Positions 1-32,000 of a stretch of DNA of 32,000 bases are shown here, piece by piece. Source of the DNA: Ruminococcus albus 7 = DSM 20455 (GTDB lineage Bacteria > Bacillota > Clostridia > Oscillospirales > Ruminococcaceae); NCBI RefSeq assembly GCF_000179635.2, contig NC_014833.1, positions 2,490,001 through 2,522,000 of the forward strand, written 5' to 3'. Within the stretch, counting starts at the first letter, position 1. Each line of letters begins with the position of its first letter. A model generated the notes under the pieces. That model did no database searches. It was not told where the DNA came from and worked only from the letters and a program-made list of their open reading frames with translations. The translations under genes and the position numbers were made by a program.

Positions 1-695
1 GCCGCGTTTACAGAACCAACTGCAAATACAGACTTAGAGTGAGCTTCGTGCTTCAGGCTTACTACCTCATCTCTGCCAGCAAAGATTATCTCGTGCTCAC
101 CTACGATAGTTCCGCCGCGTACAGAGTGCATACCGATCTCGTTTCTGCCTCTCTTGGCACGAACGGAGTGTCTGTCATAGGTGTAAGAACATCTGTTGTC
201 AAGCTCACCATTGATAGCATCAGCCAGCATAATAGCAGTACCTGAGGGTGCATCAAGTTTCTGGTTGTGGTGCTTCTCGATTATCTCGATATCAAACTGG
301 TCACCCAGTATCTTTGTAGCCCTGCGGGCGAGGTCTGCCAGCAGGTTAACGCCCAGTGACATATTAAAGGTGAAGAACAGAGGTATCTGCTCAGCAGCCT
401 TCTTGATCTTGGCAGTCTGTTCCTCGTTGTAGCCTGTGGTAGCAACTACGAGTGCAGTTCCGTTTGAACGGCAGTAATCCAGCAGTCCGTCAAGAGTTGA
501 GGGGTGAGAAAAGTCTATTATAACATCAGGCTTTTCGGGCAGCTCTGCAACGTTCTCAAATATGGGAAAATCTGCATACTGTGCTGTTACCTTGTCGATA
601 CCTGCAATAGTTTTGCAGTCATCGCGGTTGCTTATAACATCAGCGATGACTCTGCCCATGTGACCGTTAGCGCCGCATATAACTATGTTTGTCAT
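1..695 (-). CDS. dapB: 4-hydroxy-tetrahydrodipicolinate reductase (DapB), 3' end cut by window edge
   Basis: Absent from the ORF track because it runs off the window. My translation of the minus strand from ATG 695-693 gives MTNIVICGANGHMGRVIADV...DIEIIEKHHNQKLDAPSGTAIMLA...GMHSVRGGTIVGEHEIIFAG. It has the GxxGxxG nucleotide-binding start and the E-x-HH-x-x-K-x-DAPSGTA DapB signature, on the same strand as dapA. Confidence 0.9.
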   Translation of the reverse strand, partial: MTNIVICGANGHMGRVIADVISNRDDCKTIAGIDKVTAQYADFPIFENVAELPEKPDVIIDFSHPSTLDGLLDYCRSNGTALVVATTGYNEEQTAKIKKAAEQIPLFFTFNMSLGVNLLADLARRATKILGDQFDIEIIEKHHNQKLDAPSGTAIMLADAINGELDNRCSYTYDRHSVRAKRGRNEIGMHSVRGGTIVGEHEIIFAGRDEVVSLKHEAHSKSVFAVGSVNA

Positions 696-881
696 TTTTT
701 TATCAGTCCTTTCGTTTATGCAATTCCGTTAAGGTGAAAAAGAGCGGTATACCCAAAAAGATAAATACCATATAAAATGCGACTCTATTCCGAATGCGCA
801 GGTAATACACAGTCGGACCATCACCTTTTCTGCTTTTTATCGGAAAACGTATTGTCAGCATAAAAATCCATTTTATATAAC

Positions 882-909
882 AAAGGGCAGAGCGTTCACC
901 GCTCCGCCC
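882..909 (-). terminator. possible intrinsic terminator after dapA
   Basis: Minus-strand hairpin GGGCGGAGCG-gtgaa-CGCTCTGCCC (9 WC pairs + 1 G:U) sits about 12 nt after the dapA stop and is followed by TTTGTT. The T tract is short, hence low confidence. Confidence 0.45.
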
Positions 910-921
910 CCTGAAATGTTA

Positions 922-1818
922 TTACTTTACAAGTCCCAGCTCAGCCATCTTAGCTCTGAGCTTCTCGATCTTAGCCTCTTCCATCTTGATAAGGGGCAGA
1001 CGGCATTCGCCAACATCCCAGCCCATGAGATTAAGTGCTTCCTTTACAGGGATAGGATTGACATCACAGAACAGACCGTTTGAATTTGCAAAATCAAGCA
1101 GCTTGTTCATCTTAGCGTTAGCCTCAGGATACTTGTTCTCCAGGCAAAGCTGAGTGATCTCGTGAGTTTCCTTAGGCATAACGTTGGACAGTACGGAGAT
1201 AACGCCCTTGCCGCCCAGTGCCATGATAGGAACGATCTGATCATCGTTGCCCGAATAGATATCCAGCTCATCGCCGCAAAGCGCTGCAACTCTTGCTATC
1301 TGCGAAATATTGCCGCTTGCTTCCTTAACAGCCACGATGTTCTTTACCTTTGAGAGCTCCTTCAGAGTTTCGGGAGTGATGTTCACACCTGTTCTGGAAG
1401 GAACATTGTAAAGGATTATCGGGATATTTATAGCGTTTGCTATTGTTGTATAGTGTACTATCAGACCCTTCTGAGAGGTCTTGTTGTAGTAAGGTGTTAC
1501 CAGGAGTACTGCATCAGCGCCAAGCTCCTCAGCCTTCTTGGAAAGACCAACCGCATACTCAGTGTGGTTTGAGCCTGTACCTGCAATAACAGGTATCCTG
1601 TGATTTACCTTATCTATAGCGTACTTGATAGCCTCAACGTGCTCATCATCGCCCATTGTTGAGCTTTCGCCGGTAGTTCCGCAGATAATAATGGCGTCGG
1701 TACCGTTATCTATCTGGAAGTCTATCAGCTCGCCCAGCTTATCGAAGTTGATAGAACCATCGGCGTTCATAGGTGTGACGATAGCCACGCCTGCGCCGGT
1801 GAAAATAGTCTTCTTCAT
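922..1818 (-). CDS. dapA: 4-hydroxy-tetrahydrodipicolinate synthase (DapA)
   Basis: 298-aa ORF with family motifs TPMNADGSIN, CGTTGESSTM, AGTGSN, TPYYNK and VAVKEASGN (Schiff-base Lys context). AAGGAG SD lies 8 nt upstream and overlaps the end of the preceding gene. Confidence 0.95.
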   Translation of the reverse strand: MKKTIFTGAGVAIVTPMNADGSINFDKLGELIDFQIDNGTDAIIICGTTGESSTMGDDEHVEAIKYAIDKVNHRIPVIAGTGSNHTEYAVGLSKKAEELGADAVLLVTPYYNKTSQKGLIVHYTTIANAINIPIILYNVPSRTGVNITPETLKELSKVKNIVAVKEASGNISQIARVAALCGDELDIYSGNDDQIVPIMALGGKGVISVLSNVMPKETHEITQLCLENKYPEANAKMNKLLDFANSNGLFCDVNPIPVKEALNLMGWDVGECRLPLIKMEEAKIEKLRAKMAELGLVK

Positions 1819-1821
1819 GAT

Positions 1822-2394
1822 TCATTCTCCTTTGCCGGAAAAATACTGTCTTTGAAATTTATGATTGTTCTCCCGAAGTTCTTCAAAGGTCACGGGAACA
1901 TAATTATTTATCATCACACCTGCATTGAAAGCTTCATCTTTGCGGTGTTTTGACATAAACTCGAAGCCGTCGTCAAGACTGCCGTGGATATGACCGTATA
2001 TGAGATAGCATCCCTTAGGTCTGCGATACCATTCCACCAACGGGTAATGGTAAAGGAAAAACATCTTTCCATCACTCTCGATATATTTTTCGTATACACA
2101 TTCACAGAACAGATCTTGAAGCTCGGGATCGTTTTTTATACGCACATCATGGTTGCCGTATATAAGATGCTTTCTGCCGTTAAGAGAACTAGCATAACGT
2201 ATGATGTTCTCGTCGCTTTCCTCACCGTAGTAGGTAAAGTCACCTACGATATAAACATCGTCATCGTCCCTGACCTTAGCGTTCCACCCTTCACGCATGA
2301 CCGCAAACATCTCATCAGCGTTTTTGAAAGGTCTCTCATCCCATATTATTCTGTCCTCATGACCAAAGTGCAGATCCGAAATAAAGTAGTTCAC
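1822..2394 (-). CDS. calcineurin-like metallophosphoesterase family protein
   Basis: 190-aa ORF with the metallophosphoesterase motif set SDLHFGH, VGDF, GNHD, GHIH. There is a 3-nt gap to dapA and a 27-nt gap after asd, so it is operonic. Confidence 0.8.
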   Translation of the reverse strand: MNYFISDLHFGHEDRIIWDERPFKNADEMFAVMREGWNAKVRDDDDVYIVGDFTYYGEESDENIIRYASSLNGRKHLIYGNHDVRIKNDPELQDLFCECVYEKYIESDGKMFFLYHYPLVEWYRRPKGCYLIYGHIHGSLDDGFEFMSKHRKDEAFNAGVMINNYVPVTFEELRENNHKFQRQYFSGKGE

Positions 2395-2421
2395 TGTACG
2401 GACCTCTTTTAGGAAACTCTA

Positions 2422-3507
2422 TTAGTCAAAATAACCCTTTGCTGCCAGCAGCTCTGCCAGCAGTACAGCACCGCCTGCAGCGCCTCTCAGTGTGTTGTGA
2501 GACAGGCAAACGAACTTGTAATCATACTGAGTATCTTCTCTCAGTCTGCCGATGGATACAGCCATGCCGCCTTCGAGGTTTCTGTCCAGCTTAGCCTGAG
2601 GTCTGTCATTCTCCTCGAAGTAGTTCAGGAACTGCTTGGGAGCAGAAGGCAGCTGCATCTCCTGGGGAACACCTGCGAATTCCTTCCAAGCCTGAAGGAT
2701 CTCCTCCTTAGAAGGCTTCTTCTCGAAGCTTACGAATACAGCAGCGGTGTGACCGTCAGAAACGGGAACTCTCAGACACTGTGCAGTGATAGCAGGCTCA
2801 GTAGCGTCAACGATCTTGTCACCTTCGATGTGACCCCAGATCTTCATGGGTTCCTGCTCGCTCTTCTCTTCCTCGCCGCCGATATAAGGGATAACGTTGT
2901 CAAGGATCTCAGGCCATGTCTCGAAAGTTCTGCCTGCGCCGCTGATCGCCTGATATGTGCAGGCAAGAGCCTTAGTTACCTTATACTTTGTGTGCAGAGG
3001 AGCCAGTGCGGGAACGTAGCTCTGCAGTGAGCAGTTGGACTTAACTGCGATGAAGCCTCTCTTTGTGCCCAGTCTCTTTCTCTGAGCAGCGATGATCTCG
3101 ATGTGATCGGGGTTGATCTCGGGGATGACCATAGGAACGTCATCAGTGTGTCTGTGAGCAGAGTTGTTGGATACTACAGGGCACTCAGCCTTAGCGTACT
3201 TCTCCTCCAGTGCTCTGATCTCTTCCTTCTTCATATCTACTGCGCAGAATACGAAGTCAACCATTGAAGCGATTTTCTCAACATCTTCCTCAGCGTTGAG
3301 GATAACCATATCCTCCAGTGCCTTGGGCATAGGATCAGCCAGTTTCCACTTGCTGCCTGCAGCCTCTTTATAAGTCTTGCCTGCGCTTCTGGGGGAAGCA
3401 GCCAGACAAACTACATCGAACCAGGGATGCTTGTCGAGAAGCAGAGAAAATCTCTGACCTACCATACCGGTCGCACCGATGATACCTACCTTGAACTTCT
3501 TTTCCAT
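2422..3507 (-). CDS. asd: aspartate-semialdehyde dehydrogenase
   Basis: 361-aa ORF with GIIGATGMVGQR Rossmann start, SNCSLQ active-site Cys context and a C-terminal ...SHNTLRGAAGGAVLLAELL. AAGGAG SD lies 8 nt upstream of the ATG. Confidence 0.93.
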   Translation of the reverse strand: MEKKFKVGIIGATGMVGQRFSLLLDKHPWFDVVCLAASPRSAGKTYKEAAGSKWKLADPMPKALEDMVILNAEEDVEKIASMVDFVFCAVDMKKEEIRALEEKYAKAECPVVSNNSAHRHTDDVPMVIPEINPDHIEIIAAQRKRLGTKRGFIAVKSNCSLQSYVPALAPLHTKYKVTKALACTYQAISGAGRTFETWPEILDNVIPYIGGEEEKSEQEPMKIWGHIEGDKIVDATEPAITAQCLRVPVSDGHTAAVFVSFEKKPSKEEILQAWKEFAGVPQEMQLPSAPKQFLNYFEENDRPQAKLDRNLEGGMAVSIGRLREDTQYDYKFVCLSHNTLRGAAGGAVLLAELLAAKGYFD

Positions 3508-3610
3508 AACTAAAACTCCTTTTCCTCTTGCACAGCGCCGTCAATAATACTAAATGCACCAGCATATACCGACAACATTTTGCGCAAAACATAAAAAATT
3601 GACAAATAAC

Positions 3611-3634
3611 AAAAAAACCGGTTGAAAACCGGCG
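3611..3634 (-). terminator. intrinsic terminator, presumed expression platform of the lysine riboswitch
   Basis: The minus strand reads GCGCCGGTTTTCAACCGGTTTTTTTG. A short CCGGTT/AACCGG stem is followed by T7, located between the aptamer and the asd start. Confidence 0.6.
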
Positions 3635-3699
3635 CATCATACAATATAATAAGAATGTTGGCAAAATAATTTATCCGCCGATAGCACTCCATCATAAAG

Positions 3700-3870
3700 T
3701 CATGATGACAACCGATGACCTGTTAAACCATCAGTCAGCAAACGATATCCCACATCGCAGCTTCGGCAGTTTTACCTTTCACATCGGTCATTCGGCTTAG
3801 GGAGCTTAGTCCGCAGGATAACCCGCAGGACAGACTGTGCTACTCTTTTCAACTGCACCTCTATCTGTTC
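3700..3870 (-). promoter_or_regulatory. lysine (L-box) riboswitch aptamer
   Basis: The minus strand reads AGATAGAGGTGCAGTTGAAAAGAGTAGC...GTGAAAGGTAAAACTGCCGAAGCTGCG...TTTGCTGACTGATGG...GGTTGTCATC. These blocks align with the conserved cores I recall from the B. subtilis lysC L-box (ATAGAGGTGCGAAC, AAGAGTA, CTGAAAGG, GCCGAAGC, TTGCTGG, GGCTGTCA). It sits upstream of lysine-pathway genes. Confidence 0.85.
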
Positions 3871-3878
3871 TGAAATAA

Positions 3879-3907
3879 AGAATAACATATATTCAGCCGC
3901 TTGTCAA
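3879..3907 (-). promoter_or_regulatory. sigma-A-type promoter of the riboswitch-asd operon
   Basis: Minus strand TTGACA (3907-3902), a 17-nt spacer ending in TGT (extended -10), then TATTCT (3884-3879). This places the TSS just upstream of the aptamer. Confidence 0.6.
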
Positions 3908-4021
3908 TAGAAAGCGCCCATGTTCCGAATACATTTCTATGAATTTTCTGTAAATTGTCGACAAACCACCCGTGTTTTTGTACATAACGCGGTATACGAT
4001 ATAAGCAAGGAGAGTTTTTAT

Positions 4022-5089
4022 ATGCTAGACCTGAACAACATGAAGAGATCGGATTTCTTTTATGAGCTTCCCCAGGAACTCATAGCACAGACACCTGTCG
4101 AGCCGAGAAACGCATCAAGGATGCTTTGCCTTGACCGCTTTACCGGAGAGGTAGGTCATGACCACTTCTATAATCTATGCGACCACCTGAAAAAAGGTGA
4201 CCTGCTGGTACTTAACGATTCAAGGGTACTGCCCGCACGTATCTACGGTGAGACAGAGGATACACATTCCTTTATAGAATTTCTGCTGGTGGAACAGCGC
4301 GCCAATATGGAATGGGAGATACTCTGCCGCCCGGGCAAAAAAGCCCGTGTGGGAAGACGCTTCGTATTCGGGGATGGTCTGCTCAGAGCCGAGATAACGG
4401 AAGTTCTCGAAGACGGCAACCGCATCGCAAGATTTGAATGTGATGACAGTACGAATCTTTTTGCTGCCCTTGACGAGATAGGACAGATGCCCCTCCCCCC
4501 TTACATAACTGAAAAGCTCAAAGACAAGGAACGCTACCAGACAGTATATTCCAATGAGATAGGTTCATCTGCCGCACCTACGGCAGGTCTGCACTTCACT
4601 AAGGAACAGCTTGCCGATATTGAGGCTATGGGTGTTAATATCGCATACGTCACCCTCCATGTGGGTCTGGGCACATTCCGCCCCGTCAAGGAGGACAAAG
4701 TCCTCGACCACAAGATGCACCGTGAGCACTATGAGCTTCCAAAGCGCACTGCTGACCTCATCAACAAGACAAAGGCTGAGGGCGGACGCGTTATCGCTGT
4801 AGGCACTACTTCATGCCGCACCCTTGAAAGTGTAGCCGCGCTCTATGGTGATATACGTCCCTGTGACGGCTTCACCGAGATCTTCATCTACCCAGGATTT
4901 GAGTTCAAAGTTCTCGACGGGCTTATAACTAATTTCCACCTGCCCGAAAGCACCCTTATCATGCTGGTATCAGCTTTCGCAGGCTACGAAAACACCATGA
5001 ACGCCTATAAGATCGCCGTTGAAGAAAAGTACAGGTTCTTCTCGTTCGGTGATTCCATGTTTATCGCCCCGGGAGCAAACAATAAGTAA
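4022..5089 (+). CDS. queA: S-adenosylmethionine:tRNA ribosyltransferase-isomerase (QueA)
   Basis: ORF-track frame 3920-5089; I start it at ATG 4022 (AAGGAGAG SD 7 nt upstream), with ATG 4040 as an alternative. Hallmarks: SDFFYELPQELIAQTPVEPR, LLVLNDSRVLPAR, PLPPYI, YQTVY, GSSAAPTAGLHFT, HVGLGTFRPV, VIAVGTTSCRTLES, LITNFHLPESTLIMLVSAF. Confidence 0.93.
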   Translation: MLDLNNMKRSDFFYELPQELIAQTPVEPRNASRMLCLDRFTGEVGHDHFYNLCDHLKKGDLLVLNDSRVLPARIYGETEDTHSFIEFLLVEQRANMEWEILCRPGKKARVGRRFVFGDGLLRAEITEVLEDGNRIARFECDDSTNLFAALDEIGQMPLPPYITEKLKDKERYQTVYSNEIGSSAAPTAGLHFTKEQLADIEAMGVNIAYVTLHVGLGTFRPVKEDKVLDHKMHREHYELPKRTADLINKTKAEGGRVIAVGTTSCRTLESVAALYGDIRPCDGFTEIFIYPGFEFKVLDGLITNFHLPESTLIMLVSAFAGYENTMNAYKIAVEEKYRFFSFGDSMFIAPGANNK

Positions 5090-5094
5090 TCAAA

Positions 5095-5123
5095 AGAGCG
5101 TATGCACGAAATGCATACGCTCT
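5095..5123. terminator. bidirectional terminator hairpin between convergent genes
   Basis: Perfect 12-bp stem AGAGCGTATGCA / TGCATACGCTCT with loop cgaaa, flanked by CAAAA on the left. It lies between the queA stop (5089) and the stop of the minus-strand gene (5143). Confidence 0.7.
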
Positions 5124-5142
5124 GATCATTTTAATAGCATTA

Positions 5143-5682
5143 TCACTGTTCATCGTTCCATATACAGTAATACTCATCGTCGTCATCCCACGGAGTATTG
5201 CCCTCACATGGACCGACATATTTCAGCTTGTCCCCTCTGATTATGACAGAGCACTGATGCTCGGGCTCCCATGGACAATCAGCAACAATTTCATATCCTA
5301 TCTCATCGCTGTCCTCATCGGATATCTCGATATTCAGACATGGTGCTTTCAGGTGCTTCAGTATATCTCCGCCGGATTCATACTCCTTCACAGCCTTCTC
5401 TGTATCCTCGGCTATATCATCATATATGCCCATAGCTTCCCACTCATCGCGCATATAGTACATGAACTTTGCAAGCTTCTCACGGATATCAGCCATAAGT
5501 CCGGGATCCTTATCAAGGCGGTTGTAGTGGGCTATACATTTTTCAGCATACCCGATATACTCATCGGTATCGCCATATATCGTTATATCCATACTGCCCT
5601 GAAACAGCGAGACCGAATCGAACCTGCCATTCAGCCAGCCCAGTCCGCCATCATCGTGAACGATATCTCTTATAATACCCAT
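5143..5682 (-). CDS. hypothetical acidic cytoplasmic protein, translationally coupled to the transglutaminase gene
   Basis: 179-aa ORF whose AAGGAG SD (5694-5689) overlaps the stop codon of the upstream gene. I recognise no catalytic motif. The C-terminal ...ADCPWEPEHQCSVIIRG... pattern reminds me of small DUF-type/immunity-like proteins, but that is recall only, not a search result. Confidence 0.6.
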   Translation of the reverse strand: MGIIRDIVHDDGGLGWLNGRFDSVSLFQGSMDITIYGDTDEYIGYAEKCIAHYNRLDKDPGLMADIREKLAKFMYYMRDEWEAMGIYDDIAEDTEKAVKEYESGGDILKHLKAPCLNIEISDEDSDEIGYEIVADCPWEPEHQCSVIIRGDKLKYVGPCEGNTPWDDDDEYYCIWNDEQ

Positions 5683-5693
5683 GTTCTTCTCCT

Positions 5694-7928
5694 TTATACT
5701 GCAGCCTTGGCAGAACGCTTTTTGTTCTTGCCTGCAAGAGCTTTCCAGCTCTGCTTGTAGCAGCTGTATGCAGCCTCGAATTCAACCTCTGCAGGCTTAT
5801 ATCCGCCGAAGCACACCTGCTCAAACAGGCTGACTGCACGGCTAACCTCAGCTTCTCTCGATATACTCAGCTGAAGTATCTCCTGCGGTGTCATTCCGCG
5901 TATATGCTTATCCTTATCTGAGGATATCTCAAGCAGTCGTACTATACGCTTATAAAGCGCTAAAGTCTTATCCTGAGTAGTCCTGCGGAACTTCATCCTG
6001 ATACGGAAGAAGAACTCTATTATCCTGTCAAGGAATATAACGAACACCAATACGAAGACTACGCCAAGGAACAGCGCTATCTTGCTGAAATAATCCATAA
6101 ATGTTCTTATGGCATTCGCTGCATTGTTTCCGTTGCCTTCAGATGCTCTGTCCTTGTAATCGGGCACGGTAGGATCAAACGTTACCCAGCCTGCACCCGC
6201 TATATAAGCTTCAACAAAGGCATGAGCGTGACTGTCACGCACTACGATCTCGTCATCGTCATTCCTCTCATAAGCAGCAAAGCCCTCAACATACCTGGCA
6301 GGTATGCCAAGTGATCTTGCCATGAGTACCATTGAAGTAGCATAGCTGGTACATACGCCCGTCTTGCTTTCAAACAGGAAATAGTCTATCGACTCATCAT
6401 CGGGGATGTAATCCAGATCGTAGATATAGTCGTTATCGATAAAATAATCTACTATAGCTTCGCATTTATCGAAATCCGTTTTACAGCCGCGTGCTATATC
6501 CTCAGCAAGGTCAGCGATAGGCTTGGTTATACCGCCCTTATCGGTATAGCGGTCATATACCCTGATCACTTGTGAATAATCTTCGGGAGTGATATCGCCG
6601 TAATAAACACCCCTTGTCAGTATCTTTTCAAAGCTTTCGCGTGTGAAGCCCAGCCTGTTCACATAGCTGTACTCTGCATTACCTTCCTGTAGATAATCAA
6701 AGTTGACACTCAGTCCGCCGTAACGGGTACTATTTCCTCTCTCAAAATAGACCTCGCCATGTACGGTCCTATAGCCTTTATTGTAATTGTTATCTGTAAT
6801 AGAATCAACATCCGTCATGAGAGGCGCAGGTATATAGCTTGGGCTGTAGCTGGGACCCGTAAGAGTTATGGGCGTTAAGTTCTTGTATTCACTGCCGAAA
6901 AGATCCTCGGTAAGTCCAAGATCCTTATAGCGCCCTGTCTTTGCCATATTGTACATAAGCTCATGTATATAAGCCGGTGAATTGACAGCATTGTCAACAT
7001 TGTCACGGGCACCGTACCAGGTATTGTATTCGTCCCTCAGCACCCACTGATCAGCCCTGAACACATCAAAGGATTGTCTGCGTAGATATACCGATGAAAT
7101 GCTATGTTGCGACCTTGCTTTGAAAAGTATCTCACCTGTTGAGTTTGCTCCGAATCTTGGAGATGAAACATCGTTCAGGTCATCGTAGTCGGTGGTATTG
7201 GAATTGAGATAATACTTGAATATACCTCGGTTAGCCTCCAGCTGTGACTGATATTGCTGTTTCGGCAGCATCATGGTAACAGCACCCACGAAGGTAACAA
7301 ACAGTGATATTCCTATAACATACGAACGGTTCATCAGAAGCCTGCGGCCTTTCTTGTTGGTGTAATCGTCTGCCATCACCTTCTGGTGGAGCATCATAGC
7401 AAGAAATACCGTCATCATGAATGTCAGGCTGAGAGTACTTATATTCTGAGCACGTTTGCCGTATATAACAAACGGGAACATGGTCACAAGCATCACGCCG
7501 AATATCCTGAATCTGTACACAGTAAAATAATACAGTATGGATATCAGGAAAAATCCAAGTCCGACAAACAAAAATATGTTGTAATAAAATACCGAACCCA
7601 CTTCCTGTGAGTTGACATAGAACCAGTCGATGAAGCTTACACCCGAATCACGCCAGCCGCTGCTTATAAGCCAGCCCGAGATAGTCAGCACGACCAGACC
7701 CAGTCCCGTATATACAAAAAATCGGAGTATCTTCCGCTTTTTTATCTTCTCGAAAAACCAGAAGAGTGCACATTCGTATGCTATAAAACCCGCAGTAACA
7801 GGTCTTACGAAGAAATCATAATATGTGCTGAATATAACATTCATGACTACTGCACCCAGCAGCAGCGGAAGAAAATATTTAGCTATGGAAGCATAGAGCC
7901 ATTTTAACGGTTCTTTCTTTTCAGTCAT
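5694..7928 (-). CDS. transglutaminase-domain membrane protein (TgpA-like)
   Basis: 744-aa ORF with multiple N-terminal TM helices. The transglutaminase core is GVCTSYATSMVLMARSLGIPARYVEGF...DSHAHAFVEAY...GWVTFDPT (Cys-His-Asp), followed by a further TM helix and a C-terminal tail. It is the third gene of a MoxR-DUF58-TGase arrangement. Confidence 0.9.
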   Translation of the reverse strand: MTEKKEPLKWLYASIAKYFLPLLLGAVVMNVIFSTYYDFFVRPVTAGFIAYECALFWFFEKIKKRKILRFFVYTGLGLVVLTISGWLISSGWRDSGVSFIDWFYVNSQEVGSVFYYNIFLFVGLGFFLISILYYFTVYRFRIFGVMLVTMFPFVIYGKRAQNISTLSLTFMMTVFLAMMLHQKVMADDYTNKKGRRLLMNRSYVIGISLFVTFVGAVTMMLPKQQYQSQLEANRGIFKYYLNSNTTDYDDLNDVSSPRFGANSTGEILFKARSQHSISSVYLRRQSFDVFRADQWVLRDEYNTWYGARDNVDNAVNSPAYIHELMYNMAKTGRYKDLGLTEDLFGSEYKNLTPITLTGPSYSPSYIPAPLMTDVDSITDNNYNKGYRTVHGEVYFERGNSTRYGGLSVNFDYLQEGNAEYSYVNRLGFTRESFEKILTRGVYYGDITPEDYSQVIRVYDRYTDKGGITKPIADLAEDIARGCKTDFDKCEAIVDYFIDNDYIYDLDYIPDDESIDYFLFESKTGVCTSYATSMVLMARSLGIPARYVEGFAAYERNDDDEIVVRDSHAHAFVEAYIAGAGWVTFDPTVPDYKDRASEGNGNNAANAIRTFMDYFSKIALFLGVVFVLVFVIFLDRIIEFFFRIRMKFRRTTQDKTLALYKRIVRLLEISSDKDKHIRGMTPQEILQLSISREAEVSRAVSLFEQVCFGGYKPAEVEFEAAYSCYKQSWKALAGKNKKRSAKAAV

Positions 7929-7940
7929 GGCCCGTCCCCC

Positions 7941-9110
7941 TTATACCATTTTTTCAAATTCAAATTCACGGCTGACAGTCCACATATCATTACGCAGTGC
8001 ACCTATGCCGCTCTCCTTGACGATCACGAGCAGACCGTCAAAACTATCCGTAAGTTCGGCAAGCTCATTGGTCATAGTGCCTGTGCAGGCAGTAAAGCAT
8101 ATCATTGACTTGCCCTTCTCATTTATATCATGGTCAGGTGAACGGTTCTCCTTAGGATAAGGTACGATGCCTGCAAGCCTCTCCTGAAGCTGTACAAGCG
8201 TTGCCTCATCGGATACATCCGCCATCTCCCACTTGCCTTCTATAAAATAATTATACTCACTCTCATATCCCGATCTTATAAGCATTGAGAGCATTGCCAG
8301 CGAACCTTCAATAGATATATCCATCATCTGGTAACTGATAAGATCAGGTGATAGGTTCATTGGCAGATCAAGCCTGAATATCTGACTTGAAGATGTTACC
8401 TTCTCATCCAGCCTTACCATAAGCTGATCCTTTTTGGAGGAAAGCTTCCAGTTCACCCTTTTAAGAGGATCGCCGGGAAGATAAGCCCTGTGCTCATATC
8501 CCGGAACACCTGTCAGTGCAGATGAAGTTTCATCCGATTCCTCATCACTGTCATCAAAGGATATATTCTGTGATACAGACCTCAGCACATCGGTCTGTGA
8601 ACCTGTATCGGGGATATGCGGTATTATCTTTATCAGGCACTTTGCAGGCAGATCCTTTTTAGTCCTCCTGAACATACCCATATGATCTGTAAAGGTTATC
8701 TTCTCTACAGATATCTCACCGCCGCCGCAAAGAACAGCTTTCATCGGTATCTCTATACACTCGCCATGCATACCCGAGCACATTACCCTGTAATACAGCG
8801 AACTATCCTCACCCTGTATATTGGGCGTTACCTTCAATGAAACATCTATGAAGGTGCTGGGCAGTATGGTCTTTTTATTGAAGTCAAGCCTTGCGGTGAA
8901 ATCATCGCCCTTGTTTACTATATCACCCGGAAGCGACAGGGATACTTCTGTGGTGGCATACGATACAAAAAGCAATATCAGTGATATTAAACTCGCCATG
9001 ATGAGCAGCAGACCTATGAATATTCCTCCGCTGCCGCTAATCAGGTATGCCAGTATGAAAGCTATGCCAAGACACACCAAAAAGCCGACTATATTTCTTG
9101 CAGTTTCCAA
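7941..9110 (-). CDS. DUF58-family protein
   Basis: 389-aa ORF with a TTG start and two N-terminal TM helices. YLPGDPLKRVNWKLSSKKDQLMVR matches the DUF58 signature (GD-x-x-R-x-V/I-x-WK-x-S). It lies between the MoxR and transglutaminase genes. Confidence 0.85.
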   Translation of the reverse strand: METARNIVGFLVCLGIAFILAYLISGSGGIFIGLLLIMASLISLILLFVSYATTEVSLSLPGDIVNKGDDFTARLDFNKKTILPSTFIDVSLKVTPNIQGEDSSLYYRVMCSGMHGECIEIPMKAVLCGGGEISVEKITFTDHMGMFRRTKKDLPAKCLIKIIPHIPDTGSQTDVLRSVSQNISFDDSDEESDETSSALTGVPGYEHRAYLPGDPLKRVNWKLSSKKDQLMVRLDEKVTSSSQIFRLDLPMNLSPDLISYQMMDISIEGSLAMLSMLIRSGYESEYNYFIEGKWEMADVSDEATLVQLQERLAGIVPYPKENRSPDHDINEKGKSMICFTACTGTMTNELAELTDSFDGLLVIVKESGIGALRNDMWTVSREFEFEKMV

Positions 9111-9116
9111 ATCTTA

Positions 9117-10052
9117 TCACTCCGCAGTCGTAGGACTTTCCACGGTCATCGCCACAGCTCTCAGTGCGGCACCGTTGGTATCAAAATTGGACTTGCCCTT
9201 GGGTGACAGCATCAGCCTGTGAGCAAGTACTTCCTCCATTACAGCCTTTACATCATCGGGCACAACATAATTTCTGCCCAGCACATAGGCGTATGCCTTA
9301 ACAGCCCTCAGCAGTGCGATAGAGCCTCTGGGAGAAACTCCGAGCCTGATATACTCTGAATTTCTTGTTGCTGTAACGATATCAAGGATATATTTTCTTA
9401 TGCTCGGAGCAGTAGCTACCTTCTGTGCTTCATCCATAAGCACAGCGATATCATCGGTAGACATTACGGCTCTAAGATCCTTTGCCGATACTGCATTCTC
9501 ACCGTTGGTCATTATCCTCAGCTCGTCCTCATAGGAGGGATAGCCCATTGATATCTTCATTATGAATCTGTCCATCTGCGCCTCGGGCAGATGATAGGTA
9601 CCGTATGTTTCAACGGGGTTCTGTGTTGCCAGTGTCATAAAAGGTACGGGGAGCACATGGGTCACACCGTCGATAGAGATCTGATGCTCCTCCATGATCT
9701 CCAGCAGGCTGGACTGGGATTTCGGTGAAGCACGGTTTATCTCATCCGCCAGCAGGAAGTTGCACATCGCTGCGCCCTCCTTGTACTCCAGTTCCCTTGT
9801 TACCTGATTTATCATTGAGAATCCGACTATATCCGACGGCATAACGTCGGGAGTCAGCTGTATACGATTGAATTTACCCGCAACCGACCGTGCCAGTGCG
9901 GATACCAGCTGTGTCTTTCCGACACCGGGCACGTCCTCTATAAGTACATGGCCTCCGCAGAGCATAGCAGTTACGATCTTGAGTATTGTTTCCTGCTTTC
10001 CGACGATGACCTTTTCTATATTAGCCACCAAAGCTTCGATCTTATTATTCAT
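9117..10052 (-). CDS. MoxR-family AAA+ ATPase
   Basis: The ORF track starts at TTG 10055; I prefer the adjacent ATG at 10052 (GGAGGA SD 6 nt upstream). Walker A is PGVGKTQL, Walker B is LLADEINRASPKSQSSLLEIMEE, and the ~310-aa size is typical of MoxR/AAA_3. Confidence 0.93.
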   Translation of the reverse strand: MNNKIEALVANIEKVIVGKQETILKIVTAMLCGGHVLIEDVPGVGKTQLVSALARSVAGKFNRIQLTPDVMPSDIVGFSMINQVTRELEYKEGAAMCNFLLADEINRASPKSQSSLLEIMEEHQISIDGVTHVLPVPFMTLATQNPVETYGTYHLPEAQMDRFIMKISMGYPSYEDELRIMTNGENAVSAKDLRAVMSTDDIAVLMDEAQKVATAPSIRKYILDIVTATRNSEYIRLGVSPRGSIALLRAVKAYAYVLGRNYVVPDDVKAVMEEVLAHRLMLSPKGKSNFDTNGAALRAVAMTVESPTTAE

Positions 10053-10112
10053 CAAATATCCTCCGTTTCAGAGATAGTATGAGATCCAAAAAATCACATA
10101 CATTATTAATTT

Positions 10113-10141
10113 ATTATACCACATTTACAAACGTATGTCAA
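10113..10141 (-). promoter_or_regulatory. sigma-A-type promoter of the MoxR operon
   Basis: Minus strand TTGACA (10141-10136), a 17-nt spacer ending in TGG (extended -10), then TATAAT (10118-10113), about 60 nt upstream of the start codon. Confidence 0.65.
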
Positions 10142-10245
10142 CACAGCCGAACCCATGAAATACGTTATCCATACATATCCGGAGCCCCGTTACACGAAGC
10201 TCCGGCAAATAATGACAGACTTCTTTTAAAAAGCTGTAAACTGTT

Positions 10246-11499
10246 TTATCTGCGGTTTTTCGTCACTTTCCTGACAGTTTTTCTGCGAGGTGTCAGAAAG
10301 ACCTGTTCTTCCTCAACCTGTTTCTTTTCCTTCCTTTCAAGACACACTACAGTTTCGATACCCATTGTATGCGGAAACATATCCACAGGCTGAATATTCA
10401 CCGCCTTATAACCGCCTTTGGTCAGGATCCTGAGATCACGTTCGAGAGTTTCTATCTTGCAGGATACGTATACTATCCTCTTCGGCGCCAGCTTCAGCGC
10501 ACATCCGATAAATTCGCTGCTGGCGCCTGCCCTCGGAGGATCCATTATCAGAACATCACAGCTCTCCCCGCGCGAAGCCATAGCCTGCATGAATTTTCCT
10601 GCATCCTCATTGTAAAAACTGATATTATCAAGACCGTTCAATCCTGCATTGACCTTAGCATCCCTGCAGGCGTGCTTGTTCGATTCAACGCCTGTCACAT
10701 CAGCACCGTTCACAGCACATATAATACCTATCGTACCTGTGCCGCAGTAAGCATCTATTACCTTTGTGCCCTTGGTGATCCCGGCTGCCTCGACAGCATA
10801 GCTGTACAATTTTTCGGTCTGTATTGGATTGACCTGATAGAATGATGCAGGTGATATCCTGAATCTGCAGCCGCACAGTTCATCCTCGATATAACCGTCG
10901 CCGTAAAGCACTATGCTCCTTTCACCGAGGGTGAGGGGCATACCATCCGGACATATATTATGCACAACAGTGGTTATCTCAGGGTGCGCCTTTACCAGAG
11001 CCTTGACGAAATTGTTCTTTGAAGGCAGCATAGCCGAGGCAGTAACGATCACCACCATGACCTGACCTGTGCTGAACGATGTACGTATCAGGGTATGTCT
11101 TACTATGCCCACCCCTGTACGCATATCGTATGGTCTTATACGCATATCCTTCATAAGTTTTTTTATCGTACAGACAATGGGCGCTGCTTGCTGTGCTTCA
11201 AGCATACAATCATCCACCGCGACCATACGCTTGCTGTTTGATTGGTACACACCCGAAATTATACGCTTCGAGCTGTCTGTTGCGTAAACGGTCTGGACCT
11301 TGCACCTGTAATTATACGGTTCTTCCATCGGCACTATATCTTCCACCCTGCCGAATCCTGAAAGCATCCTCGCGGCTTTCTCCTGCTTGCGTGTAAGCTG
11401 TTCGCTGTAGCTCTCACTCAGCTGACAGCCTCCGCATCTTTTGAAACAGCGGCATTTTCTCTCGCCGCTGACCGAATCTTTAACTATCTTTTTAGGCAT
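10246..11499 (-). CDS. RumA-family 23S rRNA (uracil-5-)-methyltransferase
   Basis: The ORF-track start (11601) overlaps a good promoter, so I start at ATG 11499 (GGGAGGG SD). Motifs: Cys cluster CRCFKRCGGCQ (Fe-S site of the family), SAM motif DAYCGTGTIG, DPPRAG, YVSC, and C-terminal VDMFPHTMGIETV. There is no obvious N-terminal TRAM domain, and the C-terminal tail is Lys/Arg/Glu-rich. Confidence 0.88.
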   Translation of the reverse strand: MPKKIVKDSVSGERKCRCFKRCGGCQLSESYSEQLTRKQEKAARMLSGFGRVEDIVPMEEPYNYRCKVQTVYATDSSKRIISGVYQSNSKRMVAVDDCMLEAQQAAPIVCTIKKLMKDMRIRPYDMRTGVGIVRHTLIRTSFSTGQVMVVIVTASAMLPSKNNFVKALVKAHPEITTVVHNICPDGMPLTLGERSIVLYGDGYIEDELCGCRFRISPASFYQVNPIQTEKLYSYAVEAAGITKGTKVIDAYCGTGTIGIICAVNGADVTGVESNKHACRDAKVNAGLNGLDNISFYNEDAGKFMQAMASRGESCDVLIMDPPRAGASSEFIGCALKLAPKRIVYVSCKIETLERDLRILTKGGYKAVNIQPVDMFPHTMGIETVVCLERKEKKQVEEEQVFLTPRRKTVRKVTKNRR

Positions 11500-11548
11500 G
11501 ATCTGCCCTCCCGGGATCATAAGAATACTGCGCATGAGCGCTTTTACT

Positions 11549-11577
11549 ATAATACCACATTCTTCCTGTGCTGTCAA
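11549..11577 (-). promoter_or_regulatory. sigma-A-type promoter of the methyltransferase gene
   Basis: Minus strand TTGACA (11577-11572), a 17-nt spacer ending in TGG, then TATTAT (11554-11549). Confidence 0.65.
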
Positions 11578-11603
11578 CGAGTAAAAGCCTCTTTTACACA
11601 AAA

Positions 11604-11929
11604 ACAGCCGTCAGGTAAGGGCAGTACTCATACGGAAGTTTTATGTTATCTATTGGGGAAAACCCTTTTGAAAAAGGGTTATTCCTAAGCGTCAGCTTCG
11701 CTGATGCTGACCCCTTTCCGAAAACTTCTATTTCTTTTGGGCAGTGGGTAGCTATGTTTGCAAACATAGCTACCCACTGTCTTTTTCTGTCTTTATAAAA
11801 AACTACCCCCTGCCCAAAAGAGTTAAAAGTCTTTTGAAGGGGGTTCGGGGGATAACTTTTCTTCAGAAAAGTTTCCCCCGATAAATAATATAAGCTTCTA
11901 TATGGACACTGCCCTTATGTGACGGCTGT
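11604..11929. repeat. 326-bp nested imperfect palindrome (MITE-like or structured intergenic element)
   Basis: The 22-nt termini ACAGCCGTCAGGTAAGGGCAGT (11604-11625) and ACTGCCCTTATGTGACGGCTGT (11908-11929) are inverted repeats with 20/22 matches. The arms stay similar for ~85 nt. The centre is a perfect 38-bp palindrome (11742-11779), and each arm contains its own hairpin. Confidence 0.75.
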
Positions 11930-11941
11930 ACGTTTCAGATA

Positions 11942-13306
11942 TTATTCCTCGCTGTTATCATCATTCTCCTCAGAGATCTCAGCATCAGTATCTTCATTCT
12001 GATCCCCGTTGATCTCCTGTTCAGGCTCTTCGCCGTGTGCAGCCTTGCGGCGGGCATCGCGTGCGGCAAACGCCTTCTGAAGATCTGCACGCATCTCCTC
12101 ATCATTCTCAACTTCTGCCTCAACTTCTGCCAGCTGGTCCTCCCTCTCGAAGAAAGCTTCGGCAGCAGCAAGCTTTTTGCGGCGCTTGCTGGTGGGCTTC
12201 ATAATAATAAGGTATTCCACAGCGATAATTACCATAGTCAGTGCAACAGCGATAACTATCAGAAGATTGCGAACTGTCTTATCGGGAGCCCCGGAATTAT
12301 TACTGTTATCTGCTGCAGCTACAGTCCTGTCCTGCCCGTCGGTAGTGATAGTATCATCGATGATGATGATATCATAGGTCTCAAGTGTATCATCATTGAA
12401 TACTACATCAAAGGATGTTTCACCGGCAGCCAGGAATTTGAAAATACCGTTCTCAAAGCTTACAATACTGTCATCGGCAACAACGATGTTTCTGTAGTTC
12501 TCTATGTTCATTTCGGAAGGTTCAGCCTGAACTTTGCTCTTCTGAACTCTTACCAGCTTATTATATTTTGGTGTATCCTGATCACCCTGTTCGCCCGATA
12601 CATCAGGATTTGTTACTATACCGTTATCGACAGAGTAAGATATGGGCACACCTGTTTTATTATCAAGCGTGGTAACTGTCAGGAAAAGTGTCGAAGACAC
12701 CATATTCTTGTCAAGCACATCAAAATTCAGGGTAACGTAATTGCCCTTGTATTTGCTGCCTGCATCGTTGGTATAATTGAATACGTACTTTCCGTTGAAG
12801 CTGTTCTCGGCAGCAACTCCGCCTGCTTCGGGATTTATCTGTGTGCTTGTCAGCTGTAAGGTCGCTGTATCAAAGGCAACGGACATAAGTGCGCCGGATA
12901 CCGAAGCATCAGCTTCTATCCTCAGTTCTACAGAAACCTTGCCGTCCTTCATCTCACCGGGCTTCAGATACACCCTTGACGGAGCCGATGTGGGCTTATC
13001 CGTAACAGGTGCTGTAGGCTTGTTCTCCATGCTTGTGACTTCATTACCCGCTGTCTGGGCAGGATCATACTCAGGCGTTGGGGCTGCAGTTGTGGTAACT
13101 TCACCATAACCGTTATCATAGCCGTTATCATAACCGTAATCGTAGCTGTAATCATTGTTATAATCATAATTATAGTTATAGTCATTATAATCGTAATTGT
13201 TGTAATCATAATTATAATCATAGCCGTATTCCGCATATACAGAAGGTGCTGATGCCGCTACTGTCAGAGCTGCGGCAATGACCGCAGCAAACCTTTTTAA
13301 ATTCAT
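11942..13306 (-). CDS. type-I membrane-anchored surface protein with cohesin-like domain and Tyr/Asn/Asp-rich tract
   Basis: 454-aa ORF. In order it has a signal peptide MNLKRFAAVIAAALTVAASAPSVYA, a 43-aa Y/N/D/G tract, and a Thr/Pro linker. A ~125-aa beta-rich domain follows (VYLKPGEMKDGKVSVELRIEA...GALMSVAFDTATLQLTS...YVTLNFDVL...) whose hydrophobic pattern resembles cohesin modules. Next come a second Ig-like segment, the TM helix LLIVIAVALTMVIIAVEYLIIM, and a highly charged cytoplasmic tail. Confidence 0.7.
   Translation of the reverse strand: MNLKRFAAVIAAALTVAASAPSVYAEYGYDYNYDYNNYDYNDYNYNYDYNNDYSYDYGYDNGYDNGYGEVTTTAAPTPEYDPAQTAGNEVTSMENKPTAPVTDKPTSAPSRVYLKPGEMKDGKVSVELRIEADASVSGALMSVAFDTATLQLTSTQINPEAGGVAAENSFNGKYVFNYTNDAGSKYKGNYVTLNFDVLDKNMVSSTLFLTVTTLDNKTGVPISYSVDNGIVTNPDVSGEQGDQDTPKYNKLVRVQKSKVQAEPSEMNIENYRNIVVADDSIVSFENGIFKFLAAGETSFDVVFNDDTLETYDIIIIDDTITTDGQDRTVAAADNSNNSGAPDKTVRNLLIVIAVALTMVIIAVEYLIIMKPTSKRRKKLAAAEAFFEREDQLAEVEAEVENDEEMRADLQKAFAARDARRKAAHGEEPEQEINGDQNEDTDAEISEENDDNSEE
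13103..13231 (-). repeat. low-complexity TAY/AAY/GAY codon tract (Y/N/D repeats)
   Basis: Encodes EYGYDYNYDYNNYDYNDYNYNYDYNNDYSYDYGYDNGYDNGYG. The DNA is built from reiterated tat/tac, aat/aac and gat/gac triplets. Confidence 0.8.
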
Positions 13307-13342
13307 TTATAACACTCCCGAACTATTTTGTCTGTACACCGC

Positions 13343-13372
13343 AAAAGCCTCTATATTTTATAATACAGAGGC
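13343..13372 (-). terminator. possible intrinsic terminator after the cyclophilin gene
   Basis: Minus-strand GCCTCT-(14-nt AT loop)-AGAGGC followed by TTTTG. The stem is short. Confidence 0.5.
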
Positions 13373-13395
13373 ATCTGCTTTTACAATTTTATCCA

Positions 13396-13875
13396 TCAGT
13401 CAACGATGGTGACTTTCTTCATTACCTGTGGCTCCAGGGGCTTATCATTGAAATCTACCTTTGCGTCAGCGATCTCATCAACTACTTCGATACCCTTTAC
13501 TACCTTGCCGAATGCTGCATAGTCACCGTCAAGATGAGGTGCATCCTGATGCATAATAAAGAACTGGGAGCTTGCGGAGTTGGGCATCATGGATCTCGCC
13601 ATAGATATAACACCTCTGGTATGTCTGAGATCGTTCTTGACACCGTTTCTTGCAAATTCACCCTTGATCTTTTCATCAGAACCGCCCATGCCGGTACCTT
13701 CGGGGTCACCGCCCTGTATCATAAAGCCCTTGATGACTCTGTGGAATATCAGACCGTCATAAAAGCCCTGCTTTACCAGTTTTTCAAAATTCGCCACCGT
13801 GATAGGTGCTGTTTCGGGATAAAGTTCGATAAGTATCTCCTTACCGTTTTCCATTTCTATTCTTACCATTTCCAC
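13396..13875 (-). CDS. ppiB: peptidyl-prolyl cis-trans isomerase, cyclophilin type
   Basis: 159-aa ORF with FHRVIKGFMIQGGDP, GTGMGG, SMARS...NSASSQFFI and LDGDYAAFGKV cyclophilin motifs. Confidence 0.93.
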   Translation of the reverse strand: MEMVRIEMENGKEILIELYPETAPITVANFEKLVKQGFYDGLIFHRVIKGFMIQGGDPEGTGMGGSDEKIKGEFARNGVKNDLRHTRGVISMARSMMPNSASSQFFIMHQDAPHLDGDYAAFGKVVKGIEVVDEIADAKVDFNDKPLEPQVMKKVTIVD

Positions 13876-13892
13876 TTTCCTCTTTCCTTATA

Positions 13893-14432
13893 TTATTCGG
13901 CATCGCCGTAGAATTTCTTTTCTTCTTCCTTTGACTTGGGCAGAAGACCCGCGTCATACCTTCTCTGAAGATCCATAAAATACTCGCTCTCGGGAGTTCT
14001 TGTCTTCTTGAAAAGGGATTTTCTTACCTCGTCCAGTGTGAAGAAATCACGCTTACCGTCGGTATTTACACAGTAAAATCTGTTCACCTTAGCAAAATTG
14101 CCGTTCTCGTCATACCTGTTCTTATCGAAGCAGCAGAAAATATCTCTTGCCATAAGATCACATAATCTCAGCACCCTGGTGTAATTGGATGCATCCTTCC
14201 AGTCATCAAGCTCCTCCTTGAAATACTGCTGAACAGGCACACCGTTGACCTCCATGCGCCTAATTATCCTTGCAAGCGCTACTGATGCATCATGGTCGGT
14301 CAGCTTATCAAGACGTGCATTTTTATACTCCAATATATAATCATTGACCGTTGCATAGAAAAGCTTGTCATACGGAAATACCTTCCCTGCATCGGAATAC
14401 TTTATTATCGGATTTTCTGTGTTGATGTTCAA
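13893..14432 (-). CDS. hypothetical protein
   Basis: 179-aa ORF with a TTG start 9 nt after an AGGAG SD and a 17-nt gap to ppiB. No motif recognised. Confidence 0.65.
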   Translation of the reverse strand: MNINTENPIIKYSDAGKVFPYDKLFYATVNDYILEYKNARLDKLTDHDASVALARIIRRMEVNGVPVQQYFKEELDDWKDASNYTRVLRLCDLMARDIFCCFDKNRYDENGNFAKVNRFYCVNTDGKRDFFTLDEVRKSLFKKTRTPESEYFMDLQRRYDAGLLPKSKEEEKKFYGDAE

Positions 14433-14463
14433 AACCTATCGCTCCTAAACCATTCTCCGTGAC

Positions 14464-15177
14464 CTACCTGCGGTCACCGTACTTTGCCTCAAATTCCTCG
14501 ACCTTCTTCGCCAGGAATTCCTCATCAACAAAACCTATATTGTCGGGATCCTCGCTGTGATCGATCACTCCCAGTTTCTCTATCTCAGCCTCGTCAGGCT
14601 CGGACGCTACGGCTGCTATATCCTTATACTCAGCATAATCTTCAGGCTTCTTTGCATAGGGCAGATCGGCAAGCTTCTTATCCACTTCTGCCTGACCTAC
14701 CTCACTGAATTCAAACTTAGTGTTCTCCACCTCAGCCACCTTGGCTTCATGCTCGGCATACATAGCCTGCATCTTTTCAGCAACATCCTGCTCCTTAGCC
14801 TCGGTGATCTCCTCCTGATGTGATCTCAGATATTTCTCATGCTCGACCTCGTAAAGCTTCTCATACTCTGTCTGCGCATCAACTATCTCCTCACGTCCGA
14901 CAGTGCTGGTACCATAATCCGCATGGGTCTTTACAGGCTGATTCTTTTTCTCCTCAAGCTCCGCTTCAAGCTGAGCCATCTTAGTCTTTATCATCTCGGG
15001 GTCAACGCTCTCGACCTCAAGAGTTTCGGGAACAGCAGTATCGTACTTGGATTCCTTCAGCGTAACTGTCTGCTTGCGTCTGGGTGAAGGAGTGTTCCAG
15101 ATATCATCAGGATCAACGGGCTTAGCCGCAGGTACTGCCACAGGTGCAGCCGGTTTCTTTTTATTAAATAGAGCCAT
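14464..15177 (-). CDS. hypothetical Glu/Lys-rich acidic protein
   Basis: 237-aa ORF with ATG at 15177 preceded by an AGGGGGA SD. The protein has a Pro/Ala-rich N terminus and is otherwise E/K/A/D-rich and probably helical. No TM segment and no recognised domain. Confidence 0.65.
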   Translation of the reverse strand: MALFNKKKPAAPVAVPAAKPVDPDDIWNTPSPRRKQTVTLKESKYDTAVPETLEVESVDPEMIKTKMAQLEAELEEKKNQPVKTHADYGTSTVGREEIVDAQTEYEKLYEVEHEKYLRSHQEEITEAKEQDVAEKMQAMYAEHEAKVAEVENTKFEFSEVGQAEVDKKLADLPYAKKPEDYAEYKDIAAVASEPDEAEIEKLGVIDHSEDPDNIGFVDEEFLAKKVEEFEAKYGDRR

Positions 15178-15263
15178 TACATATTCCCCCTATAGTTAGA
15201 ATGTCAGATATGATCACCCGCACCAAAAAGCCTGTTTACGCGGACTGATATCTATACATTCTA

Positions 15264-15292
15264 ATTATACAATATTTTGCACAAAAATGCAA
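15264..15292 (-). promoter_or_regulatory. candidate promoter of the acidic protein - ppiB operon
   Basis: Minus strand TTGCAT (15292-15287), a 17-nt spacer, then TATAAT (15269-15264). The -35 lies inside a TTGCA-N6-TGCAA palindrome. Confidence 0.45.
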
Positions 15293-15536
15293 ATATTTTT
15301 TATATGCTAATTGAGATAAATTTCAGAGATTAATTTAGGCAATATTACGTATGTTCATATTTGGTTCACGAAACGTTTGATAAATAGTGATATATTGTTG
15401 TATGATATTTGTTATAATTGGTTTGACATATTAATGGGAATGCATATTGTGGAGAGAATGTATAATCTTTTAACCGTTTAAAACTTTTTTATGATAATTT
15501 TTACATTTACACTTTTACCTTTAAGGGGGAATCACT

Positions 15537-17534
15537 TTGGCAAACCAGAAACTTGGAGTAACCGCTAACGAGCTTTTCGCCTGCAATCCTTTCAGGATAT
15601 TAGGTCTGCCTGTTACTGCGGAGGACGAAGAACTGACCGCGACCTACAAGAAGCTGCTGTCCATGGCAGATTCGGAGAGTTATACTACTGACTATGATTT
15701 TCCGACAGCCCTGCCGCCTTTCAAGAGGGATGACATCACGCTGAGAACTGCATACGCCAAGCTTGCCAGCAACGGCTATCGCTGCTTCGCATTTTCAGAC
15801 GGAGTATTCTCACAGTCGCTGAACGAGGACGATGTGCTGCTGAACCTGAAGGACGTTACCTGCTATGATGCGTTCATCAGATGCTATATGTGGCTCATAA
15901 CCAATGACAGAGGATTTGAGCATCCCCAGCTGTGGGTACTTCTTGCAAAGTACATAGACAAGCTCATCGACTCCAAGCAGAACGAATGGAAGCGTCTTTT
16001 TGATAACCGTTTCCCTCAGTCGGTAATGTCATCAGGTGCAGATCAGATGCTTTCCGAGCTGCACGAAACATTCAAGGACATCATACTTCTTCCTCTTAAG
16101 GAAATGGTAAGAGGTTCCATGAGATGTACATCAGCTGTACAGATACTCAAGGCTGCCAAGATAGATGTAGATAAGGTATACACCATACCTAACATAAGCC
16201 AGGCAAACGGCACAGGTTCAAAGCTGAGGATAGCTGCAAGAGATATCTCAGGCGTATCCGCAGCTCCCAAGCAGGAGGAGGTACACTCCTTCGCAGCAGC
16301 TCCTTCCGCTATATCGGCTGATGCTATCATCAGCGAGGAAGCGCCCAAGCCTGTAGCAAGACCAGTCGTACAGACAGCTAAGCCTGCACCTGCGCCCGCA
16401 CCTGTTCAGCAGCAGAAGCCTCAGGAAGAGCACAAGGTCAGCCTTGTTGATGACGCGATCGCTGCTCAGGCAGCAGCTTCACAGCCTGCCGGCACATCAG
16501 GCAGCAGCAGTTCTTCCGGCAAGACTTCACTTGTCGAGGAAGAGATACCTGTTAAGCACGTTGAAGCTATAGACGGTCTCGCAACAAGACGTAAGCCTGT
16601 TATAAAGAAGGAAGAGCCCAAGGCTTCCAATCCTTTTGAGATACCCTCAGACAAGGATCTTGCAAGCAGCTTCACTGTAAACGCTACTCCCGATGAATAC
16701 AAGAAGCCCAGAGAAAATATGGGACCTGTATCCTATCGTCCCGAGGGCGATGACCTGCCCTCTGCAAATGTCGGTGAAAGGACTCTGGAGGCAGTGGATC
16801 CCTTTGCTAATGTGGGCAGCTCCTCTGCAAGAGTGTACGACGAAGGCAGCATAGCTACCGGCACCAAGCGCAAGAGCGTGAACCTTACAGGTCTTGACGG
16901 CACCGGCGATGACTTCGCTGATGAAAGGATCGAAATGCAGTTCACTGCACCCGAGGGCGCAAGACGTGTTGAAGAAGAGGAAGATGTCGTTGAAGAACGC
17001 GAGATAAGCAACCGTTCTCTCACCTACCTCATAAACGAAGTTGATTCACGTACCGATGAAACTACAGATCAGCTGCTGACCGAGCAGGAGATCGAAGATG
17101 AGCTGTATACCGACACCCTTATCAAACTGCTGCGTTCCAACCGTTCCAGCAAAATGATGAAGGAAGTTGATACCGAACACGTATACCTGAACGGCGGCGG
17201 CACGACCGAGAAGAAGGGTCCCGATATCACCATGGAGGATATCGACCTGAAGAAGAAGGACAATTCCAATCTCGATTCCGCTTACGGCTATCACAAGTAT
17301 GACGAAGCTCATGCTGCAGAGGCTATCAAGGAGAAATACAAGAACATCAACATCGGTGATATGCTCAATCCTACAGTCGGCAACTCACTGAAGAGAGAGT
17401 ATCACGAAGATCCTATCAAGGAATACATCAAGTACAAGAAGAGTGAAAAGGCACTTTCTGCTACTATGATAAAGGTATTTGGTTTCATAGCACTTGTGGG
17501 ACTGCTGGTATTCCTGATGATATTCTATCTCTGA
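15537..17534 (+). CDS. tail-anchored protein with HPD-less J-like N-terminal segment and long disordered region
   Basis: 665-aa ORF with a TTG start 6 nt after an AAGGGGGA SD. NPFRILGLPVTAEDEELTATYKKLL resembles J-domain helices I-II, but no HPD follows. The middle (~aa 240-560) is Pro/Ala/Ser/Glu-rich. A single TM helix MIKVFGFIALVGLLVFLMIFYL sits at the extreme C terminus. Confidence 0.72.
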   Translation: MANQKLGVTANELFACNPFRILGLPVTAEDEELTATYKKLLSMADSESYTTDYDFPTALPPFKRDDITLRTAYAKLASNGYRCFAFSDGVFSQSLNEDDVLLNLKDVTCYDAFIRCYMWLITNDRGFEHPQLWVLLAKYIDKLIDSKQNEWKRLFDNRFPQSVMSSGADQMLSELHETFKDIILLPLKEMVRGSMRCTSAVQILKAAKIDVDKVYTIPNISQANGTGSKLRIAARDISGVSAAPKQEEVHSFAAAPSAISADAIISEEAPKPVARPVVQTAKPAPAPAPVQQQKPQEEHKVSLVDDAIAAQAAASQPAGTSGSSSSSGKTSLVEEEIPVKHVEAIDGLATRRKPVIKKEEPKASNPFEIPSDKDLASSFTVNATPDEYKKPRENMGPVSYRPEGDDLPSANVGERTLEAVDPFANVGSSSARVYDEGSIATGTKRKSVNLTGLDGTGDDFADERIEMQFTAPEGARRVEEEEDVVEEREISNRSLTYLINEVDSRTDETTDQLLTEQEIEDELYTDTLIKLLRSNRSSKMMKEVDTEHVYLNGGGTTEKKGPDITMEDIDLKKKDNSNLDSAYGYHKYDEAHAAEAIKEKYKNINIGDMLNPTVGNSLKREYHEDPIKEYIKYKKSEKALSATMIKVFGFIALVGLLVFLMIFYL

Positions 17535-17548
17535 TTTATAACATCTTT

Positions 17549-17579
17549 ACGGAGAGGTTTTATGCCTCTCCGTTTTTTA
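17549..17579 (+). terminator. intrinsic terminator
   Basis: ACGGAGAGG-ttttatg-CCTCTCCGT followed by TTTTTT, 15 nt after the stop codon. Confidence 0.85.
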
Positions 17580-17656
17580 TGCCCACAGGTTATTACATAA
17601 AGCAGATATTATATATATATTATCATATATTAATATAGTATAAAAAGATAATATAG

Positions 17657-17685
17657 TTGACTTTCATATGATTATCTGTTATAAT
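17657..17685 (+). promoter_or_regulatory. sigma-A consensus promoter of the c-di-GMP operon
   Basis: TTGACT (17657-17662), a 17-nt spacer, then TATAAT (17680-17685), in an AT-rich region. Confidence 0.7.
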
Positions 17686-17743
17686 TTATAATGAATAAGT
17701 CTAAATCAAAAGGGCTTTTTTGCCTGCTAAGAGGGTTATACTG

Positions 17744-20374
17744 ATGAATGAGAAAAGAAGCGTACAGCTGCACCGTATGCTGGGCAGTCTGTGGAGCGAG
17801 CTTATGCACTGTACAGACAGTGTGGGAGCTTTTGTGCTGTGGAACAACAGCCGTGAATATTATATTGATGACAATGCCCTTGGTCTGCTGGGTATGGACA
17901 GAGAAGATCTGACCTGTGAGGGACTAAGGAACGTGCTCCTTTGCGCCCTTGAAGCAGAAGCATCATCAAGTCCCGCAAAGGTCATCACTGTGGATGTGGA
18001 CGAAGAAGAATGCTGTATGGCAGGCTTTGTGATAAAGCGCGATACCACTGTCCCTATTGATATGGGCGAGATATATCCACTGCTCAACCAGAACCAGCTG
18101 GCAGAAAAAATGTCCGAGGCAGGCAGTGATGCTTTCCTTATGCTGATACAGCTCGAACATATAGAATCAGGGCGCGATGAAAGATCATTCATAAGGAGCG
18201 CACTGGAAAAGATAGGTATGACATCACCCGAGGGTACTGTGCTTGCCTATCATTCAGGACTGAAATTCTGGGTATTTGTCAAAAGCGGCATAACCGCCCC
18301 GCAGGAATTCGCTGAGGATCTACAGAAAGTAGTAAAGAATACTGCGGTAACTGACGAATTCGGAGTTGTCATAAGCAAGGGACATTCCATGACCTTTACC
18401 GGAGGCTATGTTACATTCAGCAGCAGAAAAACAGCTGCTGTAAAGGAATTCCACTATGCCTCATTTGCACTGTACGAAGCTGTCAGCGAAGGTACCGGCA
18501 CCATAAGCAGCTTTTCAAGTGCTGTATACGAACTGCAGAAAAATGATTACCGCAGGGTGCAGTATTTCTTCCGTGTACTGGATGAAAATTCTTTCATGTA
18601 CCACTTTCAGCCCATTGTAAGTGCAAAGGACGGCAGCATCATCGCATACGAAGCACTTATGCGTACCGACAGGAAATTCGGGCTCAGCCCTTTGCAGATA
18701 ATCGACATGGCAGCGAAGTATGACAGACTGTACGATATAGAGCACGCAACTATGTTCAATGTGCTTTATCAGCTGAGCAGAAACCAGAACTTCTTTAAGA
18801 AAAGGAAGCTTTTTATAAACGCCATCCCCTCCAGCTATCTGACGGATGAGGACTGGTCTGCGCTTATGACGGTATACGGTGAACTTATGGAAAAGGTAGT
18901 CATCGAGCTTACAGAGCAGACAGATACATCTGATGATAAGCTTGAATACCTTATGAACAGGCTCAAACAGCATAAAGTGGAAATGGCTATAGATGACTAC
19001 GGCACAGGGTATTCAAATACCTCGCGGCTGATACGCTATGCTCCGCAGTATATAAAGCTTGATCATTCGCTGATCTCGGGGATCGATACCAACCCGAAGC
19101 TGAAGAACATAGTTTCCCAGCTGATAGATATGATGCATTCAAACGGCTTTCTCGTACTGGCGGAGGGCGTTGAAACTTCTGCTGAAATGCGCACGCTTTC
19201 GGCTATACACGCTGACCTTTTTCAGGGCTTTTACATATCACGTCCCAAACCATTCTTCATAAATGAGATAAGTGAACGGATACGCAGCGAGATAATCAGG
19301 TATCACCTTGAAGTTCAGGGCAGCGCAGACAAGATATACCATGCGGCTCAGGATGAACCTGAGGTCATCAGGCTCGCTGATCTGATAAGAGATAAGTATA
19401 CGGGCATATACATAAGCGGCAGAGATGTTGAGATCATCGGTGCAGCGGATATGCCTGCGGCTGTAATGCCATTAATGATAAAAGAGGGTGCAGTTTGCAG
19501 CGTGCACCTTCGTGATGTTTCAATTGAAGCTGCCGGCGGACGTGCCGCAGTAACTCTCGGCAGCGGCAGCAAAGTTACGCTTAAAGTAAGCGGTACAAAC
19601 AGGCTGACCAAGGGCGGTATACTTGTGCCCGAAAAAGCCGAGCTGACACTGGAGGGTACCGGCAGACTGACTATCATACCCGAAAGCATCAGCTGCTTCG
19701 GCATAGGAAATGAATATGACCTTACCTACGGCAAGATAACTTCCCTGCTATCGGACGAGCTGACCATAACCGCCTGCGGTGACAACTGCGTGGGTATAGG
19801 CGGCGGAAAATGCAGCAGTCCCGATGGTATATCCATAAAGGCAGGTGCCGTTGAGATAAGCTGTTCGGGTGCTAACAGTATAGGCATAGGAAGTTCACTT
19901 GAAAGCAGCAACATAACCATACGGGAATGTTTCATATCAATCGGGGCAGCTACTGCAAATTTCACAGGTGTAGGTGCTTTGCAGGGCGATACCTCTGTTA
20001 TGATAAAGAACGTTAAGCTTGTGATAGCTGCAAGCGGAAATTCAATGTGCGCTGTAGGCTCTAAGGACGGCGGCAAGGCTCATATCGACATAAGTGACTG
20101 CGAACTGTTCTCAAATATCAAGGGCAGAGAGATAGTAAATATAGGTTCGCATAAAAGCGAATGCGATTGCAGTATACAAAGGTCTTCCATAAACCTGAAC
20201 TGCGAGGGCAGCCGTGTATCGGGCATAGGTGACAGCGAGGGTTCGGGTTCTGTAACCATAAGAAAGGCGGAGATAAATATAGGATTTCTTTCTGCTGACA
20301 GCTTTGATATCGGATGCAGGGACGGGATCCTTGATATAGAGGATTGTACGAGGAATGTAAATATCAATAAGTAA
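17744..20374 (+). CDS. c-di-GMP phosphodiesterase: PAS-like / degenerate GGDEF / EAL / C-terminal repeat (beta-solenoid-like) domain
   Basis: The ORF track starts at TTG 17720; I prefer ATG 17744 (AAGAGGG SD 8 nt upstream). All EAL motifs are present: FQPIV, YEALMR, NAIPS, ELTEQ, DDYGTGYSN, KLD, AEGVET, QGFYISRP. The upstream domain has TGGYV where GGDEF would be. The last ~230 aa form about 8 repeats of ~29 aa centred on G-I/V-G. Confidence 0.9.
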   Translation: MNEKRSVQLHRMLGSLWSELMHCTDSVGAFVLWNNSREYYIDDNALGLLGMDREDLTCEGLRNVLLCALEAEASSSPAKVITVDVDEEECCMAGFVIKRDTTVPIDMGEIYPLLNQNQLAEKMSEAGSDAFLMLIQLEHIESGRDERSFIRSALEKIGMTSPEGTVLAYHSGLKFWVFVKSGITAPQEFAEDLQKVVKNTAVTDEFGVVISKGHSMTFTGGYVTFSSRKTAAVKEFHYASFALYEAVSEGTGTISSFSSAVYELQKNDYRRVQYFFRVLDENSFMYHFQPIVSAKDGSIIAYEALMRTDRKFGLSPLQIIDMAAKYDRLYDIEHATMFNVLYQLSRNQNFFKKRKLFINAIPSSYLTDEDWSALMTVYGELMEKVVIELTEQTDTSDDKLEYLMNRLKQHKVEMAIDDYGTGYSNTSRLIRYAPQYIKLDHSLISGIDTNPKLKNIVSQLIDMMHSNGFLVLAEGVETSAEMRTLSAIHADLFQGFYISRPKPFFINEISERIRSEIIRYHLEVQGSADKIYHAAQDEPEVIRLADLIRDKYTGIYISGRDVEIIGAADMPAAVMPLMIKEGAVCSVHLRDVSIEAAGGRAAVTLGSGSKVTLKVSGTNRLTKGGILVPEKAELTLEGTGRLTIIPESISCFGIGNEYDLTYGKITSLLSDELTITACGDNCVGIGGGKCSSPDGISIKAGAVEISCSGANSIGIGSSLESSNITIRECFISIGAATANFTGVGALQGDTSVMIKNVKLVIAASGNSMCAVGSKDGGKAHIDISDCELFSNIKGREIVNIGSHKSECDCSIQRSSINLNCEGSRVSGIGDSEGSGSVTIRKAEINIGFLSADSFDIGCRDGILDIEDCTRNVNINK

Positions 20375-20466
20375 AAGGAAAATAAGTGTAGGAATGCGAA
20401 GGCAGTCTGTGGAATAAAGTAGTGTATAACGGACTGCGAATTATTGGGAACGGAGTGTATATATTA

Positions 20467-22818
20467 ATGGATGGGGCTACAGGAGGAAGACGCAGGCTCA
20501 GGGTGGGTCTGCTCATCAGCAATCCCGAAGACGATTTTGACAGTGCGGTATGCGAGGGTGCCATGATCGCTGCAAAGCAGTATGACGTTGATCTTTTCAT
20601 ACTTCCCGGGCGATATATAGATGCACAGTATGCCGACAGGATCAGAACTGCATACGAGTACCAGTACAACACGGTATTCGAGCTGGCTAACGAGGAAAGG
20701 TTCGATGCGCTGCTGGTACTTATAGGCACCATTGGAAGTCACCTGGACAAAAAGCGCAGGGATGAATTCCTGAGAGGGTTCAAGGGTATACCCATAATCA
20801 CACTGACCTCTCAGATCGAGGGTTATCCGTGTATCACGGTAGATAACCGCACAGGGCTGAAACAGGTGATAAAGCATCTGATAGAATGCCACAGCTGTTT
20901 CAGGATAGGCTTTGTCAGCGGGCCCATGACCAGCGATGATGCTGTGGAAAGGTTCGAGGTATACAAGAGCGTACTGGCTGAATACAACATTGAGTACGAC
21001 GAAAACAGAGTTGCATACGGAAACTTTTCCAAGTACGTGACCGATGAGGTAGGGGAACTCCTTGACAGATGCCCCGACCTTGAAGCCATAGTATTCTCAA
21101 ACGATCACATGGCAATAGGCGGCTACGAAGCTATGGAGAAAAGGGGCATAAGACCCGGCAGGGATATACTTGTAACGGGCTTTGACGATGACCCTGCGGC
21201 TACAGATCTTTCACCGCACCTGACTACCGTGGCGATGGATTCGACCGAGCTTGGTTTCAATGCGCTGATAGAAGCTGTAAACTATATAAACGACGGTACT
21301 ATCCAGCAGGAGATACTTTCATCCAAGATGATAATAAGAAATTCCTGCGGCTGTACCGATGCTATTTCTGCCGAGCTGAACGGACTTCAGAACGATGCGA
21401 AGAAGATCTCAGCCCATGCAGAAGATATATGCAAGACGGTATTCAACAGGTACAGGCTCAGCGACAAATCAAAGGCGTACCGCGAAGAATTCGCTCTGAT
21501 AGTAAGGGATCTCTGTTTGTGCGGCGAAAAGATAAAGACAGACAGTGACTATGACCCTTACGAAATATTCGACAGGCTGGAGGCTATGATAACCGATGAG
21601 TTCTTTGAATTCACCGATCTGGAAACGCTTTACTCGGTAGTGGAGTATCTGCACGTTTCACTTGCCTGCGACCTCAGCACCAAAAACGAACAGCTGAGAC
21701 TCAACAGTATCATAGTCAGGATATACAAGCTTATATCCGAAAGGGATGTAAGGGTCAGCGAAGCTAAGATCAGGGACAATATCTATATGACCTGGCTGAC
21801 CAATTCAATAACCCGTGATATGCTGGTATTTGATGCTTATGACGATGAAGCGTACCGCTCGGTGGTGGATAAGCTGAGAAAGCTCCATGTGACTTCAAGC
21901 TATCTATATGTATACGATAAGATAGTTGAGCACCGCAAGGATCAGAACTGGAAGCTGCCCGAGGGCATAAAGCTGAAGGCATGGCACAACATGGGCAAGA
22001 CCATGCTCCCCTCCCCCGAAGAACAGAGCATAGCACCAAATGAACTGCTGACAAACAAGTTCTTTGTACATGACAGACGCTGCACCATGATATGCCTGCC
22101 GCTGTTTACCAATGAAGAACATTTCGGTATGCTGATATGTGAAATGGAGCATGAATATTTCAGCTTTCTGCCGTCGATAACAGTACAGCTTTGTGCGGCG
22201 CTTAAAATGCTGATTGTCATGAAAAACCAGAAGATAATCGAAAAGCAGCTGAACCAGAGCCTTATCGAGATACGCGAGAACAATCAGCTGCTGGATGAAC
22301 TTTCAAAGCAGGACTCACTTACAGGCACACTCAACAGACGCGGTTTCTTCGAGGCTGCAAGAAAGCTGATACGAGCAGATGAGAATGACGGACGCAGCGC
22401 CATGATGATATTTGCCGACCTTGACAGCCTGAAGACCATAAACGACCGTTTCGGCCATGAGGAAGGTGACTTCGCGATACGAGGCATCGCAGGGATTCTG
22501 TCAAGAGCTTTCAGGGGCGGAGAGGTTATAGGCAGGATAGGCGGAGATGAATTTGTAGTATGTGTACTTTCAGACGACAACTTGACAGCCTCTGCCATAA
22601 GAAAACGTATAGATGAGAACTCTGCACACTTTAATGATAATGAGGGAAAGGACAAGGAATTCTATGTTCACGCCAGCGTTGGCGTATTCCCTTTCAAATG
22701 CTCAGCAAATGCCGAGATAGGCGAACTGCTGAGCCATGCGGATGCACTGCTGTATTCGCAGAAGAAAAACAAGCTCTCTGTATTGAAATCGGAGAGAGCA
22801 AAGCAAATCAAGGAATGA
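20467..22818 (+). CDS. diguanylate cyclase with N-terminal LacI/RbsB-type (PBP type I) ligand-binding domain
   Basis: The ORF track starts at GTG 20422; ATG 20467 places the start just before beta-1 (RVGLLISN). PBP pattern: FDALLVLIG, PIITL, RIGFVSGP, AIVFSNDHMAIGGYEAMEKRGIRPGRDILVTGFDD. A coiled signalling helix follows, then GGDEF motifs SLTGTLNRRGFF, ADLDSLKTINDRFGHEEGD and GRIGGDEFVV. No signal peptide or TM. Confidence 0.9.
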   Translation: MDGATGGRRRLRVGLLISNPEDDFDSAVCEGAMIAAKQYDVDLFILPGRYIDAQYADRIRTAYEYQYNTVFELANEERFDALLVLIGTIGSHLDKKRRDEFLRGFKGIPIITLTSQIEGYPCITVDNRTGLKQVIKHLIECHSCFRIGFVSGPMTSDDAVERFEVYKSVLAEYNIEYDENRVAYGNFSKYVTDEVGELLDRCPDLEAIVFSNDHMAIGGYEAMEKRGIRPGRDILVTGFDDDPAATDLSPHLTTVAMDSTELGFNALIEAVNYINDGTIQQEILSSKMIIRNSCGCTDAISAELNGLQNDAKKISAHAEDICKTVFNRYRLSDKSKAYREEFALIVRDLCLCGEKIKTDSDYDPYEIFDRLEAMITDEFFEFTDLETLYSVVEYLHVSLACDLSTKNEQLRLNSIIVRIYKLISERDVRVSEAKIRDNIYMTWLTNSITRDMLVFDAYDDEAYRSVVDKLRKLHVTSSYLYVYDKIVEHRKDQNWKLPEGIKLKAWHNMGKTMLPSPEEQSIAPNELLTNKFFVHDRRCTMICLPLFTNEEHFGMLICEMEHEYFSFLPSITVQLCAALKMLIVMKNQKIIEKQLNQSLIEIRENNQLLDELSKQDSLTGTLNRRGFFEAARKLIRADENDGRSAMMIFADLDSLKTINDRFGHEEGDFAIRGIAGILSRAFRGGEVIGRIGGDEFVVCVLSDDNLTASAIRKRIDENSAHFNDNEGKDKEFYVHASVGVFPFKCSANAEIGELLSHADALLYSQKKNKLSVLKSERAKQIKE

Positions 22819-22833
22819 TATCGAGGTTAGACA

Positions 22834-23637
22834 ATGGGAAAGATCTGTAAGTCATGCGGAAATTATTACAGCGGAGAATATTGCGACAATTGCGGCTACG
22901 GTAAGCCGACAGGAGTATCGGAATCGGTAAAGAAGTACAGAAAAGCCGCAAGGAACAAGCCTTTGCGTATGCAGACCGAGGAGGACAAAAAGCTGTATGC
23001 AAAGTGGGCTAAGGAGGAAAAGCAGGAACATACCGAAAAAAGGAACGACCCGAAAGCGAAGATGCATTTTCTGCTGGTAGTCATCATCGCCGCTGCAATA
23101 GTGATAGGGTACGCGCTTTACAAAAGCGGTGCTTTATTCTCAAATACCCGTGAGGAAGTTATCGAACAGTATTTTTCTTCCATATCCCAAGGAGATTTTG
23201 ACAAGTTCGTAAAGTGCTTCCCGAAAGAGATCAAGCGTGAATACGAAGATGACAGACAGGCTTCGGGTCTTGGCAAGGAAGAGTACATGAAAGCCCTGTA
23301 TCAGGAATTTACCGATACCTACGGCGAGGGATACAGTATAATAGTAAAGTTCGGCAATACGACCGAGCTTTCGGCTGAGGACTACGATATGTCTGCCTAC
23401 AAGGATCAGCATGGTTCTGCACCAAAACTCAGTGAGGTCTGCGAGGTAGTGACCACCGTGGAATTCCGCGGTGCTAAAGGCAGCCATACATCAAGGCTGT
23501 ATATCTACGTTGGAAGATCAGGCGGATACTGGCGCATATTCGGTATGGATGAGGATATGGGCAGCATCAACGCTGACGGTACCCCCAATGAGGGTGATGT
23601 ACCGCCCATAGAGGATGGATCAGATCCCGAGAGATAA
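22834..23637 (+). CDS. zinc-ribbon / single-TM membrane protein
   Basis: 267-aa ORF with a GAGG SD 7 nt upstream and a 15-nt gap after the cyclase gene. CKSCGNYYSGEYCDNCG is a C-x2-C...C-x2-C ribbon, followed by a basic linker and the TM helix MHFLLVVIIAAAIVIGYALY. The ~150-aa extracytoplasmic domain starts EVIEQYFSSISQGDFDKFVKCFP (NTF2/DUF4878-like pattern, by recall). Confidence 0.75.
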   Translation: MGKICKSCGNYYSGEYCDNCGYGKPTGVSESVKKYRKAARNKPLRMQTEEDKKLYAKWAKEEKQEHTEKRNDPKAKMHFLLVVIIAAAIVIGYALYKSGALFSNTREEVIEQYFSSISQGDFDKFVKCFPKEIKREYEDDRQASGLGKEEYMKALYQEFTDTYGEGYSIIVKFGNTTELSAEDYDMSAYKDQHGSAPKLSEVCEVVTTVEFRGAKGSHTSRLYIYVGRSGGYWRIFGMDEDMGSINADGTPNEGDVPPIEDGSDPER

Positions 23638-23643
23638 AGTATA

Positions 23644-23678
23644 AAAGCACCCCGTTCAACGTGTGAACAGGGTGCTTT
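23644..23678. terminator. bidirectional terminator between convergent genes
   Basis: AAAGCACCCCGTTCA-acgtg-TGAACAGGGTGCTTT, a 15-bp stem with one mismatch. A/T runs on both sides serve both strands. Confidence 0.75.
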
Positions 23679-23688
23679 GTTATGTGCA

Positions 23689-25620
23689 TCATATTCTGTG
23701 GCGTCTTCGGCTGACCTTGTAGCGGTACATATTCTCATCCGCGATAGTCAGCAGTTTTTCAACATCGGTATCATCCTCGTCACTTAGTGCACAGCCAATG
23801 CTGGCGGTAACTGTGTAAGGCTTATCATCCCCTGCTGTCAGCTTGCTGAGATTGTCACAGAAATCATTGACATACTTATCATTGTCAAATTTATCCTTCT
23901 CTCTCAGACCAAGGATGTAGAATTCATCGCCGCCTGCACGACAGCAGATATCTCCGTCGTTTGCAATCGACCTTACGGCATCTGCAACTCGGATTATACC
24001 GTGGTCACCCTCTGAATGACCAAATGTATCATTTATGTATTTCAGACCGTCCATATCTACAACGGCTGCAAACAAACGATCATGCGGTTTTGCCCTCTTA
24101 AACAGCTTTTCTATCTTCTGGAACATACCGCGCCTGTTAAGCAGTCCGGTCATCTTGTCATTTATGGAAAGCTCAAGGAATCGGTTCCTGGTACGTACCA
24201 TTTCAAGGGCGTTGTTGACAAATCTCAGCCAGTTGCGGTATACCATATTGTATTTTGGGGCATCGCTCAACTTACGCTGCAATACACCATATCCAAGTGT
24301 ATTATTCGCAAAATGCACAGCAGAAAAATAGTATATGGAAGGTGGCTCATTTTTTATAAACTGCTGCGGCAGCATCTCCGAGGTATCGAAAGTTATCCTC
24401 TTTTTTAGCTCCTGCAGATCGTCAAGTCTATCCTTGGATCTGAACATAACAAGATCCATCTTTTCGGGATAACCCTCTTTTATATCCCGTGAATCATCGA
24501 GCCAGTCCTGTCTCAGACAAAGAAAGAAATTTCTCATCGGAGATACAATATAAGCCGAATTATAGATATTCTGTATGCATTCCTCAGGATCACGTGAAGC
24601 TGTAAGCTGTTCGGGTATATGGTTCTCCATAAGCAGTCCTATGTCGATATTATCCTCATATACATTCTTAGTATAGTTCCTCATCAAAAAATAGATAGAT
24701 GTTCTTACTGCATCAAGAGTATTCCTTGCATCAAAAGTACATCCACAGCTCATACCTGTATGCAGTGCCGAAGCTACATCGACCTCGTATGGACTGATCT
24801 CTGCTCCGGGTTCGATACGGCGGCGTAAGATATCCACTGCATCTGCTGCACATTTGGCATAGTTTGACTCTATGGAGGTGAGTGTTATATCTGAAAGAAA
24901 AGCATCAATTGTAGCCTCAAATCCGAGGACTATCATATCCTCGGGAATATGTCCGCCAAGATGTGTGTATTCTTCTATAAAACCAAGAGCCATGTGGTCG
25001 CTGGAGGCTATGAGAGCATCCGGTTTTGATACCTTTCCGGATACTATATCCTGTGCAAGCTGTACACCGCTGTTGTACCAGAAATCACCATAGATTATAT
25101 GATCCTCAGACACCTCAAGACCATGCTTGTGTATCTCGTCCAGCATTGAGGCAAGACGGTCTTCAGCCTCATAATTGTCCTTGAAACCTGTTAGCAGACA
25201 AATATCCTTGCAGCCGTGAACTTCGATAGCATGACGGCAAAGTTCACGCATAAGCTGGTCATTGGAATTCTCGGACACTATAAGATCTTTAAAAGGCTTT
25301 CCTATGCTGATACAGGGTACCGATGTTTTTTTGATTAAATCATTATAGATCTTATTGATAATATCCGTATTATTATTATAAGTCATACCTATGACATCAA
25401 CAATGATGCCGTCGAACTTACTGTAATTTGGAAGATTATAAATGTTATTCTCACCGTCGAGATATTCTTTCAGATAGAAATCAAACGCCACCATTGATGA
25501 GACGACCACAAGATCATAGCCATATTTTTCACACTGAGCCGCTGCACCGATACTTACTCTTTTCGGATGAGCAGTTTCGAGCATACAAGTCAGCAGGCAG
25601 ATAGTTTTACGTTCATTCAC
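23689..25620 (-). CDS. diguanylate cyclase with N-terminal LacI/RbsB-type ligand-binding domain (paralogue of 20467-22818)
   Basis: The ORF-track GTG at 25629 overlaps the GGAGG SD, so I start at the in-frame GTG 25620 (7-8 nt after the SD). PBP pattern: ICLLT...YDLVVVSS...ALIASSDHMALGFIEEYTHLGGHIPEDMIVLGFE. GGDEF motifs: MTGLLNRRGMF, VDMDGLKYINDTFGHSEGD, CRAGGDEFYILG. No TM. Confidence 0.9.
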   Translation of the reverse strand: MNERKTICLLTCMLETAHPKRVSIGAAAQCEKYGYDLVVVSSMVAFDFYLKEYLDGENNIYNLPNYSKFDGIIVDVIGMTYNNNTDIINKIYNDLIKKTSVPCISIGKPFKDLIVSENSNDQLMRELCRHAIEVHGCKDICLLTGFKDNYEAEDRLASMLDEIHKHGLEVSEDHIIYGDFWYNSGVQLAQDIVSGKVSKPDALIASSDHMALGFIEEYTHLGGHIPEDMIVLGFEATIDAFLSDITLTSIESNYAKCAADAVDILRRRIEPGAEISPYEVDVASALHTGMSCGCTFDARNTLDAVRTSIYFLMRNYTKNVYEDNIDIGLLMENHIPEQLTASRDPEECIQNIYNSAYIVSPMRNFFLCLRQDWLDDSRDIKEGYPEKMDLVMFRSKDRLDDLQELKKRITFDTSEMLPQQFIKNEPPSIYYFSAVHFANNTLGYGVLQRKLSDAPKYNMVYRNWLRFVNNALEMVRTRNRFLELSINDKMTGLLNRRGMFQKIEKLFKRAKPHDRLFAAVVDMDGLKYINDTFGHSEGDHGIIRVADAVRSIANDGDICCRAGGDEFYILGLREKDKFDNDKYVNDFCDNLSKLTAGDDKPYTVTASIGCALSDEDDTDVEKLLTIADENMYRYKVSRRRHRI

Positions 25621-25658
25621 AGTGCACACCTCCAGACACTGACATATTTTATTAATTG

Positions 25659-25687
25659 ATTATAACACACTTTCAATAAAAAATCAA
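25659..25687 (-). promoter_or_regulatory. candidate sigma-A promoter of the second cyclase gene
   Basis: Minus strand TTGATT (25687-25682), a 17-nt spacer, then TATAAT (25664-25659). Confidence 0.55.
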
Positions 25688-25750
25688 CCACTTTTAACCA
25701 TTTTTTATGATAATTATTTAGAATTTTTGTATTACTACCACAGATACAGC

Positions 25751-25787
25751 AAAAAGGGCGTGTAGCATACGCGCTCACGCCCTTTTT
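25751..25787 (-). terminator. intrinsic terminator after the ABC permease gene
   Basis: AAAAAGGGCGTG-(13-nt loop)-CACGCCCTTTTT. The GGGCGTG/CACGCCC stem is flanked by an A run and a T run, 16 nt after the permease stop. Confidence 0.8.
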
Positions 25788-25802
25788 ATCATTATCGTCA
25801 GA

Positions 25803-27818
25803 TCATTTACGATCTTTTATAATATTTTTGCTGCTGAAATAAGTCACGAGGAAGTATCCGCCGTATATCGCTGCAAGTATAAGTGAGGTCACAGTTATGG
25901 AACGTCCCATATCCTCAGTGCCGAATACCTCCAGAGTCTTTACTGCAAAGTTCATGCCGAATACCGAGTGCAGCACTGCAAGTATCAGGGGTATAAGGAA
26001 GAATATGCCTGTCTGTCTGAACAGTGATCTGTTGAGATCCTTTTCGTCTGCGCCTATCTTTCTGAGCATCTCATATCTGCCTACACTGTCAGCACTCTCA
26101 GAAAGCTCTTTCAGCGCAAGTATCGCTCCGCTTGCTATCAGGAATACAAGTCCTACATAAAGTCCTACGAATGTAGCTATAGCACCTAAGCCTGCCGAAT
26201 TTCTGTTAACTTCCTGGCGCGATGTGAACATGCAGGCGCCGAAATTTTGGTTTTTCATCAGTTCGTTGATTTTGTTATTTACGGTCTTTTCAGCTGTGTC
26301 TTTGTCATCGGAAAGATAGTTGCCTATAAAGTATTCCATTTCCAGCGGACTCGATCCCGTTATAACATCGTCGGGTACTATTACAATACCCGTGTTTGTC
26401 CTTGCAACGTCTAAAGTGATGAATCCATCAACTGTATCATCGTACTGCGATCTCAGTGTTCTTCCGAATACACTTATCTCATCACCCTTGTCAAGGGTGC
26501 GGTCACGCAGTTCTTTAGTAGACTTGAAATTGCAGGTAACTATAAAGCTGTCTTTTTCAAGTTCAAGTTCATCTCTGCCGTAAAGTCTCATGAGAGCGTT
26601 GTAATCACTGACTTTTACTATTTTCTCGGGTTGATCGAACATTATCATACTATTATTTTTCTTGATCTCCTCAGCATCTTCACCCAGCATTTTTTCAAAT
26701 GTCAGACTTTCATCCATATAGGTGTAAAAGTGAGCGTATTCACTGAAATCTTCAGTAATATCAATACCCTCCTCCTCAACGATCTTCATAACGTCATGTT
26801 CCGGATAATGACCGTTTAAATAGAACTGAAGGTCGTAATCCGCAGGGCAGAGTTCCTTGATATTTTTGTTCAGCGAATTGCGTATGCAAAAGGCTGCCGC
26901 AAGCATACAGATAGTTACGAAAAGCATAAGGCATATCATCGTCATGGACATTACCATAGTGTTAACCTTGCTGCTGATCTGACGGAAGGTGAAACTGTTA
27001 AGGCTGCGGAAGTACATACCCTTCATGGACATCACTGTACGCAGCAGCATACCCGATACCGACCAGAATATAAAGAAAGTTGAAACAGCACCTGTTATGA
27101 TGCTTCCGATGATTTTTGCTCTGCTGAGATCCTGATAGCCTGCAGTTACTGTGTAATAAGCTGCACCCAGAGCTATGGCGGATATGATGAATATAACCAC
27201 GCATACAATGGGATTTTTCAGCTTTATCTGCTCGGAGCGTTTGCCCGACTGCATAAGATCGATGAGCTTCATCTTTGTGATGACTATGCTGTTGAATACC
27301 ATAACAACAAAGTACATCACACCAAAGTAGAGGATCGTCTTTGTTATCGCCTCGGCCGATACCGTGAACTTGTATGCGGTCATATCAGCTTCAAAAAGGT
27401 TTGCAACCAAAGCGCTCATCAGCTGAGAAAGTCCTATGCCCACCAGCAGACCCGCTGCCAGTGAACCCAGACCGATGATACCTGTCTCTACAAGCAGCAG
27501 CCTTGATATGCTGCCCTTGCCCATGCCGAGGGTCATATACAGAGCGAACTCCTTATGCCTGCGCTTCATTAAGAAACGGCTGGCATACACTATCAGCAGA
27601 CCCAGCACACCTGCCACGAAAATGCTTATGCCCGAGAGAACGGTGGAAAGCATATCAATTATCTCATAGCTGCTTTCGTCCAGCTTCATCATGGCTGCCT
27701 GTCCGCCGATCGCATTGAATACATAGAATACCGATACGCCTATCATCAGCGTGAAAAAATATATCGCATAGTCCCGCAGACTTCTGCGGATGTTGCTTAC
27801 AGAAAGCTTAAAGAGCAT
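25803..27818 (-). CDS. BceB-type ABC transporter permease (FtsX family, 10 TM)
   Basis: The ORF-track GTG 27830 lies inside the GGAGGTG SD, so I start at ATG 27818 ([17 protein letters not shown], a typical BceB N terminus). By eye there are 10 hydrophobic helices with a ~225-aa extracytoplasmic loop between TM7 and TM8. It overlaps the ATPase gene by 11 nt. Confidence 0.9.
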   Translation of the reverse strand: MLFKLSVSNIRRSLRDYAIYFFTLMIGVSVFYVFNAIGGQAAMMKLDESSYEIIDMLSTVLSGISIFVAGVLGLLIVYASRFLMKRRHKEFALYMTLGMGKGSISRLLLVETGIIGLGSLAAGLLVGIGLSQLMSALVANLFEADMTAYKFTVSAEAITKTILYFGVMYFVVMVFNSIVITKMKLIDLMQSGKRSEQIKLKNPIVCVVIFIISAIALGAAYYTVTAGYQDLSRAKIIGSIITGAVSTFFIFWSVSGMLLRTVMSMKGMYFRSLNSFTFRQISSKVNTMVMSMTMICLMLFVTICMLAAAFCIRNSLNKNIKELCPADYDLQFYLNGHYPEHDVMKIVEEEGIDITEDFSEYAHFYTYMDESLTFEKMLGEDAEEIKKNNSMIMFDQPEKIVKVSDYNALMRLYGRDELELEKDSFIVTCNFKSTKELRDRTLDKGDEISVFGRTLRSQYDDTVDGFITLDVARTNTGIVIVPDDVITGSSPLEMEYFIGNYLSDDKDTAEKTVNNKINELMKNQNFGACMFTSRQEVNRNSAGLGAIATFVGLYVGLVFLIASGAILALKELSESADSVGRYEMLRKIGADEKDLNRSLFRQTGIFFLIPLILAVLHSVFGMNFAVKTLEVFGTEDMGRSITVTSLILAAIYGGYFLVTYFSSKNIIKDRK

Positions 27819-28575
27819 CGCTAATGTCACCTCCCAGCAGTGTCACTACATCTATTATCTTATCAAAGAACTGCTTGCGGGTATCCTGACCGCGGTTTAT
27901 CTCATTGAATATCTTTCCGTCCTTTATGAATATCACACGGCTCGCATAACTTGCAGTGAAGCTGTCGTGTGTGACCATCATAATGGTAGCGCCGCATTCT
28001 GTATTCAGGTAGCGGAAGCGTTCAAGCAGCATCCTTGCACTCTTTGAATCCAGTGCACCTGTAGGTTCGTCAGCAAGCACCAGCTTAGGTGATGTGACTA
28101 TTGCACGTGCCGAAGCCACACGCTGTTTCTGTCCGCCCGACATCTGGTATGGGTACTTTTTGAGAACGTCTGTTATGCCCAGCTGTTCAGCTACGGCATT
28201 TACGGCTTTCTCGATCTCACCTGCAGGCTTTTTCTGTATTGACAGTGCAAGTGCGATATTTTCGTAAGCTGTCAGTGTATCCAGCAGGTTGAAGTCCTGA
28301 AAGATGAAACCCAGTTTCTCGCGCCTGAACTTATTGAGCGCCTTGCCCTTTATCTCGGTGATATCGCTGTCATCAAGATAGATATGACCTGCGGTAACAC
28401 GGTCGATGGTGGAAATGCAGTTTAACAGCGTTGTCTTTCCGCTGCCCGATGCACCCATTATTGCAACGAACTCGCCTTTATCCACCCCGAAGGATATATC
28501 ATCTATCGCCTTAGTAAGGCTGGATCGGCTGCCGTAGTACTTCTCGATGTTTCTGATCTCCAGTAATTTTTCCAT
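27808..28575 (-). CDS. BceA-type ABC transporter ATP-binding protein
   Basis: 255-aa ORF with Walker [14 protein letters not shown]-loop, signature [10 protein letters not shown], Walker [13 protein letters not shown] and an H-loop VTHD. AGGAG SD upstream. Confidence 0.94.
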
Positions 28576-28646
28576 TCTCTTTTTCTCCTTTGCTATTGCT
28601 TTTATATAACTGATCTTTACAGTTGTCTTCTCTCTTTTGTTCTATA

Positions 28647-28728
28647 TTTGCGGGGGGCTCTCCCCTTCTTTATTGATCTTTATATCCGTTTTGCTGTCGC
28701 TCTTTCTTTATGCCTTATTATAATGTCT
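28647..28728 (-). repeat. degenerate third copy of the RR-box promoter unit, upstream of the ABC ATPase gene
   Basis: The minus strand reads AGACATTATAATAA..GAGCGACAGC..TATAAA..GGGGAGAGCCCC. It retains the left half-site, the GCGACAG block, a -10-like hexamer and the GGGG/CCCC hairpin of the two full units. The right half-site is degenerate (AATAA rather than TGTAA) and the box-to-hexamer spacing is 30 nt rather than 43. Confidence 0.5.
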
Positions 28729-28912
28729 GCTCCTGCTTTAAAAGATCTGTGTACTTTTTCTTTGCCAAAACATACATTACTGTGCATACTGCAAGGGTAG
28801 TCATGCCCTGTGATTCGATCGCACCCGTCTGTATAGTATTTATTACCATTCCCATAAGGACTGCTATAACTGTTACTGCACAAATGATAACTGATATTCT
28901 TGTCTTTTTCAT
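28718..28912 (-). CDS. small 2-TM membrane protein (paralogue B)
   Basis: 64 aa, MKKTRISVIICAVTVIAVLMGMVINTIQTGAIESQGMTTLAVCTVMYVLAKKKYTDLLKQEQTL, with a GGAAAGG SD 9 nt upstream. It has two hydrophobic helices with a short loop and aligns with the neighbouring small ORF (TR-I-VI...VIN...KY). Confidence 0.6.
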   Translation of the reverse strand: MKKTRISVIICAVTVIAVLMGMVINTIQTGAIESQGMTTLAVCTVMYVLAKKKYTDLLKQEQTL

Positions 28913-28941
28913 AACTATCTGCCTTTCCGCTTCAGCTTTTT

Positions 28942-29038
28942 TCGTCAGGGGTTCTTTCCCCTTGGTGTATCTTTATTATATCACGTATCTTGCTGTCTGT
29001 CGTTTTTTCTATATTACTTTACATTACAATTTTGTAAT
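28942..29038 (-). promoter_or_regulatory. RR-box promoter unit B (BceR-type inverted repeat + -10 + 5' hairpin)
   Basis: Minus strand TTACAAAATTGTAA (29037-29024), 43 nt, TATAAT (28980-28975), then the hairpin AGGGGAAAGAACCCCT (28962-28947). It is ~80% identical by eye to unit A over ~96 nt. The box overlaps the last 8 codons of the upstream small ORF. Confidence 0.62.
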
Positions 29039-29229
29039 GTTGCTTCTTCTTCCTCTATCTCCTCTTTGTATTTCATGGAAGAACATCCGTAGATGAAGGT
29101 ACCTAAGACGATCATTGTCGCCATTGCAGGATCAAAGACCTCTGTATGCGAGTAGTTTATCACTGCGATCACGAAAAATATTATAGTTGCCAGTGCGCTT
29201 ATTACCATTATTTTTCTTGTGTTCTCCAT
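29014..29229 (-). CDS. small 2-TM membrane protein (paralogue A)
   Basis: The ORF track starts at ATG 29238, which abuts the SD; I prefer ATG 29229 (GAAAGGA SD 8 nt upstream). 71 aa: MENTRKIMVISALATIIFFVIAVINYSHTEVFDPAMATMIVLGTFIYGCSSMKYKEEIEEEEATLQNCNVK, with two hydrophobic helices and an acidic tail. Confidence 0.6.
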   Translation of the reverse strand: MENTRKIMVISALATIIFFVIAVINYSHTEVFDPAMATMIVLGTFIYGCSSMKYKEEIEEEEATLQNCNVK

Positions 29230-29256
29230 AGTTATCATCCTTTCTTCCGTTCACAT

Positions 29257-29352
29257 CTTTCAGGGGTCTTTCCCCTTGCTGTGTCTATATTATAACAGAA
29301 GAAAAGCTGTCTGTCGCAATTTCTACATTACTTAACATTACAGTTTTGTAAT
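29257..29352 (-). promoter_or_regulatory. RR-box promoter unit A (BceR-type inverted repeat + -10 + 5' hairpin)
   Basis: Minus strand TTACAAAACTGTAA (29351-29338) fits the TNACA-N4-TGTAA inverted repeat I recall as the consensus for BceR-like regulators. It is followed by 43 nt, TATAAT (29294-29289), then the hairpin AGGGGAAAGACCCCT (29276-29262). Confidence 0.65.
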
Positions 29353-29425
29353 ATTCGCGGTAACATGATATCACCCCTATCCCTTCTGCAGAAAAATGCA
29401 GTCGGGGTACGGGGTGTGATAGTTA

Positions 29426-30418
29426 TTACATATTATGCAGTCTGTCCTTACCGAATACTATGGTGATCTCTGTATACTCCCCCTGCACCGAATCAGCCTT
29501 AACGGTATGTCCAAGCTTCGTGCAGAGCATTTTTACTATATATAGTCCCATTCCGGTAGACTTTGTGTGCGTCCTGCCGTTTTCGCCGGTAAAGGATTTT
29601 TCAAAAATATTCGGCAGATCGCTTTCGGGTATGCCTATGCCGTTATCCCACAGATGCAGTACTGTCCTGTCATCGAGATCCTCAGCGTATACCCTTATCT
29701 CATCGGCTTCATACTTTATGCTGTTGTTCATAAGCTGACCCAGTATGAAAGCCAGCCACTTTGCATCCGTCATTACCTCAACATCAAGCCCCCGAGCAGA
29801 AAGGGATATATTGCGCTCCTGTATCTCGGTGCGGTTCTTCATGGCTGTTTCACCGAAGATACGTTTCAGGGATGCATTCTTTATTATATAGTCCTTTTCT
29901 GCGTTGCGGCTCCTGGCATAGAACAGCACGTTCTCGATATAGTCATCTATGCGTTTGAGCTGTTCGGCATACCTTGTACTGCCGTCGTTGTGACACATAA
30001 GCTGCAGTGATGCCACAGGCAGCTTTATCTCATGCACCCATAGTTCTATATACTCACGGAACTCAGCATTCTCACGGCGGTATTCCGCGATGCGTTCGCA
30101 CATGGATTTATCCGTTCGCCTTAACACATCATGCAAAAGCCTGCCCTCGAAGAAATCGGGATCTTCCAGCACTTCCGCCAGCAGATATTTTTTATCCAGT
30201 TCATCAAGGCAGTTCACCATTTTATCGTAGTACAGCTTTTTTCTTACAAAAGTCAATACCTCGGAAATTATGCCCCCAATAAGAAATATTGCATCAAGCA
30301 TGATCATCTGCTCCGCTTCCATATGGAAAGCGTTCATGAAAATAAAAGCGATAACAAGTGCGGCAGCAAATATCCAATAGGCTGCTGCCCTGTCCTTAAT
30401 ATAGTCTGCAAAACTCAT
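29426..30418 (-). CDS. BceS-type intramembrane-sensing histidine kinase
   Basis: 330-aa ORF. Two N-terminal TM helices are separated by only ~6 residues (HMEAEQ), and there is no extracytoplasmic sensor domain. H-box is HEIKLPVASL, N-box is LGQLMNNSIKY, and the G-boxes are DNGIGI and GMGLYIV. It has a 4-nt ATGA overlap with the RR gene. Confidence 0.9.
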   Translation of the reverse strand: MSFADYIKDRAAAYWIFAAALVIAFIFMNAFHMEAEQMIMLDAIFLIGGIISEVLTFVRKKLYYDKMVNCLDELDKKYLLAEVLEDPDFFEGRLLHDVLRRTDKSMCERIAEYRRENAEFREYIELWVHEIKLPVASLQLMCHNDGSTRYAEQLKRIDDYIENVLFYARSRNAEKDYIIKNASLKRIFGETAMKNRTEIQERNISLSARGLDVEVMTDAKWLAFILGQLMNNSIKYEADEIRVYAEDLDDRTVLHLWDNGIGIPESDLPNIFEKSFTGENGRTHTKSTGMGLYIVKMLCTKLGHTVKADSVQGEYTEITIVFGKDRLHNM

Positions 30419-31077
30419 TTCAGCACGTACCCCTGTTTCTTGCGTGTTTCGATAGCATCCTCAAAGCCAAGGTCAGCAAGCTTGCCGCGCAGACGGCTGA
30501 TATTTACCGACAGTGCGTTATCGTTAACGAACTCATCATTATCCCACAGGGCAGTCATAAGGTCATCGCGGGTGACTATCTCTCCCTGTCTGTCAAACAG
30601 CAGCTGGAATATTATCATCTCATTTTTGGTGAGCACCTGTTCCCTGCCGTTCCTGGAGATGCTGCCCTTGACAGTACTCACCTCAGCATCGTGGAACATC
30701 TGTAAGGTGCTTGTCCTGTTAAATCGTTTGAGCACCGCGGATATCCTCAGCAGAAGAATAGTGGGATTATAGGGCTTGGTCACGTAGTCATCAGCCCCGA
30801 AGCTCATGGAGAGCACCTCATCTATCTCGGTGCTGCGGCTGGTGAGCATTATCACAGGGGTATCGGTGAACTTGCGGTACTCCTGCAGCAGGGCTTCACC
30901 GCCCACGAAAGGCAGGTTTATATCCAGCAGGATAAGGTCTGCATCGGATGCTTTCATCTGTTCAAGGGTATTGCTGAAATCTGTGACAGCGGAAGCTTCA
31001 TAGCCTGAATTGCGCAGCAGAGTAGCAACTTCATCGCGGAGGGCATTATCGTCCTCGATAACGAGTATTCTTTTCAT
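30415..31077 (-). CDS. OmpR/PhoB-family response regulator (BceR-like)
   Basis: 220-aa ORF. The receiver domain shows ILVIEDD, LILLDINLP (phospho-Asp) and VTKPY. The C-terminal winged helix shows LTKNEMIIFQLL, ALSVNISRLRGKL and IETRKKQGYVL. Confidence 0.93.
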   Translation of the reverse strand: MKRILVIEDDNALRDEVATLLRNSGYEASAVTDFSNTLEQMKASDADLILLDINLPFVGGEALLQEYRKFTDTPVIMLTSRSTEIDEVLSMSFGADDYVTKPYNPTILLLRISAVLKRFNRTSTLQMFHDAEVSTVKGSISRNGREQVLTKNEMIIFQLLFDRQGEIVTRDDLMTALWDNDEFVNDNALSVNISRLRGKLADLGFEDAIETRKKQGYVLK

Positions 31078-31115
31078 ATATGTAAAACTCCTGTATCATA
31101 AATTTATACAATATA

Positions 31116-31144
31116 ATTATAAACTATTTATGCAGATACGTCAA
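31116..31144 (-). promoter_or_regulatory. sigma-A-type promoter of the two-component system genes
   Basis: Minus strand TTGACG (31144-31139), a 17-nt spacer, then TATAAT (31121-31116). Confidence 0.6.
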
Positions 31145-31192
31145 CCCCGAAGCACTTTCAGCCTTCATGATGCAACGGCATTTATCCGCATA

Positions 31193-31229
31193 CAAAAACG
31201 AGCGTGGGCATATGATCGCTCACGCTCGT
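31193..31229 (-). terminator. intrinsic terminator after the FAD oxidoreductase gene
   Basis: Minus strand ACGAGCGTG-(14-nt loop)-CACGCTCGT followed by TTTTTG, 15 nt after the TAG stop. Confidence 0.75.
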
Positions 31230-31243
31230 AAAATGTTAAGTAC

Positions 31244-32000
31244 CTACACCATGCCGGTAACACTGTGCTTAGCCGCTATTATGCCAAAGGTATAGCACTT
31301 GCCCAGTGAAAGTCCCGTCTGGTGGAAGGGATAATCCGCACCGCCGTAGAACTGTCCTCCCAGATTGCCCACGCAGTAAAGTCCCTCTATGGGTCTGCCG
31401 TCAGCATCCAGGGCTCTTGCATTCTCGTCGGTGATGACTCCCGATACCTCGGCAGATACACGTATATGCTTTCTCGCTCCCCAGAATGGTGCTTTCTCTA
31501 TCTTGTGCATATACTTTGCAGGCTTGCCGAAGTCCGTATCCACGCCCTTATCGCAAAGCTCGTTATAGCGGTCAACGGAAGCCTTCAGCTTGTCATAGGG
31601 TATATCAAGTTCCTTGGCAAGTTCTTCCAGTGTAGCGCATCTGTGGAGGTCTATAAGGTTCTTGAATACGCCCTGAGGATTTTCCACCGCACCCGGTATG
31701 AACTTCTCCATAACAGCAGGCGGAACTTTACCGCTTACGAACTCATCGTCAGACCAGTCCATATAGGTGCTGTCATAGACAGTGCAGTACCAGCCCTTTG
31801 AGCCTGTTTCCCTGTGTTCGGCATCCAGCATCGAGCCTTTGTATGCAGGCTGGGTTCTCAGGATATTACCCATGTATACAAATCCCGTATACTCATTGGT
31901 GAAGCGTTCGCCCTCCATATTCAGGTAGAGGAAAGGTTCTTCAAACATGAGTGCGGAATCGAAATCGTGCATCATCTTTGTATGACCGAGAGGTTCCATA
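31244..32000 (-). CDS. FAD-dependent oxidoreductase (fumarate reductase / KstD-like flavoprotein), C-terminal part; 5' end beyond window
   Basis: The reading frame is open to the window edge. The C-terminal motif GLYCVGNLGGQFYGGADYP...GLSLGKCYTFG is typical of the FAD-binding_2 family. The N-terminal GxGxxG dinucleotide fold is missing, so the gene must continue upstream. Confidence 0.78.
   Translation of the reverse strand, partial: MEPLGHTKMMHDFDSALMFEEPFLYLNMEGERFTNEYTGFVYMGNILRTQPAYKGSMLDAEHRETGSKGWYCTVYDSTYMDWSDDEFVSGKVPPAVMEKFIPGAVENPQGVFKNLIDLHRCATLEELAKELDIPYDKLKASVDRYNELCDKGVDTDFGKPAKYMHKIEKAPFWGARKHIRVSAEVSGVITDENARALDADGRPIEGLYCVGNLGGQFYGGADYPFHQTGLSLGKCYTFGIIAAKHSVTGMV

Follow-up and report, generated by a model that had tools for sequence, protein, structure and literature searches.

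Tandem promoter and small-gene cassettes between the kinase and transporter genes of a Bce-type module in Ruminococcus albus 7

The histidine kinase and ABC transporter ATPase genes of a Bce-type module of Ruminococcus albus 7 are separated by two tandem cassettes, each with a predicted regulator-dependent promoter and the gene of a small membrane protein. A sequence-only reading of the DNA had described these cassettes, and their presence is confirmed in the window (the whole 32,000-nt stretch that was analysed). The favoured explanation, with a probability of roughly 0.55, is that the region opens the transporter operon and carries its regulated promoters, and that the small proteins are membrane partners of the transporter and kinase, in the manner of VraH. 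Modules of the Bce type rank among the principal systems by which Firmicutes resist peptide antibiotics. The core module is already known, and the small-gene arrays are an unstudied variant of this well-known system. The literature search turned up no work on Ruminococcus Bce modules or on the two accessions, nor any expression, binding or phenotype data for a member of the small-protein family. A 2024 review calls the assembly and role of accessory proteins in Bce modules "largely unexplored" (PMC11009047).

The core genes of the module and the elements between them are as follows.

31116..31144, minus strand: promoter of the regulator-kinase operon, near-consensus sigma-A type (TTGACG, 17 nt, TATAAT)
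30415..31077, minus strand: response regulator (RR) gene, 220 aa, OmpR family, BceR-like (Pfam Response_reg 1e-22, Trans_reg_C 3.7e-19)
29426..30418, minus strand: histidine kinase gene, 330 aa, BceS-like, intramembrane-sensing, with BceS 8g3a as top solved match
29372..29416, minus strand: post-kinase hairpin, long and imperfect, directly after the kinase stop, with no U-tract
27808..28575, minus strand: ABC ATPase gene, 255 aa, BceA-like (Pfam ABC_tran 1.1e-34), own RR box absent
25803..27830, minus strand: permease gene, 675 aa, BceB-like, with FtsX domains; its start overlaps the ATPase stop

The kinase aligns over its full length (residues 15-322) with BceS 8g3a (E = 1.4e-23), and its N-terminal hydrophobic helices (13-31 and 39-57) are joined by a 7-residue loop. 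The permease has two Pfam FtsX domains, and its top solved relatives are BceB 7tcg (9e-31) and PsdB (4.6e-24). As in BceB, a hydrophilic stretch of 238 residues (317-554) is followed by three hydrophobic segments. An FtsX/BceB permease, an intramembrane-sensing kinase and an OmpR regulator with a predicted TNACA-N4-TGTAA box are thus all present, and on domains and architecture the module is assigned to the Bce type, which bears out the earlier identification of a Bce-type two-component system and transporter. The four core protein kinds are the same as in the BceRS-BceAB systems of Firmicutes (BceRSAB and PsdRSAB of B. subtilis), and the gene order, RS then AB with a box before the transporter operon, is also shared.

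No RR box was found within 3 mismatches near the promoter of the regulator-kinase operon. The hairpin after the kinase gene has a folding energy of -27.5 kcal/mol for a 79-nt segment (RNAfold), and a stronger hairpin stands at the same place in relatives (the equivalent is CCCATATCCCGAC...GTCGGGATATGGG in loci L001, L004 and L007). It may act as a weak or partial terminator between the two operons. Since it has no U-tract in the window, some of the transporter expression could stem from the promoter of the two-component system. The module is flanked by a GGDEF gene and a truncated ORF in the window and by GH9/cellulase genes in relatives; only the RS-small-AB block is kept, and its flanks vary between strains.

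Cassettes A and B follow the gene of the BceS-like kinase and precede that of the BceA-like ATPase, with a period of 314 nt (repeat finder), and all the features reported for them earlier were found again in place on the minus strand. Each cassette has the order TTACA-N4-TGTAA box, GTAA third half-site, -35 and TG-TATAAT, G/C hairpin, Shine-Dalgarno sequence (SD) and small ORF.

29328..29351, minus strand: predicted regulator site of unit A, TTACA-AAAC-TGTAA with a GTAA third half-site 10 nt downstream of the right half-site
29289..29317, minus strand: core promoter of unit A, GCGACA, 17 nt, TG-extended TATAAT (scan score 10/12)
29263..29275, minus strand: 5'-UTR hairpin of unit A, GGGG-AAAGA-CCCC, at about +6 of the predicted mRNA
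29014..29229, minus strand: small ORF A (type 1), 71 aa, 2-TM (ADU22733.1 / WP_013498890.1, 'hypothetical protein')
29014..29037, minus strand: predicted regulator site of unit B, TTACA-AAAT-TGTAA with a GTAA third half-site, overlapping the 3' end of ORF A
28975..29003, minus strand: core promoter of unit B, ACGACA, 17 nt, TG-extended TATAAT (scan score 10/12)
28948..28961, minus strand: 5'-UTR hairpin of unit B, GGGG-AAAGAA-CCCC
28718..28912, minus strand: small ORF B (type 3), 64 aa, 2-TM (ADU22732.1 / WP_013498889.1, 'hypothetical protein')

The repeat finder gives 86% identity between A and B over the box/-35 block and likewise over the -10/hairpin block. The overall identity, estimated earlier by eye at ~80%, was computed as 78.6% (77/98 aligned columns), and random 97-nt windows of the same sequence average 49% and do not exceed 55%. 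The distance of 43 nt between box and TATAAT is exact in both units, as reported, and is invariant in 35/35 distinct cassettes examined. The 'conserved block' GCGACAGACAGC of the sequence-only reading corresponds to the -35 region, since the promoter scan places GCGACA/ACGACA-17-TATAAT there. In ORF A, the last codons and the stop (..ATLQNCNVK and stop) coincide with the box and third half-site of unit B.

The motif TNACA-N4-TGTAA was reportedly given by Dintner et al. in 2011, a study cited in PMC7438565, as the consensus for BceR-like regulators. In the window it occurs in units A and B and in one coding-region match at 12460, with 0.32 matches expected. The composite of box and GTAA third half-site is found with zero mismatches in A and B only within the 32-kb window. 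No RR box was found in the window before the ATPase or RR gene; the statement that no canonical box lies elsewhere upstream of the transporter therefore holds, and the window's RR boxes stand only before the small ORFs.

The GGGG..CCCC hairpin begins 13 nt after the -10 in both units, close to the ~12 nt first proposed. A 5'-UTR hairpin is present at this fixed position in 32/33 distinct UTRs, with a mean dG of -6.8 vs -1.5 for shuffles, and its stems show compensatory pair changes (G-C/C-G/A-T exchanges). A search of 28300-29700 against Rfam gave no match at E <= 1. The short G/C hairpin is probably a stabiliser of the mRNA 5' end. The promoter scan of the window also flagged plus-strand 'terminators'; these were rejected, as they are reverse complements of the UTR hairpins beside the A/T-rich -10; no plus-strand gene ends there.

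Several measures indicate that the small ORFs encode proteins. ORF A is preceded by an SD (AAAGGA) 9-10 nt upstream. In 17 pairwise comparisons covering every paralogue type, the overall dN/dS is 0.05-0.28, with changes concentrated at codon position 3; against orthologues the values are 0.10-0.17 for ORF A and 0.17-0.19 for ORF B. By these measures, the small ORFs are real genes under purifying selection. The sequence-only reading had allowed that only the nucleotide repeats might be conserved, and with dN/dS well below 1 the conservation is found at the protein level. Its description of the two ORFs as paralogues also stands, with 26% identity, a pairwise E of 4e-6 and no gaps within the family alignment. 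This alignment places 31 homologues without gaps down to ~15-25% identity, the helix, loop and Tyr positions being conserved, and identity between paralogue types is 16-39%.

For ORF A, AlphaFold2 predicts a helical hairpin (H2-29 and H34-70) with a pLDDT of 85. Across the family, K/R residues give the N-terminus an average of +3.5, the loop has a net acidic charge, and a nearly invariant Tyr54 directly after helix 2 is followed by a K/E-rich tail. A topology of two helices with both ends in the cytoplasm is proposed on the basis of the model and this charge pattern. Searches of Pfam and NCBIfam with the small proteins gave no match, and a Foldseek comparison with the PDB brought up generic helical hairpins but nothing at E <= 0.001. 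In a profile search, 1.84 billion protein representatives yielded 24 matches, and those with recovered context come from Ruminococcus genomes or gut/rumen metagenomes. A metagenome scan with ORF A alone produced 600 pattern matches and zero relatives; with the type-1 alignment it produced two loci only. A bacteriocin precursor, toxin or holin was ruled out on the integral 2-TM, positive-inside character of the proteins, which lack a leader and biosynthetic neighbours and are always linked to the resistance transporter.

The genomic context of the family is uniform. All members with recovered flanks (the window, L001-L007, L027, L040, L045, L057, L072 and L129-L135) have a Bce-type context, and where the contig is long enough they have an RR box on one side and a Bce ATPase on the other; on contigs that are short or cut, this context is visible in part. 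The question raised by the sequence-only reading, whether matches of the small proteins sit next to BceAB/BceRS genes, is thus answered positively for every such member. R. albus relatives have 2-5 cassettes drawn from four paralogue types, in the compositions [1,3], [1,4], [1,2,4], [1,3,4'], [1,2,3,4] and [1,2,3,1',4], and other Ruminococcus species have one small gene. One small ORF was missed by the gene caller in L004. A single 2-TM gene at this place is common across Ruminococcus, and the small genes, earlier called 'inserted', are better described as promoter-proximal genes of the transporter operon. As judged from these loci, the R. albus clade has expanded a single small 2-TM gene into an array.

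The composite box pattern was found at at least 120 loci, 86 of which have the start of a Walker-A ATPase ORF at a distance of <= 250 nt (median 87). These 86 loci represent 86 species genomes, including 71 non-Ruminococcus Firmicutes loci in which the ATPase starts ~87 nt after the box. In this canonical Bce arrangement the ATPase follows the box directly at ~87 nt, whereas 1-5 small genes are interposed in the Ruminococcus small-gene modules. R. albus 7 differs further from the canonical form in that the whole promoter is copied for each small gene and the transporter is left without a functional box of its own. The R. albus 7 ATPase is 81-93% identical to ATPases behind the same box in other genomes. 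In the ATPase tree, small-gene and canonical Ruminococcus modules interleave; all sequences being 81-93% identical, the tree fits a single origin and multiple origins alike. R. flavefaciens-type small ORFs at the same position align with the small-protein family at an hhalign probability of 15%, and for this reason homology to them is not claimed.

A third, degenerate unit had been reported between ORF B and the ATPase gene, and it is real.

28647..28728, minus strand: unit C, a degenerate cassette; box lost, GCGACA-10 nt-TATAAA (10 instead of 17), hairpin 28665..28652 kept

Unit C is homologous to L001 6800-6925, a degenerate unit that precedes a further small ORF there. In the window the start of this ORF is mutated (GACAACTGTAAAG vs GACAACTATGGAG in L001), and by this comparison the small ORF after unit C has been lost in R. 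albus 7. The promoter scan found no site in unit C or downstream of it before the ATPase start.

The small genes probably form the first part of the transporter operon, next to its promoters. From the end of the last small gene to the ATPase start there are 48 nt in L004-L006, and in L131, L132 and L134 the two genes abut. In the window, the coding strand showed no hairpin with a U-tract that could serve as a terminator. Co-transcription is the natural reading of the missing terminator in the window and of the lack of room for a separate transporter promoter in several relatives. Read-through into the transporter, which the sequence-only reading had considered possible, is supported by this tight spacing and by the absence of both an own box and a terminator. 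Its further suggestion, that the small proteins are the strongest targets of the regulator, does not follow, since with read-through the transporter genes would add up the output of every promoter in the array. Rho-dependent termination or RNA processing between cassettes is possible. The presence of one promoter per small gene is also compatible with proteins that act independently of the transporter.

The closest functional precedent is VraH of the S. aureus VraDEH system, a small TM protein that forms a complex with VraDE and has the cytoplasmic tail YYKRREEKGK (PMC5786555). VraH is reported to be needed for some peptides only, and a duplicate, vraH2, exists (PMC5786555, PMC6291627). Like VraH, the R. 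albus proteins are small membrane proteins that belong to a BceAB-type transporter operon and would be induced by a BceR-like regulator (for VraH, the BraRS/NsaRS regulon). The R. albus family is predicted to consist of small 2-TM proteins with a charged cytoplasmic C-terminus, and in both families, VraH being compared by description only, a Tyr and then a charged cytoplasmic tail follow the last helix. By position and strand the small genes fall within a BceAB-type operon in all loci, upstream of the transporter genes and with presumed induction. On the other hand, the VraH gene follows the transporter genes, lacks a separate promoter and forms neither an array nor a set of four paralogue types. 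On balance of these comparisons, a VraH-like partnership with the transporter/kinase complex in the membrane is the most likely role of the small proteins.

The sequence-only reading had named VraH as the precedent for a small partner and noted its downstream position; this is correct, and an upstream accessory gene has a precedent as well, ysaD (PMC7438565). It is the first gene of L. lactis ysaDCB, stands behind a BceR-type promoter and has a secreted product (PMC7438565). YsaD has been proposed to modulate signalling between transporter and kinase in the YsaDCB/TCS-G system (PMC7438565). YsaD and YxeA (B. subtilis YxdLM-YxeA) resemble the R. albus case in that an extra small gene is co-transcribed with a BceAB-like transporter. 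However, both are secreted peptides with a signal sequence and belong to TIGR01655, and YsaD is single-copy, whereas the R. albus proteins are arrayed 2-TM membrane hairpins. No TIGR01655 match was obtained at E <= 10 in the 13 members tested.

The anatomy and conservation of the cassettes, the coding constraint and the genomic association are observations; for regulator binding, read-through and the functions of the hairpin and the proteins we infer the following course of events. The regulator and kinase would be made from their own constitutive-looking promoter, and the kinase would be activated via the transporter, as in other Bce modules, leading to phosphorylation of the regulator. The phosphorylated regulator would bind the inverted repeat and third half-site in units A and B and activate two near-identical promoters. 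Each promoter would give an mRNA that starts with a short G/C hairpin and encodes a membrane protein of 64-71 aa. Transcription would then run on into the ATPase and permease genes, as suggested by the lack of a terminator and of a further functional promoter after the cassettes, and induction of these genes would depend on the promoters of units A and B. The small proteins would insert beside the BceAB-like transporter and/or the BceS-like kinase, as VraH does, and tune resistance or signalling for particular peptides as accessory partners. The array itself probably grew as a cassette of promoter and small gene was duplicated in tandem, and its copy number and composition probably shift between strains by recombination between the ~100-nt promoter repeats.

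A tentative extension of the VraH-like reading is that recombination shuffles a repertoire of specificity adaptors in the array, with each of the four paralogue types of the R. albus clade docking on the single BceAB/BceS complex and retuning it to another peptide class. If so, cassettes would be gained, lost and reordered through unequal crossing-over between the ~100-nt promoter repeats, and strains of the same species would differ in the peptides that they sense and resist with the transporter unchanged. One genus holds a natural series of modules with zero, one and up to five small partners of four paralogue types, and with near-identical transporters (ATPases 81-93%) this offers a comparative system for the effect of small proteins on Bce specificity and signalling. 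The regulatory design is unusual in two respects: a whole regulator-dependent promoter is duplicated serially in one operon, and one predicted regulator site also serves as the 3' end of the coding sequence before it. Strain-level variation of the array may bear on survival in the rumen and gut under bacteriocins and feed antibiotics such as bacitracin.

Two rather unlikely alternatives assign the small proteins another role. In the first, they are feedback modulators that bind the two membrane helices of the BceS-like kinase and, like MgrB acting on PhoQ, dampen its signalling or reset it. With its two helices joined by a 7-residue loop, the kinase is a pure intramembrane sensor, and the small genes lie directly after its gene and under its regulator. 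L. lactis YsaD is reported to alter signal relay, not resistance (PMC7438565), and small membrane proteins acting on intramembrane kinases are known, e.g. ScrA, reported to act on SaeS (PMC12239555). MgrB, too, is a tiny membrane protein, and its gene is switched on by the two-component system with which it is associated. However, MgrB is single-pass with a periplasmic tail and shows no sequence relationship (one family member at E = 0.63 is noise), and the R. albus genes are physically part of the transporter operon. In every locus they would be joined transcriptionally to the transporter and not to the kinase, and a simple feedback loop has no obvious need of four diversified paralogues and of copy-number variation.

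In the second, which we likewise consider improbable, the small proteins form a separate, stand-alone resistance layer of the immunity type that shields the membrane or a lipid target and has only the regulator in common with the transporter. Small cationic 2-TM immunity proteins belong to circular and other bacteriocins. The separate promoter for each gene, the diversification of the paralogues (16-39% identity between types) and the strain-variable content agree with such a role and form a pattern that recalls immunity-gene repertoires. Linkage to a bacteriocin gene cluster, be it to structural or to biosynthetic genes, was not found in the window or in the flanks of the relatives; the RS-small-AB block of the module stays intact as the flanks vary. 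In addition, the searches yielded no family member at a distance from a Bce ATPase, and this association speaks for the VraH-like reading.

It is very unlikely that promoter dosage is the main selected product of the array, with serial RR-dependent promoters raising or sharpening induction of the transporter and the ORFs as passengers. With read-through, the ATPase and permease genes would sum the initiations of all array promoters, and the promoter blocks of the cassettes are 79-86% identical in nucleotides, compared with 26% amino acid identity of the ORFs. However, the purifying selection on every paralogue type (dN/dS 0.05-0.28) argues that the ORFs are not passengers, and a single-copy small gene is kept in other Ruminococcus species. 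That the ORFs are not genes at all, and that the repeated promoter DNA alone is functional, is barely credible: the frames are short and lack Pfam and NCBIfam matches, and one of them was overlooked by the gene caller in L004, but the third-position bias and low dN/dS of the 17 comparisons, the gap-free alignment of 31 homologues, the well-placed SDs and the confident helical-hairpin model all point to translated proteins.

By exact-sequence look-up, the window belongs to Ruminococcus albus 7 (DSM 20455). The two small genes lie between a two-component system (RS) and an ABC transporter (AB), within the following set of genes.

31077..30415, minus strand: response regulator (Response_reg and Trans_reg_C domains)
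30418..29426, minus strand: histidine kinase (HATPase_c domain)
29229..29014, minus strand: small ORF A, 71 aa (ADU22733.1, annotated 'hypothetical protein')
28912..28718, minus strand: small ORF B, 64 aa (ADU22732.1, annotated 'hypothetical protein')
28575..27808, minus strand: ABC ATPase (ABC_tran domain)
27830..25803, minus strand: permease, 675 aa (FtsX domain)

The closest solved structures to the permease are BceB (9e-31) and PsdB, and a 238-residue hydrophilic stretch precedes its last three helices. The kinase aligns over its full length with its closest solved structure, BceS (1.4e-23), and its N-terminus consists of two helices with a 7-residue connection. By sequence comparison, the four large proteins are those of a Bce-type module. 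A separate near-consensus promoter, TTGACG-17-TATAAT, serves the regulator-kinase operon. Downstream of the permease, a gene at 23689-25629 (minus strand, 646 aa) encodes a fusion of a LacI/periplasmic-binding-like domain with a GGDEF diguanylate cyclase; relatives do not keep this gene beside the module, which GH9/cellulase genes flank instead.

Homologues of ORF A (66-97% identity) and of ORF B are present in other Ruminococcus genomes and metagenomes. The sequence-only reading had staked its case on conservation of the ORFs beyond the nucleotide repeats, and this is what was found: dN/dS is 0.05-0.28 in 17 comparisons of orthologues, drawn from four paralogue types, and substitutions concentrate at codon position 3 (e.g. 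9/5/27 for the window vs the related locus L004). On this comparative evidence, the small ORFs are genes. The 31 homologues, some of them ~15-25% identical, align with the core essentially gap-free. Across the family, helix 1 conserves an I-S pair, the loop a T...D motif, and helix 2 L-A..T, and an almost invariant Tyr comes immediately past helix 2. The AlphaFold2 model is a helical hairpin (H2-29 and H34-70, mean pLDDT 85). With an average of 3.5 Lys/Arg at the N-terminus, a net acidic loop, and a mixed Lys/Glu tail, the charge pattern fits a predicted topology with both ends cytoplasmic. In the family alignment, helix 2 holds unusually many Cys (2.2 per 16 residues; YCCAS and ICCCS are example motifs) and the overall Cys content is 4.2%; helix 2 is also rich in small residues, and this make-up suits helix packing. 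The small proteins have no match in Pfam or NCBIfam, and no significant structural neighbour of the model was found. A full HMMER search with the family profile against 1.84 billion representative proteins returned only 24 at E <= 1e-3, all of 61-85 aa except one spurious 661-aa protein.

Each ORF is preceded by a cassette comprising a regulator box, promoter, hairpin, and SD. The identity of units A and B, the cassettes of ORFs A and B, had been put at ~80% by eye and measures 78.6% over the same stretches, while random windows give a mean of 49% and a maximum of 55%; the repeat period is 314 nt. Both units contain TTACA-N4-TGTAA with a GTAA half-site 10 nt (one helical turn) past the right half-site, and a core promoter with a -35-like GCGACA or ACGACA, 17 nt, and a TG-extended TATAAT (score 10/12). 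Further claims of the sequence-only reading were borne out by measurement: the -10 begins exactly 43 nt past the box in both units, and the GGGG-loop-CCCC hairpin near the mRNA 5' end begins 13 nt past the -10, at ~+6. Also upheld were the missing canonical box ahead of the transporter (none within three mismatches before the ATPase gene) and the degenerate third unit C, which is without a box, has its -35-like and -10-like hexamers just 10 nt apart, and retains the hairpin despite the decayed promoter. The window search likewise found no composite site, i.e., TNACA-N4-TGTAA plus the GTAA third half-site, within three mismatches before the regulator gene. Without mismatch, the composite site occurs in the window in units A and B only; the simple box occurs in these units and once more (0.32 expected), at 12460-12473 (minus strand, TGACAGTATTGTAA), apparently inside coding sequence by its local sequence alone. 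This match is probably due to chance, since it has neither the third half-site nor promoter elements.

At 29014-29037, the unit B box and third half-site double as the last codons of ORF A (..ATLQNCNVK, stop). The same coding/regulatory overlap is seen in L001, L004, L007, L133, and P0010, where the C-termini of type 1 proteins, the paralogue type of ORF A (..TLQNCN..; ..NITKM in another lineage), and their stop are encoded by the next cassette's box and third half-site. The type 1 tail sequence is thus likely constrained by DNA binding at the predicted site.

Of 33 distinct UTRs (21 loci), 32 have the hairpin, always in the same place, with a mean dG of -6.8 vs -1.5 kcal/mol for shuffles. Its outer pair is G-C (27) or C-G (5), pairs further in are G-C, C-G, or A-T, and whole-stem variants include CGGGA/TCCCG, GGGAG/CTCCC, GAGGAA/TTCCTC, and GGGC/GCCC. 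Rfam has no match for it. Stem-loops at the 5' end are well known from Firmicutes mRNAs, and by this analogy we read the hairpin as a 5'-proximal stabilising stem-loop, which would also shield downstream segments once the polycistronic RNA is processed. In nine loci (L027, L072, L132, L076, L094, L116, L123, L124, and L081), the extreme 5' end of the mRNA as predicted, (A/T)AGATCAT, is complementary to ATGATCT(T/A), located between the SD and the start codon, and this pairing could close the whole ~50-nt UTR around the conserved hairpin; units A and B of the window have no such pairing.

Homologues adjoin Bce genes, as the sequence-only reading had anticipated: every locus recovered through them on a long enough contig has RS, then small genes, then AB. 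The four definable paralogue types are combined differently.

Small-gene arrays by paralogue type
[1,3]: window (ORF B is type 3), L135
[1,4]: L007/L045
[1,2,4]: L057 (R. albus KH2T6)
[1,3,4']: L134
[1,2,3,4]: L004-L006
[1,2,3,1',4]: L001, L002

The first position is always type 1, which is among the most constrained types, and nearly all cassettes come with a box, promoter, and hairpin of their own. Unit C has a degenerate counterpart in L001, ahead of the extra type 1 gene there; in the window, this gene has a mutated start and is gone. More distant family members follow the same pattern: L129 and L130 have two paralogues with a full cassette for each, L133 has two small genes ahead of the ATPase, and L131 and L132 have one, directly adjoining it. 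The promoter repeats, ~79-95% identical over roughly 100 nt, would be obvious substrates for unequal recombination, which may explain the differing array compositions. Past their last small gene and ahead of the ATPase, L001 (7440-7570) and L007 (6530-6600) carry an extra insert with the inverted repeat GTTATCCTGCAAA...TTTGCAGACGATAAC, absent from L004-L006 and the window; the L001 region also has a G/C hairpin, CTTTCCCCCGCC/GGCGGGGAAAG, with no U-tract. In L128 (312-782), a family member is followed by a second full box/promoter/hairpin cassette ahead of a 115-120 aa ORF for a multi-helix membrane protein of another kind, and the contig ends before any ATPase.

No hairpin with a U-run was found on the coding strand from the kinase stop to the ATPase start. 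The distance from the last small gene to the ATPase start is 48 nt in L004-L006 and shorter in L131, L132, and L134. Given the missing terminator and these short gaps, the simplest reading is that the transporter genes are transcribed from the cassette promoters; with read-through, the outputs of all these promoters would add up for them. The kinase gene is followed by a hairpin that lacks a U-tract, so basal read-through from the RS promoter is possible and could provide the basal transporter required for Bce signalling. Plus-strand 'terminators' were rejected as UTR hairpins read backwards.

We favour the small proteins being accessory membrane partners of the transporter/kinase complex, with a probability of roughly 0.55 for this statement as a whole. 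It is favoured by the exclusive linkage to Bce transporter operons, the same predicted regulator, the conserved Tyr and charged cytoplasmic tail, and the VraH and YsaD precedents, as well as by the two TM helices with a conserved short outer loop and a packing-suited helix 2. Further points in its favour are that all four diverged paralogues are under purifying selection and that content varies from strain to strain. The main rivals, that they are feedback modulators of the kinase or stand-alone immunity-like proteins, are both unlikely, and to the same degree. The closest precedent for an accessory partner is VraH, a small TM protein which joins VraDE and whose contact with the ATPase VraD depends on VraE. 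VraH has a conserved YYKRREEKGK tail and is needed for resistance to gallidermin and daptomycin but not nisin or bacitracin (PMC5786555; PMC7438565); its duplicate, vraH2, is co-induced (PMC6291627). The likeness is one of description and is taken as a lead rather than as membership. YsaD indicates that an accessory gene can come first behind a BceR-type promoter and affect signalling (PMC7438565). A recent review describes Bce accessory proteins as largely unexplored (PMC11009047), and no mention of ADU22733.1/ADU22732.1 or of Bce modules in Ruminococcus was found in the literature searched. The Bce module, the BceR box, and a small accessory protein are known kinds; new are the small-protein family itself and its promoter-proximal position, the arrays of variable copy number that repeat an entire, predicted regulator-dependent promoter in series, and the overlap of coding with regulatory sequence.

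Scanning one genome per species for ATTACNNAANTGTAATGNNNNGTAA gave at least 120 loci. In 86 of the 120 matches listed, an ATPase ORF with a Walker-A motif begins no more than 250 nt from the box (median 87 nt), independent evidence that the composite motif is a Bce transporter promoter element; most non-Firmicutes matches listed have no ATPase ORF nearby and look like chance. Among the matches listed, the ATPase lies 348-1193 nt past the box in 12 loci, all Ruminococcus, and 13 other Ruminococcus loci are canonical. A small 2-TM gene at the head of the transporter operon thus appears to be a Ruminococcus trait.

Non-canonical loci
Arrays of the window's family: L045, L057
Single member of the window's family: L027, L072 (Ruminococcus sp. 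YE71)
Different-looking 2-TM ORFs, 69-75 aa: L076 (R. flavefaciens 007c), L094, L116, L123, L124, L081, L013, L050

The different-looking ORFs (e.g. MKKLTSKIIR...YEI...; two in L116) occupy the same slot from box to ATPase. Homology of these R. flavefaciens-type ORFs with the window's family is not demonstrable by hhalign (probability 15%); they either share a very distant ancestry with it or were recruited on their own. Within the recovered loci, small genes arrayed in tandem, each behind its own promoter, are seen in the R. albus clade and one further metagenomic lineage (L129, L130). Among the matches listed within L008-L127, the composite box lies ~87 nt ahead of ATPases 81-93% identical to the window's, in gut and rumen MAGs labelled Bacilli, Clostridia, Lachnospiraceae, 'Tenericutes', and others. 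The Bce subfamily with the composite box is very conserved and widely spread, and has possibly moved horizontally.
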